Source of the DNA: an uncultured Chloroflexia bacterium
GTDB lineage: Bacteria > Chloroflexota > Limnocylindria > Limnocylindrales > CSP1-4
Direction of reading: 5' to 3'
NCBI GenBank assembly: GCA_963746845.1
Contig: CAVVCZ010000004.1
Coordinates: 1-64,000 of the forward strand
DNA: 64,000 bases
Both the position numbers and the translations under genes were made by a program. Shown in pieces: positions 1 to 64,000 of the stretch. The notes under the pieces were generated by a model. That model searched no databases. It saw only the letters and a program-made list of their open reading frames with translations, and was not told the DNA's origin. How positions within the stretch are numbered: the first letter of the stretch is position 1; the number at the start of each line of letters is the position of its first letter.

Positions 1-122
1 TGGAGGTCGAGGCGGCGGCGGAGGCCGAGCAATGGTCAAAGGCCGCCGCAGACCCCGAGTTCCGCGACGAGGCCGCGTCCATCGCCCGGACGTATGACGC
101 TGCCGAGGCCTGGCCCGACTGA
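1..122 (+). CDS. 3' end of a probable antitoxin (partial, runs off window)
   Basis: Frame from nt 3 reads EVEAAAEAEQWSKAAADPEFRDEAASIARTYDAAEAWPD*. Acidic C-terminus; its TGA overlaps the ATG of a MazF-like remnant (TGATG). Confidence 0.5.
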   Translation, partial: EVEAAAEAEQWSKAAADPEFRDEAASIARTYDAAEAWPD

Positions 123-199
123 TGGCCGGCCCTCTCCGGTGGTCGGTCGTCGTCGTCGACTTCGACCCCGTCGTCGGGCACGACGACGGCGCCGCGTAA
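122..199 (+). pseudogene. Truncated PemK/MazF-family toxin
   Basis: MAGPLRWSVVVVDFDPVVGHDDGAA* matches the MazF N-terminal 'V.vDfDPv.GhEq' motif, then stops after 25 aa. Confidence 0.6.
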
Positions 200-244
200 C
201 GAGGCGACAGGCGCCGAACGCCGCGCGATTAGGCTGATCCCCAG

Positions 245-1129
245 ATGGACGCCTTCATCAGCCACTCGTCGGCGAACGTCGAGGTCGCCAAGCGGATCGA
301 GCGCCAGCTCGAGGCCGGCGGGCTCGACGTCTGGCTCGACGACTCCGAGCTCCGGCACGGCGTCCTGCTATCGAGCGAGCTCCGCCGCCAGATCGGACAG
401 ACGCGGGCGGTCCTGCTGCTCTGGTCGAAGGATGCGGCACGGTCGCGCTGGGTCACGACCGAGTGGCTGACGGCGATCCAGCTCGGGAAGTTCATCGTCC
501 CGTTCGCGATCGACCGGACCCGGCTCCCCCAGTGCATGGAGAACGACCTCTACTACCGGGTCGACCGGGTCACCAAGCCGGAGATCGAGCGTCTTGCGCG
601 CGACGTCCGCGACGCGCCGGACGGACCCAACCGGCTCACGCCGATGCTCGCCGCGCAGGGTCCGGAGCTATCGACGGTGATCGGGCAGATCGCCCAGGCG
701 CAGGGCGAGATCGGCCAGCTGCTCGGCGAGTGGAAGGTCGATCAGGCGAAGCAGCGCCAGCTCGCGCTGACCGAGGTTACGAAGGCCGCCCTGAAGCGCT
801 GGCGGCTCGACCCGCAGCTCCAGAACCTCGCCGCGTACCACCTGAAGAACGCCTACATGATCTGCCACTGGGATGCCGTTCAGGCCGGGCGTGGCCCGCG
901 CGACCCCCTGCTCGAGCGGGCCGAGCGTCGGTTCTTCGGGACGCTGGCGATCGACCCGTGGGACCCAGGTGCGCTCAACGGACTCGGCAGCATCCTCACG
1001 TTCCGGCGGGACCTCGATGCCGCCGAGTTCTTCATCGTGGCGGCGATCGACGAGGCAAAGCGACGCGGATCGAGCTACCCCGACGCCGAGGGCGATCTCG
1101 AGCTCGTCCACCGTTACCAGCGGCCCTGA
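245..1129 (+). CDS. TIR-domain protein with C-terminal helical/TPR-like region
   Basis: DAFISHSS, VWLDD and SRWVTTEW (putative catalytic Glu) are TIR_2 motifs; C-terminal DPWDPGALNGLG...AAEFF is TPR-like. Confidence 0.85.
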   Translation: MDAFISHSSANVEVAKRIERQLEAGGLDVWLDDSELRHGVLLSSELRRQIGQTRAVLLLWSKDAARSRWVTTEWLTAIQLGKFIVPFAIDRTRLPQCMENDLYYRVDRVTKPEIERLARDVRDAPDGPNRLTPMLAAQGPELSTVIGQIAQAQGEIGQLLGEWKVDQAKQRQLALTEVTKAALKRWRLDPQLQNLAAYHLKNAYMICHWDAVQAGRGPRDPLLERAERRFFGTLAIDPWDPGALNGLGSILTFRRDLDAAEFFIVAAIDEAKRRGSSYPDAEGDLELVHRYQRP

Positions 1130-1154
1130 TCCGTCGCGACGGATGGCGCATCGG

Positions 1155-2552
1155 TCAGCGCTCCACGTACGCCAACCGGCGGAGCGGGAAGCCGAGCATG
1201 TTCAGTCCGGCAATCGCCCCCGATGACGCGCGCAGGAAGACGATCTGCTCGCCTTCGGACTCGCCGTCGCCGAGCGTGAACACCAGCGGGTCGTCGGTCG
1301 CGACCAGGGTCGAGCGGTCGGTCGGGTCGTCCTCGTCGATGAAGAGGAGGCGGCTGTCGCGGGCCTCGATCCGCACGCCGAAGCCGTAGTCGTCCTCGCG
1401 GTAGAGCCCGAGCAGCTCGCGCCAGGCCGGCGGCGTCGGCGCGGGTGGCGACGCCGGCGCGGCCGGGACGGTGGCCGCCCGGTGCGCCTCCAGCACGATC
1501 CCCGCGATCTCGTGCGCCACGGCATTCGGCCGGACGGACCCGTTGGCGAGCGCGATCACGCCGAGCCCGTCGGCCGGGCGGAAACGAACGATCGCCCGGA
1601 ACCCGTCCAGGGACCCGGTGTGCCCGAGCCAGATCGCCTCACCGAGCCGGATGGATCCCCAACCGAAGCCCTGGGCGTAGGTCCAGTCGGCGTTGGCGAG
1701 GATGGTCGGGCGTTGCATCTCGCGGAGCGTCGAGCCGTCGAGGATGCGATCGCCGTCGCCGCGCCTGTCGTCCGTCCCGAGCCGGCTCTGGACGACGATC
1801 CAGCGGGCGAGGTCCTCGACCGTCGACCACAGCCCGCCGTCGGCCGCGATCGTCGCCGGGTCGTACGACGTGGTCGTCGGGTCGCCTTCGTCGTACCGAC
1901 CCGGGCCGTAGCCGGTGGCGACACGGGCGGCCAGGTCGGGGGCGGGGTCGAGCATCGTGGAGGTCAGCCCGGCCGCATCGATCACCGCACGCTGGACATA
2001 GCGGTCATAGGGCTCGCCCGAGAGCCGACCGACGACCGCGCCCAGCAGCTGATAGCCGAGGTTGCTGTACCGCCACGACGCGTCGGGCCGGGCCGGAAGC
2101 GTCAGCCCGCCGAGGGCGGCGAGCATCTCGTCCTCCCGGCGGTAGGCGACCTCCCAGAGGTCGGGGTCGGGGATGTCGCCAAGCGGCAGGCCGGCGGTGT
2201 GGGTCAGGACGCGGCGGATCGTCACGTCCTCGATCGGGCCGAACGGGTTCGTGATCGCCCGCGCCTCGGGGAGGTGCAGCACGAGCGGGTCGTCGAGCCG
2301 CAGGCGCCCCTCGTCGCGGAGCTGGAGGAGCGCGGTCGCCGTGAACGACTTCGTGATCGAGGCGATCCGGAAGAGCGTGTCCGGTGTCACCGGCCGCGCG
2401 CTCGCCCGATCCGCGAACCCGAGCGACGACGTCCACGCGAGGGCGCCGTCCCGGACGACGCCGACCGCCAGGCCCGGTAGCCGCTGCTCGATGAAGAACC
2501 GCGACGTGAGCGCCTCGAGACGGTCCGTCAGTGGGTCGATGACCGGGTCCAC
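1155..2552 (-). CDS. Serine hydrolase, beta-lactamase/AmpC-like family
   Basis: FRIASITK (SxxK), YSN and HTG motifs. Confidence 0.9.
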   Translation of the reverse strand: MDPVIDPLTDRLEALTSRFFIEQRLPGLAVGVVRDGALAWTSSLGFADRASARPVTPDTLFRIASITKSFTATALLQLRDEGRLRLDDPLVLHLPEARAITNPFGPIEDVTIRRVLTHTAGLPLGDIPDPDLWEVAYRREDEMLAALGGLTLPARPDASWRYSNLGYQLLGAVVGRLSGEPYDRYVQRAVIDAAGLTSTMLDPAPDLAARVATGYGPGRYDEGDPTTTSYDPATIAADGGLWSTVEDLARWIVVQSRLGTDDRRGDGDRILDGSTLREMQRPTILANADWTYAQGFGWGSIRLGEAIWLGHTGSLDGFRAIVRFRPADGLGVIALANGSVRPNAVAHEIAGIVLEAHRAATVPAAPASPPAPTPPAWRELLGLYREDDYGFGVRIEARDSRLLFIDEDDPTDRSTLVATDDPLVFTLGDGESEGEQIVFLRASSGAIAGLNMLGFPLRRLAYVER

Positions 2553-2594
2553 CGCGGCATGATGCCTGACCCGGGCCCATCCCCGAGGGACGGA

Positions 2595-3785
2595 TCAGGC
2601 CTTCGTCGGGGGCAGGTCCTCTACCTCGTCCTCGGTGGTGGTCGGCGGTTCGGCCGCACCGAGGTCGCGCATGACGTCTCGGACGAGGGTCACGAGCGTG
2701 CTCGGGCTGTTCGTCATCCCCCTCGCCCCGAGGCCCCGCGCCTGGGCGTCGCGTTCGGGCGTCGCCGAGGCAGCGTAGATGATCGACGGGAGGGTGAGGC
2801 CCTGCTCGCGGATCTTCCGGAGGAGCGTGAACCCGGCCTCGCGATCGCCCGGCCGGCCCATGTCGCTGATCACGAGCGCGAACTGGTGGGACGTGTCGTC
2901 GAGGAGCTTGAGCGCCTCATTGGTGCTTCGCGCGAGCGTGAACTCGACGTTCGGGAAGAGGTTCCGGATCGCCTGCCGCTCGCTCGTGTTGTAGTCGGGG
3001 TTGTCGTCGACCCAGAGGACGTTGACGGTGCTCCCGGGCGCGAAGGCGCGCGCGGTCGCATCCGGTCCGGCCGCAGCAGTCGCGTCGACGATGGCCGTCT
3101 TCGCTTCGGCGACCCGAACGCGCGCCTCGGTCTTCCTCACCGCCGCCGCAACCCGCTGGTTCACGTCGGATAGCGCCAACAGCGACCCCAGGTTGAGCCG
3201 TGTCCAGAGGTAGCTGAGGAAGAACCCGTCGAGCAACGCGAAGACAACGAGGAGCGGGGCGAACACCTCCGCGCCCGGGAGGTTGCCGAGCCCGCCCGCG
3301 AGGAACGTGCCCAGGTCGTTGAGCGCCGTCGGGATCGAGGCGAGCTGGGTCAGGCCGACGCCGACGAGGATCTTCGTGAGCCAGTCGGAGATCTGCTCGA
3401 GGCTCGTGTTGCCGGCATAGAGCGCCATCGGGCCGCTGCCGCCGGACTGGCCGTCCACCGTCGCCGGCGGCGATGCCGTGTTCTGCAGGGAGGTCGGGAT
3501 CCCGAACAGGAAGCCGAGCAGCCCGCCGACGGCCATGGAGGCGGCCAGGATGCCGATCCCAACGGCTGAGACCGTGGCGAACTTCACGGCCGATCCTGCC
3601 TGGGTGGCGAAGATGATGGGCAGCGCGACGCCGACAACCGACGCCCCCAGCAGGAAGTTCCGGGCCGTGAGGTATTCGCGCAGCGGCCGCTCCTCCGCGT
3701 CGTCGGCGGCGGCGGCGGCCTGGACGTCGGCCGCCTCGCGCGATGGGCTGGCAGGCTGGTCGTTGTCCCGGTTTGCGGCGTTCAT
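2595..3785 (-). CDS. Multi-TM membrane protein with C-terminal receiver (REC-like) domain
   Basis: TM region with GFLFGIP...NTSLEQISDWLTKILVGVGL; C-terminal VLWVDDNP...LVISDMGR receiver motifs. Confidence 0.75.
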   Translation of the reverse strand: MNAANRDNDQPASPSREAADVQAAAAADDAEERPLREYLTARNFLLGASVVGVALPIIFATQAGSAVKFATVSAVGIGILAASMAVGGLLGFLFGIPTSLQNTASPPATVDGQSGGSGPMALYAGNTSLEQISDWLTKILVGVGLTQLASIPTALNDLGTFLAGGLGNLPGAEVFAPLLVVFALLDGFFLSYLWTRLNLGSLLALSDVNQRVAAAVRKTEARVRVAEAKTAIVDATAAAGPDATARAFAPGSTVNVLWVDDNPDYNTSERQAIRNLFPNVEFTLARSTNEALKLLDDTSHQFALVISDMGRPGDREAGFTLLRKIREQGLTLPSIIYAASATPERDAQARGLGARGMTNSPSTLVTLVRDVMRDLGAAEPPTTTEDEVEDLPPTKA

Positions 3786-3862
3786 GCGACCGTTTCACCC
3801 CGCGACTGGTCCGACTCGTCGGGCGCACCGTAGTCGGGCCGCGTCTCCTCGACGTCTGGGCG

Positions 3863-4534
3863 TCAGCGGGTCGGTCGCCAGGTCGCGTAGATCCTCTTGA
3901 ACAGGGCGCCGTCGGCCTTCGAGGCCTCGGTTCGCCCGAACATCTCGATGAAGTAGCCGTTGTGGCCCTTCGCCACGAGGATCTCGCGGATCACGATCTT
4001 CACCCCGTCCTCCGTCCCGTTGAACGTCAGCATCTTCCCGGCGTATCCGCTCGCCAGACGGATCGACGTCTTCGATACGAGCTTCGCCTTGTAGTGGGAC
4101 TTCATGAAGGCGATCTCGTGGGGGATCGTCAGATTGACCGAGGCGATGCCGGGCACGGTGACGCGGTCGATATAGACAAAGGGAAAGCCGAAGCCATCGA
4201 ACTGGTCCTCGTAGCCGGCGCCTCCCGGCGTCGCGACCCAGCCGGCGGGATAGCTGACCTTGTAGTGATAGCGCTTCGACGTGAAGCGCTGCCATGGGGC
4301 CGGCGTCGGGGTCGGACTGGGCGTCGGCGTCGGGCTGGCGGACGGGGACGGGCTGGGCGAGACCGATGGCGTCGGCGTCAGCGTCGGGCTCGGGCTCGGG
4401 GACGCGGACGGGGAGAGACTCGGGCTCGGCGTCGCCTCGGCGATCAGCGACGACGGCGACGGCTGAGGCGCAGCGTCGCAGCCTACGAGAGCCGCGACGG
4501 CGAACGCCAGGGCGAGGAGGGGCGCGCGGTGCAT
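3863..4534 (-). CDS. Secreted lipoprotein, Pro/Ser/Thr linker plus PsbP-like domain
   Basis: [19 protein letters not shown] lipobox; SPSP/TPTP linker; YKVSYPAGW motif. Confidence 0.7.
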
Positions 4535-4675
4535 GGGACGTTCCTTCGTGCAAACCCGATGCGATCCCGGGTTGCCTTCGAGACGCGGAACCTCCGGCGA
4601 CGTTGCAGGTCCGGGTTCCTTGAGCCGCACCGGCGCGATGAGCGGCGCGTAATCGGGCTGTGCGATAGTGGGCCT

Positions 4676-4873
4676 ATGGCCCTCCGCGTTTTCGCGCGTG
4701 CACTGCCTGCGTTCGGTCGAACGACACCTGCGTCGGACCGGCCGATTCTTGCGCGCACCGTCTGGTCTCACTTCCGCGCTCAACCCGGTTTTGACGCCGA
4801 GCAGCATCAGGCGATGAGAGACCTGTCGTCCGGCAGGGTCGTGCCGCTGCGGGAGATCCCGCGCGAGCGCTAA
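4676..4873 (+). CDS. Putative antitoxin (65 aa)
   Basis: C-terminal '[16 protein letters not shown]' is typical of antitoxin tails; overlaps the RelE-like ORF downstream. Confidence 0.5.
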
Positions 4874-5135
4874 GGCCCTGCTCAGCCCTGCCGCGCGAGC
4901 ATTCCTGGAACAGCTGCAAGGTCCCGTCCGGGTCGCGCTCTGGGATGAGATCGCCGAGGTTGAACGGGATCCGGTCGGCCGAGGGTCGCTCGACCCCGAT
5001 GAGGCCGACCCAGAATTCGCCGGTCGCCGCGTGTCGCTCGGTGTCGCCGGCTACGCGATCTTCTTTCTCCCGAACCCCGACGGGACTGGCGTTTACGTCA
5101 CGGCCATCCGCGACTGGGACTACTCGGCGCCCTGA
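4863..5135 (+). CDS. RelE/ParE-like toxin (not in ORF track; non-canonical or mutated start)
   Basis: Open frame [37 protein letters not shown]...[14 protein letters not shown]...[14 protein letters not shown] follows the RelE-fold pattern. GGGAG lies 7 nt before GCG at 4863; a CTG is at 4878. Confidence 0.55.
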
Positions 5136-5175
5136 ACGACCGAGCTTCGGTCAGCTGCTCGAGAGCAGCGGCCCG

Positions 5176-5574
5176 TCAGTCGTACAGCGCGCCGCCGAGC
5201 GTCGGGTCGTAGGTCCACAGCATCTCGGTCGAGCGGCATGTCGGGCAGCGAGCGGGGGCGTCGTAGCGGAATGTGCCGCCGCACTCGCATGGTTCGAGGG
5301 TTGCCTCGGCGGCCGTGTGGTACTCGTCGCGGGTCAGCGGTTCGCCCGGGTAGGTCTCCTTGATCTGACGGTCCATCTTCATCCGGGCGACCGCGTACGG
5401 GCCGGGGAGGCCCTTGACGAACCCGAGGTGGACGTCGCCGAGGTCCTGGTGGGGGACGGACTGGCTTCGACCGCAGGTGTCGCAGTGCAGGAGGTCGAAG
5501 AAGAACCCGCCGCCGTGGCTGGTGGTGAACCGCGCCCCGCAGCGGTTGCAGATGTGGCCGGTGGTGCTGCCCAT
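5176..5574 (-). CDS. Small multi-CxxC zinc-finger protein
   Basis: CNRC, CDTC, CECG and CPTC motifs. Confidence 0.75.
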   Translation of the reverse strand: MGSTTGHICNRCGARFTTSHGGGFFFDLLHCDTCGRSQSVPHQDLGDVHLGFVKGLPGPYAVARMKMDRQIKETYPGEPLTRDEYHTAAEATLEPCECGGTFRYDAPARCPTCRSTEMLWTYDPTLGGALYD

Positions 5575-5701
5575 GGGCTCCCTCGAGTCGTCGATCGCGG
5601 TCCCGACGCAGCTGCGCCGGGTTCGGATGTCGACGTGTACCGGACGGTGTCAAGAGGGCGGCAGCGAAGCTGCCCGCGAGTGGGCGCTCGCGCGAGAGCT
5701 G

Positions 5702-6343
5702 CTAGCGAACGCCCCCGTGATGGGAGCACGCCCCGCGCTTGCCACCCGAGTGGCTCATCGTCCCGTCGGAGCAGGTGACGGAGTAGCCGTTCGCCGCAGG
5801 CAGGGTCGTGATCCCGGTCGTCGTCCGGCTCCCGGCGATCCCTCCGTGACCCGAGCAGGCGCCCTGCACTCCGCCGGAATGGCTCACCCAACCGTCAGCG
5901 CAGACCACCGCATAGCCGTTGAACTGCGGACCGGCATTGACCCCCGGCGGACTCGTGGAGCTCGTGGCTCCGGCTCCCGAGCGCCCGAGCTGGGAGACGC
6001 CGCCAAGAGCAAGCGTCACGACGGCGGCGGCGGCGAGCCACGTCGTCCAGGAGCGCCTGCGCGGGGTGACGGTTGGAGAGGCCAGAGGCCGGACCGGAAG
6101 CGTCGTGCCCTGGTCGGGCGGATTCGCCGAAGTTCGTTCTCCCGACCGATCGGCCGCCGGCCCAACAGGGGCCCGGGGAACGTTCGACGGACGATCCCGT
6201 TTCGACGGCCTTCGATGCGAGACGAGTGGACGGGTCCCACGACATCGCGGATAGCGACGGCAACCCCAGAACGGACCGTACGGGCCACTGCGCTCGACCA
6301 TCAAGCCGTCGCATGCCGGACATTGGGGCTGGGATCTCGTCAT
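5702..6343 (-). CDS. Topoisomerase-type C4 zinc finger + TM + two Cys/His (DUF3761-like) repeats
   Basis: CPACDGLMVERSGPYGPFWGCRRYPRC; a TM helix; CADG..SHSGG..GACS.HGG twice. Confidence 0.7.
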   Translation of the reverse strand: MTRSQPQCPACDGLMVERSGPYGPFWGCRRYPRCRGTRPLVSHRRPSKRDRPSNVPRAPVGPAADRSGERTSANPPDQGTTLPVRPLASPTVTPRRRSWTTWLAAAAVVTLALGGVSQLGRSGAGATSSTSPPGVNAGPQFNGYAVVCADGWVSHSGGVQGACSGHGGIAGSRTTTGITTLPAANGYSVTCSDGTMSHSGGKRGACSHHGGVR

Positions 6344-6483
6344 GTCCGGGGACGCTGGTGTCGGGCGGCCGAGCGTGCAACCGGCCGATCGTCCGGCTGA
6401 GTTGCCGCAGTCGCGCTATTCAACCTACGTGAACGACCTGGCGCTGCGGCAACAATTCGGCCAGTCGCCAAGCACCGACGTGG

Positions 6484-6530
6484 TTGACTTACTCTCCGCA
6501 CTGAGTAATATTACTCATGATGTTGAGTAA
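6484..6530 (+). promoter_or_regulatory. Sigma70 promoter with palindromic operator array
   Basis: TTGACT-N16-TAATAT; perfect 16-bp palindrome TGAGTAATATTACTCA (6502-6517); extra half-sites TTACTC (6489) and TGAGTAA (6524). Confidence 0.7.
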
Positions 6531-7737
6531 CCCGGTCGAGTTGCCCACGTTCCGGCGAGCCGCGGTCGTGACCCTCGAGGAGCGCCTGCGCGAACCCCGG
6601 CGGTTCCTCCAGGTGGTCGCCGGGCCGCGCCAGGTCGGCAAGACGACGCTCGTCCGCCAGGCGATCGGCTCGATCGGTCAGACCGCCCACGTCGTCTCGG
6701 CCGACGACCCCGGTCTCCGTGACCGCCCCTGGCTTGAGGCCGCCTGGGAGGCCGGTCGGGTCCTCGCCCGGACGACGCCGGGCGCCGGCGCGATCCTCGT
6801 GCTCGACGAGATCCAGAAGGTCCCCGACTGGTCGGAGATCATCAAGCGGCTCTGGGACGAGGACACGGCTGCGGGGCGGCAGCTCCGGGTCGTGATCCTC
6901 GGATCCGCGCCACTGCTCGTCCAGCGCGGGCTCTCGGACAGCCTAGCGGGGCGCTTCGAGGTCCTGCGGCTCGGTCACTGGAGCTACGGCGAGATGCGCG
7001 AGGCGTTCGGTTGGGACCTGGAACGGTTCCTCGTGTTCGGCGGCTACCCGGGATCGGCTCCCCTCGTCGACGACTTCGGCAGGTGGCGCGACTACATCCT
7101 CGACTCGCTCATCGAGACGACCCTGTCGCGCGACATCCTCCTGCTCAACCGCGTCGACAAGCCGGCGCTCCTGCGTCAGCTCTTCCGGCTCGGCTGCGAC
7201 TACTCCGGGCAGATCGTCTCCTACCAGAAGCTGGTCGGTCAGCTGCAGGATGCTGGCAACACGACGACCCTCGCGCACTACCTTGACCTGCTGGGTGATG
7301 CGGGGATGGTTGCCGGTTTGCAGAAGTTCTCCGGGTCGCGGATCCGTCAGCGCGGGTCGAGCCCGAAGCTGCTGGCGCTGAACACGGCGCTCGTGACGGC
7401 GATGAGTGGGCGATCGCCGGCCGAGGTCACCGCCGATCGCGACGTGCGAGGCCGGCTGGTCGAGACCGCGGTCGGGGCCCACCTCGTGGCGACCGCTGGA
7501 CGGGACATCGAGGTGACCTGGTGGCGCGAGGGCGATCGAGAGGTCGACTTCGTCCTCGCAGACCGGACGCAGACCCTGGCGATCGAGGTCGGCAGCGGCC
7601 GGCCGAAGTCGAGCCCGCCGGGCCTCGCGGCCTTCACGAAGCGCTTCGGCCCGACCCGGACGCTGCTGATCGGAGCCCAGGGCTTGCCGCTCGAGGTGGC
7701 CCTTGCGACCGCGGCCACGGAGCTCCTCGCCGGCTGA
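6517..7737 (+). CDS. AAA+ ATPase with DUF4143 / C-terminal PD-(D/E)XK-like domain
   Basis: GPRQVGKT Walker A, LDEIQK Walker B, GGYPG, EVDFV...IEV. Confidence 0.9.
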   Translation: MMLSNPVELPTFRRAAVVTLEERLREPRRFLQVVAGPRQVGKTTLVRQAIGSIGQTAHVVSADDPGLRDRPWLEAAWEAGRVLARTTPGAGAILVLDEIQKVPDWSEIIKRLWDEDTAAGRQLRVVILGSAPLLVQRGLSDSLAGRFEVLRLGHWSYGEMREAFGWDLERFLVFGGYPGSAPLVDDFGRWRDYILDSLIETTLSRDILLLNRVDKPALLRQLFRLGCDYSGQIVSYQKLVGQLQDAGNTTTLAHYLDLLGDAGMVAGLQKFSGSRIRQRGSSPKLLALNTALVTAMSGRSPAEVTADRDVRGRLVETAVGAHLVATAGRDIEVTWWREGDREVDFVLADRTQTLAIEVGSGRPKSSPPGLAAFTKRFGPTRTLLIGAQGLPLEVALATAATELLAG

Positions 7738-7761
7738 CGCGGCCGAGCGTGAAGGCCTGCC

Positions 7762-8619
7762 TCAGTCGGGAGGCTCGGGCTCCACGGCGAACCGGTCCAG
7801 GACGATCCGCTGCGGCGTGTCGCCGGCCTTCTCGAGGGCCGCCTCGAGCGCGAACAGGTCGTCGACCGCGAGGGGCAGCGGCAGCTCGTTCGGCTGGTAG
7901 GTGGCGCCGTACTCGTAGAGCTCGCCCGGCGTGGTGCTCATCTCGATGTGGGCGCCGAGGATGTGCTTGATGGGCCGGCCGGCGGCGTCCTCGGCGCGGG
8001 CAAGCGCTGCGACCCGCCGCGTGCTCGCCCGGAACACGGGCCAGTCCCGGGCGAAGAGCCAGCCCGGGTAGAGCGCGTCGCCGCTCAGCAGCAGCCCGCG
8101 CGTCCGGTCCAGGAGCGTGACATGGTCCGGCGCGTGGCCGGGGGTCGGCAGGACGTCGATCGGTCGGTCGCCCAGGTCGAGCGTCGCCTGGCCCGTCGGC
8201 CAATCGGCGATCCCGAAGAACGCGGCCACCTCGTCGGCGCCGATCTCGGCCACCGAGCCCGCCGGCAGATCCGCGAACTGGCCGTCGGCTGCTCGGTGGT
8301 CGCCGTGCCCGTGCGAGTGGCTCACGATCAGCCGGGGCAGAGCGCCGCGCCGCGGCCCCCGCGCGGCGACGATCTCGTCGACCGTTCGCCGGAGCGGGAA
8401 AAGTTCCGGATCGGCCGTCGCCCCCGTGTCGTGCAGCAGCGCCGCTTCCGCGCCGAACAGCAGGTACAGGAACGGCGCCTCGAAGTTGACGCACTTGCTC
8501 TGGCGGAGGACGTACGTGTCGTCGTCGTAGGCGACGACCTGGATCGGCGGGTCGGTCGAGCCCTCGCAGTCGGCGGCACCGTGGATCCACCGGACGGCTG
8601 ACAGGTCGGTCGGCGGCAC
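7762..8619 (-). CDS. MBL-fold metallo-hydrolase
   Basis: SHSHGHGDH (HxHxDH), PGHAPDH, LSGD; GTG start at 8619. Confidence 0.85.
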   Translation of the reverse strand: MPPTDLSAVRWIHGAADCEGSTDPPIQVVAYDDDTYVLRQSKCVNFEAPFLYLLFGAEAALLHDTGATADPELFPLRRTVDEIVAARGPRRGALPRLIVSHSHGHGDHRAADGQFADLPAGSVAEIGADEVAAFFGIADWPTGQATLDLGDRPIDVLPTPGHAPDHVTLLDRTRGLLLSGDALYPGWLFARDWPVFRASTRRVAALARAEDAAGRPIKHILGAHIEMSTTPGELYEYGATYQPNELPLPLAVDDLFALEAALEKAGDTPQRIVLDRFAVEPEPPD

Positions 8620-8642
8620 CGCGTCAGGATATCGGCCGGTCC

Positions 8643-9707
8643 CTAGGCAGACGGGACCGGGCTCGTCGGGGCGGCGCTCGGGGTCATCGAGCTCGGCGGT
8701 CGCGATGAACCGGACGAGTCGAGCCGCAACACGCCGATGATCCATCGCTCCGAGAACCCGGCTCCGAATGCCACCAACAGGTACGTTCCCGGGTTCGCGA
8801 CATTCATGCCGGGCATCACGTTCCACGAGAGGAGGTAGTACGCGACGACCGCGACCGTCGAACCGACGGCGGCACGGACGGCGATCTCGATCCCGCGGAT
8901 CTGGTAGTCGGCGTAGGTCACCGGCTTGTCCCGAAGCTGGAGGAAGGCGCTCAGCAGGGCCCCCAACGTCCCGATCGCGGCGATTCCCACGGCCGTCAGG
9001 ACGGCCAGGACGGCGTCGCCGCCGGGCGGCGTGATGGCCCATGCGGTCAGGCTCGCTCGGCTCACGAGGATCGTCGCAAGGAACACCGCGACCACCATGC
9101 TGGCGATGGCCGCGTTGCGGAACTTCTCGAGACGACGCTTCTGGAGCGCGTTGTCGATCGACCATGCGGCCGAGATGTCGTTGAGGATCCCGATCCCGGT
9201 GTCGAGCTGGAAGCGGAGGTCGTCCCCCTCGCCATCGATCTTCACGTCGCTCGCCAACGGGCTGGCCGACGCCTTCAGGCGATCGTTCACCTCCGTCGCC
9301 TGAGCCTGGAGCCAGATGGACGGGACGAGCCAGATCAGCAGCCGCCTAGCTCGCCCGAGGTCGTCGTCCACGATCTCGACGTTCGGATCCTCGGTTTCCA
9401 GCGACACGCGCGTGTGCTCGAGGATCTCGATCGACTCGTCGGCGCTGTGCAGGTCGAACCAGACCTGATCGCCATAGTGGGTGAAGACGCTCCGGAGGTT
9501 CATCTCCAGCTCCGACCAGTCGGACCGCAACTGGAAGGCCTGGTACGTTCGAAAGTCGGTCAGGCGGTAGATGCTATCGGGTCCGCTCGCCTCCTCGGCC
9601 CGCCACTTCGGCAGCGGCATCTTGTCGAGCCGCCCCGCAATGCGCGCCATCACGTCGAGCCGTGCATCCCCGGGTGAGGACAGACGCTGCGACGCGGTCA
9701 CATTCAT
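8643..9707 (-). CDS. Hypothetical membrane protein (soluble N-terminus, 4 C-terminal TM helices)
   Basis: GTLGALLS...RAAVGSTVAVV...AFGAGFSER TM bundle. Confidence 0.7.
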   Translation of the reverse strand: MNVTASQRLSSPGDARLDVMARIAGRLDKMPLPKWRAEEASGPDSIYRLTDFRTYQAFQLRSDWSELEMNLRSVFTHYGDQVWFDLHSADESIEILEHTRVSLETEDPNVEIVDDDLGRARRLLIWLVPSIWLQAQATEVNDRLKASASPLASDVKIDGEGDDLRFQLDTGIGILNDISAAWSIDNALQKRRLEKFRNAAIASMVVAVFLATILVSRASLTAWAITPPGGDAVLAVLTAVGIAAIGTLGALLSAFLQLRDKPVTYADYQIRGIEIAVRAAVGSTVAVVAYYLLSWNVMPGMNVANPGTYLLVAFGAGFSERWIIGVLRLDSSGSSRPPSSMTPSAAPTSPVPSA

Positions 9708-10074
9708 GCCTGCGACCCTACGCCGCGGGCGTTGCCGAGCCGTCTCGCCTGCCGGTGCCGCGGCGCACGATCGTGACATCGCACCCGACACGGCCAGCCG
9801 CCAGATTTTCGGTACGGATCGACGATCGACCGGATCGCCGACCGACGGCCGACACGACGGCGGCGGAGGGTGGATGCGCGCGTTCTGGCGCCAAGGTCGT
9901 CCTGGCTGTCGTATGAGGGGGCTTGGCAGACGAACGGCCCACACGGCGGTAGCCGCGCGGCCGCCCGCCCCGGGTCACTTGCCAACGACCAGGACGGCCG
10001 GATGACGATGGCACCGGGGGGTCTCGTCACGGGATGCTCTAAGCGTGACCTGACACCCGCAGCCCGGAGCCAAG

Positions 10075-10323
10075 ATGACCACCTCGTTCGTTCTCCAGCC
10101 CCAGCCGTTCCGTCGCGGACCATCGACCGAAGCCGCGCTCGTCGTCGGCATCGTCGCCGTGGTGGCCGTTGCGACGCTGTTCGTCGCCGGCCTGACGTTC
10201 TTCGGCCTGTCGATCCGGCTTGCCGGCTTCTGGTGGCTCTTCGCCGGCCTCTCGATCGCCTCGTTCGCCGGCGCTGCCGTGGTCGCCGTCAAGGCCACGC
10301 ACTTCGTCTCGCCCCACGACTGA
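10075..10323 (+). CDS. Small 2-TM membrane protein
   Basis: GGAG RBS; two hydrophobic helices. Confidence 0.6.
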   Translation: MTTSFVLQPQPFRRGPSTEAALVVGIVAVVAVATLFVAGLTFFGLSIRLAGFWWLFAGLSIASFAGAAVVAVKATHFVSPHD

Positions 10324-10374
10324 GCGTGCGGCCGGCCCTCTCGCCGCCGGACGAGCCCTGACACACTTCGGGGC

Positions 10375-10923
10375 ATGAACGACGCGGACCATGACGCCCG
10401 GACGTTCGGGCACTCGACGATCGCCCTCGTCGTCGGCGACATCACCGCCATCGCGGCGGACGCGATCGTCAACGCCGCCAACAGCGCGTTCGCCGCCGGA
10501 GGCGGTGTCGATGGGGCGATCCGGGCGGCGGCGGGCCCCGAGCTGTCCGGCGAGATGCGGCGACGCTATCCGACGGGGATCGAGACCGGTGACGCGGTCT
10601 CGACCGGGGCCTACGGCCTGCCCGCCCGCTGGGTGATCCACGCCGTCGGACCCGTCTGGTCGGGCGGCGGCCAGGACAGGCTCGATCTGCTCCGATCCGC
10701 TTATCGCAGTGTCCTGGCGGAGGCCGAGCGACTCGGCGCCCGGACGATCTGCTCGCCGTCCATCAGCTCCGGGACCTTCGGGTTCCCGGCGGACACGGCC
10801 GCCGACGTGGCGCTCCGGACGGTCGCCGACCACCTGTCGGGCGGCTCGACGATCGAGCGCGTCACGTTCGTCCTCCGCGATCGGGGCTACGAGGCCTTCC
10901 GGCGCCGCCTCGCGACGATGTAG
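10375..10923 (+). CDS. Macro-domain protein (YmdB/MacroD-like ADP-ribose hydrolase)
   Basis: GDIT, IVNAAN, GGGVDGAI, VIHAVGP, ISSGTFGFP. Confidence 0.92.
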   Translation: MNDADHDARTFGHSTIALVVGDITAIAADAIVNAANSAFAAGGGVDGAIRAAAGPELSGEMRRRYPTGIETGDAVSTGAYGLPARWVIHAVGPVWSGGGQDRLDLLRSAYRSVLAEAERLGARTICSPSISSGTFGFPADTAADVALRTVADHLSGGSTIERVTFVLRDRGYEAFRRRLATM

Positions 10924-10926
10924 CCG

Positions 10927-11335
10927 CTAGCTCGGGGTCGCGCCGACCCGTTCGATGCCCGGCGACGTCGTCGAACCCATGATCGAAGGTCAGAATCCGG
11001 TCGATCCCGCGACGCTGCATGACCGCGACATGGATCGCGTCGCGGGCCGACAGCCTCCGGTTCGCCGCGACGAGCCGGCGCGCACGCTGGACGTCGTCGG
11101 TCTCGATCGGGTGGATCACGTCGACGACGCCGAGCAGCACCTCGAACGCTGGGTCGATCGCATCGCGGCGGTCGATCGCGGTGTACCGATGGAGGATCTC
11201 CTGGAGGACCTCGACGTCCGTGGCAAGGGTCTCGCCGTCGACCACGGCCCGCTCGAGGAGCTGGCGTGCCGTGAGCTTGTTCGGATGATCGCCGCCGACG
11301 AGGTACATCGGGATGTTCGAGTCCACGAAGATCAT
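10927..11335 (-). CDS. vapC: VapC-family PIN toxin (apparent 1-nt insertion near C-terminus)
   Basis: MIFVDSNIPMY, EVLQEILHRY, SARDAIH, TFDHGFD. Removing one base near 10963 restores VPGIERVGATPS*. Confidence 0.85.
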
Positions 11336-11595
11336 GCCGGCGGCGGGGTTCCGTAGCCGCGCTCGATCTCCTCGAGCAGCTGATCGATGTCTCCGGTCGG
11401 GAACGCGTGGCGGCTGGCCCGGTGGATCGCCGCGAGCTTCTCGCCGGAATCGGGAGCGTCTTCGGCGTCGCGCGCAGCACGGAGCGACGCGCGCACCCAC
11501 TCGGCGGTCGTCATGCGCCGCCGCCGGGCGAGCCGCTGGAACTCGGCGAGCTCGTCGTCGTCGAGCAGCACCTGGAGTCGCTTTGTCATCATCAT
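11332..11595 (-). CDS. vapB: RHH/CopG-type antitoxin (VapB)
   Basis: MTKRLQVLLDDDE...MTTAEWVRASL; ATGA overlap with vapC. Confidence 0.85.
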   Translation of the reverse strand: MMMTKRLQVLLDDDELAEFQRLARRRRMTTAEWVRASLRAARDAEDAPDSGEKLAAIHRASRHAFPTGDIDQLLEEIERGYGTPPPA

Positions 11596-11596
11596 G

Positions 11597-11625
11597 AGCC
11601 TAGTCGACTCATGGCGATGAGTCAA
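11597..11625 (-). promoter_or_regulatory. vapBC promoter with inverted-repeat operator
   Basis: Minus-strand TTGACT-N17-TAGGCT directly before the ATG (leaderless); IR GACTCAT-GGCG-ATGAGTC (11606-11623) covers the spacer and -35. Confidence 0.75.
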
Positions 11626-11710
11626 CGAATGGGATCTGCGGGCTGGCCAGATTTCGCGTCCAGGCGCGAGGCGAGACGACGGCGAGACGCCCGCGCGGTT
11701 CGATGTGCCC

Positions 11711-12136
11711 ATGGAAACGGCCATCGTCGCCGCGATTGCGGCGTTCCTCCCGACGTTGCTCAATCGCGTGGGCGAGCGTGCAGGCGAGTCCATCGCCGAC
11801 GACCTGACCTCCGGTGCCGGGAAGCTCGCCAGGAAGCTGTGGGATCGACTCTCCGGCGCGGTCCTGGGCGACCCGGCCGCCAGGGCCATGGCCGAGAAGG
11901 TCGCCGCCAAGCCGGACGATCAGCGAGCCCAGGATGCCCTGGCCCTCTCGCTCGAGGACGTGCTCGGTCGTGATGCGTCGCTCCGCCGCGACCTCGAAGC
12001 GATCCTGGCCGCTGCCGGCGACACGACCGCCTCGACGGGCGGCACGGCGATCCGGCAGAACGCGACCGACGGCGGCGTGAACATCGCCGGGGGCAACTAC
12101 GGGACGGTTCGGACCGATCGCCGATCGTCGACCTGA
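11711..12136 (+). CDS. Bell-like helical protein with C-terminal amyloid-like motif
   Basis: Hydrophobic N-terminal helix, KLWDRL...KPDDQRAQDAL helical domain, C-terminal QNATDGGVNIAGGNYGTV. Confidence 0.7.
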   Translation: METAIVAAIAAFLPTLLNRVGERAGESIADDLTSGAGKLARKLWDRLSGAVLGDPAARAMAEKVAAKPDDQRAQDALALSLEDVLGRDASLRRDLEAILAAAGDTTASTGGTAIRQNATDGGVNIAGGNYGTVRTDRRSST

Positions 12137-12145
12137 ACCGCCGAC

Positions 12146-12979
12146 TCAGGTGTCCGTGCGCTTCTTCTTCTCCGGATTGGCGCCCGGGAGGAAGTAGGCG
12201 AAGGTCGTGAGGACCAGCCCCACGAAGAACAGTCCGGCGCCGATCGTCGTCCACTGGGATCGATCCGGGGCGCCGAAGATGCCCTTCTGGCCCGCCTCGA
12301 TGATGCACGTGTTCTGCTCGGCGCCGAGTTCCGGGTACCTGGTGAGGCAGTCGTTCTGAGCCTGGTCGTTCTGGGCGAAGTCGCCGGCCGACGCGATGAT
12401 CGGGTAGCCAAACGCGGCGAATCCGGCGAAGGCGACCAGCAACCCGACGATCAGCACGAGCTTCGCCGGCCCGCGCATCCGGGCGAACCTCGACGCTGGG
12501 TCGTCGACCTTGATCCGGATCTTCTCCTGACGGGCGTCGACGATGCCGTAGTTGCCACCCTCGACGTTGACGCCATGTCCCGTGGCTCGTTGTTCGACGC
12601 GCTTGGCGGGCTCGGGCGGCGGCGGCGTTGGTGCCGTCGCTGCGGCCCCGGGCTGGCCACGGCTGACCAGCACGACGAGGGTCGTCTCGCCGATCTTGAT
12701 CTCGTCGCCCGGTTCGACCGCCGGTGTGCCGGTGATGGGCTTGCCGTTGAGGAGCGTTCCGTTCCGGGACTGGAGGTCCTCCAGGTGGAGTCCACCTGCG
12801 GCATCCCACCAGAGCTCGGCGTGGCGCCCCGACATCAGCTGGTCGCCGTACAGGCCGCCCGGTCCATCCACGCCGCGCCCGAGCTCGAGCCCTTGCTCGG
12901 GGACCTGGATCCGCGTGTCGTGGTTCGGGCCGCCGATGACGCGAAGAACGACCTCGTCGCCGGGATTGAAGCTGGCCAT
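12146..12979 (-). CDS. FHA-domain membrane protein carrying the same amyloid-like motif
   Basis: FHA motifs LGRG, SGRHA, SRNGT; Pro linker; QRATGHGVNVEGGNYGIV; two TM helices. Confidence 0.85.
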   Translation of the reverse strand: MASFNPGDEVVLRVIGGPNHDTRIQVPEQGLELGRGVDGPGGLYGDQLMSGRHAELWWDAAGGLHLEDLQSRNGTLLNGKPITGTPAVEPGDEIKIGETTLVVLVSRGQPGAAATAPTPPPPEPAKRVEQRATGHGVNVEGGNYGIVDARQEKIRIKVDDPASRFARMRGPAKLVLIVGLLVAFAGFAAFGYPIIASAGDFAQNDQAQNDCLTRYPELGAEQNTCIIEAGQKGIFGAPDRSQWTTIGAGLFFVGLVLTTFAYFLPGANPEKKKRTDT

Positions 12980-13117
12980 GCGCGTGAACCGTCGTTCGGA
13001 TCGAAGTGCCCGAAGGATTCGCCGCCGCCGTCACTGGCGCGTCTCGGCGAGGCGGTGGGGCCCGTTCGTTCGTGGCACTGCCAGCCGACCCTTGGCCGGC
13101 CTGCTAGGGTGGAGCCC

Positions 13118-13453
13118 GTGGTCAAGCAGCATCGCCGCTTCGAGCTGCTGGACGTCGTGTTCGCCGACGCCCCGATCGGGCGGTGCACGATCGACCAGTG
13201 GCAGGACGACCGCGGCGACACGCAATGGGCGGCCCGCGTCCTGATGGAAAAGGCCCACGGATCGACCGCCGGGCAGCTCGTCGGGCGGACGCGCGAGGGT
13301 GGGTTCCTGTCCGGGCCGGCGACGTTCGCGGCCGACCAGGAGGGCCCGCGCGGCGCGCGGACGATGCTCGTCGAGCTCCACGGCACGGGCCCGCTCGTCC
13401 GGATCCCCGATCCCGCGGCCTCGACCGATCCGGCGGCCTCGACCGGTTCCTAG
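13118..13453 (+). CDS. Hypothetical protein
   Basis: GC3-biased ORF; TAGGGT -10-like box 7 nt upstream of GTG. Confidence 0.55.
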   Translation: MVKQHRRFELLDVVFADAPIGRCTIDQWQDDRGDTQWAARVLMEKAHGSTAGQLVGRTREGGFLSGPATFAADQEGPRGARTMLVELHGTGPLVRIPDPAASTDPAASTGS

Positions 13454-14019
13454 CCGGCAGCCTCGCGCGTTCGCTCCACGACGTCCGTCCAGAAGTCGAC
13501 GGCCGCCGACTCGTAGCGCAGGCCCATCGGCAGCGTCTCGCCGCGCCAGTGCTCGACGGTCCGGTGGCCGCGGCGGGGTGGATCCGCGCGTCGCTCCATG
13601 TGCTCGTCCTCGCGATAGGCCGCGAGCTTCGCCCGATGGCCGGCGAGCTGGTGCTCGGCGAGACGAAGCCGGGCCTCCGTGGACGCCAGGTCCGCGAAGA
13701 ACAGCTGGAGGAGCCCCGGGTCGCGCAGCTCTGCCGGCGCATCGGACGGGCGGCCCAGCCAGGCCTCCAGGGCGAACCGGCCCGCCGGGGTGATCTCGAA
13801 GATCCGGCGCCGGCGGCCGTCGTGCTCGCGCATCTCCGTCGCCAGGCCGAGCGCCGCGAGACGCGGCGGCTCGCTGTACAGCAGGGTGTGCGGAAACGAC
13901 CAGAAGTTCCCGAGCGTGGCGCGGACGTGCTGCTCGAGGTCGTAGGGCGTCGACGGCCCCTCGCGGGCCAGCAACCCGAGGACCAGGTACGAGGTCGGCG
14001 TCAGCCGTTCCGTTGACAT
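13450..14019 (-). CDS. PadR-family transcriptional regulator
   Basis: YLVLGLL...TPYDL...LYSEPPRL...FEITPAGR. Confidence 0.9.
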   Translation of the reverse strand: MSTERLTPTSYLVLGLLAREGPSTPYDLEQHVRATLGNFWSFPHTLLYSEPPRLAALGLATEMREHDGRRRRIFEITPAGRFALEAWLGRPSDAPAELRDPGLLQLFFADLASTEARLRLAEHQLAGHRAKLAAYREDEHMERRADPPRRGHRTVEHWRGETLPMGLRYESAAVDFWTDVVERTREAAG

Positions 14020-14167
14020 CCTGCGAACCGTACCATACAATCTGAACTATTCCGCACGGCCCACCACCGACCAGGTGCCGGGGAAATTCACACCCGGTGG
14101 GCACCCGCTCAGGGGCTCTGACCTGGACTCGCCACGGCCGCACGGATCGCAGCACAGGTGGTCCACC

Positions 14168-14605
14168 ATGACCACGGAAACGACGAAGATGATCGGGCGC
14201 ATCCCGCTCGAGGTCTTCAACAACGACAACTTCGGGCTCATCGACGAGCTCGTCTCGACGGACTTCGTCGAGCATGCCGCCCCGCCCGGCGTCGCACCGA
14301 CGCGCGAGGGCTTCAAGCAGTGGGCCATCGCGCTGAAGAAGGCCTTTCCGGACCTCCGCTACACGATCGAGGACTCGATCGACAGCGGTGACCGGATCGT
14401 TCATCGCCTGACCGCGACGGGCACCATGAAGGGTGACTTCATGGGCATCCGCGCGACCGGGAAGCGCGCGACCTGGCAGGAGATCCACATCGGTCGGGTC
14501 GCCAACGGGCGCCTCGCCGAGCACTGGGGCGTCGCCGATCAGCTGGCGATGCTCGTCCAGCTCGAGGTCATCCCGTCTCCGATGCGGGTTCCCGTCACCG
14601 CCTAG
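14168..14605 (+). CDS. SnoaL-like ester cyclase
   Basis: AFPDLRYTIED, GDFMGI.ATGK, AEHWG. Confidence 0.88.
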   Translation: MTTETTKMIGRIPLEVFNNDNFGLIDELVSTDFVEHAAPPGVAPTREGFKQWAIALKKAFPDLRYTIEDSIDSGDRIVHRLTATGTMKGDFMGIRATGKRATWQEIHIGRVANGRLAEHWGVADQLAMLVQLEVIPSPMRVPVTA

Positions 14606-14628
14606 TCGTCTCGACGACCAGCGACATC

Positions 14629-14660
14629 GAAGCCCCGGCGGCAACGCCGGGGCTTCTTGC
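14629..14660 (+). terminator. Intrinsic terminator
   Basis: GAAGCCCCGGCG-GCAA-CGCCGGGGCTTC 12-bp stem, GNRA loop, short T tract. Confidence 0.75.
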
Positions 14661-14718
14661 TGGGTGGCGTTGCGAAACACGAGACGCCGCGGAGTCGGTT
14701 GGGGCACATGCTCTTCCC

Positions 14719-15087
14719 GTGTTCTTCCCGGTCTCGGGCTGGTTCGCCGCCTTCGTCCTGACGCTCGCGGTCGAGGTGCCGATCGTCGCCTGGCTCCTTC
14801 GTCGCGCCGAGCCGGTGCTGTGGCGTCGGGTCGCGCTCGCCGTCTTCGCCAACCTTGTGACGCATCCCGCGGTCTGGTACGTGTTCAGCCAGCTGTTCGT
14901 CGTCGGCACGGTCGAATACACCCTGGCTGCCGAGGCCTGGGCGATCGCTGCCGAGGCCGTCTTCTACGCCGTCGTGATCCGCGGCCTCGGCGTCCCTCGG
15001 GCGGTCGTCGTGGCCGTCGTCGCCAACGGGGCATCGTTCGCCGTCGGGAGGATCATCGACGGCATTCGACCCGAGCTGTTCCGATGA
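14719..15087 (+). CDS. Small integral membrane protein
   Basis: LTLAVEVP, ANLVTHPAVW, four hydrophobic segments. Confidence 0.7.
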   Translation: MFFPVSGWFAAFVLTLAVEVPIVAWLLRRAEPVLWRRVALAVFANLVTHPAVWYVFSQLFVVGTVEYTLAAEAWAIAAEAVFYAVVIRGLGVPRAVVVAVVANGASFAVGRIIDGIRPELFR

Positions 15088-15109
15088 CATCGATCGAGGG
15101 AGGACCGTC

Positions 15110-16609
15110 ATGAGCGGACGTGTTCGCGGAGTGGCCGTCCTCGCCGTCGGGCTGCTGGTCGTCGCCGCGTGCCAGAGCTCGGCGACGCCGTCGCCGTCGA
15201 CGTCGCCGTCGGCCGCCCAACCGTCGTCGGTCGCGCCATCACTCGCGCCGTCGCCGGTCGCATCGCCCTCGACGGTGCCGAGCCCGTCGACGTCGGCCGC
15301 CGCACGATGGACCGCCGCTGGCTCTCCGATCGCCTGGCGCCGGGACCCCCATGCGGTCGCCCTGTCCGGCGGCCGGGTGCTGGTCGTCGGCGCCGTCGAG
15401 CCGGACGACGGATCGGCGCTCCAGACGACCGCCGAGATCTACGACCAGGCGACGAGCACCTGGACGGCGACCGAGGGCCTGCCCAAGGGCCGGACCGAGT
15501 TCATCGCCGTCCCGATCGGGGACGATCGGGTGCTCGTGGCCGGCGGCCTCAACGCGGACGAGAAGCAGCAGTCGTACTCGAGCGCGTACATCTACGACGG
15601 CGCCCCGGGCAAGGGCACGTGGACCAAGACCGGGTTGATGGGCGTGGCCCGGACGGCCCCGAGCGCCGCGGTGCTGCCCGACGGCCGCGTCCTCGTCGCG
15701 GGCGGCTACTTCTACTCGCCTCCGTCCTCGTCGCTCGACGACGACGGCAGCACCGGAGCGGCCGGCGCGAGGCTGCTCGACGTCGATCCCGGCGTCGGCG
15801 GTGCGGCGATGGCGACCGCCGAGCTGTTCGATCCGGCAACGGGGACGTGGTCGCCGACGGGGTCGATGCGCTACGCGCGGACGGGTGCCGGGGCGGTGTC
15901 CCTGTCCGACGGCCGGGTGCTCGTGGTCGGTTCCGGCGCCTCCTCCGGGGCCGGTTACTCGGTCATCGTGGACGGTCACGCCTTCGACACGGCCGAGATC
16001 TACGACCCGGCGACCGGCCGCTTCTCCCTGGCGGGCACGCTGCCGCCGATCGATCGCGCGGCCCTCGAGAAGGCCGGGAAGAAGGGTGCGAACCCGATCC
16101 CGGAGGACGACGGCGAGATCGGCGGGGGGACCGTTGCGGCGCTTCAGGACGGGGGCGCCGTGTGGATCGGCGTCACCAACTACTGGAAGCACGCGGCCGA
16201 CATGACGCGTTCCTTCCGATACGACCCGGCGACGCACAAGTGGTCCGAGATCGGCCAGACGTACGTCTTCGTGGGCGAGCCGACGCCCGTTCCCTTGTGG
16301 ACCCCGGACGTGCCGGCGCTCGTCGGCGCACGGGTCGCGTCCCTCCATGACGGACGGGTGCTGGTCGCCGGTGGCGCCGGGCCCAACCAGTACGGCGACA
16401 AGGGATACAACGCGACGCCCACGACCGCGGCCGCCGAGCTCTACGACCCGGCGTCGAACGCCTGGTCGGCGGCGCCCGCGATGCCCGAGCCCCGGTCCGG
16501 CGGCGCCACGGTCGTGCTGCCCGACGGCTCCGTGCTGCTGGTCAACGGGACGAACGACACCGGCAGCGACATCACCAACGTGTCGACGGCGGTTCGGTTC
16601 GTTCCCTGA
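15110..16609 (+). CDS. Kelch-repeat lipoprotein
   Basis: Lipobox VAAC, Ser/Pro linker, repeated DGRVLVAGG...AELYDP...W. Confidence 0.9.
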   Translation: MSGRVRGVAVLAVGLLVVAACQSSATPSPSTSPSAAQPSSVAPSLAPSPVASPSTVPSPSTSAAARWTAAGSPIAWRRDPHAVALSGGRVLVVGAVEPDDGSALQTTAEIYDQATSTWTATEGLPKGRTEFIAVPIGDDRVLVAGGLNADEKQQSYSSAYIYDGAPGKGTWTKTGLMGVARTAPSAAVLPDGRVLVAGGYFYSPPSSSLDDDGSTGAAGARLLDVDPGVGGAAMATAELFDPATGTWSPTGSMRYARTGAGAVSLSDGRVLVVGSGASSGAGYSVIVDGHAFDTAEIYDPATGRFSLAGTLPPIDRAALEKAGKKGANPIPEDDGEIGGGTVAALQDGGAVWIGVTNYWKHAADMTRSFRYDPATHKWSEIGQTYVFVGEPTPVPLWTPDVPALVGARVASLHDGRVLVAGGAGPNQYGDKGYNATPTTAAAELYDPASNAWSAAPAMPEPRSGGATVVLPDGSVLLVNGTNDTGSDITNVSTAVRFVP

Positions 16610-16619
16610 CGCCCCGACC

Positions 16620-16744
16620 GTCCGAGATCGAACGCCGCGCGGAACCACATCGCGGTTCCCCGCCGCCTCCTCCGATTTCGGATTCCGGTTTCGGAGGATC
16701 GGCGCGGGAAGGAGCGTGACCTCCGACGGCGTGCGAATTCGGAC
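16620..16744. repeat. Dispersed palindromic repeat family A, copy 1
   Basis: GTCCGAGATCGAACGCCGC...TCCTCCGA-..-TCGGAGGA...TTCGGAC; homologous to 48440-48563. Confidence 0.75.
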
Positions 16745-16837
16745 GATCGGGTGGCCCAGCCGCGCGGAGGCGGGGCGAGGAATCGAACGAGCCCGGCCGG
16801 CATAGGCGCCGACCGGGCTCGAATGCAGCAGCCGGGA

Positions 16838-18287
16838 CTAGGCCGCGGGCGCGACCTCCAGGTCGGCCGGGCCTGAGGGCTCGACGGCGACGGACGAACC
16901 CGCCACCGCGCGGACCCGCGAGCCGAGCGCGAGGGCCACGACCGCACCGGCGGCGACGAAGACGGCGCCGACCCGCAGCGGCGGGCAGCATCCCGTCGAC
17001 GAACGCCTGACCGGACGCGTACGACCCGTTGGCCGAGAAGATCGAGGCGAGGACCGCGACGCCGAACACGCCGCCGAGCTCGCGGATCGCGTTGTTCGCG
17101 CCGGACGCCTTGCCCTCCTCCTCGGGCCGGACGGCCGACAGCACGACGTTGGCGATCGGGGCGAAGAACAGGCCCATGCCGATGCCGGCGACGATGAACG
17201 CGGGGACGATCTCCGCGTAGTCGACGGTCGGGGTGATGACGATCGACAGCCACGCCAGGGCGGCGGCCTGCATCGCCATCCCGAGGACGATCAGCGGGCG
17301 CGTCCCGGTCCGGGTCGAGAGGAACCCGGCGGTCGGGGCGACGAAGATCGGCATCAGCGTCCAGGGCAGGGTCCGGAGACCGGCCTGGAACGGGCTGTAG
17401 CCCTGGACGATCTGGAAGAACTGCGCGAGCAGGAAGATCGACCCGAACATCCCGAAGTACATCAGGAGCGAGGTGCCGTTCGCGGCGCTGAACGACCGTG
17501 AGCGGAAGAGGCGGAGGGGGAGCATCGGCTCGGCGGTCCGGGCCTCCCAGCCGACGAACGCGACGATCCCGATGACGCCGAGGCTCAGCGCGAGGACGAT
17601 CTCCGGGCTGCTCCAGCCGAGCTCGTTGCCCCGGATGAGGCCGTAGACCAGCGAGAACAGGCCGGCGGTGATGATCCCGAGGCCGGGCAGGTCGAGCTTC
17701 TGCTTCGGGCCCCAGGTCTCGGTGAGGAAGTTGAGCGCGAGCGGGATCGCGATGAGCCCGATCGGCACGTTGAGCCAGAAGATCCACTGCCAGGCGAGGC
17801 CCTCGGCGATGGCGCCGCCCACGAGCGGGCCGATCGCGATCGCGAGACCGGCGATGGCGCCCCAGGCACCGAGCGCGACCGCGCGTCGCTCGCGCGGCAC
17901 CGCGGCGGACAGGATCGTCAGGCTGAGCGGCGTGAGGATCGCCCCGCCGACGCCCTGGATCGCCCGGGCGGCGATGAGCATGTTGACCGACGAGGAGAGG
18001 GCCGCGATCGCCGAGCCGGCGGTGAAGATCGCGAGACCGATGACGAACATCCGCTTCCGGCCGAAGCGGTCACCGAGCGCGGCCCCGGTCAGGAGCAGCA
18101 CGGCGAACGTGAGGGTGTAGGCGTTGACGATCCACTCGAGCTCCGACAGGCCGGCCTGGAAGCTGTTGCGGATCACGGGCAGGGCCGTGGTGACGACGAG
18201 GTTGTCGAGGGCGGCCATGAACAGCGCGATCGAGCTGATCGCGAACGTCCACAGGACGCGATGCGTTGGCGCTGGTCGGGCAGTCAT
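16838..18287 (-). CDS. DHA2-family MFS efflux transporter (apparent frameshift near 16982)
   Basis: LDNLVVTTALP, GDRFGRKR, IFWLNVPIG; the last TM continues in another frame to TAG at 16838. Confidence 0.9.
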
Positions 18288-18364
18288 CGCTGGGGCATCT
18301 CCTTGTTAGTGACTGATCGCTAGATTCAGGGAACGAAGAAAAAGGGCCGGATGGATTGGATTCG

Positions 18365-18937
18365 TCAGGCACCGCCCTCCAGGTTTTCCAGGAGCCAGTG
18401 CTTGGACTTGCTCGAGCCGAGCTCGACCGCGGCGGCGATGTTCAGGAGCATCCCCTCCGCGAAGAAGTGGTGGATCTCCTCGCCGCTGGCCCCGGACAGC
18501 TCCCGGACGCGGCGATGGAGGGCGGCGAACTCCTCCCGGACGACCTCGCGGACGTCCGGGTCCGCGCACGCCGCGTAGGCCTGGAGCTGGACGAGGAGCG
18601 AGGTCCGGTCGGCGAGCTGGCGCATGTAGGTGGCCGCCATCGCCTCCAGGACCGAGTTGCAGCCGGGGGTCTCACCGGGGAGGTAGTCCCGGGCGGCACC
18701 CTCGAAGGCGTAGGTCGTCCGGGCGAAGCACCGGCGGACGACCGCGAGGAACAGCTCCTTCTTCGTCCCGAACAGCTGGAACACGTACGGCTGCGAGACG
18801 CCGGCCCGCCGGGCGATCGCCTCGGTCGAGGCCCCGACGAGGCCGCCGGTCGCGAACTCCTGGACGCCGGCAGCCACGATCGCGTCGCGGCGCTCGTCGG
18901 CGGTCATGCGGGTGGGTCGGGGATCGGTCGCGGTCAT
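18365..18937 (-). CDS. TetR-family regulator
   Basis: IARRAGVSQPYVFQLFGTKKELF HTH. Confidence 0.93.
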   Translation of the reverse strand: MTATDPRPTRMTADERRDAIVAAGVQEFATGGLVGASTEAIARRAGVSQPYVFQLFGTKKELFLAVVRRCFARTTYAFEGAARDYLPGETPGCNSVLEAMAATYMRQLADRTSLLVQLQAYAACADPDVREVVREEFAALHRRVRELSGASGEEIHHFFAEGMLLNIAAAVELGSSKSKHWLLENLEGGA

Positions 18938-18943
18938 GGGCGT

Positions 18944-18972
18944 AACTTAGTACTCACTAAGTTCCACGTCAA
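18944..18972 (-). promoter_or_regulatory. tetR promoter with palindromic operator
   Basis: TTGACG-N17-TAAGTT before a leaderless ATG; IR AACTTAGT-ACTC-ACTAAGTT (18944-18963). A related TTAGTGA...CGCTAG site lies upstream of the MFS gene at ~18306. Confidence 0.75.
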
Positions 18973-19019
18973 CCCGACATTTGTCCACACTTCCCGATCG
19001 GGCCGCCGGCTGTTCTGGG

Positions 19020-20057
19020 TCAGTGCCCGCCGTGGTCCCGGCGGAACCAGCCCATCGCCCCGCCGGACGACGACGAGGTCGGGGTGGGGGTCGGCTCGGG
19101 CGGCTTCCATGAGCCTGCCACGACGGCGACGGGCTCCGAGATCGGCGTCGCGATGGCATCGATCGAGCCGGTCGAGCCCGCGCCCGCGGGCACGGCCTCG
19201 GCGCCGATCCCGATCGTTCCCCCCTCGGCCGTCACGTCCGTCGCGGAGGGCGGGGCCAGGGCGACGGTCGGGAATGCCTCGTCGGCGGACGCCGCGTCCG
19301 CGGAGGCCGGATCCGCCACGGCCTCGCCGGTCGTCACCGTCGACGCGTTCCATGCCCCCCAGGTGCCGGCGGGCTCGAGCGCCTCGGAGACGTCCATCAC
19401 GCCGATGACCGGAGCCGCGGCCGCAGCGGGGGCGGCGATCGCGTCGAGGTCCGGGAATGCCGGCCGGTGACCGGCGTTCTGGGCGATCGCGACCGGGTCG
19501 TCGTTCTCGTCCAGCTTCGAGAAGTACGCGTCGACCTCCGAGCGATGGGCGGCGATCGCCGCCTCGACCCGCTCGATCTCGAGATCCATCTGGGTACCGT
19601 GCTGGGCGAGGCTCGTCTCGAGATCGGCCTGGAGGGCGGCCACCCGCCGGCCCTGCTCGTCGGCGATCCGCTGGTGCTCGCTCTCGACCCACGCGTCGAT
19701 CGCCTTGCCGTCCTGCTCCGCAAGCTCGCGGATGCCGGCCGTCTCCGACTCGCGTCGTGCATTGATCGCCTCGATCTGGCCGACGCGCCGGCGCTCGATG
19801 TCCTCGTCGACCCGGCCCCGCTCGGCGGTCGCCGCGTCCTTCATCACCTTGGCCAGGCTCGCCATGAACACCGCGCCGTCGTCGACCGTCGCGGGCTCGG
19901 GCGAGTCGGTCTCGGCCTCGGCGATTGCCGTGTCCGCGGCCGCCCCCACGGGCTTGAACGAGGGCTCCGACGTCGCGCCGTTCGAGTGCCACGGGGAGGT
20001 CAGCTCGGGCTCGGGTGACGGGTCGACGGGGTTGATCTGGGGCGATTCCTCGACCAT
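19020..20057 (-). CDS. Hypothetical coiled-coil protein with acidic Ala/Pro-rich tail
   Basis: GAGGAG RBS; heptad-rich middle; ends GWFRRDHGGH. Confidence 0.7.
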   Translation of the reverse strand: MVEESPQINPVDPSPEPELTSPWHSNGATSEPSFKPVGAAADTAIAEAETDSPEPATVDDGAVFMASLAKVMKDAATAERGRVDEDIERRRVGQIEAINARRESETAGIRELAEQDGKAIDAWVESEHQRIADEQGRRVAALQADLETSLAQHGTQMDLEIERVEAAIAAHRSEVDAYFSKLDENDDPVAIAQNAGHRPAFPDLDAIAAPAAAAAPVIGVMDVSEALEPAGTWGAWNASTVTTGEAVADPASADAASADEAFPTVALAPPSATDVTAEGGTIGIGAEAVPAGAGSTGSIDAIATPISEPVAVVAGSWKPPEPTPTPTSSSSGGAMGWFRRDHGGH

Positions 20058-20308
20058 CTCGAACTCCTCGAATCTCCGCCGTCGATCACGTCGCGACGAG
20101 GTCGCGGACGCCGGGGACAGGGTCATGACGGAGGTTGCGATCCTACTGCGGGCGGTGACCGAGGGCAACGCCCAAATCCGTGCAGGGGCCCGATGCCGAC
20201 GCCGGCGAGACGGGGCCGAGCTAGGGTGGCTCGGTCGCCCATGGGTCCCGCTGGTTCGCCGGTGATTCCCGGGCGTCGGCTCCGGGCGCGCGCGCGGTTG
20301 ATGCGTCG

Positions 20309-21049
20309 GTGTCTGCCGGATCGGGGAACGCGCGAATGGGCACGAATGGCACGACTTCGGATGGCCGCTCCGCCGCGACCGTCGCGGCTGCCCCGGCTGC
20401 CCTTCGTGTCGCGATCGTCGCCGATGTCCGGTTGTTCCGCGATGGCCTCGCCGAGCTGATCGCCCGGTCGGACGACCTGCGGGTCGTCGCCCAGGTGCGG
20501 TGCGCCGATGCCGGCACGATCGAGGTCGCGACGCTCCGCCCGGATGTCGTCCTGTGGGACCTCGCCGGCCAGGGCGACGTCGAGGCGATCCGCGCGTTCG
20601 CGACGTCGGCCCCGGACGTCGGGGTACTGATCCTCGCGGTCGACGAGCTCGAGCCGGAGGTCGTCCGCCTGGCCGAGGCGGGCATGGGCGGCTGCGTGAC
20701 CCGGGACGCCGACATGGCCGAGCTGATCCGGGCGATGCGGAGCGTTGCCGCCGGGGAGTTCCCGTGCAGCCCGCGGGTCGCGGGCGCGCTGCTGCGCCGG
20801 GTGGGAACGCTCGCCCAGCGCTCGCGGGCCGAGACGAGCGCGACCCTGACGCCACGGGAGCTCGAGATCATCCGGCTCGTCGGGCAGGGGAGGACGAACA
20901 AGGAGATCGCGGCGGAGCTGTCGGTCGAGCTGTCGACGGTCAAGAACCACGTCCACAACGCGCTCGAGAAGCTCGGGGTCCACCGGCGGAGCGAGGCGGT
21001 GGCGATGGTCGGCGTGGGCGTGATGCCCGTCGGGAGTCGCGAGAACTAG
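20309..21049 (+). CDS. NarL/LuxR-family response regulator at the head of the eCIS locus
   Basis: REC-like N-terminus (PDVVLWD); LTPRELEII...TNKEIA...TVKNHVHN HTH. Start may be 20336. Confidence 0.9.
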   Translation: MSAGSGNARMGTNGTTSDGRSAATVAAAPAALRVAIVADVRLFRDGLAELIARSDDLRVVAQVRCADAGTIEVATLRPDVVLWDLAGQGDVEAIRAFATSAPDVGVLILAVDELEPEVVRLAEAGMGGCVTRDADMAELIRAMRSVAAGEFPCSPRVAGALLRRVGTLAQRSRAETSATLTPRELEIIRLVGQGRTNKEIAAELSVELSTVKNHVHNALEKLGVHRRSEAVAMVGVGVMPVGSREN

Positions 21050-21147
21050 TCCCCGCCGCCGGACCGTTTCCGGACCCCTGGATCCATTCCGTCGCCCCGC
21101 GACGCGCCCGAGACTCGGGACCGCCGACCGTTCAGGAGAGGCGGGAG

Positions 21148-21528
21148 TTGTCAAGGATCCGCGTCGTGCTGGCCGACCTGTCGCCGATGCTCACGAGCCT
21201 GATCACCGAGCTGATCGGGAGCCCCCAGATCGAGGTGATCCGGGGTCGCGCGGGCGCGGACCTGTCCTCGCTCGTCGCCGAGTCGGGGGCCGCGGTCGTG
21301 ATCATGCCGGGCGACGCCTCCGGGTTCACGGAGGCCGGTCGCCGCCTGCTCGACGAGCGGGCGCGGCTCCGTGTCCTGGCGCTCGGTGAGCACGCGCGGT
21401 CCGGGGTCCTCGGCGACCTCGCGATCCGGACGGTCGATCTCGAGGACCTTTCCACCCAGACCCTGCTCGACGCGGTGACCGGCGGGCAGGGCGACGCGCC
21501 GGACGTCGCGGACGGGGACTCGACATGA
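21148..21528 (+). CDS. Stand-alone degenerate receiver-like protein
   Basis: AGGAG RBS, TTG start; RIRVVLADLSPMLTSLI...EVI; ATGA overlap with the Pvc16 gene. Confidence 0.6.
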   Translation: MSRIRVVLADLSPMLTSLITELIGSPQIEVIRGRAGADLSSLVAESGAAVVIMPGDASGFTEAGRRLLDERARLRVLALGEHARSGVLGDLAIRTVDLEDLSTQTLLDAVTGGQGDAPDVADGDST

Positions 21529-22079
21529 TCCGCGACGTCACCGAGGCCCTGATCCAGCTGATCGCCGACGAGACCCCCGAGACGCCCAACTGGGTCCTGG
21601 CGACGTCGCTCCACGGGGGCGTCGGCACGGAGCCGACCGCGGACAAGCTCCACGTGTTCCTCTACGCGATCGAGGAGCACGCCCATCTCCGGAACCTGCC
21701 GCCGGTCCTGACGCCGGACGGCTACCGGCAGCCGCCGCTGTTCCTCCGTCTCCACTACCTGATGACCTATTTCTCGACGGACCACCTCGAGAGCCAGGCG
21801 CGTCTCGCGAAGGTCGCCGAGATCTTCTACGCGACACCGGTCCTGGGACCGGATCGGATCCGGGCGGCCCTGGCGCAACGCGTGGGGCGGATCACGGTCC
21901 GGATGCGGAACCCGGGCGCGGAGGAGCGGAGCCAGGTCTGGACCGGGCTCGGCCGGCCGATGCGCCTGGCCCTCTACTACGACGTCGATGTCGCCCCGAT
22001 CGACAACGTGGATCCCGAGGGCGCGGGCATCATCCAGCGCCGCGAGATCGAGTACGGCTACCGGGTCCCGCCGCAATGA
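21525..22079 (+). CDS. eCIS tail terminator/cap, Pvc16/Afp16 (DUF4255)
   Basis: LHVFLYAIEEHAHLRN, PPLFLRLHYLMT, W..LGRPMRLALYYDV. Confidence 0.9.
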   Translation: MIRDVTEALIQLIADETPETPNWVLATSLHGGVGTEPTADKLHVFLYAIEEHAHLRNLPPVLTPDGYRQPPLFLRLHYLMTYFSTDHLESQARLAKVAEIFYATPVLGPDRIRAALAQRVGRITVRMRNPGAEERSQVWTGLGRPMRLALYYDVDVAPIDNVDPEGAGIIQRREIEYGYRVPPQ

Positions 22080-22687
22080 CCGCGTTCGTGGAGCTCGAAC
22101 GCTCGGCCCGGGCCGTGGAGCACGTCGTGCGGGTCAGCCACGCCTCGACCGGCGCGGCCATCGCCCCGCTCGATGCGTCGTGGATCGGGGACGCGCCGCT
22201 CGGCCGGCTGATCCGCGTCGTCGGCGCGACGGTCGTCGTCTCGATGGACGAGCGCTACCTGCCGCCGGCCGGTGCCCCGGCGCCGGCCCAGCCGCCGCCC
22301 CCGCCCCGGATCCGCATCGCGGTCCGCGACGACGCGCTGACTCGCCGCCTGGCCACGCCGACCGTCGAGGTCGCGCTGGACGCGGCGCAGAAGGACGTCG
22401 CGCTCGACCCCATCCCGATGACCCTGGCGATCGATCTCGTCCGGCCCGGTGCCGGTCCGAACGGCGGACCGAGCACCGGCAGGACGGTCGAGGCGCGGGC
22501 CTCGAACGCAACGCGCGTCGCGCTGGCCGAGGACGCCGGCACGCCGGGCACGTATCGGTCTGCCGCCCGGGTCTGGACGGCCGGCTTCAACCCCCTCGAC
22601 CTGCTCGTGGGGAACACCCTCGTCCGGCGGATCGCGATCGACTTCGCGCGGACGGAGACACGGGTCACCGTGGTGGATCCCACGTGA
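22076..22687 (+). CDS. eCIS accessory hypothetical protein (beta-rich)
   Basis: ATGA-coupled between Pvc16 and sheath genes. Confidence 0.65.
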   Translation: MTAFVELERSARAVEHVVRVSHASTGAAIAPLDASWIGDAPLGRLIRVVGATVVVSMDERYLPPAGAPAPAQPPPPPRIRIAVRDDALTRRLATPTVEVALDAAQKDVALDPIPMTLAIDLVRPGAGPNGGPSTGRTVEARASNATRVALAEDAGTPGTYRSAARVWTAGFNPLDLLVGNTLVRRIAIDFARTETRVTVVDPT

Positions 22688-22712
22688 CCGCCAGCGAGCC
22701 GAGGAGGCCATC

Positions 22713-25274
22713 GTGAGCTCCTACCTGTCACCGGGCGTCTACATCGAGGAGGTCCCGTCCGGCCCGCAGCCGATCGCCGCCGCGTCGACGAGCGTCGTGG
22801 CGGTCATCGGCAGCACCTCGAAGGGTCCCTACCTGACCCCGACCCGCATCCCGAGCTGGGCCGACTACCTGCGGATCTTCGGCGGAACGACCCAGGCCAC
22901 GACCGGCGGCTTCACCGCCGAGTCGGTCTACGGCTACTTCGAGAACGGCGGCCCCGCGGTCTACATCGTCCGGGTCGACCCGAGCACGTCCGCGGAGTGG
23001 CGCGTCAACGACTCCGCCGGCGCGGCCGTGTTCACGGTCGACGCGCTGTCGCCCGGCGCGTGGGCCAACGATCTCGACGTCGTCGTCTCGCCGGACCTGT
23101 CCGGTGGCAGCGGCCAGACCTACCTGTCGACGGTCACCGGCGCGGCCAACGTGACCCTGAAGGCGGCCCCGATCGACCTTCCCGTCAGCTCGACCCAGGG
23201 GATCTCGGTCGGCGACAAGGTGATCGTCGCCGGGACGGCCGGCACGGCGGTCGCCACGGTCAACGACAAGGGCCCCGCGACCATCAACGTGACGAAGAGC
23301 GCCGGTGGTGACTTCGTCGTCGCCCCCGGGAGCATCGTCGCCGGCCGCGCGGACGCCGCCGACGTGAAGGTCACGCTCGCGGCGGCGAACGGCTTCAAGC
23401 CGGGCGATGTCGTGCTCGTCGAGCAGCCGGACCGGACGCGCGTCTCGGCGGTCATCGCGACCGTCGCGCCGATGACCGGGGGCGGCGCCGTCCTGACCCT
23501 CCAGGCCGGGTTCGGCGTGGTCGTGCCCGGCGCCCAGTTCACCGATCGCACCCGACGGTTCCGCGGCCAGGTCGCGCCGACGGGGTCGACCGTGGCCCTG
23601 AGCGCGATCACCTGGAACGAGGCGGCCGACCTCCAGCCGGTCCTCGCCGACATCCCGACCAACAACTTCCGGGCCTTCGCCGCGAACGGGCTCCAGGGAC
23701 GCTGGAGCACGAACAAGTTCGACTTCGCGCCGTCGACCCCGCCCGCGGGATCGATCGAGGTGGAGGCGGTCGTCAAGGTCGTCACCTACAGCGAGGCGAT
23801 CGACCTCGCGAACCCGAGCCTGGACGTCCTGAACAACCGGTTCTCGTTCGTCCCGGTCGGCACCAACCTGGAGCTGAGCGACGGCGCGAACACGGCCACC
23901 CTGGCCCAGGGCGCGAACGGGTTCACCACCGCCGACTCCCTGGCCCACACCTTCACGAAGGCGACGTTCAAGCTGCCGAACCAGGCCTCGAAGGGCGTCG
24001 CGGTCCGCTGCGCGGTCGCGCCCCTCGTCGGGGACTACGTGGCCTTCGGCGCCAACCTGCTCCAGATCACGAAGGTCACCGCGCCCGGCGGCAGCATCTA
24101 CGTGCTCTCGTTCGCCGAGACGACGGATCTGAGCGCCATCGCCGAGACGCGGTTCTCCCTGCGAGCGTTCCAGGAGAGCCGGTTCCAGCCGCTCCGCTTC
24201 AAGCTCGCGGTGACCAACGCGGGCGGAACCCTCGAGGAATACCGCAACCTCGCCCTCGATCCGGGCCATCCCCAGTACTACGTCCGCGACGGGGTCATCA
24301 ACAAGGTGTCGAGCCGGATCACGGTCGGTGCCCGGACGGCGGTGACGCCGATCGCGGAGCCGACGATGCCGGCGAGCGTCGCCCGGACCCAGAGCGGCGC
24401 CGACCGGGCGGCCGGTGCCGCCGATCTCAAGAAGGGCTTCGACGCGCTGGAGCCCGAGACCGAGCCGGCGATGGTCATCTGCCCGGACGTCGTGCTGTTC
24501 GACGACCCGCTCCTCCAGGTCGACGTGATCGGGGCGATGGTCACCCACTGCGAGACGTTCCGGCGCTACGCGATCGTCGACACGCCGAACATCGGTGACG
24601 ACCAGGCCCTCGTGCGCTGGCGCAACTCCGCGGTCGACAGCACCTATGCCGGCGTCTTCGCGCCGCATCTCCAGATCGTCAATCTGGACCCGGACGCGCC
24701 CGACCGCTACCGGGTCGTCCCGCCGTCGGGGTTCATCGCGGGGGTCTTTGCCCGGACGGACCGTGAGCGCGGCGTCCACAAGGCGCCCGGCAACGAACGG
24801 GTCCGCGGGATCGTGGGCCTCGCCCAGAACTACACGACCGGGCGGCAGGACTTCCTGAACCCGGTCGGGGTGAACCTCGTCCGGATCTTCCCGCAGCGCG
24901 GCACACGGCTGTGGGGTGCCCGGAACGCGACCGACGACGTCACGTGGCGGTACGTCAACGTCCGCCGGCTCTTCAACCAGATCGAGAACTCGGTCGAGCG
25001 CGGCACGCAGTGGGTCGTGTTCGAGCCGAACACCAGCTCGACCTGGCTCCGCGTGAAGGTCTCGGTCGAGAACTTCCTCGACCAGCAGTGGCGTGCCGGC
25101 GCCCTCGCCGGCGCATCGGCGGCGGATGCCTTCCGGGTCCGCGTCGGGCTCGGCCAGACGATGACCGAGACCGACATCGACCTCGGGCTGATCGTGATCG
25201 AGGTCGCGGTCGCCCCGGCCAAGCCGGCCGAGTTCGTCGTCTTCCGGTTCTCCCACAAGCGACTGACCGAGTAG
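22713..25274 (+). CDS. Contractile tail sheath protein (853 aa, large internal insertion)
   Basis: YLSPGVYIEEV, RGVHKAPGN, WRYVNVRRL, WVVFEPN, PAEFVVFR. Confidence 0.96.
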   Translation: MSSYLSPGVYIEEVPSGPQPIAAASTSVVAVIGSTSKGPYLTPTRIPSWADYLRIFGGTTQATTGGFTAESVYGYFENGGPAVYIVRVDPSTSAEWRVNDSAGAAVFTVDALSPGAWANDLDVVVSPDLSGGSGQTYLSTVTGAANVTLKAAPIDLPVSSTQGISVGDKVIVAGTAGTAVATVNDKGPATINVTKSAGGDFVVAPGSIVAGRADAADVKVTLAAANGFKPGDVVLVEQPDRTRVSAVIATVAPMTGGGAVLTLQAGFGVVVPGAQFTDRTRRFRGQVAPTGSTVALSAITWNEAADLQPVLADIPTNNFRAFAANGLQGRWSTNKFDFAPSTPPAGSIEVEAVVKVVTYSEAIDLANPSLDVLNNRFSFVPVGTNLELSDGANTATLAQGANGFTTADSLAHTFTKATFKLPNQASKGVAVRCAVAPLVGDYVAFGANLLQITKVTAPGGSIYVLSFAETTDLSAIAETRFSLRAFQESRFQPLRFKLAVTNAGGTLEEYRNLALDPGHPQYYVRDGVINKVSSRITVGARTAVTPIAEPTMPASVARTQSGADRAAGAADLKKGFDALEPETEPAMVICPDVVLFDDPLLQVDVIGAMVTHCETFRRYAIVDTPNIGDDQALVRWRNSAVDSTYAGVFAPHLQIVNLDPDAPDRYRVVPPSGFIAGVFARTDRERGVHKAPGNERVRGIVGLAQNYTTGRQDFLNPVGVNLVRIFPQRGTRLWGARNATDDVTWRYVNVRRLFNQIENSVERGTQWVVFEPNTSSTWLRVKVSVENFLDQQWRAGALAGASAADAFRVRVGLGQTMTETDIDLGLIVIEVAVAPAKPAEFVVFRFSHKRLTE

Positions 25275-25312
25275 CGATCTGATCGGGTCGCAGACCGAAA
25301 GGAGCACCACCC

Positions 25313-25759
25313 ATGTACCCGATGACATCGCTGCACTTCACGGTGAGCTGGGGCGATTCCGAGAACACCTCGTCCTTCTCCGAGGTGAGCGGCCTGACGA
25401 TGGAGGCCGAGGCGATCGAGTACCGCGACGGGACCGACCTGTCGCTGACCGCGCGGAAGGTCCCGGGCCTCAAGAAGTTCGGCAACGTCTCGCTCAAGCG
25501 GGGGATCATGCCGGCCGTCGCCGGCAACGGCCTGTACGAGTGGTACGCCACGATCCAGGCCGGCACGGTCGCCCGCCGGCCGGTGACGATCAGCCTCCTC
25601 AACGAGACCCACGACCCGGTCATGACCTGGAAGATCAAGGACGCGTGGCCGGTCAAGCTCGAGGGTCCCGGGCTGAACGCGACGGGCAACGAGATCGCGA
25701 TCGAGGCGCTCGAGTTCGTCTGCGAGGGGGTGGAGATCGAGATCGCCGGGGCCGGCTGA
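25313..25759 (+). CDS. Tail tube protein (T4 gp19-like, Afp1/5)
   Basis: FSEVSGL, IEYRDG, KVPGL.KF.NVSLKRG, W....AWPVK. Confidence 0.95.
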   Translation: MYPMTSLHFTVSWGDSENTSSFSEVSGLTMEAEAIEYRDGTDLSLTARKVPGLKKFGNVSLKRGIMPAVAGNGLYEWYATIQAGTVARRPVTISLLNETHDPVMTWKIKDAWPVKLEGPGLNATGNEIAIEALEFVCEGVEIEIAGAG

Positions 25760-25760
25760 C

Positions 25761-26210
25761 GTGGGCTGGCCACGGCTCAACGCCCACTTCCAGCTCCTGA
25801 TCGACGGGTTGACGCTCGGCGACTTCAGCGAGTGCACGGGGCTGGCCGGCGAGACCGGGACCGAGGACTACCTGGAGGGCGGCGAGAACCGCTTCGCCCA
25901 CAAGTTCCCGGTCCGGGCGACCTGGCCGAACCTCGTCCTCAAGCGGGGCACGACCGACTCGACGGCCCTCTGGAGCTGGTACTACGAGTACGTCGAATCG
26001 GGCAAGGTCGCGCCGCGCGACGGGCAGGTCCACCTGCTCGCCTGGGACGACGCGCTCAAGTCCCTGCGGCCGGTCCGGGTCTGGGCGTTCCGCCGCGGCT
26101 ACCCGGTGAAGATGACCGGCCCGGACCTCAACGCCCAGTCGCCGGCCGTCGCGATCGAGTCCGTGGAGGTCGTCCATCACGGTCTCGTCGTCGTCCCGCC
26201 GCCGAGTTGA
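25761..26210 (+). CDS. Second tail tube protein (gp19-like)
   Basis: FSECTGL, EGGEN, NLVLKRG, YPVKMTGPDL. Confidence 0.93.
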   Translation: MGWPRLNAHFQLLIDGLTLGDFSECTGLAGETGTEDYLEGGENRFAHKFPVRATWPNLVLKRGTTDSTALWSWYYEYVESGKVAPRDGQVHLLAWDDALKSLRPVRVWAFRRGYPVKMTGPDLNAQSPAVAIESVEVVHHGLVVVPPPS

Positions 26211-26220
26211 GGGCGGGCCG

Positions 26221-26406
26221 ATGCCGATCGTGATCCGGGAGATCGTCACCGAGGTGGTCGTCCGCGGCCGCGACGAACCCGACGCGACCCCGAGCCCGGC
26301 GCCCGCGCCCGGTGCCGCCGACGACGCCGACACCCGGACCGACGCGATCGTCCGGCGGGCCGTCGAGCGCGTCCTCGAGATCCTCCGCCGCGAGTGGGAG
26401 CCGTAG
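26221..26406 (+). CDS. Small eCIS protein (DUF5908-like)
   Basis: MPIVIREIV...AVERVLEILRRE; typical position after the tube genes. Confidence 0.75.
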   Translation: MPIVIREIVTEVVVRGRDEPDATPSPAPAPGAADDADTRTDAIVRRAVERVLEILRREWEP

Positions 26407-26415
26407 GAGCCCCCG

Positions 26416-27084
26416 ATGCAACTCCTCGAACAGCAGCTCGACAAGCTGACGCTCGACATCTACGAGAGCCAGAAGTACGAGGGCGCGCCCTCGGCCGTCT
26501 GGCAGGCCCTGTTCAACCCCACCCAGCTCGGCTTCAGCCGGACCAACCGGTTCAACGAGACGCCCGCGGCCGGGTCGTCGAAGCCGGAGGTGGCGTACGG
26601 CGGCGGGCAGCCGGACGAGATGACGGTGGAGCTGTTCGTCGACGGGACGGGCGTCGTCGAGAGCAGCGAGACGGTCCGCTCCCGGGTGGATCGGCTGATC
26701 TCGTACATGGAGTTCGTCCCCCACACCCACCAGCCCTATTACGTCCACCTCCACTGGGGCAACTTCCACTTCCGCGGCGTCCTGACGAAGGTCGACATCA
26801 AGTACACCCTGTTCGACCGCGTCGGCGAGCCGCTCCGGGCCACCGCGACGCTCGCCCTGAAGGAGTCGATCGCCCACGAGGAGGTCGCGGCCAAGGACAA
26901 GGCCAGCTCGCCCGACCTGTACCAGACCTGGCTGGTCAACGAGGGCGACACGATCGACGTCATCGCCGAGCGGATCTACGGATCGCCGGACTGGTGGCGG
27001 CCGATCGCCGCCGCCAACCACCTCGTCAATCCCCGGGCCCTGGTCGCCGGCCAGGTCCTGACGCTCCCACCGCGGGTCGCCTGA
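26416..27084 (+). CDS. CIS tube initiator with LysM (Afp7/Pvc7)
   Basis: FNP...WG..F.GVL...LFDR.G.PLRAT; LysM GDTIDVIA..IYG...WRPIA.AN. Confidence 0.92.
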   Translation: MQLLEQQLDKLTLDIYESQKYEGAPSAVWQALFNPTQLGFSRTNRFNETPAAGSSKPEVAYGGGQPDEMTVELFVDGTGVVESSETVRSRVDRLISYMEFVPHTHQPYYVHLHWGNFHFRGVLTKVDIKYTLFDRVGEPLRATATLALKESIAHEEVAAKDKASSPDLYQTWLVNEGDTIDVIAERIYGSPDWWRPIAAANHLVNPRALVAGQVLTLPPRVA

Positions 27085-27085
27085 C

Positions 27086-28829
27086 GTGCCCGGCGCGACG
27101 CTCAGCGCGACGACCCTGGACCGGCCGGAGATCGGCGTGTCCGTGGACGGCCAGGCGCTCGAGAAGATCGTCCTGCGGGACGTCATGGAGGTCGACGTCC
27201 ACGAGGAGGTCAACCGGCACGCCCGGCTGTCGCTCCTCGTCCAGAACTGGGATCCGGACAAGCGCCAGGTGCGCTACTCGGACGACGGACCGTTCGTTCC
27301 CGGCAAGAAGATCAGCGTGTCGCTCGGCTACCACGCGGAGCTGACCGCGGTCTTCAGCGGGCGTGATCACCGCGATCGAAGCGCACTTCAGCGCGGCGAC
27401 CGGGGCGACGGTCCAGGTGGACGCCCGCTCGAAGAGCATCTTCCTCGCCCACCCGGCGCGATCGCGCCAGTTCGAGGAGACGACGGACGGCGACGTCGTC
27501 CAGGCGATCGCCTCCGACTACCGGCTCAACGCGAAGGCCGAGACCGGGGCGTCCCGCCAGACCGTCGTGCAGGACCGCCGGTCCGACTGGTCCGCGCTCG
27601 TCGCCCGGGCCGACGAGGTGGGCTGGGTGACGTATGTCCGGGACGACGACCTGGTCTTCGGGCCGCCGGCGAAGCCGACCGGCAACGAGCCGGAGCTGAA
27701 GCTCGGCGCGAACCTCACGGAGATCCACCTCGCCGAGGACCTCACCCGCCTGGCCGATCCGATCACCTCGTCCGCGTGGGATGCGGAGCAGCTCGCCGCG
27801 CAGGACGCCGACGCGGACGCCGGCCGGAGCCAGGTCCCGTCCGGCGGCCGGTCGACGGCGACGGACGCGGTGGGCGACGCCGGGTGGCCGGCCCGGGCGG
27901 CGGTGCTCAGCGCGACGCTGCCCCAGTCGTCGGAGGAGCTGGACCGGATCGCGATCGGGCGGGTGAACCGGCAGGAGCTCGAGCACATCAACGGGTCCGG
28001 GTCGACGGTCGGCAACCCGGCGCTGCGGATCGACGGCTGGGTCAAGATCGTCGGGGTCGGTGATCGGCTCGGCGGGACGCACTACCTGACGGCGGTCCGC
28101 CATCGCGTGGGGCCGAACGGCTTCCGGACCGAGTTCCGGCTCGGGTTCGCCGAGCGGCTCGTGCCCCCGGCGACGACGCGGGCGATGGATGCGGGACTCC
28201 GTCTCGGGGTGGTCGACGATCTCGACGACCCCCTTGGCTGGGGCCGGGTCAAGGTCAAGTTCCCGTGGCGGACCGATGCGGCCGACGCGGTGTGGGCCCG
28301 CATCGCGACGCTGGACGCGGGTCCGTCCGAGGGGACCTGGTTCATCCCGGACGTCGGGCAGGAGGTCGTCGTCGACTTCCTCGACGGCGACGAGGGCCAC
28401 CCGATCGTGCTCGGGTCGCTCTGGAACGGCCAGCAGGGCGTGCCGGTGACGATCGACCCGGACAAGAACGACATCCGCTCGATCGTCACCCGCTCCGGCC
28501 ACAAGCTCGAGTTCAACGACGGCTCCTCGAAGGCCGTGACGATCGAGACCGCGGGCGGTCACCGCGTCGTCCTCGACGACGACGGCGGCAAGATCACCCT
28601 CGAGGAGTCCGGCTCGAAGAACAAGCTCGAGCTGAGCGGCGACGGGGTCATCATCACCGCGGCCAAGGGCGACGTGTCGATCTCGGCGTCCTCCGGCAAG
28701 GTGAAGATCGACGCGTCGGGCGTCGAGGTGAAGTCGACCGGGCCGGCCAAGATCGAGAGCTCCGCGACCGCGGAGCTGAAGGCGGCGGCGACGCTCACGC
28801 TGAGCGGCGCCCTCGTGAAGCTGAACTGA
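27086..28829 (+). CDS. vgrG: VgrG-like spike (gp27 hub + gp5 OB-fold; Afp8), apparent frameshift near 27360
   Basis: N-terminal hub ...SLGY...VFSG continues as VITAIE after one extra G; GRVKVKFPW, PDVGQEVVVDF, PIVLGSLWN. Confidence 0.9.
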
Positions 28830-28836
28830 GGCCGGG

Positions 28837-29112
28837 ATGCCACCGGCGGCACGGGTCGGCGACCAGACCGTTCACGGCGGGGCGGTCGTGGGTCCGGGCG
28901 TCTCGACGGTCCTCATCGGCGGGATGCCCGCCGGGGTCCTCGGCGACATGCACGCCTGCGCGATCCCGCCGCCGAGCCACATCCCCTCGTCGCCGTTCAC
29001 GATGGGGAGCGCGACGGTCATGGTCGGCGGACGACCGGCGCTGCGGGTCGGCGACCCGGCCGGCTGCGGCGCGTCGGTCGCGGTCGGCGCGCCGACGGTG
29101 ATGATCGGATGA
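28837..29112 (+). CDS. PAAR spike-tip protein
   Basis: MPPAARVGD, GRPALRVGD, TVMIG. Confidence 0.95.
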   Translation: MPPAARVGDQTVHGGAVVGPGVSTVLIGGMPAGVLGDMHACAIPPPSHIPSSPFTMGSATVMVGGRPALRVGDPAGCGASVAVGAPTVMIG

Positions 29113-29519
29113 AGGCGCCCGAGTTCCCGCACGTCGGGGTCGGCTGGGCGTTCCCGGTCCGCTGGGATCGCTCCGGCGCCGTGGCGCTGGCCCAGGACGA
29201 GGAGGAGATCCGGCAGGCGATCCGGATCATCCTCCGGACGAACCTGGGCTCGCGGGTCATGCGCCCGACCTACGGAGCGGGCGTCGACCGGTACGTGTTC
29301 GCCCCGCGCACGGATCCGGTCTGCTTCCGGCTCGCGTTCGACGTCCGGCGGGCGCTGCTCCTGCACGAGCCGCGGATCATCGTCGACAGCGTGGAGGCCG
29401 TGCCCGCGGGCGAGGCCGACGATCGGATCGACGTTTCGATCGAGTTCCGGATCGACGTCCATCGCCGACCGAGCAGCCTCGTCGTCCCGTTCTACCTCCA
29501 GGCCGAGGCCGGCTCGTGA
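29109..29519 (+). CDS. gp25/GPW-like baseplate protein (Afp9)
   Basis: GWAFP, IRIILRTNLGSRVMRPTYG, EPRI, VPFY. Confidence 0.93.
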   Translation: MKAPEFPHVGVGWAFPVRWDRSGAVALAQDEEEIRQAIRIILRTNLGSRVMRPTYGAGVDRYVFAPRTDPVCFRLAFDVRRALLLHEPRIIVDSVEAVPAGEADDRIDVSIEFRIDVHRRPSSLVVPFYLQAEAGS

Positions 29520-32281
29520 CGGCGCCCCGCTACCCCCTGGACGACCGGACCGTCGACGGGGTCCTCGCGGCGGTCCGCGCGATCGCCGCCCGCCAGGTCG
29601 TGCCGTCGCTTCCGCCACCCGGGTCCGGCGAGCCGGCCGAGCCCACCTGGGCGGACCTGCTGTTCGCGGGAGACCGGCTCGCGACGGGCGAGCCGTCCGC
29701 GGCACTCCTCGACGCGCTCGTCCGGGTCTACCCCCGGCTGCTCGAGCACCTGAACACCCTGCCGGACCGGGCGCTCGTCGACTGGCTCGAGCGGCGGCTC
29801 GGCATCCCGCGGCTCCCGGTCGTGCCCGATCACGCCGTCGTCGTCCCGACGCCCGATCCGAAGAAGCTCCCGGTCGTCGTCCGCGCGGGGACCGCTCTTC
29901 GCGGCGGCAAGGATGCCGCGGGCAACGAGCGGCGCTACGTGACGCAGGAGACCCTGTCGGTGCTCGGCGCGGAGCTCGTCGACGTCCGCTCGTACCGGAC
30001 CGCTCCGGATCCGGAGGGCGAGTCGTGCGCGGCCTGGGCCGACCGCGACACCCCGTTCGAGCCGTTCCCGCCCGGCGCGATCGTCCCGCACCTCCTCGAC
30101 ATCGTCACACCGGTCATCGCGTTCGACGGCGGCAGCCTCTCGGTCCGCCTCCGGTTCCAGAACGCCTCGCGGGCGATCCCGAAGAACCTCGTCTGGGAGC
30201 ACACGACCGCGGACGGGCTCCGGTCGGCGACCGTGACCGCCCAGACCGGCGAGGTCGTCGATCTCCAGCTCGACGGCTCGTGCGCCGCCCTGACCGGGGA
30301 CCCGGACGGCCTGCCGTTCGTCCGGGTCTCGCTGCCACCCCCGCCGCACGCTCCCAGCGCGTTCGACCTGCGGTTCGACACCGTGACCGCCGAGGTCGTC
30401 GTCCGATCCGGCGTCAAGCCCGACGCGGGCTTCTACAACGACGGCGTCGTCGACATCACGAAGGAGTTCCAGCCGTTCGGACCGGTCGCGAAGCGCGGCG
30501 ACAGCTTCTACATCCGGAGCGACGAGGCCTTCGGCAAGCCGCTGTCGTCCCTGTCCGTGCACCTCGACCTGCTCGGCGACAACCAGATGTACCCGGTCGC
30601 CTGGGGCGGCGGCATCCCCCAGTACCTCGTGATGGCCTACAAGGAGGCGTACGGCGAAGCGACCCAGACCGGAAAGGACAAGTTCACCGCGTACTTCATC
30701 GGGGGGACGAAGGACACCGGCGACGCCCGGGTCGCCTGGCAGCGCTACGTCGGCTCGGCGTGGTCGGAGTTCTCCCACACCGACGATGCGCTGAAGACGA
30801 TCGACGCCACCGGCCTCAGCCCGGTCCACGATGTGCACTCGGAGCCGTTCGAGGTCGCCGGCGTGCGGGGCCGGATGATCCGGGCGTTCCTGGACCGCGG
30901 TGACTTCGGCTGGGTGGCGTACCAGGACCGGATCGCGAACTTCGCGGCGGAGGCGGCGAAGAAGACCGGGACGCCGAGCGCGTCCGACCTGAAGGCCCCC
31001 GACCCACCGATCGTGTCGACGATCACGCTGGCCTACACGACCCAACCGGTGCGCGCGACGAGGCTCCGCTCGCGGAACGGCTGGTCCAGTCGCGACCTGG
31101 CCGCCGGCGACCTGCTGTTCTCCCTCCCGCTCATCCGTTCGGCCGAGACCGACGCCGCCGGCGAGCTCGCGTTCGGGCTGGGACTGCCGGCCTCCGCCCT
31201 CGGCGTGACCGTCTCGCTGTACATCGACATCGAGCCCGCGGCCGCGTGCACGACCAGCGACGCGGTGCCGCTCGTCGCCTGGGAATCCTGGTCGGCGACG
31301 GACCGCTGGCTCCCGCTGGACGGCGTGGACGGCACAGCGGGCCTGCGCCAGGCTGGGCTCCTGCGGTTCGTCGCCCCGATGGACTGGCCGGATGGGTCTT
31401 CGGACGTGTCCGCGACGACCGGACGGTGGATCCGGGCACGGACGAACCTGCCCGACCGGCTCGGGACGATCCGGGCGGTCGTGCCGGACGCCGTCACGGC
31501 CGTCTACGAGTCACAGCTGCCCGAGCCCGCCCGTGACCCCACCCCGGACCAGGCACTGAAGGCGAAGGAGCTGAAGGGCCTCACCGTCCCGATCGACGGG
31601 ATCAAGAAGTTCACGAACCCCCTGCCGGGAACGGCCGGGCGTGGCCCCGAGCCGGACGAGCGGTATGTCGCCCGGGCGGCGAGCTGGACCCGGCACCGGA
31701 ACCGGGCGATCCAGGCGTGGGACTACGAGGCGATCGTGACGGCGGAGTTCCCGGAGGTCGCGACGGTCCGCTGCCTGCCCCACACCGGCGTCGACGACGA
31801 GATCCGGCCCGGGTCCGTCGGCCTCGTCATCGTCCCGTGGTCCCACGAGCCGAAGCCGTACCCGAGCGTGACGCTCGCGGAGCGCATCGTCGAGTCGCTC
31901 CGTGGCCGGCTGCCCGTGCACGCCCGCCCGATCGTCCTGTGCCCGATCTATGTCGACGTCTCCGTGGACGCGCACGCGGTCCTCCGGCCCGGGGTCAGCG
32001 CGTCCGACGCGAAGCGCTCGCTCCGGGCGGCGATCGACGACTACCTGCACCCGGCCGAGAACGCCCCGTTCGGTCGCGAGCTGTTCGCCTCGACGATCGT
32101 CCGGTTCCTCGAGTCGCGGCCGGAGATCGACCACGTCACCGACTTCGCGCTGATCGCGGATCCGTGCCCGCCGGGCGTTCCGTCCGACCCCTGCCGGGTG
32201 GAGCGCGTCACGGTTGATCCGTGCCGCGGGCTGGTCGCCTCGAGCGGCAGCCACGCGCTGGAGCTGGAGGAGCAGCTGTGA
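29516..32281 (+). CDS. Baseplate J-like wedge protein (Afp11)
   Basis: FQPFG, DGTAGLRQAG, RHRNRAIQAWDYE, VRCLPH. Confidence 0.9.
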   Translation: MTAPRYPLDDRTVDGVLAAVRAIAARQVVPSLPPPGSGEPAEPTWADLLFAGDRLATGEPSAALLDALVRVYPRLLEHLNTLPDRALVDWLERRLGIPRLPVVPDHAVVVPTPDPKKLPVVVRAGTALRGGKDAAGNERRYVTQETLSVLGAELVDVRSYRTAPDPEGESCAAWADRDTPFEPFPPGAIVPHLLDIVTPVIAFDGGSLSVRLRFQNASRAIPKNLVWEHTTADGLRSATVTAQTGEVVDLQLDGSCAALTGDPDGLPFVRVSLPPPPHAPSAFDLRFDTVTAEVVVRSGVKPDAGFYNDGVVDITKEFQPFGPVAKRGDSFYIRSDEAFGKPLSSLSVHLDLLGDNQMYPVAWGGGIPQYLVMAYKEAYGEATQTGKDKFTAYFIGGTKDTGDARVAWQRYVGSAWSEFSHTDDALKTIDATGLSPVHDVHSEPFEVAGVRGRMIRAFLDRGDFGWVAYQDRIANFAAEAAKKTGTPSASDLKAPDPPIVSTITLAYTTQPVRATRLRSRNGWSSRDLAAGDLLFSLPLIRSAETDAAGELAFGLGLPASALGVTVSLYIDIEPAAACTTSDAVPLVAWESWSATDRWLPLDGVDGTAGLRQAGLLRFVAPMDWPDGSSDVSATTGRWIRARTNLPDRLGTIRAVVPDAVTAVYESQLPEPARDPTPDQALKAKELKGLTVPIDGIKKFTNPLPGTAGRGPEPDERYVARAASWTRHRNRAIQAWDYEAIVTAEFPEVATVRCLPHTGVDDEIRPGSVGLVIVPWSHEPKPYPSVTLAERIVESLRGRLPVHARPIVLCPIYVDVSVDAHAVLRPGVSASDAKRSLRAAIDDYLHPAENAPFGRELFASTIVRFLESRPEIDHVTDFALIADPCPPGVPSDPCRVERVTVDPCRGLVASSGSHALELEEQL

Positions 32282-33963
32282 GCCCGGCCGTTCCGCCCCC
32301 GGTCGCCCTCGCCCCGCTGACCGCGCCGGACCGCGACTTCGAGACGATCCGGGCGGAGGCGATCGAGGTGATCGTCGCCGACGCCGGCCCGACGTGGACC
32401 GACCACAACCTGAGCGACCCGGGGATCACCCTGCTCGAGCTCCTCGCCTACGGGATCGCCGACCTCCACTACCGCACCTCCGCCCACGACTTCACGCTCG
32501 CCCCGCTCGAGCTGCCGCTGTGGGTGCCACGCGCGGAGCGCGACTGGTACGGCCTGCCGCCGCTGGACGATCCCGGGGCCGTCGCGACGCTCGCCGGCGT
32601 GATGGCCACGCCGGTCTCGACCGGTGGGTTGGACGGGGATCGGATGGCGAAGGCGATCGCCGGTGCCGACTCGCGGCGCGCGGCGATCGGGGCCCTGCTC
32701 GACCAGACGTTCGGCGATCCGGTGCGGACGCTGTCCTGGGCCGAAGCCGCGACCGTCGTGGCCCTCCTCCGTGCGCCGATCGTGCGCCGCGCGGTGCTGG
32801 ATCACTCGGACGCGGTCGCCGACGCGTACGACGAGGCGCGCCGGACGATCGACCGGCGGACGATCGGCCCGACGATCGACGAGGACGCGGTCGACCGGGA
32901 GACGATCCGGCTCCTCGGGTTCGTGCCGGCGCTCTCGGGCCTGTGGGACGACGAGGTGCTCTCGCTGATCCGCCGCCATCGTCACGAGCTGTTCGTGGAC
33001 CGGGCCGCCGCCCTCCTCCCGTCGATGCCCGGCACGATCGCCGACGTCGAGACCGCGCTCGGGGTCGGCACGGACCTGGCCCGGGCCGCGCTCGCCCTCC
33101 ACCCGTGCCCGCCGTCCGAGACCCCCGAGACCTGGGAGGCGGACGACGGGACGACGACGACGTGGCCGCCGCATCCGCTCCAGGCCCGGACGACCGAGCC
33201 GGTGACGGACGAGGACTACGCGACCCGCGCCCGCACGAACGCGACCGTGCACCGGGCCTGGACCGTGCCCCACATCCTGCCCGGCCTGGGCTGGGATGGC
33301 ACCGAGCGGACGACCGCCGAGGACCGGCCCGGCGCGGTCACGATCCTCGTGGAGCCCGTTCAGGCTCCACTGCCCGCCGACCGATTGACATTCCTGCGGT
33401 CGGTGCTGGTCACGATCACCGCCGGACCCGGCGAGACGGCCGAGGTCGACGACCCGTACGACCCCCTCTCGAAGCCGGACCTCCAGGTCCCGCGCCGGCT
33501 CCTGGGCGACGAGCTCGGCGTGGCCCTGCTCCAGGAGTGCCCGGTGACGCTCAACGGCGTGCTGCACGTCGCCCTCGGCGTGCCACGGACGCGGGTGATC
33601 GACGCGGCCACGGCCCGGGTCGCGGCGTTCTTCGCGGCCGGCCGCCCGGAGTCCGCGGTCGCCGTGGCCGGCGCCCTCGCGTGCCCGGGCGGGATCGAGG
33701 GCCCGTGGCCGCCCGCGCCGCAGCCGGCGGGCGGGTGGCGGCCGGGCGAGGCGATCCGGATGACCGAGCTGATCCAGGTCCTGGCGGACGACCCGGAGGT
33801 CATCGGGATCGAGGGGGTCGAGGTCCAGATCGGTGGGACCTGGTATTCGGCCTCCGCCGGGGCGACGGAGGTCCCGCTCGATCCGGAATGCATCCCGGTC
33901 ATGGCGAAGACGCAGTGCCTCCAGGTCCGGCTGGAGCTCGGCGCGGATTGCAACCGTGGCTAG
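32278..33963 (+). CDS. Second baseplate wedge protein (Afp12-like N-terminus)
   Basis: WTDHNLSDPGITLLELLAY, PVTDEDY, RRLLGDE; GTGA overlap. Confidence 0.85.
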   Translation: MSPAVPPPVALAPLTAPDRDFETIRAEAIEVIVADAGPTWTDHNLSDPGITLLELLAYGIADLHYRTSAHDFTLAPLELPLWVPRAERDWYGLPPLDDPGAVATLAGVMATPVSTGGLDGDRMAKAIAGADSRRAAIGALLDQTFGDPVRTLSWAEAATVVALLRAPIVRRAVLDHSDAVADAYDEARRTIDRRTIGPTIDEDAVDRETIRLLGFVPALSGLWDDEVLSLIRRHRHELFVDRAAALLPSMPGTIADVETALGVGTDLARAALALHPCPPSETPETWEADDGTTTTWPPHPLQARTTEPVTDEDYATRARTNATVHRAWTVPHILPGLGWDGTERTTAEDRPGAVTILVEPVQAPLPADRLTFLRSVLVTITAGPGETAEVDDPYDPLSKPDLQVPRRLLGDELGVALLQECPVTLNGVLHVALGVPRTRVIDAATARVAAFFAAGRPESAVAVAGALACPGGIEGPWPPAPQPAGGWRPGEAIRMTELIQVLADDPEVIGIEGVEVQIGGTWYSASAGATEVPLDPECIPVMAKTQCLQVRLELGADCNRG

Positions 33964-34783
33964 TCAGTCGCCGGTCTACACGCCCCTGGCGGCCCAGCTC
34001 CCGGCCGTCTATGCGGAGGACTCCGACTCCTGGGCCCAGCTCGAGTCGTACCTCGGCCTGGCGGACGACCTCAACCGGGCCTACGCCGAGCGGCTGGCCG
34101 AGCTCGCGACCTGGCTCAGCCCGGAGGCGACGTCGCTCTGGCCCGGTGACCGGGCCGTCGGGATGACGGAGGACGCGGTCCTCGCCCGCTACCAGGCCGT
34201 CTTCGACGAGCTGGCCCGCTGGTTCGCCTTCCGGTTCCCGCCGTCGTGGGGCGTCGACGCGGCGTCGTTGCGGCAGCGCCAGACGTTCCTCGCCCGGGCC
34301 GCGCGCCTGTGGCGCCGGCGCGGGACACCGCGCGGGTTCGTCGACTGGTTCGCCTTCTGGTTCCGGACCGAGCCCGCCGATCGCCCGATCCTCGTCGAGC
34401 ACTACAAGTTCGGGCAGCCAACCGGGTCGTCGGGCGAGGTCGGCCCCGAGCCCTGGCTGCGCGCGACGCTCTTCGTCCCCTCGACCGAGCCGTTCTCCGA
34501 CTTCAACCGGCGACGCGAGGCGATCTGGTTCGCCGAGCAGTTTGCGCCGGCCCACGTCCACGTCCGGGTCTGCTGGGTGAAGCCCGGCTGGAGCCTGGAC
34601 CCGGTGCCGGGACCCGGCGCCACCCCCTCCGACATCGCCGCCTACCGGAAGCGGGTCAACGGCGTGCTCTGCTCGCTCGTGAGCTTCGTCGACCACGCGA
34701 ACGGCATCCACATCTGGGAGTGCGTCGACGAGGGGCGACCGGTCGACCGACTGAACGTCGGCCAGCTGCCCGGCGGCGGCTGA
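33956..34783 (+). CDS. Baseplate/tail protein I-like (Tail_P2_I)
   Basis: QLPAVY, LATWL, LWRRRGTPRG, PAHV. Confidence 0.8.
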   Translation: MASQSPVYTPLAAQLPAVYAEDSDSWAQLESYLGLADDLNRAYAERLAELATWLSPEATSLWPGDRAVGMTEDAVLARYQAVFDELARWFAFRFPPSWGVDAASLRQRQTFLARAARLWRRRGTPRGFVDWFAFWFRTEPADRPILVEHYKFGQPTGSSGEVGPEPWLRATLFVPSTEPFSDFNRRREAIWFAEQFAPAHVHVRVCWVKPGWSLDPVPGPGATPSDIAAYRKRVNGVLCSLVSFVDHANGIHIWECVDEGRPVDRLNVGQLPGGG

Positions 34784-34812
34784 GCCCGCGGAGCGAAGGA
34801 AAGGATCGAGCC

Positions 34813-37050
34813 ATGGCGCTCACGCAGTACCCGGTCTTCGTCAAGGGCCAGACCCTGACCGACGACGACCTGAACGAGCTCCGCGACCATCTCGAGCTCG
34901 CGGACCGGACCCTCGGCCGCCTGATCGGATTCGGGATCAACTGCGGGCTGGGCGGGTCGATCGCGAACAAGCAGCTGACGATCGCTCCGGGTCTCGCGAT
35001 CGACCAGCTCGGCGAGGCCATCGTCCTCGACGTCGCGCCGGGCCCGTTCGGTCTGCCGGCGACGGCTCCGGCGACGACCCCGCCGGACTTCCTCGATCCG
35101 GTGCCGGGCGGGTTCACGCCGGTCCTGACCCTGACCACGACCGACGTCCCGGCCGTCAAGTGCAACGAGGCGGGGTGCGAGGGCCACGCCCAGCAGCGCG
35201 AGCAGACCGCGACGATCACCCTCTACCCGGGCCGGCTGAGCGACAAGGTGGTCGACTTCGGGGACGAGCCGCTGCTCAAGCTCGATCCGGTGCTGGTCCG
35301 GACGTCCGGCTCGATCGACGGAGCGTTCGTCGCCCTGCGCAAGGCGATCCTCGACCGGATGGGCTCGCGCCTGTCGGCCGACGCTGCCGCGAAGCTCGCG
35401 ACGATCGCGATCGACGGCGATCTGCCGGCGATCCAGGGGTTCAAGGCCGGGTTCCTCAACCAGGTCTTCTTCGCCGCCCTCGACCTCCTCCGGTGCGAGC
35501 GGCTCACCGCGGCCGGCTGCGTGTCCGGGGACGGAAGCGTCGGCGTCGCCCTCGGCTGGGCCCACGACGTCCAGGGCGACTGGGCGTGGGACTGCGAGTT
35601 CCGCCACGACTGGCAGGTCCCGACGGGGATCTCGCTCGCCCTGATCGGCGGCCGGTGTGCCGATCCGTGCGACCTGTACCGCGACCAGCTCAACGCGATG
35701 ATCCTCGCGTTCGCGGTGCCGGTCGTGCCGCCGAAGGACGCGCCGCCCAAGGATGGTGGCGGCGACTTCTCGATCTGCCTGGATCGCGGACGCGGTCCGT
35801 ACTACTCGTACATCAGCAAGTACGACTGCCCGTGGGTCTACGTCCCGCCCCAGAAGATCCCGCCGGACTGGCGCGAGAAGTGGGTCAAGCCGAAGTACCC
35901 GCCGGGCCCGATCTACGAGGACCGGCCGATCTACGACATCTACGAGATCGAGAAGCCGGACATCACCGAGGCCGGGATCATCGGGCTCGAGGACGCCGTG
36001 GGCCGCAAGGCCGAGAACGTCGTCGAGAACCTCGGCCAGGTCTTGAAGGACAAGGGCAACACCTCCGAGATCCAGGTCGTGACGCAGAACCAGGTCGAGA
36101 AGGTCGACGGCTACCGGCCCGGGCTGATCATCTCCGCCGCGGACACCGTGGTCCTGACCCAGGACGCCCTCGGCAAGGTCGTCGGGGTCGGCTCGATCCC
36201 GGCCACGACCGCGATCCGGAGCGTGGCCGTCGAGATGCCGAAGGCCACCGCGGCCGCGGGCCGCGCGGAGGTCACCGCGAAGAGCGCTCTCGACGCGACC
36301 GGGGCCCTCGGCACGAGCCTCGCCGCGGTCAACCAGCAGGTCACCGCGTTCGGCACGTTCCAGGCCTCGATCCTGAGCTGGCAGTCCGCGACGGACGTCC
36401 GGCTCGGTGGGCTGTCGAACGAGATCCAGACGAAGGCCCTCGCGGCGGTCAACGACCTCCAGGTCCGGGTGGGCGGCCAGGTCGAGGAGCGGGTCGGAGT
36501 TGCCGTGGAGACGTTCCGGGCCGGCCTGCTCGACCAGGTCCGGGCGGAGATCGCGACCGCCGGCGGGGCGATCCGTGCCGACGCCGGTCACGACCTCCAG
36601 ATCGCGACCGATGCCCTCCGCAAGGAAGCCAAGGAGGACCAGGCCGGGCTCGTGGCGCAGGTCGGCGGCCTGAACCAGCAGGTCGCCGGGCTGTCCGGCC
36701 AGGTCCAGGTCATCGGCCGGGTCGCGACGCCGGGTGACGTCGTGGCTCCGCGGCGGGCGTTCGATGCGGACGTGGTCGGGGTGCTGGACCAGATGCGCAC
36801 ATCGATCCAGGCCGCGGCCACGCCGGCCCAGGCGGACAAGGTCAAGGCGGCCCTGGCCGAGAGCGACGACGCCTTCAGCCGAATGCAGGTCTCGGCGGCC
36901 GCGGGCACGGTCGACCTCGCGGCCGATCCGGTGGCCCTCCACACGGTGCTCACCTCGATGACGACGGCGGTCGAGGCGGCCGGCGCCCCGGCGGCGGACG
37001 TCACGAAGATCCGGACCGGGTTGTCCGCGATCAACCAGCGCATCGGCTGA
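34813..37050 (+). CDS. Tail fibre-like protein (Afp13-type N-terminus) with long C-terminal coiled coil
   Basis: YPVF..GQTLT..DLN...GFGINCGL...PGLAID..G baseplate-anchor motif. Confidence 0.75.
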   Translation: MALTQYPVFVKGQTLTDDDLNELRDHLELADRTLGRLIGFGINCGLGGSIANKQLTIAPGLAIDQLGEAIVLDVAPGPFGLPATAPATTPPDFLDPVPGGFTPVLTLTTTDVPAVKCNEAGCEGHAQQREQTATITLYPGRLSDKVVDFGDEPLLKLDPVLVRTSGSIDGAFVALRKAILDRMGSRLSADAAAKLATIAIDGDLPAIQGFKAGFLNQVFFAALDLLRCERLTAAGCVSGDGSVGVALGWAHDVQGDWAWDCEFRHDWQVPTGISLALIGGRCADPCDLYRDQLNAMILAFAVPVVPPKDAPPKDGGGDFSICLDRGRGPYYSYISKYDCPWVYVPPQKIPPDWREKWVKPKYPPGPIYEDRPIYDIYEIEKPDITEAGIIGLEDAVGRKAENVVENLGQVLKDKGNTSEIQVVTQNQVEKVDGYRPGLIISAADTVVLTQDALGKVVGVGSIPATTAIRSVAVEMPKATAAAGRAEVTAKSALDATGALGTSLAAVNQQVTAFGTFQASILSWQSATDVRLGGLSNEIQTKALAAVNDLQVRVGGQVEERVGVAVETFRAGLLDQVRAEIATAGGAIRADAGHDLQIATDALRKEAKEDQAGLVAQVGGLNQQVAGLSGQVQVIGRVATPGDVVAPRRAFDADVVGVLDQMRTSIQAAATPAQADKVKAALAESDDAFSRMQVSAAAGTVDLAADPVALHTVLTSMTTAVEAAGAPAADVTKIRTGLSAINQRIG

Positions 37051-37068
37051 CCAGGGCGGACCCGTGAC

Positions 37069-38337
37069 GTGGACACGATCGAGCGGCTGCGGATCGTCTG
37101 CCTGGCCGGCCCGGGCCGGTCGGCCGAGGCGCTCGCCGTCCGACGCCGGCTCGAAACGGTGGCTCGTGGCCGGCTGCCAGCTGCGCTGGACCGACAGCTG
37201 GGTGCGAGTCCGTCGATCGAGCTGGATCGCGTGACCGTTCGCCTGGATGTCGACCCGCTCGCCCTCGACGACGAGACGCTCGCGACGCTGTGGGCCGGTC
37301 GGATCCGTGACGGGATCCTCGCGGCGAGCCGGCACGAAGGGGCGCCGGCCCGGCGGGACGCCCCCTCCTGGTCGGTCCTCGACGGTCGGGACGTTGACCG
37401 CGAGCCCATCGCACCGGACGGTCCGCTCGTGCCGACGGCCCGGCGCGTCATCGCGGGGGATCGGATCGCCGCGCTGGCGATCGCCCGGGCGGTCGAGCGG
37501 GGTCCGGAGACGGTGGCGGCCGAGCTGGCCGGCGGCCTCGCGCCGGGGGAGCGGCGGGCCCTGGTGGCGCGCCTCGTGGCCGAGGCATCCCGGCTGCAGT
37601 CGCGCCGGCGCGACCCGAGCGGTGACGGACCGGGTCGGGCGGGCCGGCCTCCGCGCGAGCGGGCCGTCGCTGGAGCCACCGTGGTCCGGGCCGGCCGATC
37701 GTGGCCGGCCGTCCTGGATCGCGCGTCCCGCCGCCTCGCCGCCGCGGATCGCGCCGCCGCACGGGCCGCGCGACCCGCGGACGGCGCGCGGGGTCTTCGG
37801 TCGGGCGTCGTCCGATCCGCTCGGCCCAGACCCACAGCGGAGCCCGGCCTCCGCACGACGGTCGCGGGGATTGCCCTGCTGTGGCCCTGGCTGGCCTCGA
37901 CCCTTCCCGCCGCGGTCGCCCGGCTCCCCGACCAGCGGCCGGCCGATGCCCGGCGTCTGGCGCTGGCCGCTCTCGTCCAGGACGAGCCGGCCGCCGTCGA
38001 CGACCCGCTCGTCCTCCTGCTGGCCGGTGACGACCCGACGGCGGACCCGTCGGTGATCGTCGTGACGCCCGGCGAGCTCGCCGCCGCCGCCGAGGACGTC
38101 GTTGCGACGCTCGATGGGTTCGCCGAGGCGCTCCCCGGGTTCGCCGGCTCGTCGCCGGACTTCCTCCGCCGCGAGTTCCTCGTCCGGCCGGGCAGGCTCG
38201 GGCGGATCGGCGACGAGGTCACGATCGACCTGGCGCCGCTCCCCCTGGATCCGGCAGCCGCCCGACTGCCGTATCCGATCGCCGCGTTCCGCCTGCCGTG
38301 GACGCCGCCGATCCGGGCGCGGCTCGAGACGCGCTGA
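37069..38337 (+). CDS. CIS tape-measure protein (Afp14-like), short
   Basis: AGIALLWPWL, FLRREFLVRPGRL and LPYPIAAFRLPW C-terminal motifs. Confidence 0.8.
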   Translation: MDTIERLRIVCLAGPGRSAEALAVRRRLETVARGRLPAALDRQLGASPSIELDRVTVRLDVDPLALDDETLATLWAGRIRDGILAASRHEGAPARRDAPSWSVLDGRDVDREPIAPDGPLVPTARRVIAGDRIAALAIARAVERGPETVAAELAGGLAPGERRALVARLVAEASRLQSRRRDPSGDGPGRAGRPPRERAVAGATVVRAGRSWPAVLDRASRRLAAADRAAARAARPADGARGLRSGVVRSARPRPTAEPGLRTTVAGIALLWPWLASTLPAAVARLPDQRPADARRLALAALVQDEPAAVDDPLVLLLAGDDPTADPSVIVVTPGELAAAAEDVVATLDGFAEALPGFAGSSPDFLRREFLVRPGRLGRIGDEVTIDLAPLPLDPAAARLPYPIAAFRLPWTPPIRARLETR

Positions 38338-39668
38338 TGCTGACCCCGCTCCACGCCGCCGAGCTCCAGCGTTCGTACGAAGCCCTCCTGGGCGTGATCG
38401 CGATCCGCCTCGAGGAGCGGCGCGGGGAGCCCCGTGCCACATCGGGGGCCGTCCCGATAGGCGCTGACGACGAAGGCGTGCCGCCGCTCACGGTCCATGC
38501 CGGGACCGGGCCACTCGCCGAGGTCATCGGCGGTTGCTCGCTCTCGGCACCCGAGGCGCTGATCCTCGTCGCAGCCATCGCCCCGGAGATCGACGAGGGC
38601 GTCGGCCGCTGGTTCGGCGACCTGGTCGGCCGGCCCGAGTCGAGCGGGCTCACCGGCGAGGTCGCCCGGCGACTCGCGGCGCGATCGTTCGCCGGCCGGC
38701 TGGCCGCCACGGACCTGCTGGACCGGGAGGCGCCGCTGCGCCGGCTCGGCCTGCTCCTGCTGGACCCGTCGCCCCTCGGGACCTTCGCCGGGCGACTCCA
38801 TCCGGATCCCGACCTGCTCGCGTGGACCCTCGGCCGGCGCCCGCCGACGCCGGAGGACTCGGCGGACCAGACGGCGATCGCGCTGCGGACCGTCCACACG
38901 CTCGACGACGTCGTCGTTCCCGCCCACGTCCGCGAGGGCCTCGACGCGGTGGTGTCGCGGATCCGCCACCGCCAACAGGTCATCGACGGCTGGGGCTTCG
39001 GGCGTCATCACGACAACGCGAGCGGCATCGTCGTGCTGCTCCACGGCCCGCCGGGCACCGGCAAGTCGATGTCGGCCGCGGTGATCGCCCGCGCCGCGGG
39101 GATGCGTGCCTTCGCGGTGGATCTGTCGAGCCTCGTCAGCAAGTACATCGGCGAGACGCAGAAGGCGCTCGCCCGGCTCTTCGAGCGGGCCGAACGCGAG
39201 AACCACGTCCTCGTGTTCGACGAGGCTGACGCGATCTTCAGCTCGCGGACCGGCGTGCAGGACGCGCACGATCGGTACGCCAACCAGGATGTCGGGTACC
39301 TGCTCCAGCGGATCGAGCGTCACCCGGGCGTCGTGATTCTCGCCACGAACCTCCTCGCGAACATCGACGATGCGTTCCAGCGGCGGATCGACATCGCCGT
39401 CGAGTTCCCGGAGCCGTCCGTTGCGGAGCGCCTCCGGCTGTGGTCGGCGGTGCTCCCACCCGAGCTGCCCGTCGGACCGATCGACTTCGCCGCCATGGCC
39501 GACCGCTATCCGCTCACCGGTGCCCAGATCCGGGATGCCGCGATCGAGGCTGCCTACCTCGCGGCGGCCGACGGCCGGGTCGTCACGGAGGCCCACCTCG
39601 GAAGCGCGGTCCGGTCGCAGTACGTGAAGACCGGACGGACCGTTCCCGGGGCGCCCGCCGGACCATGA
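38337..39668 (+). CDS. eCIS AAA+ ATPase (Afp15/Pvc15)
   Basis: GPPGTGKS, DLSSLVSKYIGETQK, FDEADA, DRYANQDV.YLLQRIE. Confidence 0.95.
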   Translation: MLTPLHAAELQRSYEALLGVIAIRLEERRGEPRATSGAVPIGADDEGVPPLTVHAGTGPLAEVIGGCSLSAPEALILVAAIAPEIDEGVGRWFGDLVGRPESSGLTGEVARRLAARSFAGRLAATDLLDREAPLRRLGLLLLDPSPLGTFAGRLHPDPDLLAWTLGRRPPTPEDSADQTAIALRTVHTLDDVVVPAHVREGLDAVVSRIRHRQQVIDGWGFGRHHDNASGIVVLLHGPPGTGKSMSAAVIARAAGMRAFAVDLSSLVSKYIGETQKALARLFERAERENHVLVFDEADAIFSSRTGVQDAHDRYANQDVGYLLQRIERHPGVVILATNLLANIDDAFQRRIDIAVEFPEPSVAERLRLWSAVLPPELPVGPIDFAAMADRYPLTGAQIRDAAIEAAYLAAADGRVVTEAHLGSAVRSQYVKTGRTVPGAPAGP

Positions 39669-42600
39669 GCGGGCGCGCCGCCCCGTCGGCGACGCTCGAG
39701 CCGACCAGCGCGGCACGACCGACGCGGTCGCCCCACCCGGCGGTCGTGCCGGCGACCGCTGGCCCGACTGCGGCGGCGTCCGGGCCGTCGGCAAGCGGGA
39801 TCGTCGTCCGGCTCGGTGTCCTCGAGATCCCGGTGAGCCGGCCGGACGGCGCGGCGACGGTCGACCTGGAGCCCGGCCAGCGCCTCGGGCCCCTCGCGCT
39901 GCGATCGGTGAGCTGGCCTGTCGCACTTCTCCCGCCGGACGCGGCCAGCAGACCCGGGACCGTGGCGGCGCCGGAGCCGGACACGAGGCCCGGGGCCGGG
40001 GCGCCGGTTGGAGCATCGCCGGCTGTGGCATCGCCGCCCGCCGCCGCCCCCGCCGTCGCCGGGCCGACCCTCCTGGCCGGGATCGACGCGCCGTTCGTTT
40101 CCGGCACCGCCGCTGTCGATCTCGGGTCAGGCGGCGAACCCACCGGCCGGGTCCGTCTCGACGGCGCGATCGGGGTCGGCGGCGTGCGCCTGGCGGAGCT
40201 CGGCTATGAGGCGTCGGCATGGACGTCCGCGGATCGACTGCCGGTCCCGGTCGTGACCGCGGAGACGAACCGCCTGCTCGTCGACCTCTCGGGCTTCGCG
40301 GATCTCGCGAACGTCCAATTGGGTGGCGCCGGGCTCGTGCCGGTCGCCGAGGGGCGCTGGAGCCTGCCCCTGCCGGCCGACCTGGCCGCGGCCCTCCGGA
40401 CCGCCGCCCCCGCGACCCCAGCGCCCGCCGCCGGCGCCGACCCGCTCGCGGTGGCGGAGGCAAGGCTCCGTTCCGAGCCGAGCGAGCGGCAGCCCCTGGC
40501 GGACCCGGCCCGCGCGCTGCTCGAGGCCCTGCTCGGCGTGGACCTGGAGTCGATCGGCATCCACGTCGACCCGGCGGCGCAGGATGCGGCCGCATCGATC
40601 GGTGCCCGCGGCTTCACGCTCGGGGAGGAGGCGTTCTTCGGCGCCGGCGCGTACGGGACCGACCGCGAGGACCTCGCGGCGTTCCTCGCCCGGGCGATCG
40701 CCCGGGCCGTCGAGGGCATCCGCGGGCTGGTGGATCCCCAGGCGCACGTGGTAGACCCGGCCCAGGCCAGGTCGTCGCCACCGGCAGCGGCACCGGCGGC
40801 ACCGGAGGCCGCCCCGGCCCCGGACGCCCTCCCCGCCGCCGAGTCAGCGGCCGCCGCGGGCCCGGAAGCCGCCGCGGGCCCGGAAGCCGGCCCGGCCCCG
40901 GAGGCCGGCGCCGAGGCCGCCGCGACGCCCGAAGGCGAGGCCGTTGCGGGCGAGGAGGCGGCCGCGCCGGACGCCGGCGCTCCGGCCGAGGGCGAGGCCG
41001 CTCCGGCTGCGGCCCCGATCGAGCTGATCATGCCGCCGGCGCCGACCGAGCCCGGCCCCGCGCAGCAGGCCCGGATCGGCGGGGTCAAACAGGGCGCCGC
41101 GGCGACGGCGCGGAAGGCCGCGGCCCTGCCATCGGCGGCCGACACGACAACCGCCGCTCGCGGCGCGGTCACGGAGCCGCCCGCCGAGACCGCCGCGCGC
41201 GCCGAACGGGCGGTCGCGGATGCGCTCGGCAAGCGCGCCGAGCCCAGTCCGGAGATCGTCGCCCTGTGCGAGCGGATCCGGACCTCGATCCGCGAGCGAC
41301 GACCGGTCGATGAGGACGCGGTCAAGAAGACCGACTCCCGGAAGGTCGCCGAGCAGGCGGGCTCCTCGCTCAACACGGGCATCCAGTCGGACACGAAGCG
41401 GGTCGAGGGCTCCTACGCCCCGCTGAACAACCCTCCGCCGGGCACGCCCGCGCTCACCCCGGTCCCCGTCCAGGCGCCACCGGCGACCGTGGCGCCCACC
41501 CCGATCGGCGCCGATGGCGCGGCGCCGGACGCCATCCCGCCCGAGAACCTGTCGCTCGACGCCGATCGCCAGGCGAGCGACGCGCGCGTCGACGAGTCGC
41601 GGATCAACCGGCCCAGCGCGCAGCCGATCCAGGAGCCGCCGTTCACGACCGTCCGCGAGGGCCAGGCCGCCCTCACCGACCTCGCGGAGACGGGCCCGGC
41701 CAGGGTCGCGGCGCAGCAGCAGGAGGCGATCGGCCGCAGCCAGCAGGACATGGCGGCGCTCCAGCTCCAGGCCGTCGAGGCCCTGAATGCGTCGCGGGCG
41801 GCGACCGTCGGTGGGGTCGCGAAGGGCCAGACGAAGATGGTCGGCTCCGAGGAGCAGCAGCGGGCCGAGATCTCGCGTCAGGCGCAGGCGATCTTCGGCG
41901 AGGCACAGACGGGCGTCACCGCGGCCCTCGGCCCGCTCCAGAAGGACGCGATGGCCCGCTGGGACGCGGGCGTCGAGCGTCTCTCGACCGAGTTCCACGA
42001 CCACCTCGCGATGGTCCGCCGCTGGATCGACGACCGGCACTCGGGCATCGGCGGCTGGTTCGTCTCGGGCTGGGACTCGCTGACCGGCCTGCCGGACGAC
42101 ATCACGGACGAGTACACGAAGGCCGAGCAGGCCTTCGGCGACGGGGTCTGCGACCTGCTCCTGTCGATCTCGTCGGACGTGAACACGGTCATCGCCGCCG
42201 CCGAGGCGCTGATCGAGAGCGCGCGCCAGCGGATCGACGCGCTCTTCACGGACCTGCCGGACGGGCTCAAGGAGTGGGCCGCCCAGGAGCAGGAGAAGTT
42301 CCACGGCCAGCTGGACGGGCTGCAGCAGCAGACGGCCGCGGCGCGATCGAGCTTCGTGGAGGGCGTCTCCGAGAAGGCGGTCGCCGCCGTCGCCGAGGTC
42401 CAGGCCGAGGTCGAGCAGCTCCGCGAGGAGGCGAAGGGCCTGATCGGCAAGATCGCCGACGCGATCCAGGCGTTCATCGACGATCCGGTCCGGGCGATCA
42501 TCGACGGCCTCCTCCATCTCGTCGGCATCCCACCGGCCTCGTTCTGGGCGCTGGTGGACAAGATCGCCCAGGTCATCAGCGACATCGCCGAGGACCCCGA

Positions 42601-44965
42601 GAGCTTCATCAACAACCTCGTCGAGGGTGTGAAGCAGGGCTTCGAGCAGTTCTTCGACAACTTCGGGCTGCACGTCCTCCAGGGGTTCTGGGAGTGGCTG
42701 TTCTCCGGTCTCGGCTCGGTCGGCGTCCAGCTGCCGAAGGACCTGAGCGTCGGGAGCCTCATCACGTTCGCGCTCCAGGTGATGGGCATCACCTGGCCGA
42801 ACATCCGGAAGATCCTCGTCAAGCACATCGGCGAGGAGAACGTCGCCCTCATCGAGCAGGCCTGGCAACTCGTCTCGACGCTCATCGAGAAGGGCCCGAG
42901 CGGGATCCTCGACATGATCAAGGAGCGCCTCGCGCCGGAGACCCTGCTCGAGACGATCCTGAAGGCGGCGGTCGACTACCTGGTCGAGAACCTGATCAAG
43001 GCCATCGCCGTGAAGCTCATCAGCATGCTGAACCCCGCCGGTGCGATCTACCAGGCGATCCAGCTGATCTACACGGTCCTGAAGTGGATCTTCCAGAACG
43101 CGGCCAGGATCTTCAGCTTCATCGAAGCCGTCGTGAACGCCCTGGCCGACGTCATCGCCGGGAACCTGTCCGCGGTCGCCAATGGGGTGGAGAAGGCGCT
43201 CGCGATGCTGATCCCGCCCGTCATCGACTTCTTCGCCGAGTGGCTCGGCTTCGGCGACCTGCCGATCAAGATCGCCGAGGTCATCAAGTCGCTCCAGGAG
43301 GAGGTCCTGGCGGTCATCGACCAGATCGTCGGCTGGCTCGTGGAGCAGGCGAAGGCCCTGCTCAAGGCGATCGGCCTCGGCGGCGACGAGGACCAGAAGA
43401 AGGGCGCGGAGGACACGGAGCTCGGCAAGACGGTCAAGTTCACGGCCGGGGCCCAGGCACACTCGGTGTTCGTCCAGCAGAGCGGCTCTTCGGCAACCCT
43501 GATGGTCGCGAGCGCCCAGCAGGCCGTCACCGACAAGCTCGCGGGATGGCGCGCCATCGCTCCATCCAAGTGGAAGAAGGACCAGACCAGGTTGAAGGAG
43601 GTCGTCGCCCTCCTCGACACGGCCGACTCGTTGGCATCGACGGCGAACGCGGAAGCCAACCAGCTCGCGGGCGAGTTCGCGGCTGAACAGGCGGCCGCGA
43701 AACCCGAGGAGCACACGACGCCAAGCGACGACGCCCTGGAGAGCGAGGAGGTCACGCTGGCGTCGACGCTCCGGGAGCTGTTCAAGGCATTCGACGAGAA
43801 GGTCGACCTGACCTTGATCTTCGCGAAGGAGATCGACGGCTGCCATGTGGACGCCCAGGCCGATGTCCGGGAGGGGGTCAAGTCAATCGGCGAAGTCAAC
43901 CCGGAGATCGAGGATTGGAGTGCGATGAGAAGCCTGCTCATCAGCTCCAAGTCGAGGATCGGCTCGAGTCTCCAGGCCCCGATGCACTCAGCCACCGGTG
44001 GCTACTCGACCGCGGGTCAGGAATACGGAATGACGGCCATCGCCTCGGCCCTCGAGACATCTGACAAGGCGCCGGTCCGTGCGAAGAACCCCGACACTCG
44101 ACCCGCGTATCTCGTGTCACAGAAGCGGTACCTCAAGGTGGGTGCCGACAACGCCTGGGTTGCGGCGATCACTGCGCTTCAGGAGTCGATCCTTTCGAAC
44201 GCAGACCCAACGAATGCCCTCAAGGAGGCGCTCGTCGCGAAATGGGCGACGTCCGTTGAGCCCGATGAAGCGCTCGTCGAGGCTGTCTTGTCCGCCGGCG
44301 GGATCGTCAGCTTCCTCAAAGCGTTGTCGGACGCCCCGGTCGGCGAGATCACCGTCGCGATCTTCCAGGCCCTCTGGAAGACGCCGGCGAACAAGAAGTT
44401 CGTCAAGGACCGATTCCGGGGCGTGGCCCCGGGCCACCACGAGTGGATCCCGACGAATCTCATTCCAACGGTCGTCGCACGCGCCGAGAGCTCGGACGAA
44501 GCCCAGAATCTCTATCTCTGGGTCGACATGCAGAACGAGATGCGGACGGATACCGCGTGGGTGATCTTCAGTCCCGGCTACCGAACGCAGCCGCTGACGG
44601 AACCCGGCAAGGAGCCGAAGGTTGCCCTGACAGGCCACGCCGGGGCCGTCGGATATCGCTTCCGCCCGGACGACGAGACGCTGTGGCTTCAGGCTCACCA
44701 GGACGATTGGCACGAAGACCTGAGAACAACCTTCGACAAGGGCACCACCCCTTCTGACGTCGTTGCCCGCATGTTGGACTCGACGAAGACCAGCGTCTGG
44801 GCGGGTGATGCGGCAGGGAGCGTCACCTGGCGCACGTACTACGTCAAACAGTCAGAGGGTGGCGGCCCGCGGACACTCGAGGAGCTGGGATCCGCGCAGG
44901 TTGGGCGGTTCAATACCCTCGTGGACACGTTCAAGGTCTGGAAGCAGCAGTGGGTCAGGAAGTGA
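39665..44965 (+). CDS. Large eCIS cargo/effector (1766 aa): degenerate DUF4157, Ala/Pro linker, helical core, C-terminal putative toxin domain
   Basis: PL....R..LE..LG.DL..I.IH.D..A...A..IGARGFT.G (DUF4157, ~40490-40720); GHHEWIP at ~44432. Confidence 0.8.
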   Translation: MSGRAAPSATLEPTSAARPTRSPHPAVVPATAGPTAAASGPSASGIVVRLGVLEIPVSRPDGAATVDLEPGQRLGPLALRSVSWPVALLPPDAASRPGTVAAPEPDTRPGAGAPVGASPAVASPPAAAPAVAGPTLLAGIDAPFVSGTAAVDLGSGGEPTGRVRLDGAIGVGGVRLAELGYEASAWTSADRLPVPVVTAETNRLLVDLSGFADLANVQLGGAGLVPVAEGRWSLPLPADLAAALRTAAPATPAPAAGADPLAVAEARLRSEPSERQPLADPARALLEALLGVDLESIGIHVDPAAQDAAASIGARGFTLGEEAFFGAGAYGTDREDLAAFLARAIARAVEGIRGLVDPQAHVVDPAQARSSPPAAAPAAPEAAPAPDALPAAESAAAAGPEAAAGPEAGPAPEAGAEAAATPEGEAVAGEEAAAPDAGAPAEGEAAPAAAPIELIMPPAPTEPGPAQQARIGGVKQGAAATARKAAALPSAADTTTAARGAVTEPPAETAARAERAVADALGKRAEPSPEIVALCERIRTSIRERRPVDEDAVKKTDSRKVAEQAGSSLNTGIQSDTKRVEGSYAPLNNPPPGTPALTPVPVQAPPATVAPTPIGADGAAPDAIPPENLSLDADRQASDARVDESRINRPSAQPIQEPPFTTVREGQAALTDLAETGPARVAAQQQEAIGRSQQDMAALQLQAVEALNASRAATVGGVAKGQTKMVGSEEQQRAEISRQAQAIFGEAQTGVTAALGPLQKDAMARWDAGVERLSTEFHDHLAMVRRWIDDRHSGIGGWFVSGWDSLTGLPDDITDEYTKAEQAFGDGVCDLLLSISSDVNTVIAAAEALIESARQRIDALFTDLPDGLKEWAAQEQEKFHGQLDGLQQQTAAARSSFVEGVSEKAVAAVAEVQAEVEQLREEAKGLIGKIADAIQAFIDDPVRAIIDGLLHLVGIPPASFWALVDKIAQVISDIAEDPESFINNLVEGVKQGFEQFFDNFGLHVLQGFWEWLFSGLGSVGVQLPKDLSVGSLITFALQVMGITWPNIRKILVKHIGEENVALIEQAWQLVSTLIEKGPSGILDMIKERLAPETLLETILKAAVDYLVENLIKAIAVKLISMLNPAGAIYQAIQLIYTVLKWIFQNAARIFSFIEAVVNALADVIAGNLSAVANGVEKALAMLIPPVIDFFAEWLGFGDLPIKIAEVIKSLQEEVLAVIDQIVGWLVEQAKALLKAIGLGGDEDQKKGAEDTELGKTVKFTAGAQAHSVFVQQSGSSATLMVASAQQAVTDKLAGWRAIAPSKWKKDQTRLKEVVALLDTADSLASTANAEANQLAGEFAAEQAAAKPEEHTTPSDDALESEEVTLASTLRELFKAFDEKVDLTLIFAKEIDGCHVDAQADVREGVKSIGEVNPEIEDWSAMRSLLISSKSRIGSSLQAPMHSATGGYSTAGQEYGMTAIASALETSDKAPVRAKNPDTRPAYLVSQKRYLKVGADNAWVAAITALQESILSNADPTNALKEALVAKWATSVEPDEALVEAVLSAGGIVSFLKALSDAPVGEITVAIFQALWKTPANKKFVKDRFRGVAPGHHEWIPTNLIPTVVARAESSDEAQNLYLWVDMQNEMRTDTAWVIFSPGYRTQPLTEPGKEPKVALTGHAGAVGYRFRPDDETLWLQAHQDDWHEDLRTTFDKGTTPSDVVARMLDSTKTSVWAGDAAGSVTWRTYYVKQSEGGGPRTLEELGSAQVGRFNTLVDTFKVWKQQWVRK

Positions 44966-44973
44966 GGTCGACG

Positions 44974-45336
44974 ATGCCGAACTCGAGCTCGGGGATCGAT
45001 CTACTCGCCGCCCTCACGGATCGTTCTGCGGCCGAGATGCGCAGCGATCGTCGCGCGCTCGGGCGCGGCCTGTTCGCGCTCGGCGACATCGCCGTCTCGC
45101 TCCTGCGTGGGTACGTCAGCGAGGATCCCCCGGTGCGCCGAGCCGCCGAGGAGCGCTGGGCAGAGCTGAACGCACTGCTGCCGCCGCCCGAGCCGGCGCG
45201 CCCCGTGAGGTTCGCGCTCGACCCCGTGGAGCGGGAGCGGCTGCATTCGGCCCTGACCCGGGTCGTGGCCACCCTTCAGGACATCGAGCGGGAGACGATC
45301 GGCTCATCCGATCCCCCGCCGCGCACAAAGGCGTGA
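44974..45336 (+). CDS. Small protein after the cargo (candidate immunity/chaperone)
   Basis: GAGG RBS; starts 8 nt after the cargo stop; last gene of the operon. Confidence 0.55.
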   Translation: MPNSSSGIDLLAALTDRSAAEMRSDRRALGRGLFALGDIAVSLLRGYVSEDPPVRRAAEERWAELNALLPPPEPARPVRFALDPVERERLHSALTRVVATLQDIERETIGSSDPPPRTKA

Positions 45337-45361
45337 GGCGAGCAAGCGCCGTGGGCTCCTC

Positions 45362-45509
45362 GTGCATTGGGCGCGTCAAACGACGGCCCGAGAGGCGCTC
45401 GACCGTCGATCCGTGCGCCGGACGCACGATCCGACGATCCGGAGGCCGGATTCGGCCGCTTCGGGTGGCGGTTGGGCCGTCCGGGCGTCGTTTCATGCGC
45501 CGGACGCAA
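45362..45509. repeat. Dispersed repeat family B, copy 1
   Basis: GCGTCAAACGAC...GCGTCGTTTCATGCGCCGGACGCAA; homologous to 50847-50995. Confidence 0.75.
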
Positions 45510-45591
45510 TGCGGGCGGCCGGGGCGGCCGTTGGGCCAGGGATGTCGCGCCGGCCCCGGCCGGCCGAGCGCCGCGCCTCCGTCGGACGCGA

Positions 45592-46692
45592 TCAGGGCGT
45601 CAGGCGATAGAGGCGGAGGGCGTCGAGGGCGGGCTCGTCGAGCCGCTCGAAGCCGCCGAACCCGGCGCGGCCGGCGAGCTCGCGCATCGTGTCGGCCCGG
45701 ATCGCCGTCCCGATCCCCGCGCTGTCCGGCTCGGCCATCGCGGCGGGCAGGCAGGTCAGGATGCTGAACCCGTAGAACATGCGCTCGAGCTCCCCGGCGG
45801 GAGCCGTGAAGACGTCCTCGGTCTTCTCGTCGGCGATCAATGCCACGCCACCGGGCGCGAGCATCCCCCGGATCGTGGCGAGAGCCTCGACCGGGTGGCT
45901 GAGGTCGTGGATCGCCTCGATGACGACGACAAGGTCGTAGTGGCCGGCGGCGGCCGGGTCCGCCGCGTTGCGGACGGCGAAGGACACGCGATCGGCGAGG
46001 CCGGCCTCGCGGGCGTTGGCGTTGGCCCGCTCGATCGAGGACGGGTCGAGGTCGAAGCCGTCGACGCGGACGTTCGGATAGGCCGCGGCGATCGCGATCC
46101 CCGCCCAGCCCACGCCGCTGGCGACGTCGGCGACGCGTGCCGGCGGATCGGCCGACAGGCGCTCGTGGATGGCGGGGATGGCCGGGAGGATCTCCGTCCC
46201 GAGCGAGCCACGCAGCCACGGGCGGTTGAAGTCGCCCTGCAATTCGATCATGTCCGCGCCGTACGATGCCCACGGGACGCCGCCGCCGGTCCGGAACGCC
46301 TCGAGGACGTCGGGCAGGGCCATCGCGCAGGCGGTGACCGCCCGACCGAGCGGCGCGATCGACCACGGGCTGTCCGGATCGAGGAGGGGAGCGGCGTACG
46401 CATCGGGGAGGCGGAACCGGCGATCCGTCGGCGCCGCCGCGGTGTCGTCGACCTCGAGGATCCCGGTCGCGGCCTGCTGCTCGAGCCACTCGCGCGCGTA
46501 GCGCTCCGCGATCCCGGCCCGCGTCGCGAGCTCGCCGCTCGTTGCGGGGCCGCCGTCCCGGAGCGCTCGGTACAGCCCGAGCCGGTCGCCGAGATACACG
46601 GACAGCACGTCGAACATTCCGATCCCGGCCCCGAACAGCCGCTCGACGAGCTCGTCGGCAGTCTTCTCGGGACGTGCAACATCGACGGTCAT
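45592..46692 (-). CDS. Class I SAM methyltransferase with N-terminal wHTH
   Basis: GDRLGLY, ERYAREWL, VADVASGVG, EAIHD. Confidence 0.9.
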   Translation of the reverse strand: MTVDVARPEKTADELVERLFGAGIGMFDVLSVYLGDRLGLYRALRDGGPATSGELATRAGIAERYAREWLEQQAATGILEVDDTAAAPTDRRFRLPDAYAAPLLDPDSPWSIAPLGRAVTACAMALPDVLEAFRTGGGVPWASYGADMIELQGDFNRPWLRGSLGTEILPAIPAIHERLSADPPARVADVASGVGWAGIAIAAAYPNVRVDGFDLDPSSIERANANAREAGLADRVSFAVRNAADPAAAGHYDLVVVIEAIHDLSHPVEALATIRGMLAPGGVALIADEKTEDVFTAPAGELERMFYGFSILTCLPAAMAEPDSAGIGTAIRADTMRELAGRAGFGGFERLDEPALDALRLYRLTP

Positions 46693-46844
46693 GTGGTTCC
46701 CCTCTCGTTCGGTCCTGGCGCCCGAGGATAGACCGAACGACGGTGCCGGCACGGGTCGGGCCGGACAGCGTGACGATGTGGAGACGTCCGGTTGGCAGGA
46801 TCACCGCACGCCACCTCGCTGGACCACCTCAGGAGGGAATCGAT

Positions 46845-47582
46845 GTGACTGCCGAGTCAGACCTCAGCACGCACGTGAAGGCGCTGTTCGGTGACCTGTT
46901 CCACGTGACCCAGCCGTACACATCGACCCACGACGGGGTCGACATCGGGGCGATGTCGGGGACGCCGCTCCGCTCGATCGCTGCGGGCACCGTCTCGTAC
47001 GCCATGGTCGAGGAGGAGGACCCGGAGGACCCGCGGAAGCACTGGGCACTGGGCGGTGGCCGGACCGTCAACGTCGACATCGGCGGCAACCGGACGCTCC
47101 AGTACGCCCACCTCAAGAGCTTCGTCGTCAAGAAGGGCGACAAGGTCGCGAAGGGCACGCTCCTGGGCAGGGTTGGCGCCAGCGGCAATGCCCATGGATC
47201 CCACGTGCACTTCGGGCTGTGGGACCACGATCTCGACGAGATGGTCAAGCCGTACACGTACCTCGCGACGCTGGCCGGAAAGGCGAAGGCCGGACCGAAG
47301 TTCGCCGGGTTCAAGGTCGTCCCCGTCGAGACGTTCGCTCCCGATCGGCACTTCGTCGTTCCCTCCGGCGGCGTGATCCGCGGATACGATCCGGGGCGTC
47401 CGAACCAGGTCGTCCGTCAGCGCACGTTCGAGAAGGGATCCGGCGCATCGGCCAGCGCGCTCGTGAAGATCACCTGGCCGGGCCTCCAGCCGTCGCCGGT
47501 CCCACATGGCATCTTCCTGAAGGTCTCGACGGGCGTGTTCAAGGACCTGTTCATCCCCGCGAAGTCCGTGACGCTCAAGTAG
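46845..47582 (+). CDS. M23-family metallopeptidase
   Basis: HDGVD (HxxxD), YAHL, HVHF; AGGAGG RBS. Confidence 0.88.
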   Translation: MTAESDLSTHVKALFGDLFHVTQPYTSTHDGVDIGAMSGTPLRSIAAGTVSYAMVEEEDPEDPRKHWALGGGRTVNVDIGGNRTLQYAHLKSFVVKKGDKVAKGTLLGRVGASGNAHGSHVHFGLWDHDLDEMVKPYTYLATLAGKAKAGPKFAGFKVVPVETFAPDRHFVVPSGGVIRGYDPGRPNQVVRQRTFEKGSGASASALVKITWPGLQPSPVPHGIFLKVSTGVFKDLFIPAKSVTLK

Positions 47583-47631
47583 GTCGCGGGCCGCCGCTCG
47601 GCGGCCATCGCCAGTCGCTATCGTCGGGCGC

Positions 47632-48375
47632 GTGTCCCGCTGGTCATCGCTCGATCGACCGCCCGTCGCCCTCGCCCTGTCGGCGGCGGTCTTCGCGATC
47701 CCGTTGGTCTTCGTCCTGCTCGTCCCGCACCCGCTCGAGCAGCCGTTCGGGGTCGACTTCCAGCTCTACCGTGACGCCACGGCCCGCTGGTTCGCGGGCG
47801 GCCCGTTCTACGAGCCGTACCAGCTCACCGGGCCCTACCCGATCAGCGCCGGCGACATCCTCTATCCGCCGGTCGCGCTGTGGCTGTTCCTGCCGTTCTC
47901 GATCATCACGGCGGCGCCGATCTCGTCCGTCCTCGCCGTTGCCTGGTGGGCGATCCCGCTCGGGATCGTGGCGGGCTCCGTCGTCCGGTTGCGGCCGCGC
48001 CCGCTCGTCTGGCCGCTGATCGCCCTGTGCCTCGCCAACCCGACGACGCTCCTGAAGATCTGGACCGGCAACCCGGTGATCTGGTCGATGGCGGCGATGG
48101 CGCTGGCGGTCGTCGGTGCCTCGCGGTTCGCCGCGCCGTTCGTCCTCGTGAAGCCGAGCCTTGCGCCGTTCGCGCTGTTCGGGATCCGTCGGCGCTCGTG
48201 GTGGCTCGGGGCCGCGCTGTTCCTGCTCCTGTGCCTGCCGTTCGGGGCGTTGTGGGCGGACTGGGTGACGTCCGTCGTCAACTCCCAGGGCGGAGGGCTG
48301 CTCTACTCGTCCCTCGAGGCGCCGATGCTCCTGTTGCCGCTGGCGGCCTGGCTGGGTCGGACGCGGGGTGGGTAG
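47632..48375 (+). CDS. GT87-like membrane glycosyltransferase
   Basis: DF.LY, LYPP, GN, KP motifs; multi-TM. Confidence 0.65.
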   Translation: MSRWSSLDRPPVALALSAAVFAIPLVFVLLVPHPLEQPFGVDFQLYRDATARWFAGGPFYEPYQLTGPYPISAGDILYPPVALWLFLPFSIITAAPISSVLAVAWWAIPLGIVAGSVVRLRPRPLVWPLIALCLANPTTLLKIWTGNPVIWSMAAMALAVVGASRFAAPFVLVKPSLAPFALFGIRRRSWWLGAALFLLLCLPFGALWADWVTSVVNSQGGGLLYSSLEAPMLLLPLAAWLGRTRGG

Positions 48376-48439
48376 CGGGCGTCCCGTGCCCGCCCTCGCC
48401 CTGGCCCGCCCTGGCCCGCCGTTGCCGGCCCTCCGGTTT

Positions 48440-48563
48440 GTCCGAGATCGAACGCCGCGGAAAGGCACTCCCGTTTCTCGGGCGTTTCCTCCGATTCCGG
48501 AATCCGGATTCGGAGGAAGGGTTGGGGAAGGACAGTGGGTTCCGGCGGCGTTCGAGATCGGAC
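48440..48563. repeat. Dispersed palindromic repeat family A, copy 2
   Basis: Terminal IR GTCCGAGATCGAACGCCGC / GCGGCGTTCGAGATCGGAC; internal TTCCTCCGA...TCGGAGGAA hairpin. Confidence 0.75.
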
Positions 48564-48645
48564 CATTCGACCGTCCGCCGGGCCGGGCTGGCCCGCGCGA
48601 TGACCCCGCCGCGCGCGAGGCGCCGCCGCGCGTGAGGCCCCGCCC

Positions 48646-48957
48646 TCAGCGATCGACCAGGTCGTCGTACTCAGGGTGGCGCCGCAGCCACGACGCGATG
48701 AACGGGCACTCGACGACCATCCGGAGGCCGCGCCGACGGACATCGTCGAGGGCCGTCCGGGCCAGCGCGCCGCCGACGCCCTGCCCCTCGGCGTCCGGCA
48801 GCACCTCCGTGTGGACGAACACGATCGGGCCGCGGTCATCCGCCAGCTCGTACTCGGCGATCCCCACGATCCGGTCGCCGAGCCGCGCCTCGTAGCGCGA
48901 CTCCTCCGGGTTGTCCTCGACGACGGGCTTGTCGGTGGCGACGGTCGGCTCGGTCAT
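48646..48957 (-). CDS. YjdJ-like GNAT acetyltransferase
   Basis: HTEV....EGQGVG, CPFI..W..RHPEY. Confidence 0.9.
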   Translation of the reverse strand: MTEPTVATDKPVVEDNPEESRYEARLGDRIVGIAEYELADDRGPIVFVHTEVLPDAEGQGVGGALARTALDDVRRRGLRMVVECPFIASWLRRHPEYDDLVDR

Positions 48958-49111
48958 CCGGGCATCCTAACGGGTGTCGGCCAGCATGCGGCAAGGGGCC
49001 GGTGCGGCGGGACACAGGCCGGGCCGCCACCTTGTCCCTCGGTCAGGAATCGGTTACGGTAGCCGTCCGGTTACGGAAGAGGGGACGGCACGTCCGGCGA
49101 GGAGGCACACG

Positions 49112-49519
49112 ATGGCGAGCGGCAGCGGCACGAAGGACGATCCCTGGGTCCTGAAGACGCCCCCCGGAACGTCCGAATACACGATGTACCGGGACGACGC
49201 CTCCGACCCGCCGACGATCGTCTGCCAGGTCGGCGGGACGAAGCTCCTGTACGACGCCCGGGCGATCGATGAGCTCCACGCCTGGCTGAAGGCACAGGGC
49301 GACTGGGTCCTCCTCGGCGGGGCCGACGAGCAGAAGCCGGCGCCGGAGGGCACGGTCGAGGCCTGGGGCCGGTCCGAATCGAACCCGCGCGGCGGCTGGT
49401 ACGGGCTGAAGAAGGGCCTGCGCGGCCGGTTCGGGGTGTACATGCCGCCCCTGCTCGAGGCGCTCGGGCTGGCCGAGCTGACCCACGACGCGAAGAACAA
49501 CAAGATGCGGGCACGGTGA
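49112..49519 (+). CDS. Conserved hypothetical protein (DUF6855-like)
   Basis: GTKDDPW.LKTPPG, GWYGLKKGLRGRFG; GAGGAGG RBS. Confidence 0.75.
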   Translation: MASGSGTKDDPWVLKTPPGTSEYTMYRDDASDPPTIVCQVGGTKLLYDARAIDELHAWLKAQGDWVLLGGADEQKPAPEGTVEAWGRSESNPRGGWYGLKKGLRGRFGVYMPPLLEALGLAELTHDAKNNKMRAR

Positions 49520-49890
49520 CGCGAAGGCCCGAGAACGCCGCCGCCGCGACCCTCGCCGGAGACCCGTTCGAGGCGCTCGGCGACCCGAACCGCCGGGCGA
49601 TCGTCGAGCTGCTGGCCGCGGGCGGCGGCCCGGGCCGATCGGTCGGCGAGCTCGCCGACGCGCTGCCGATCAGCCGGCCGGCCGTCTCCCGGCATCTCCG
49701 GCTCCTGAAGGAGGCCGGCCTCGTCGTCGAGGAGCCGCGTGGGACGCGCCGGATCTACCGGCTCCACGATGCGGGCCCGGAGGCGGTGCGCGCCTACCTC
49801 GAGCGGGTCTGGGGCGAGGCCGCGGCACGCTTCCGGCTCGTCGCCGACAACGAGCCCGCGTCGCGCCGCGCGCGCCGCACCGCCTCGTGA
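49516..49890 (+). CDS. ArsR/SmtB-family regulator
   Basis: FEALGDPNRR, ISRPAVSRHLRLL. Confidence 0.92.
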   Translation: MTRRPENAAAATLAGDPFEALGDPNRRAIVELLAAGGGPGRSVGELADALPISRPAVSRHLRLLKEAGLVVEEPRGTRRIYRLHDAGPEAVRAYLERVWGEAAARFRLVADNEPASRRARRTAS

Positions 49891-50339
49891 TCGAGCCGAT
49901 CCGCCTGTCGTTCGAGGTCGGCTGTCCGCCCGACCGGGCGTTCGCCGTCTGGACGGCGGAGATCGACCGGTGGTGGCCGGCCGACCACACCGTGACCGGC
50001 AGCGACGACCTGACCGTCGTCCTCGAGCCGCGGCCGGGCGGCCGGATCTACGAGCGCACGCCCGGCGGCATCGAGCACGACTGGGGCGAGGTCACGGTCT
50101 GGGAGCCGCCGGGCCGGCTCGGCTACCTGTGGCACCTGCGTCGCGACCGCGCCGACGCGACGGAGGTCGACATCCGGTTCGAGGACGCCGGCGACGGCCG
50201 GACCCGGGTCGCGATCGAGCACCGCGGCTGGGAGGCCCTCGGCGCCGAGGGCGAGTCGTGGCGCGATCGGAACCGCGGCGGCTGGGCGACGCTTCTGCCG
50301 TGGTACGTCGAGCTCGCCGGTGCCCCCGCGCATCGCTGA
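49887..50339 (+). CDS. SRPBCC/AHSA1 (START-like) protein
   Basis: AFAVWT..IDRWW, WEPPGRL, EHRGW. Confidence 0.9.
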   Translation: MIEPIRLSFEVGCPPDRAFAVWTAEIDRWWPADHTVTGSDDLTVVLEPRPGGRIYERTPGGIEHDWGEVTVWEPPGRLGYLWHLRRDRADATEVDIRFEDAGDGRTRVAIEHRGWEALGAEGESWRDRNRGGWATLLPWYVELAGAPAHR

Positions 50340-50416
50340 TCGACGGCCGACCGACCGCGGTGTGGCATGCTGCGCGTGCCAGTCAACCGACCTGGACCCG
50401 GAGGAATGCTCAGCCA

Positions 50417-50812
50417 GTGCCCGCCCGCAAGCGCAAGACGACCTACCCGCCGCCCCGCAACGCGACACGCCCGCCCCGACCGGGCGAGCCAGGAGGGCCG
50501 GGTGGTCCGGCGGCGGACACGCCCTATCAACGTCCGACGGTCGCCTCGATCAACCTCGCGGCCAGCACCGGACGGGCGGGTCTCAAGGTCGGTGACCGGG
50601 TCCGGATCACCGGCAGCGGGCTGTACTCGGGCGAGATCGCCACGATCGACAAGCTGACGTCGGGCGCGATCCCGTCGGCCCTCGTCCGGACCGAGGCGGG
50701 TCGGACGCGCCAGGTCCGCACGATCGACCTCGAGCCGGTCGCGCCGGGGACGACCGCCGCGGCCGCGGGTCCGGCCGCCGAATCGGCCGAGCCGGTCGCC
50801 GACGAGGGCTGA
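50417..50812 (+). CDS. Small KOW/SH3-like domain protein
   Basis: LKVGDRVRITGSGLYSGE KOW-like motif. Confidence 0.6.
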   Translation: MPARKRKTTYPPPRNATRPPRPGEPGGPGGPAADTPYQRPTVASINLAASTGRAGLKVGDRVRITGSGLYSGEIATIDKLTSGAIPSALVRTEAGRTRQVRTIDLEPVAPGTTAAAAGPAAESAEPVADEG

Positions 50813-50846
50813 GCCGCCGCCGCCCGGCCCCAAACCAGGCAGGCTC

Positions 50847-50995
50847 ATGCGCTGGACGCGTCAAACGACCGTCGGCGCCCTGTTCGATCGTCGATCGATG
50901 CGCCGGGTGCATGAACCGGCGCCCGAGACACCGGAATCGGTGGGTTTCGGGCCTCGCGTCCGCCGTTCAGGCGTCGTTTCATGCGCTGGACGCAA
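50847..50995. repeat. Dispersed repeat family B, copy 2
   Basis: ATGCGCTGGACGCGTCAAACGAC...GCGTCGTTTCATGCGCTGGACGCAA. Confidence 0.75.
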
Positions 50996-51052
50996 GACGG
51001 ACCGCCGGGCCGCGGGCGGCCGGGGAGCAGAAACCGGGGAGCGGGCCAGGAC

Positions 51053-51827
51053 CTAGCGGAAGAGGTCGAAGCTCGCGGGCATCAGCCCGTCCGCGATCGA
51101 GCCCTCCCCGAGGAGCGGGTGGGCGCCCCGGACCACGGCCACGGGCCGCCCGCCGACCTTGCCGAGGGCGAGCTCCGCGGCGGACGCGATCTCGTCGGCC
51201 GAGGCGCGGATCGTCGAACGCATCACCCGCCCGTCGGCGTCGACCGTGCCCCGGAGGTCCTCGATCGGGACGAGGCCGGACACGCCGATCGCGACGTCCG
51301 TGATGCCCCACCGCCAGGGCCGTCCGAACGAGTCGGACACGATCACCGGCACGTCCACCCCGAACCGCTCGCGGATCGCCGCGCGGATCGCCCGCGCCGA
51401 CGCGTCCGGGTCCCGTGGCAGGAGCGTCACGATCGACCCGCTGTCCGGCCCGACGTTCGACGCGTCGACGCCGCCGTTTGCGCACACGAAGCCATGGGGC
51501 GTCTCGGTGATCAGCACGCCGTGCTCCATCCGGACGACGCGGCGCGCCTCGCGCAGCACGACCTCGAGCTGGCGCGGATCGCGGTCCCACTGCTCGGCGA
51601 ACGCGACCGCTTCCGGTCGCGGCTCGATCGTCGTCAGGTCGACGATCGCCCCCTCGGCCTTCGAGACGACCTTCTGGGTGACGACGAGCACGTCGTCGGG
51701 TTGGAGCGGCGGGACGCCCGGCGTGCGTTCGATCGGCGTCGCCGATCAGCCGCCCGAGATCGTCGCCCGGGACGACCTCCGGGATGCCGTCGAGGGCGAT
51801 CGCCTCGACCCGGCCCTCAGCGGACAT
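51053..51827 (-). CDS. cofE: Coenzyme F420-0:L-glutamate ligase (apparent frameshift near 51737)
   Basis: GIPEVVPGDDL, TQKVVSKAEG, CANGGVDASN, DSFGRPWR, DEIASAA. Confidence 0.92.
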
Positions 51828-52458
51828 CGACGGGGCGGAGGCTCGCCTCCGCGAGCAGCAGGTCGTCCGGCGTGTCGATGTCGAGGGTGAGCGGCCCGCC
51901 GAGCTCGACCAGGTCCGCGCCCGCGGCTCGCGCCGCCGCGACATGGGCCGCGTGGCTGTCGCCGCCGTAGCAGGTGTCGATCGCGTCCGGCGGCGCGAGG
52001 AGCAAGGCGTTCGTGCCGCGGCCGTGGCGGTCCGCCACGATCGCGACGAGCGGACGCCGGCCCATCGCCAGCGTCGTCAGCACCGCCGCGATCGCCTCGG
52101 GGGTCACGTCCGGCAGGTCGATCGGCAGGATCAGGACCGCGGTCGCGCCGCCGGCGATCGCCTCCGCGCGCCCCGCGTCGATGCCCCGGTTCAGGCCCAC
52201 GTCCCGCTGCCGGAGTGGCCGCGCCCCGAGCTCCGCGGCCAGACGCCGGACGCCGTCGTCCGGCGTCACGACGAGCGTCTCCGCGATCCCGGGCGTCGCG
52301 ACGCAGGCCGCGATCGTCGTGCGGGCCAGGTGAAGCGTCAGCTCCAGGCGCTCCTCGGCGTCGAGCACCGCACCCAGCCGCGACTTCGCGCCGGTGAGCG
52401 CCCCGACCGGGACGATCGCGACCACCCGGCCGGCGTCGGGGGACTCGGGGTTGGGCAT
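51817..52458 (-). CDS. cofC: 2-phospho-L-lactate/PEP guanylyltransferase
   Basis: AKSRL, DLP, GTNALL, DIDTPDDL. Confidence 0.93.
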   Translation of the reverse strand: MPNPESPDAGRVVAIVPVGALTGAKSRLGAVLDAEERLELTLHLARTTIAACVATPGIAETLVVTPDDGVRRLAAELGARPLRQRDVGLNRGIDAGRAEAIAGGATAVLILPIDLPDVTPEAIAAVLTTLAMGRRPLVAIVADRHGRGTNALLLAPPDAIDTCYGGDSHAAHVAAARAAGADLVELGGPLTLDIDTPDDLLLAEASLRPVDVR

Positions 52459-52485
52459 GCCCGAAATCCTAGAGGATGCCGGCGC

Positions 52486-53106
52486 TCAGGCCCATGACAG
52501 CGTGAGCCAGATCGCCGTCAGCCCGAACACGAGCAGGATCGCGCCCGACAGACGGTTCACCCAGAGCAGGATCGTCGGCGTCAGCCGCGTGCGGAGCCGG
52601 CTCACGGCGAACGTCAGGCCGACCCACCACGTCGCCGACCCGAGGAACACCCCGAGCGTGAGGAGCGCCGCCTCCGCGAAGCTGCCGCCGCTCAGCCCGA
52701 GCCCCGCGAAGATCCCGGCGAACGACAGGATCGTCATCGGGTTCGTCATCGTCAGCCCGTAGATCGACAGGAACGCGCCCGGCAGCCCGGGCCGGTCGCG
52801 GACGGCGGCCTCGGTCGTCGCCGGCGTCGCGACCATCGTCCGGATCGCGAGCCAGACGAGGAACGCCCCACCGACGAGCCCGAGCGCCGGCCGCAGCCCG
52901 ACGAGCACGGACGTGACCGCGGTCAGCCCGAACGCCGCAACTCCGCCGTACGATCCGTCGGCGAGGGCGACGCCCATCCCGGACGCAAGGCCGTAGACCC
53001 GCCCGTGGGCGAGCGTGCGCCGGATCACGAGGATGCTGATCGGCCCGACGGCGGCGGCGATCGTGAGCCCGATCGCGAGGCCGCGGGCGAGGAACGTGGG
53101 ATCCAT
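52486..53106 (-). CDS. LysE/RhtB-family amino-acid translocator
   Basis: IAAAVGP, GVALAD, LTMTNPMTI. Confidence 0.9.
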   Translation of the reverse strand: MDPTFLARGLAIGLTIAAAVGPISILVIRRTLAHGRVYGLASGMGVALADGSYGGVAAFGLTAVTSVLVGLRPALGLVGGAFLVWLAIRTMVATPATTEAAVRDRPGLPGAFLSIYGLTMTNPMTILSFAGIFAGLGLSGGSFAEAALLTLGVFLGSATWWVGLTFAVSRLRTRLTPTILLWVNRLSGAILLVFGLTAIWLTLSWA

Positions 53107-53162
53107 GCTGGTGACTCCAGTGTGCGTGGTGCCGCCGGCGGTCGGGGGTCCCCTCGGGCATG

Positions 53163-53188
53163 AAAAGGCCCCCGGCCGAGCCGAGGGC
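53163..53188 (-). terminator. Attenuator terminator in the lysE-like leader
   Basis: Minus strand GCCCTCGGC-TCG-GCCGGGGGC-C-TTTT, ~57 nt before the start codon. Confidence 0.75.
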
Positions 53189-53227
53189 GATGGACCAGAT
53201 TGCGGGCGCCCGATCGGGCGCGCGTCG

Positions 53228-53299
53228 TCAGGCCAGGCTCACCCTCGTCGAGGGCTGCTGCTGGCTCCGGATCGTGCGAGGCGTCGGGATCGAGTGCAC
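53228..53299 (-). CDS. Putative leaderless leader peptide MHSIPTPRTIRSQQQPSTRVSLA
   Basis: GTG 6 nt after the -10 box; CAG-CAG-CAG run; followed by the terminator. Confidence 0.6.
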   Translation of the reverse strand: MHSIPTPRTIRSQQQPSTRVSLA

Positions 53300-53305
53300 G
53301 GGCGG

Positions 53306-53334
53306 ACTGTGCCGGGTGCGGATCGGCCTGTCAA
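53306..53334 (-). promoter_or_regulatory. Sigma70-type promoter for the leader and lysE-like gene
   Basis: TTGACA-N17-CACAGT. Confidence 0.65.
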
Positions 53335-53370
53335 TTCCCCTCGTATCCTCGCGCCAGGAGGTCCGAGACG

Positions 53371-54147
53371 ATGCAGGAACACCAGCCGTTCACATCCGAC
53401 GCCCCCGGCGGACCCACCGCGCCGCCGACGAGCCCGTTCGATGACCCCAGAACGATGCAGATCCTGTCCACGGAACACTGGAGCCTGCTCGCGACCCGTT
53501 CGCTCAGCTGGAACGAGTCGTTCAGCCGGGCCGGCCTGTTCCTGTCGGTCGTGTCCGCCACCGCGGTGGCGCTGGCCCTCGTCGGCCAGGCGACGGACTT
53601 CGGCGAGCAGTTCCTGGCGTTCGCGCTGGTGATGCTGCCGATCGCGCTGTTCGTGGGGCTGGCGACCTTCACCCGGCTCGACGAGGTCAACAACGAGGAC
53701 ATCGTGTGGGTCGCGGGCATGAACCGGATTCGTCATGCCTATGTCGAGATGAACCCCGCCCTCCTCCCGTACTTCATCACCGGCTGGACCGACGACCCAC
53801 CGGGGCTGGAGAGGACCTTCGGGATCCACCGGCCGGGCAGCGCCGCGGCCCACTGGGTGGTCACGATGCCGGGGATGGTCGCGGTGATCGATGGGGTCCT
53901 CGGCGGCCTCGTCGTCGGGCTCGCCCTGAACGGCTTCGGCGGGATGGCGATGTCCGGCTCGATCGCGGCCGGTCTCGTCGTCGGCGTGCTGATCCCGCTG
54001 GTCCTCGCCCTTCGGAGCCGCAGCTCGATCCGCTGGTTCCTCGGCGCGTTCCGGCCGCAGTTCCCGTCGGATGAGGAGTCCCTGTACGACTGGTCAGCGC
54101 CCATCCGCAGCAGCGGCAAGGACGGTCCCGGCAAGGACGGCGCGTGA
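53371..54147 (+). CDS. Conserved hypothetical membrane protein
   Basis: AGGAGG RBS; ILSTEHWSLLATRS, GMNRIRHAY; four TMs. Confidence 0.8.
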   Translation: MQEHQPFTSDAPGGPTAPPTSPFDDPRTMQILSTEHWSLLATRSLSWNESFSRAGLFLSVVSATAVALALVGQATDFGEQFLAFALVMLPIALFVGLATFTRLDEVNNEDIVWVAGMNRIRHAYVEMNPALLPYFITGWTDDPPGLERTFGIHRPGSAAAHWVVTMPGMVAVIDGVLGGLVVGLALNGFGGMAMSGSIAAGLVVGVLIPLVLALRSRSSIRWFLGAFRPQFPSDEESLYDWSAPIRSSGKDGPGKDGA

Positions 54148-55050
54148 GTCGTCGTCCGTCATGATCGTGTCGGCGACGACCGCCCGGATCCCGAGGGCCT
54201 CCACGTCCGGGGCGAGCGCGGCGTCGACGGTGTCGAGGACGAAGGTGTCGATCAGCCCGGCGTAGGCGCGGGCGACGCCGAGCGCGGTCGGCTCGTGGCC
54301 GAGGCTGGCGAGCATCCGGTCCGCGGGCCCCTTGAGCGCGCGACCGCCGATGATCCCGCTCACCGCAACGATCCGCGCGCCGCGAGCGCGTGCGGCGTCG
54401 AGGCCCGCACGGATCCCGGGGACCGCGAGGATCGGGCCGACCGAGACGATCGGGTTCGACGGCGCGATGACGACGATCTCCGCCGTCGCGAGCGCCGCCT
54501 CGACCTCCGGCGTCGGGCGCGCACGCTCGATCCCCTCGAACCGGACCTCGCGGACCTCCGGCGCCTGGCGGAGCCGGACGAAGTAGTCCTGGAAGTCGAG
54601 CCAGCCCTCGTCCGTCCGGACCCGGGTCCGGACCGGCTCGTCGGTCATCGGCAGGATCGCCGCCCGGACGCCGAGATGCGTCTGGAGGTCGCGGCAGACC
54701 TCGGTCAGGCGGGCGCCATCGCGCAGACGGGCGGTCCGGACGATGTGCGTGGCGAGGTCCTGGTCGCCGAGCCGGAACCAGCCTTCCTCTCCGTACCGCT
54801 CGAGCGCGCCCATCGTCGCCCACGTGTCGCCGGCCAGCCCCCACCCGAACTCGGGGTTCTCGAGGCCCGCGAGCGTGTACATCACCGTGTCGTGGTCGGC
54901 GCAGACGAGCAGCCCATGGCGCTCGGTGTCGTCGGCGGTGTTCACGACGACGGTCAGCCGATCGCCGAGGATCGCCTGGAGACCCTCCGCGAGCTTCGCG
55001 CCACCGACCCCGCCGGCGAGGCAGACGACGGACCCGGGGCCGGCCCACAT
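54094..55050 (-). CDS. cofD: 2-phospho-L-lactate transferase
   Basis: LAGGVGGAK, VNTADD, FQDYFV, PSNP.VS, KGPA. Confidence 0.95.
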   Translation of the reverse strand: MWAGPGSVVCLAGGVGGAKLAEGLQAILGDRLTVVVNTADDTERHGLLVCADHDTVMYTLAGLENPEFGWGLAGDTWATMGALERYGEEGWFRLGDQDLATHIVRTARLRDGARLTEVCRDLQTHLGVRAAILPMTDEPVRTRVRTDEGWLDFQDYFVRLRQAPEVREVRFEGIERARPTPEVEAALATAEIVVIAPSNPIVSVGPILAVPGIRAGLDAARARGARIVAVSGIIGGRALKGPADRMLASLGHEPTALGVARAYAGLIDTFVLDTVDAALAPDVEALGIRAVVADTIMTDDDSRAVLAGTVLAAAADGR

Positions 55051-55979
55051 CAGGCCAGCGCGGTCCAGACGTCGGGCATCCGCTCGATCGTCTCGCGGTC
55101 GAACGGCGCCGGCAGTCGGACGATCACGGTCGAGAAGCCGAGGTCGCGATACGGGGCGATCGCCTCGGCGATGAGCGACGGCGGGCCGGCGAGATGCGGC
55201 CCGGCGCCCGCGTTCTCGACGCCGTTGGCGTGATAGCGCTCCAGGGCGGCAGCCTCTGCCGCCGCGACCTCGTCGCGGATGATGATCGGGAAGCTGATCG
55301 TCAGCTCGATCTCGCCCCGGTCGCGCCCGACGGCTTCGCAGTGCCCGTCGAGCGTCGCGAGCTTGCCCGTGACCTCGTCGAGCGTGCCGGTCGTGTTCCA
55401 GGCGTCGGCCCGGAGCGCCACGGTCCGAAGCGTCTTCTGCGGCCCGGAGCCGCCGACGAGGATCGGGAGGTGGGCCTGGACGGGTCGCGGCTCGCACAGC
55501 GCGTCGTGGAACGCGTAGAACCGGCCCTCGTGGTCGACCCGCTCACCGTCGAGGAGCCGGCGCAGGAGCATGACCGCCTCGTCGAGCCGATCGAGCCGCT
55601 CGCCGAACCCGGAGCCCCACGTCTCGAACCCGAACGCCTCGTGCTCGCGCTCGAACCAGGCGCCGCCGATGCCCAGCACCGCCCGGCCGTCGCTGACGTG
55701 GTCGAGCGTCGTCGCCAGCTTCGCCGTCAGCCCGGGGTTGCGGAACGTGTTCGCCCCGACCATCAGCCCGAGCCGGATCCGCGAGCTGAGCGCGCCGACG
55801 GCCGACAGGATCGTCCAGCCCTCGAAGATCGGCTGCTCCCACGGCCCGAAGATCGCGTTCAGGTGGTCCCACGTCCAGACCGAGTCCCAGCCGGCCGCCT
55901 CGGCGGCGAGCGCCGTGTCCCGGAACTCGGGCCAGGTCGTGTGCTGCGACCAGAGCTGGGCACCGAACCGCATCGTCAT
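55050..55979 (-). CDS. LLM-class (probably F420-dependent) oxidoreductase
   Basis: WTWDHL, FRNPGLTAK, LGIGGAW. Confidence 0.9.
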   Translation of the reverse strand: MTMRFGAQLWSQHTTWPEFRDTALAAEAAGWDSVWTWDHLNAIFGPWEQPIFEGWTILSAVGALSSRIRLGLMVGANTFRNPGLTAKLATTLDHVSDGRAVLGIGGAWFEREHEAFGFETWGSGFGERLDRLDEAVMLLRRLLDGERVDHEGRFYAFHDALCEPRPVQAHLPILVGGSGPQKTLRTVALRADAWNTTGTLDEVTGKLATLDGHCEAVGRDRGEIELTISFPIIIRDEVAAAEAAALERYHANGVENAGAGPHLAGPPSLIAEAIAPYRDLGFSTVIVRLPAPFDRETIERMPDVWTALA

Positions 55980-56899
55980 CGCTCCTCCGCGTCCAGGTTG
56001 ACGGGACCGTCCGTGATGACCGGGCGATCCGGCGACGGCCGCCATTCGTGGAGCCGGAACCGGCAGTGCTCGCGGAAGCCGATCCGCTCGTAGATCCCGC
56101 GGCCCGCCGGCGACGCCTGGAGGGTCGCGATCCGGAGCCCGGAATCCCGGGCGGCGAGCAGCGCGTGCCGGGTCATCGCCTCGCCGTAGCCGTGGCGACG
56201 GGCGTCCTGGACGGTGATCACGGTGTACACCCCTGCGACACCGGCGCCGGTGTGGATCCGCGCCGTCGCGACACCCCGGCCCTCGACCCGCCCGAGCCAT
56301 CGGGTCGGCAACCCGTTCGGCTCGCGGTACTGCCGCTCGGCGGCGACGATGGCCGTCCCGGCGGCGATGGCACCGATCGCGGTCTCGTCCTCCCAGTCCT
56401 CGGGGAAGCCGTGGGTCAGGACGGCATGAAACTCGTGGAGCGCCGCCCCATCGAGCACCGGTGCGACCTCGAGCTCCCAGGGGGTCGCGACCTCCTCGCC
56501 GCCCGCGAGATCGGCCAGGTCCATCGCCATGCCCGGGATGTCGTCGAGGAACACGATCCCGTGGGCGGAGAGGCGGGCGCTGAGGTCCGCCGGCTGATCG
56601 TCGGGGCACACCCACCAGAGGAAGGGTCGCCCGGCGAACAGCCGGATCGCGTCGTCGATCGCCGCGTCCACGTCCGGGGCGTCCGGCCCGCCGAACCGCG
56701 TCCGGACGACCTCGTTGACGTCCGCTGAGTTCACCTCGGAGGCGTAGGCGAGCATCGCCGGCGTCTCCACCACCCGCTCACCGGGCAGGGCCCGGCGTCG
56801 GATCGCCGAGAGGGTGAAGTCCTCGACGATCGACGCGCGCAACGCATCCGCGGACAGGTCCGTCCGGGCGGGACCGGGCGACGGAGGCGTGAGCGTCAC
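55976..56899 (-). CDS. GNAT acetyltransferase
   Basis: ARRHGYG, ATLQAS..G..IYERIGF; GTG at 56899. Confidence 0.85.
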   Translation of the reverse strand: MTLTPPSPGPARTDLSADALRASIVEDFTLSAIRRRALPGERVVETPAMLAYASEVNSADVNEVVRTRFGGPDAPDVDAAIDDAIRLFAGRPFLWWVCPDDQPADLSARLSAHGIVFLDDIPGMAMDLADLAGGEEVATPWELEVAPVLDGAALHEFHAVLTHGFPEDWEDETAIGAIAAGTAIVAAERQYREPNGLPTRWLGRVEGRGVATARIHTGAGVAGVYTVITVQDARRHGYGEAMTRHALLAARDSGLRIATLQASPAGRGIYERIGFREHCRFRLHEWRPSPDRPVITDGPVNLDAEER

Positions 56900-56928
56900 G
56901 GCGCGGGACTCACGGCGGGGTCGAGCGG

Positions 56929-57925
56929 CTACGCCGTGAGCTTCGGCAGGACGTCGCGTCCCGAAGACGTCGATCCACTCGGTCTGGTTGCGCCCGACGT
57001 TGTGGAGGTAGATCTGGTCGAAGCCGAGGTCGAGGAACTTCTGGATCTGGGCCCGGTGCTGGTCCGGGTCGGACGAGATCAGCATCCGCCCCTCGAAGTC
57101 CTCCGGACGGACGAGCTTCGCCATCTGCTCGAGGTCCAGCGGGCTCCGGATGTCCTGCTTGGGGAACTTCATCCCGCCGTTCGGCCACTCGGTCATCGCG
57201 TTGGCGAGAGCCTCCTCGTCGGTCGGCGCCCAGGACAGATGGAGCTGGAGGATGTACTTGAAGTCGCCGGGGTCCTTGCCCGCCTCGCGGCAGCCCGCCT
57301 CGCACTGCTCGCGGATGTTCGCCAGCTTGCTCTCCGGCGCGCCGACGGTGATCAGGCCCTCGGCGTACATCCCGGTCTTCTTCGCGGTCACGGGTCCCGC
57401 CGTCGCGATGTAGATCGGCGGCGCCGCGTCGGGCATCGTCCAGAGGCGGGTCGACTCGAGCTTGAAGTACTTGCCGTCGTGCTTGACGTCCCGGCCGCGG
57501 CTGCCGAACAGCTTCTTGATGATCTCGATCGCCTCGAACATCCGGTTGATCCGGTCGGGCGTCTCGGGCCAGTAGCCGGCGACGATGTGCTCGTTGAGCG
57601 CCTCGCCGCTGCCGAGCCCCAGCCAGTGCCGGCCGGGGTACATCGCCGCGAGCGTGGCCGACGCCTGGGCGACGATCGCCGGGTGCATCCGGAAGCTCGG
57701 GCAGGTGACGCCCGGCCCGACGTCGCCCGTCGTGCGCTCGCCGATCGCGGTCATCACGTTCCAGACGAACGCGGCGTTGCCCTGCTGGGGGACCCACGGC
57801 TGGAAGTGATCGGCGGCCATGACGCCCGTGAACCCGGCCCGCTCGGCGTCGACGCAGTAGCCGACGACCTCCTGCGGCCCGAACTGCTCGAGCATCGCGG
57901 CGTAGCCGATCTTCGGGGTGGCCAC
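56929..57925 (-). CDS. F420-dependent LLM oxidoreductase (TIGR03557/FGD-like); apparent frameshift near 56961
   Basis: EQF, ADHFQPW, LGSGEALNEH; removing one G restores FGRDVLPKLTA*. Confidence 0.9.
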
Positions 57926-57929
57926 GGGG

Positions 57930-58376
57930 TCAGTCCTCCAGGTGGTCGTGGACGCGGTCGATCGCGATCCGGAACGTGATCCGCGGGTAGGCGCGATACG
58001 AGGCCAGATCGTCCGGGTCGGGGCCGCCGGGGTGGTAGCGCCAGGCCAGGGCCTCGATGTCCGCGAGGGCCCGGGCCGGGTCGTCGTCGACGGCATCGAC
58101 GTGGCCCGTCAGCCCGACCCACGAGTAGCCGTCCGGCCCGAGGACCGCGAGCGAGACCCGGCCGTCGCGCCCGAGGTTGGCCGGCCAGAACCGGGTGACG
58201 CGGCTGTTGATGAGGATCCGGCCGTCCGACTCCAGCCCGTACCAGATCACGGCCTGGCGGGGCGCCCCGTTCGCGTCGGTCGTCGCGACGGCGGCGAACA
58301 GGGGTTGCTCGAGGAAGGCGCGGATCCGGTCGGTCAGGGCAGGGGAGGGCAGGGTCGGGCTCTGGGCAGGCTCCAT
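57930..58376 (-). CDS. PPOX-class F420-dependent protein
   Basis: ATT...G.P....IW, NL.RD.RVSL. Confidence 0.85.
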   Translation of the reverse strand: MEPAQSPTLPSPALTDRIRAFLEQPLFAAVATTDANGAPRQAVIWYGLESDGRILINSRVTRFWPANLGRDGRVSLAVLGPDGYSWVGLTGHVDAVDDDPARALADIEALAWRYHPGGPDPDDLASYRAYPRITFRIAIDRVHDHLED

Positions 58377-58437
58377 GACCCGATGGTACGCGAGCCGGCC
58401 GCGAGGGGCCGGGGAGGAGATGTCGCCGCGACGCTCC

Positions 58438-59646
58438 TCAGACGATCCGGTCGGCGACCTTGCGCGAGTGCGAGCGGGGATCCGCCTCGCGCACCCGCCG
58501 CCCGATGGCGTGGCGGGCGGCGTCCAGGCGGAGCGTCTCCATCGGCCGCGGCAGCTCCGGGACGATCTTCGGCTTGCCGATCAGGTAGCCCTGGCCGAGA
58601 TCGACGCCCAGCGCCGTCAGCACCGCGAGGTCGGCTCGCCGTTCGATGCCCTCGGCAAGGAGCAGCGCGCCGATCCGGCCGCCGAACGACACGAACGCCT
58701 CGACGAGCGCCTGCTTGGCGTCGTCGCGGGCGATCCCATACGCGATCTCGCGGTCGATCTTGATCACGGACGGGCGGAGCGCCGCGATGAGCGTGAAGCT
58801 CGCGTAGCCCGCGCCGGCGTCGTCGATCGCGAACCCGAACCCGAGCCGCCGGAGCGCCTTGACCTGCTTGACCAGCGGCCCCATGTCGGAGACGGCCTGC
58901 TGCTCCGTGCACTCGAGGGTGATGTGCTTCGGGCTGAGGGTGGCCTCCTTGACCATCTTCGCGAACGCCGACGCCTCGAACTGGGGGTCGAGGAGGCTGG
59001 CCGGGGTGAAGTTGATCGCGAGGTGCAGCGGCGGCTGGCCGGTCGTGCGGCGCTCGGCCTGGAGGGCGGCGACGCGCTCGAGGATCACCCGGACGATGAA
59101 CCCGTCGAGCTCGATCGTCCGGCCCGTGTCGATCGCGGCCTCGACGATGTTGCTGATCGACGTCTGGAGCCCCGGCATCTGCGGCCGGAACAGGCACTCG
59201 TACTCGACGAGGTCGCCCGTCTTCAGGTCGACGATCGGCTGGTAGGCGATCGCGTGGACGTTCCGCAGCGTGAAGAAGTAGTCGAGCATCTTCGTCTGGA
59301 CGACGTGGCTCGACTGGGCCATCCCGATCCGCTCGGCGAGGCCGGACTGCTGGACCGCGGAGGACAGCGCGACGAGATGGCGCTCGCCCTCGGGCAGGGT
59401 CGGGTCGAGGGTGACGAGGCCGTACGCCGGGGAGTGGTTCGCCGCGGCGACCTCCGCCGCGTACGCGTCGGTCAGCTCGTCGGCCGGGCCGATGACGACA
59501 ATGCCCGCGTCCAGCTCGTAGAAGCGGACGCCCGGAAGGTAGGCGACGAGGCGGTGTGCGAACCGCAGGTCGCGCGACCAGAGCAGGCGCTCCTCGCCGT
59601 CCCAGCGCTTCGAACCAACCAGGAACCGCACGGATCTCGACTCCAC
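58438..59646 (-). CDS. EAL-domain c-di-GMP phosphodiesterase
   Basis: YQPIV, ECLFR, DDAGAGY, IKID, EGIE, QGY. Confidence 0.9.
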   Translation of the reverse strand: MESRSVRFLVGSKRWDGEERLLWSRDLRFAHRLVAYLPGVRFYELDAGIVVIGPADELTDAYAAEVAAANHSPAYGLVTLDPTLPEGERHLVALSSAVQQSGLAERIGMAQSSHVVQTKMLDYFFTLRNVHAIAYQPIVDLKTGDLVEYECLFRPQMPGLQTSISNIVEAAIDTGRTIELDGFIVRVILERVAALQAERRTTGQPPLHLAINFTPASLLDPQFEASAFAKMVKEATLSPKHITLECTEQQAVSDMGPLVKQVKALRRLGFGFAIDDAGAGYASFTLIAALRPSVIKIDREIAYGIARDDAKQALVEAFVSFGGRIGALLLAEGIERRADLAVLTALGVDLGQGYLIGKPKIVPELPRPMETLRLDAARHAIGRRVREADPRSHSRKVADRIV

Positions 59647-59789
59647 TACCCACGGTCGCCGTCTGCGAGGCGCGCCTCACACCGGCCCCGTGGCATCGTA
59701 CGCGCCGCCTGCGAACAGGCGCACAGGACGACGGTCCCATGGGCGACCGGGACTTCGGTTCGGAGTGCGGCGCTTCGCGAGCCTCCGCC

Positions 59790-60479
59790 TCAGCCGAGGC
59801 GTTCGCCGGCGAGGACTTCCAGATCGAGTCGGTTCGACGGCGGCGCCAGCGGGCAGGCCCACTTCGGATCGAACGCGCAGGACGGCTGGAACGCGAAGTT
59901 GAAGTCGAGGACGAGGCTGTTCGGCAGGGCGCCTGGCCCGAGGTCGGCGCTCTTCGCCGCGTCCAGCAGGTAGCGCCCGGCTCCGTACGTCTCGCCGCCG
60001 TTCGTGGCGTCGCGGAACGGGAGGAAGAGGCCGCCGGCATAGCCCTCCATCCAGTACAGCTCGAGCCGGCGCGACCCCGATGGGAACGGGATCGTCACGG
60101 CACCGAACCGGCGGAACGCCATCGCGCCGCCGGCGCTGACCGGGAGGTCGATCGAGAGGCTCGACAGCCCGCCAAGCGCGCCGAGTCCGGGAGCCGGCGC
60201 CGACGGCGGATCCAGCGCCTCGACGACGGCCTCGAAGCGGAGGGCCGGGTCGTGGTCGAAGTAGTGGGCCTCGAAGGTCGCGCGCGCGACGGCCGGGACG
60301 GGCGACTGCGGGTGCTCGCGGTACAGCCGCTCGCGCGTCTCGCGCCAGTGGCGGAGGGCCGCGGCGACGTCGGTCGCGGCCAAGCGTCGGACGTCCGCGT
60401 ACAGCGCGGCCACGGTCCGTCGCCAGTCGGCGAGGGTCAGGGTCGCCTCGACGCCGAGTGTGCTGCCCTCGTCGGTCAC
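59790..60479 (-). CDS. DUF1684 protein
   Basis: PFRDATNG.ETYGAGRYL, DFNFA..P.CA....CPL.P. Confidence 0.9.
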   Translation of the reverse strand: MTDEGSTLGVEATLTLADWRRTVAALYADVRRLAATDVAAALRHWRETRERLYREHPQSPVPAVARATFEAHYFDHDPALRFEAVVEALDPPSAPAPGLGALGGLSSLSIDLPVSAGGAMAFRRFGAVTIPFPSGSRRLELYWMEGYAGGLFLPFRDATNGGETYGAGRYLLDAAKSADLGPGALPNSLVLDFNFAFQPSCAFDPKWACPLAPPSNRLDLEVLAGERLG

Positions 60480-60489
60480 GCCGGGAGGC

Positions 60490-60870
60490 TCAGCGGCGGC
60501 GACCCATCGCCCGCACGACGATCAAGCCGCCGACGACGATCAGGATCAACGGCCAGAGGGTGCCCCAGCGGAGCGACGGGAGCGTGATCCCGAGCGTGCG
60601 GTCGACGAAGTAGTACAGCCCGATCAGCAGGATCCCGAGCCCGACGAGGATCGCGATCAGGCTGGGTCCGCGGTCGCGCTGATGCTCCTGCGGTGGGTAC
60701 CACGCGGGCTCGCGCCAGTCGGTCGGCGTGCCCGGCGGGGGCGCGGCCTGGAGCGGGGGCCCGGCCGGAAGCGGCGGCGGAGCGGCCGTCGGGGGCGTCG
60801 AGAGGACGTTCGGCGTGGGTCCGGGCCCTGTCGTCGGGTGGGGCTGGGTGTCGTCGATCGGATCGCTCAT
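60490..60870 (-). CDS. Pro-rich small membrane protein (LiaI/LiaF-like TM pair)
   Basis: AGGGAGG RBS; LWPLILIVVG. Confidence 0.65.
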   Translation of the reverse strand: MSDPIDDTQPHPTTGPGPTPNVLSTPPTAAPPPLPAGPPLQAAPPPGTPTDWREPAWYPPQEHQRDRGPSLIAILVGLGILLIGLYYFVDRTLGITLPSLRWGTLWPLILIVVGGLIVVRAMGRRR

Positions 60871-60991
60871 CTCGGGCGCACCTCCCTGCGGCGACCATCG
60901 TAGACCGGGCCACGGCCGCGAGCCCGGCACGCCCGTCCGTCGCGGTCACCGTGCGACAATCCCGGCTCCAGCAGCGGGTGAGGAGGACAGC

Positions 60992-61843
60992 GTGGTCGCG
61001 GATTCGGCGGAGATCGGCGTCTTCGGGGGGTCGGGCTTCTACTCCCTCCTCGACGACGTCCGCGAGATCAAGGTGGACACGCCGTACGGCCCGCCGTCCG
61101 ATTCGTTCTTCCTCGCCAACGTCTCCGGTCGGAAGGTCGCGTTCCTGCCGCGGCACGGCCGTCGCCACACCATCCCGCCGCACAAGATCAACTACCGGGC
61201 GAACGTCTGGGCGATGCGCTCGCTCGGCGTCCAGGCCGTGATCTCGCCGTGCGCAGCCGGGTCGCTCCAGCGACACGTGGCGCCGGGCGACTTCGTCCTG
61301 TGCGACCAGTTCGTCGACCGGACCTACGGGCGCGAAGGCACCTTCTTCGACGGTCCGATCGTGACCCACGTCAGCTCGGCCGACATCTACGACCCCGTCC
61401 TGCGGGGCATCGCCGCCGACGTGATCCGCGAGCACGGGATCCCGTTCCACGAGACGGGCACGATCGTGATCATCAACGGCCCGCGCTTCTCGACGAGGTC
61501 GGAGTCGAAGTGGTTCAGCGACGCCGGCTGGGAGGTCATCTCGATGACCCAGTATCCCGAGGCGTACCTCTGCCGCGAGCTCGGGATGGCGGTCGTGAAC
61601 ATCGCCCTGATCACCGACTACGACGCCGGCGTCCTCGAGGGGACCGAGGCCGTCGACGCCCACTCCGTGACCGAGGTCTTCGCCCAGAACGCGGCGCGGA
61701 TCCAGGCGGTCGTGCTCGACATGATCGGGCGGTTCCCCGCGGACCTCGAGTCGCTCGGCGGAAAGAAGCTGCTGGAGTTCAGCCGGGGCGACGGCCACGT
61801 GATCTCGCCCGAGGACATCCGCCTGTTCGAGACGGGTCTCTAG
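60992..61843 (+). CDS. mtnP: S-methyl-5'-thioadenosine phosphorylase
   Basis: GGSG, FLPRHG..H..PPH.INYRAN, GPRFST..ES, MT..PE, TDYD. Confidence 0.93.
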   Translation: MVADSAEIGVFGGSGFYSLLDDVREIKVDTPYGPPSDSFFLANVSGRKVAFLPRHGRRHTIPPHKINYRANVWAMRSLGVQAVISPCAAGSLQRHVAPGDFVLCDQFVDRTYGREGTFFDGPIVTHVSSADIYDPVLRGIAADVIREHGIPFHETGTIVIINGPRFSTRSESKWFSDAGWEVISMTQYPEAYLCRELGMAVVNIALITDYDAGVLEGTEAVDAHSVTEVFAQNAARIQAVVLDMIGRFPADLESLGGKKLLEFSRGDGHVISPEDIRLFETGL

Positions 61844-61846
61844 GTC

Positions 61847-62698
61847 GTGCCGGACGCATCATCGAACCGGCTGCCGATCGGGGTCACGATCCGGACGATC
61901 CGCGCCGATCCTCGCTGGTGGCTCGAGAGCGCGAAGCGGCTCGACGCCGCGGGCTACCAGGGCGTCTGGGCGTGGGACCACTTCGTCGGCCAGGGCGACC
62001 GGACGGTGCCCGTCGTCGAGGGCTGGACGATCCTGTCGATGGCCGCGGCGGCGACGGAGCGCATCACGGTCGGCCCGTTCGTGCTCAACGTCACGAACCG
62101 CCACCCGGCGGTGCTCGCGCGGATGGCCTCGACCCTCCAGATCGCGAGCGGCGGCCGGCTCGTCCTCGGGATCGGGATCGGCGGCGCGCCGAAGGAGCAC
62201 GCGGCCTACGGGATCGACTTCCCCGAGGCGCCGGAGCGGGTCGCGCGGCTGGAGGAGGCGGTCGCGGTGATCCGCGCGCTGTGGACGGGCGGACCGGTGA
62301 CGCGGCCTTCGCCGTACTACCCGCTGGTCGACGCCCACGCCTTCCCGATCCCGACGCCGCCCCCGCCGATCATCATCGGCGGCGAGACCCCGGCCGGAGC
62401 GCGGCTGGCCGCGCGGATCGGCGACGGCTGGAGCACGTTCGAGGACAACTTCGAGCGGAACCTGCCGCTGTACCTCGAGGCACTGGACGCGGCGGGGCGC
62501 CGACGCGAGGACCAGACCATCTTCGCGGGCTTCCAGGGCGACTGGCTCGGCGACGCCGACGTCGGCGAGAGCGAGTGGTGTCGGGAGCCGCGCGCGGCCT
62601 GGGAGCGCTGGCACGAGATCGGCGCCGACGGCGCGATCGTCCTCGCCCGTACGACGTCCGATGTCGACGCGCTCGTGGAGGCGGTCGCGCGCTGGTAG
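61847..62698 (+). CDS. LLM-class flavin/F420 oxidoreductase
   Basis: WAWDHF, NRHPAVLARMA, LGIGIG. Confidence 0.88.
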   Translation: MPDASSNRLPIGVTIRTIRADPRWWLESAKRLDAAGYQGVWAWDHFVGQGDRTVPVVEGWTILSMAAAATERITVGPFVLNVTNRHPAVLARMASTLQIASGGRLVLGIGIGGAPKEHAAYGIDFPEAPERVARLEEAVAVIRALWTGGPVTRPSPYYPLVDAHAFPIPTPPPPIIIGGETPAGARLAARIGDGWSTFEDNFERNLPLYLEALDAAGRRREDQTIFAGFQGDWLGDADVGESEWCREPRAAWERWHEIGADGAIVLARTTSDVDALVEAVARW

Positions 62699-62705
62699 CG
62701 TCGGT

Positions 62706-63128
62706 TCAGTCGTTCGCGGATGCCGTGCGGTCGAGCTCTCGCGCGATGACCACGACGGCGAGGGTCAGACCCGCGACCAGCAGCCCGAGCAGGGCGAACG
62801 GACCCTGGTTGAGCGACAGGACCGTGACGGCCAGGATCCCGGCGATCACGCTCCCGGCCGCGAGGGCCGCCACGGCGGCGCCCGGTCGTCGGATCGCCAC
62901 GATGGCGCAGGCGAGCTCGGCGATCCCGCAGCCCAGCACGACGATCACGAGCCACAGGAGCACGACCGACAGGGCCTGCGCCATGCCGCCGTCGTCCTGC
63001 GAGTCGAACACGAGGAACAGACCCCAGGCGCCGAGCGCGATCGCCGCGATCGCCTGGGCAGCGACGAGCACGATGGCCGCCGTTCGGGCCGCGCGGGCCT
63101 CGAGCGACCGGGTCGGTGCCGTCATCAC
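62706..63128 (-). CDS. Small 4-TM membrane protein
   Basis: Hydrophobic helices. Confidence 0.65.
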   Translation of the reverse strand: MMTAPTRSLEARAARTAAIVLVAAQAIAAIALGAWGLFLVFDSQDDGGMAQALSVVLLWLVIVVLGCGIAELACAIVAIRRPGAAVAALAAGSVIAGILAVTVLSLNQGPFALLGLLVAGLTLAVVVIARELDRTASAND

Positions 63129-63209
63129 CGCATCATGGGTGGGCGCGATCCCGAGCCGGTGTCACCCCGCCGACAGCCGGCCTCATTCGGTGGCACCATC
63201 AAGCCACCG

Positions 63210-63692
63210 ATGACGACGCCCTCGACGACCACGGCAACGCCTCCCGGCATGACCCATCCCTGTGCCCGCTGCGGTGCTCCCGTCGCCCTCGACGTGGGGC
63301 TGTGCGACCGGTGCAACCCGTTGGGACTCAAGGATTCCGCCAGCTCGCAGGTCCATGGCACGGTGTTCCTCGGGGTCGGGCTCGCGGTCGTCGTTCTCGC
63401 GATCGCGGCCCACATCGCCGTCGCCGGGATCGGGCCGTTCGCCGCATCGGTCACCGCAATGCGGGCCGGCTCGACCCCGACGGCCGTCGTCGCGACCCTG
63501 TCGGTGACGAACCAGGGCACGGCGACCGGATCGGCGACGTGCCGGCTGACCGACCCGATCGACCGCGGGATCGACCACTCCGATGTCGTCTACAGCCCGC
63601 GGATCGCGCCGGGCGCCACGGTGAGCTTCGAGCACGAGGCGTCGTTCGGGAGCGTGGATCGGCCGTTCGACGTCACCTGCACCGGCCCGTGA
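63210..63692 (+). CDS. Zinc-ribbon + TM + extracellular beta domain protein
   Basis: CARC...CDRC, TM helix, Cys-containing C-terminus. Confidence 0.7.
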   Translation: MTTPSTTTATPPGMTHPCARCGAPVALDVGLCDRCNPLGLKDSASSQVHGTVFLGVGLAVVVLAIAAHIAVAGIGPFAASVTAMRAGSTPTAVVATLSVTNQGTATGSATCRLTDPIDRGIDHSDVVYSPRIAPGATVSFEHEASFGSVDRPFDVTCTGP

Positions 63693-64000
63693 CCGAGCCC
63701 GCGCGCGTCCTTCCGCCCGCGCCGGACGATTCCGCGTGGTCGGCCGAGCTCGCGTTCGCCGTCGACATCGCCCGGTCGGCCGGCCGGATCCTGATGGACC
63801 GCTACGAACGCCTCGAGCGCGTCACGTACAAGAGCGCCCGCGACGTGGTCACCGAGGCCGATCACCTGTCCGAGGAGCTGGTGATCCGGGCGATCCGCGA
63901 GCGGTTCCCGGGCGACGCGATCCTCGCCGAGGAGTCCGGGGCGCACCGTGGCGGAGGCGGCGCCCCCGACGTCCACGTCGCGGGGCGGTCGTGGGTGATC
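63689..64000 (+). CDS. Inositol monophosphatase family (partial, runs off window)
   Basis: GTGA overlap; DVVTEADHLSEE, FPGDAILAEE, WVI(DP). Confidence 0.88.
   Translation, partial: MTEPARVLPPAPDDSAWSAELAFAVDIARSAGRILMDRYERLERVTYKSARDVVTEADHLSEELVIRAIRERFPGDAILAEESGAHRGGGGAPDVHVAGRSWVI

Follow-up and report, generated by a model that had tools for sequence, protein, structure and literature searches.

Do two small convergent genes in the window (the whole 64,000-nucleotide stretch of DNA analysed) form a signalling pair of the Bell type, and what would then stand in the place of the NLR with which Bell proteins are known to be paired? The reading inclined to here, with some reserve, is that genes A and B are a self-contained Bell/BASS-type module, a candidate amyloid signalling system in which the motif-bearing partner is a membrane-anchored FHA protein and not an NLR. 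The features are as follows:

11711-12136, plus strand: gene A, 141 aa; Bell-type small helical protein.
11711..12016, plus strand: Bell-type helical domain, gene A residues 1-102; begins M-E with a hydrophobic helix at the N-terminus, then helical bundle.
12017..12136, plus strand: disordered C-terminal tail, gene A residues 103-141 and stop; pLDDT 44-63.
12050-12109, plus strand: motif core of gene A, residues 114-133; match to gene B.
12137..12145: gap of 9 bp separating the convergent stop codons of the two genes.
12146-12979, minus strand: gene B, 277 aa; membrane-anchored FHA protein.
12662..12955, minus strand: FHA domain, gene B residues 9-106; Pfam PF00498, strands 9-106 in the AF2 model.
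12599..12661, minus strand: Pro/Ala-rich linker, gene B residues 107-127; from the sequence, pLDDT about 32.
12539..12598, minus strand: shared motif, gene B residues 128-147; predicted cytoplasmic, ~25 residues before TM1.
12146..12466, minus strand: two-helix membrane module of gene B; from hydropathy windows and Cys positions.
12386-12466, minus strand: TM1, gene B residues ~172-198.
12248-12385, minus strand: loop, gene B residues 199-244, with Cys211 and Cys225.
12182-12247, minus strand: TM2, gene B residues ~245-266.
12146-12181, minus strand: basic tail of gene B and stop.

Protein of gene A: the start at ATG 11711 is favoured over GTG 11705 by the family N-terminus 'ME..'. The family (phmmer, E ≤ 1e-3) comprised 347 cluster representatives, nearly all of 130-155 aa, with a common pattern of 'MD/ME + hydrophobic helix' at the start and a tail rich in G/S/T/V/N. 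AlphaFold2 modelling from a 120-sequence alignment gave helices at residues 2-102 (mean pLDDT 81; most 10-residue blocks >90). In Dyrka et al. 2020, the Bell domain is described as a helical globule of ~100 aa within a protein of 120-140 aa that begins with a hydrophobic helix and has an acidic second or third residue; gene A fits this description in its length, in M-E followed by a hydrophobic stretch and in the extent of its helices.

The Bell-like character that the initial annotation had proposed for this protein was borne out by its relatives. The subfamily HMM (A3) found matches in 22 of 301 genomes sampled from the phylum; 20 of the 22 loci were fetched and contained 21 Bell-like ORFs. 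Five of these ORFs are N-terminal domains of frames of 536-1067 aa, and Pfam analysis of three such frames gave NACHT+FGE-sulfatase (L048, L049) and NB-ARC (L046); another family member, P0043, is fused to TIR+STAND. For 7 of the 16 stand-alone ORFs, the tail motif recurs close to the N-terminus of a neighbouring protein (E 3e-17 to 6e-3 by blastp-short), the Pfam assignments of these neighbours being NB-ARC+TPR, NACHT+FGE, NACHT (two), AAA_16 and TPR. The NLR-context proteins were retrieved by the HMM at E 1e-8 to 1e-41, and it is by such motif-sharing NLR context that Bell/BASS is defined in Dyrka et al. 2020. Because the subfamily profile retrieves proteins beside or fused to motif-carrying NACHT/NB-ARC, gene A counts by homology as a probable member of the Bell-type family; for its homology to the founding Bell proteins (HMMER from ONI86675.1) these NLR-context relatives give indirect support.

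Direct searches with gene A gave the following: Pfam – 0 families for the protein (P0001), EAD10 also being without a match; profile (A7) search of PDB sequences – best match only E 0.018; Foldseek of the Bell domain against pdb – nothing at E ≤ 1e-3; wide VIA fold search with the Bell domain – nothing at Z ≥ 5, top Z 4.4. The solved Bab 'Babybell' domain (9h9v_A) was aligned to the fold of gene A with Z 3.2 and rmsd 2.9 over 63 residues, at rank 28, and is thus not singled out by the fold search; Bell folds vary strongly in topology according to Ibarlosa et al. 2024 (10.1101/2024.11.07.622273). Five long WD40 proteins, P0011, P0033, P0042, P0063 and P0129, were rejected as spurious family members; only query residues ~29-73 were matched, repeatedly, inside WD40 blades.

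Protein of gene B: a membrane FHA protein, and not an NLR, had been claimed as the partner, and this was upheld. The FHA domain was matched by PF00498 with E 4e-11 (43.6 bits, cut-off 20.7) and by the FhaB/FipA-type FHA model of NCBIfam with E 8.8e-16, under the equivalog cut-off; no STAND NTPase and no repeats were found in gene B by Pfam and NCBIfam. Among FHA domains of solved structure, those of GarA/OdhI and TB39.8 come nearest, with E values of about 1e-6. The claim that the pThr-binding motifs are intact stands for GR and SxxH, which are invariant in five homologues (G34, R35, S50, R52 and H53 unchanged, as are N78 and G79), but not throughout for NGT, the asparagine of which (N73) is substituted in two of the five (P0005 and the G004 protein). 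In the AF2 model the shared motif lies inside a disordered stretch (109-160), and the helices of the membrane region span 171-214, 220-235 and 241-261. Since each TM segment has basic residues on its N-terminal as well as its C-terminal side, the membrane topology is probably N-in/C-in. Both loop Cys residues are invariant in 8/8 aligned 2-TM modules, and neither the linker motif nor the Cys-pair 2-TM module has a family in Pfam or NCBIfam. For the module, the membrane effector EACC1 of Kaur et al. 2020 was considered and set apart by its description: here a loop with a Cys pair joins two TM helices, and no protease gene stands next to the A/B pair.

Shared motif: the two adjacent convergent ORFs and their nearly identical motifs were confirmed as first annotated, residues Q116-V133 of gene A (nt 12056-12109) and Q130-V147 of gene B (nt 12592-12539) being identical at 12/18 positions; BLASTP lengthened it to a 20-mer with 12 identities (E 1e-5 in a single comparison). 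The motif had been placed at the extreme C-terminus of gene A; it is near the C-terminus, but eight residues follow it. When all six frames of the 3.56-Mb genome (71% G+C) were searched by regex, the motif core was found in genes A and B only, and in tblastn of the motif regions against the whole genome the two genes were mutual best non-self matches (E 0.002; next 0.03-0.1). The synonymous differences reported earlier are real: in the 20-mer of the window 7 of the 12 identical residues are encoded by different codons (nucleotide identity 36/60), and in the G004 pair 11/20 identical motif residues have different codons; recent gene conversion is therefore unlikely. Ten 20-residue motif cores contained G 30%, V 16%, I 6.5%, L 1%, P 0, K 0, N 5% and Q 5%, in partial agreement with the bias reported for BASS motifs (G/N/Q/V/I enriched, K/P/L depleted; Dyrka et al. 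2020, 10.1101/2020.01.06.895854). Complex prediction with two copies of partner residues 120-170 and two of Bell residues 100-141, run without controls, gave a score of 0.02 against a mark of 0.32, which speaks neither for nor against binding.

Recurrence of the pair: absence of the paired motif from homologous loci had been named beforehand as the finding that would count against the proposal. The convergent pair is intact in three related MAGs, tail to tail with a gap of 3 bp (G004), abutting (G884) or with overlapping 3' ends (G287); the pair of G003, likewise tail to tail, is truncated by the contig end, and that of G853 is frameshifted with both genes disrupted. P0002 and P0005 are probably on one 1639-bp metagenome contig. 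The tail part of the Bell-subfamily HMM matches the motif region of the partner in G004 (E 6.7e-5) and in G287 (E 9.7e-4). Every locus has its own motif variant, which is matched within the pair, and when the best 18-mer scores were set out as a 5 × 5 matrix, the highest value of every row and column belonged to the gene's own partner. Of 120 permutations, the true pairing alone attained the observed sum (1/24 once the close window/jgi pair was merged to one), the lineages compared being 4-5 related ones within one bacterial family; outside the motif, identity in the helical, FHA and 2-TM parts is only 28-55%. At the level of sequence, the motifs of genes A and B co-evolve. A further motif type is common to P0003/P0009 (Bell) and P0006 (FHA-2TM), with 14/18 identical residues, on different contigs.

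Co-variation of this kind supports any specific contact and not amyloid in particular, and the motif may accordingly be read as a non-amyloid docking element (beta-strand augmentation or a short hetero-beta-solenoid) that holds the two proteins in a stable 1:1 membrane complex, with FHA adding phospho-dependent regulation or localisation; such a complex need not be a death switch. This reading was thought fairly unlikely, although the Bell-2TM fusion proteins give it some weight. P0012 unites in one polypeptide a Bell domain that is 42% identical to gene A (E 1.3e-14) and a 2-TM module (34% identity to gene B across 140 residues, E 2e-25), which shows a permanent covalent link to be viable, and its stretch corresponding to the motif in the alignment is no longer glycine-rich and contains Pro, as would be expected if the motif merely joined two chains. 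The internal position of the motif in gene B, close to the membrane, points the same way. Against docking stand two similar fusions, P0020 and P0030, which have kept G-rich repeat-like linkers, the composition and predicted disorder of both motif regions, which fit amyloid signalling motifs, and the relatives of the same domain and tail organisation that pair with NLRs; tail motifs in such an NLR-type setting (BASS1, BASS3 and BASS11) formed fibrils and prions in experiments. The covalent fusions themselves are as compatible with a constitutive complex as with a switch. Neither these fusions nor the conservation of the convergent orientation had been noticed in the initial annotation.

The neighbourhood of the pair bears on a second alternative, judged quite improbable, in which the roles are reversed: FHA-2TM would anchor or inhibit Bell through the motif in the manner of an antitoxin, and loss or modification of the partner, for instance when phosphorylation changes, would release an intrinsically toxic Bell. 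Toxin-antitoxin genes do adjoin the pair in two loci (PIN and a weak RHH match in the window; RES and a weak Xre-antitoxin match in G004), and opposite-strand genes of a tight module can be regulated separately. In documented systems, however, the motif-bearing partner activates the executioner, and in G853 both genes are disrupted, instead of the putative inhibitor alone being kept.

That the motif similarity is functionless, a G-rich low-complexity linker maintained by common descent or occasional gene conversion between neighbours, would suit a short, G-rich motif in a G+C-rich genome and adjacent genes that favour conversion, but is scarcely credible in view of the uniqueness and reciprocal best match of the motif in the genome, the synonymous codon differences, the locus-specific variants matched within pairs of otherwise divergent domains and the same pairing logic in the NLR-paired relatives.

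Under the preferred reading, that of a Bell/BASS-type module with a membrane FHA partner, contact between the motifs of A and B would be homotypic, its most probable mode being the cross-beta templating demonstrated in experiments with BASS1, BASS3 and BASS11. The motif fold would be nucleated where FHA-2TM proteins cluster at the membrane, possibly through binding of their FHA domains to a multiply Thr-phosphorylated ligand; this fold would be imposed on the Bell tail, the N-terminal helix of Bell would be freed at the membrane, and the cell might be permeabilised or arrested in a response of abortive-infection or regulated-death type. Weighing against this reading are the internal position of the motif in gene B, the convergent orientation, the lack of an EAD10 or PADLOC match, the fold search, the small set of related lineages behind the co-variation and the covalent fusions, along with the lack of a kinase gene nearby. 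The more specific version, a pThr-gated, membrane-nucleated prion-like switch in which FHA reads a Thr-phosphorylation signal, perhaps from a Ser/Thr kinase of host or phage, 2-TM clusters and its juxtamembrane motif templates a Bell pore-former, is put forward as a possibility and with doubt. No kinase or phosphatase genes were found at any locus of the A/B pair, and the sole Pkinase match in the genome of the window, a Hanks-type kinase at C1:20424-21044, is on another contig than the pair.

In HET-S/NWD2 of fungi and RIPK1/RIPK3-MLKL of mammals, a sensor is linked through an amyloid motif to a helical executioner that targets the membrane, and in necroptosis phosphorylation also belongs to the switch. 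The A/B pair resembles these systems by analogy of logic only, no relationship of sequence or fold having been shown. If true, the pThr-gated switch would be the equivalent in bacteria of the kinase-amyloid-MLKL logic seen in necroptosis, and the 'motif + 2-TM' unit a new nucleation platform for either a Bell or an FHA domain.

Compared with the Bell/NLR pairs in Dyrka et al. 2020, gene A agrees in its ~140 aa, its helical nature, its hydrophobic N-terminal helix and its acidic position 2, and its G/V-rich tail motif of ~20-25 aa likewise recurs in the protein encoded next to it. The partner differs: gene B is without NB-ARC/NACHT and TPR/WD repeats and consists of FHA, linker and two TM segments, and its motif is internal, between the FHA domain and TM1, whereas that of the NLR partners is at the free N-terminus. 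Genes A and B are convergent, while 91.3% of the published pairs are collinear, and the host is an uncultured lineage, unlike the Bell/NLR set. The FHA domain of gene B is closest by sequence to actinobacterial GarA/OdhI, FhaA (TB39.8) and FhaB/FipA, with GR, SxxH and N78-G79 kept; the matches of these proteins to gene B end with the FHA domain, in contrast to the full architecture.

In Ibarlosa et al. 2024, Bab/Agp of E. coli (BASS11, abortive infection) is a system in which a non-NLR motif partner activates a small Bell-related executioner. EAD10 is the N-terminal motif of TPR-GreA/B-C-PIN proteins (Kaur et al. 2021, PMC8195603) and therefore represents the Agp side of Bab/Agp. The gene A family shares with this system its EAD10-matching members (4/120 by Pfam; in P0108, the sole one for which the position was seen, the match is in the tail). 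It differs in that gene B is a membrane FHA protein and Agp, as described in that text, a soluble TPR-GreA/B-C-PIN sensor; the motif of the window has no EAD10 match, and the alignment with 9h9v_A reached only the Z value given above. The architecture had been called undescribed, which holds insofar as no published pair of Bell with a membrane FHA protein was found, the supplementary lists of motif pairs and partners of Dyrka 2020 and Ibarlosa 2024 lying outside the search, but not for a non-NLR partner as such, known from Bab/Agp. The ASM-detection paper has no mention of FHA or transmembrane.

Bell proteins have been described with NLRs as partners and, in a single tested case, with the soluble TPR-GreA/B-C-PIN sensor. 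Conservation and co-evolution of a pair that contains a membrane FHA protein would show that motif coupling is independent of STAND NTPases, that it can be wired to Ser/Thr phospho-signalling and that nucleation is possible at the membrane, the supposed site of action of the executioner. The locus-specific motif variants are natural specificity swaps, the Bell-2TM fusions can serve as a reference in single-chain form, and the small size of the proteins (141 and 277 aa) makes the hypothesis directly testable in heterologous hosts.

Distribution of the pair: Bell with FHA-2TM has so far been found in uncultured bacteria only. Neither protein was matched on plasmids by tblastn; the ESM Atlas search gave no usable match; PADLOC models gave 0 families for P0001, P0004 and P0012; no RNA sequencing runs containing the locus were listed, small shares being found in metagenome DNA runs only. 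A search for 'longer' protein homologues (A4, 283-2000 aa, a range that excludes the class of 277-281 aa) gave nothing, and the 2-TM module (A2) gave 0 confirmed loci each in the collections of genome contigs and metagenome contigs. With the close Bell alignment (A6), a single locus was obtained from metagenome contigs (L011, residues 21-55 only, at a contig end) and from genome contigs just the two same-genus MAGs already found. The 2-TM module was matched in 3/101 genomes of relatives, that of the window included, in 2/401 genomes of the phylum sample, one of them being G762 (E 7.8e-4, a putative match), and in 3/401 genomes of the class sample. Of these last three, the match in G145 was discarded as chance, lying inside a 436-aa polytopic membrane protein.

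Genes A and B are convergent and 9 bp apart, the former encoding a small Bell-type helical protein and the latter an FHA domain, a linker and two transmembrane segments (2-TM module). Flanking genes include Macro, PIN, PadR and SnoaL genes and a weak RHH match; the pair and its nearest upstream neighbours are:

10375-10923, forward strand: Macro-domain gene (Pfam E 5.8e-36), upstream of gene A
10862-11335, reverse strand: PIN gene (E 4.8e-18), upstream of gene A
11332-11640, reverse strand: weak RHH match (E 7e-4, below cut-off), directly upstream of gene A
11711-12136, forward strand: gene A, 141 aa; start ATG at 11711
12146-12979, reverse strand: gene B, 277 aa

Common motif of genes A and B: BLASTP (single comparison) gave 12 identities over 20 residues, E 1e-5; the motif coordinates of the initial annotation were confirmed for both genes, as were the synonymous codon differences it reported (7/12 identical residues; nucleotide identity 36/60). 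The motif of gene A had been placed at the extreme C-terminus; it is near the end, but is followed by 8 residues. A six-frame regex scan of the 3.56-Mb assembly (71% G+C) found the motif core in genes A and B only, and in tblastn against the whole assembly the best non-self match of each motif region was the other gene (E 0.002; next 0.03-0.1).

Recurrence of the pair: the Bell profile matched 5/301 genomes of the family sample. Occurrences of the 2-TM module are rare: 3/101 relatives, 3/401 genomes of the class sample (one a chance match) and 2/401 genomes of the phylum sample (one a weak match), with none in two contig collections (genome, metagenome) or in plasmids. The host lineage is known from MAGs only. 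Intact convergent pairs occur in three further genomes (G004, G287, G884), and two incomplete ones were recovered:

G004: 3-bp gap between the genes
G287: 3' ends overlap
G884: genes abut
G003: partner cut by the contig end
G853 (locus L063, G853:C4), 4865-6161: both genes frameshifted as assembled

In G853 the Bell-like gene is spread over three frames and the FHA-2TM gene over two, which could reflect either errors of assembly or a decaying cassette. Two protein cluster representatives, P0002 (75% identical to gene A) and P0005 (61% to gene B), both assigned to one 1639-bp contig from one source, probably form a pair. The G004 pair is flanked by a weak Xre-antitoxin match and a RES-domain gene, those of G884 and G853 by miaA- and hflX-like ORFs (read from translations only); since flanking genes vary among loci, the pair behaves as a self-contained cassette.

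Co-variation of the motif: the variant is locus-specific and common to both genes of a locus. In a 5 × 5 matrix of best ungapped 18-mer scores (Bell tails versus partner linkers) the own partner was the maximum in every row and column, and the true pairing alone among 120 permutations attained the observed score sum (1/24 when the window pair and the close, probable jgi pair were counted once). Apart from the jgi pair, identity to the window pair across loci is only 28-55% in the helical, FHA and 2-TM parts; as these domains have diverged yet the motifs match within loci, co-evolution is needed. In G004 (E 6.7e-5) and G287 (E 9.7e-4) the partner motif region was itself matched by the tail portion of the Bell profile, and a further motif type is common to P0003/P0009 and P0006 (14/18 identical; different contigs). 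The co-occurrence and co-variation expected of homologous loci were thus found, and the reading as a functional pair that co-evolves is solidly supported.

Gene A: no family was found in Pfam, NCBIfam or PADLOC; phmmer against 1.84 billion cluster representatives gave 347 proteins at E<=1e-3, 20 of them at <=1e-10. Among the 150 matches listed nearly all are 130-155 aa long, with MD/ME and a hydrophobic helix at the start and G/S/T/V/N-rich tails at the end; five long WD40 proteins were rejected as spurious, the match being limited to a short repeated stretch. In the AlphaFold2 model (120 family members) residues 2-102 form a helical domain predicted with confidence (mean pLDDT 81), and residues 103-141 form a disordered tail. 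Foldseek gave no match to this model at E<=1e-3; with VIA-align the best Z was 4.4, and the 'BabyBass' domain of Bab (9h9v_A), from the E. coli abortive-infection system Bab/Agp, ranked 28 (Z 3.2, rmsd 2.9, 63 residues aligned); Bell folds vary in topology (Ibarlosa et al. 2024, bioRxiv 10.1101/2024.11.07.622273). Bell is described as a helical domain of ~100 aa whose N-terminal helix is hydrophobic and which has an acidic residue at position 2-3; it is found in proteins of ~120-140 aa or at the N-terminus of NLRs, and its C-terminal motif recurs N-terminally in an adjacent NLR (Dyrka et al. 2020, bioRxiv 10.1101/2020.01.06.895854).

Bell identity was tested through gene context with a profile of the gene A subfamily (A3, 19 sequences), which matched 22/301 genomes of the phylum sample; 20 of the 22 loci were fetched and held 21 Bell-like ORFs. 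Five of these are N-terminal domains of 536-1067-aa frames, three of which were scanned with Pfam: NACHT+FGE-sulfatase (two) and NB-ARC (one). Next to seven of the 16 stand-alone ORFs lies a gene whose product repeats the tail motif close to its N-terminus (blastp-short E 3e-17 to 6e-3; Pfam: NB-ARC+TPR, NACHT+FGE-sulfatase, NACHT (two), AAA_16, TPR); for the other nine no partner was present in the fetched stretch, several stretches stopping at a contig end. P0043 combines Bell, TIR and STAND in one chain. Pfam EAD10 (PF19954) matched 4/120 family members (alignment A7), at residues 124-150, in the C-terminal tail, of P0108, the sole member with the position seen; TPR-GreA/B-C-PIN proteins carry EAD10 as their N-terminal element (Kaur et al. 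2021, PMC8195603), and such a protein, bearing the bacterial amyloid signalling motif (BASS) BASS11, is Agp, the partner of Bab (Ibarlosa et al. 2024). The NLR-type context and EAD10 matches of its relatives place gene A, by homology within its own subfamily and by context, in the family called Bell in the literature, as the initial annotation had supposed.

The EAD10 matches also connect the 'effector-associated domain 10' of Aravind to the amyloid motif of Bab/Agp, which is of the BASS11 type. The Bell-associated NACHT proteins of loci L048, L049 and L055 (phylum relatives) end in FGE-sulfatase (FGS, C-type-lectin-like) domains; the STAND-FGS architecture has been linked to diversity-generating retroelements (Kaur et al. 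2021).

Gene B: an FHA domain spans residues 9-106, as annotated (Pfam E 4e-11, above cut-off; nearest solved relatives GarA/OdhI and TB39.8, E about 1e-6). Of the phosphothreonine-binding motifs described as intact, GR, SxxH and N78-G79 are invariant in five homologues, but N73, the asparagine of NGT, is substituted in two of the five. Residues 109-160, with a Pro-rich linker and the motif (128-147), are predicted to be disordered, and two hydrophobic helices (about 172-198 and 245-266) precede a basic C-terminal tail; the loop between them has two cysteines, invariant in eight aligned modules. Because basic residues flank the helices, the FHA domain, motif and C-terminus are probably cytoplasmic. 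Neither NTPase nor repeats were found in gene B, in agreement with a partner other than an NLR.

Bell-2TM fusions: the Bell part of P0012 shows 42% identity to gene A (residues 1-107), and its membrane part 34% identity to gene B across 140 residues (E 2e-25); P0020 and P0030 align with the 2-TM module, both cysteines included (P0030 versus P0006, E 0.006). The fusions are Rosetta-stone evidence for joint action of the Bell domain and 2-TM module, and suggest that 'motif + 2-TM' forms a unit that can bear a Bell or an FHA domain. P0049, P0084, P0125 and P0146 have a Bell-like domain and two C-terminal hydrophobic segments, a layout similar to that of these fusions.

The closest known systems are the Bell/NLR pairs (Dyrka et al. 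2020) and Bab/Agp (Ibarlosa et al. 2024), Agp being a precedent for a non-NLR partner. In contrast to both, the partner here is a membrane-anchored FHA protein, its motif is internal and juxtamembrane, and Bell-2TM fusions occur; the gene order is convergent, whereas 91.3% of published Bell/NLR pairs are collinear (Dyrka et al. 2020). Outside supplementary tables, where partner domains may be listed, the literature on amyloid signalling or Bell with FHA or phosphothreonine gave no relevant description; a 2025 motif-detection paper mentions neither FHA nor transmembrane.

Proposed mechanism: the motif composition (glycine 30%, valine 16%, proline and lysine absent, asparagine and glutamine at only 5% each) partly fits the bias reported for BASS motifs (Dyrka et al. 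2020). The motifs of genes A and B would pair homotypically in a cross-beta fold, nucleated when the membrane protein clusters, possibly on a Thr-phosphorylated ligand bound by its FHA domain; the Bell N-terminal helix would then be released, and membrane damage would follow. The sole kinase match in the genome is on another contig than the pair. Its main rival is that the two products dock in a stable complex without amyloid; sequestration of the Bell protein by its FHA-2TM partner is less likely, as is a common motif that is a functionless linker.

Minor observations: the PIN gene and the weak RHH match look like a VapBC-type toxin-antitoxin pair. The same-genus MAGs of L012 (G004) and L013 (G003) have conflicting NCBI taxa ('Chloroflexia bacterium' versus 'Verrucomicrobiia bacterium'), of which at least one is probably wrong. 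A tentative 433-aa ORF lies at 8643-9944 (reverse strand) and shares sequence with the 3' portion of the adjacent ORF 7762-9165; its C-terminal half is hydrophobic, and Pfam gave no family at E<=1e-3.
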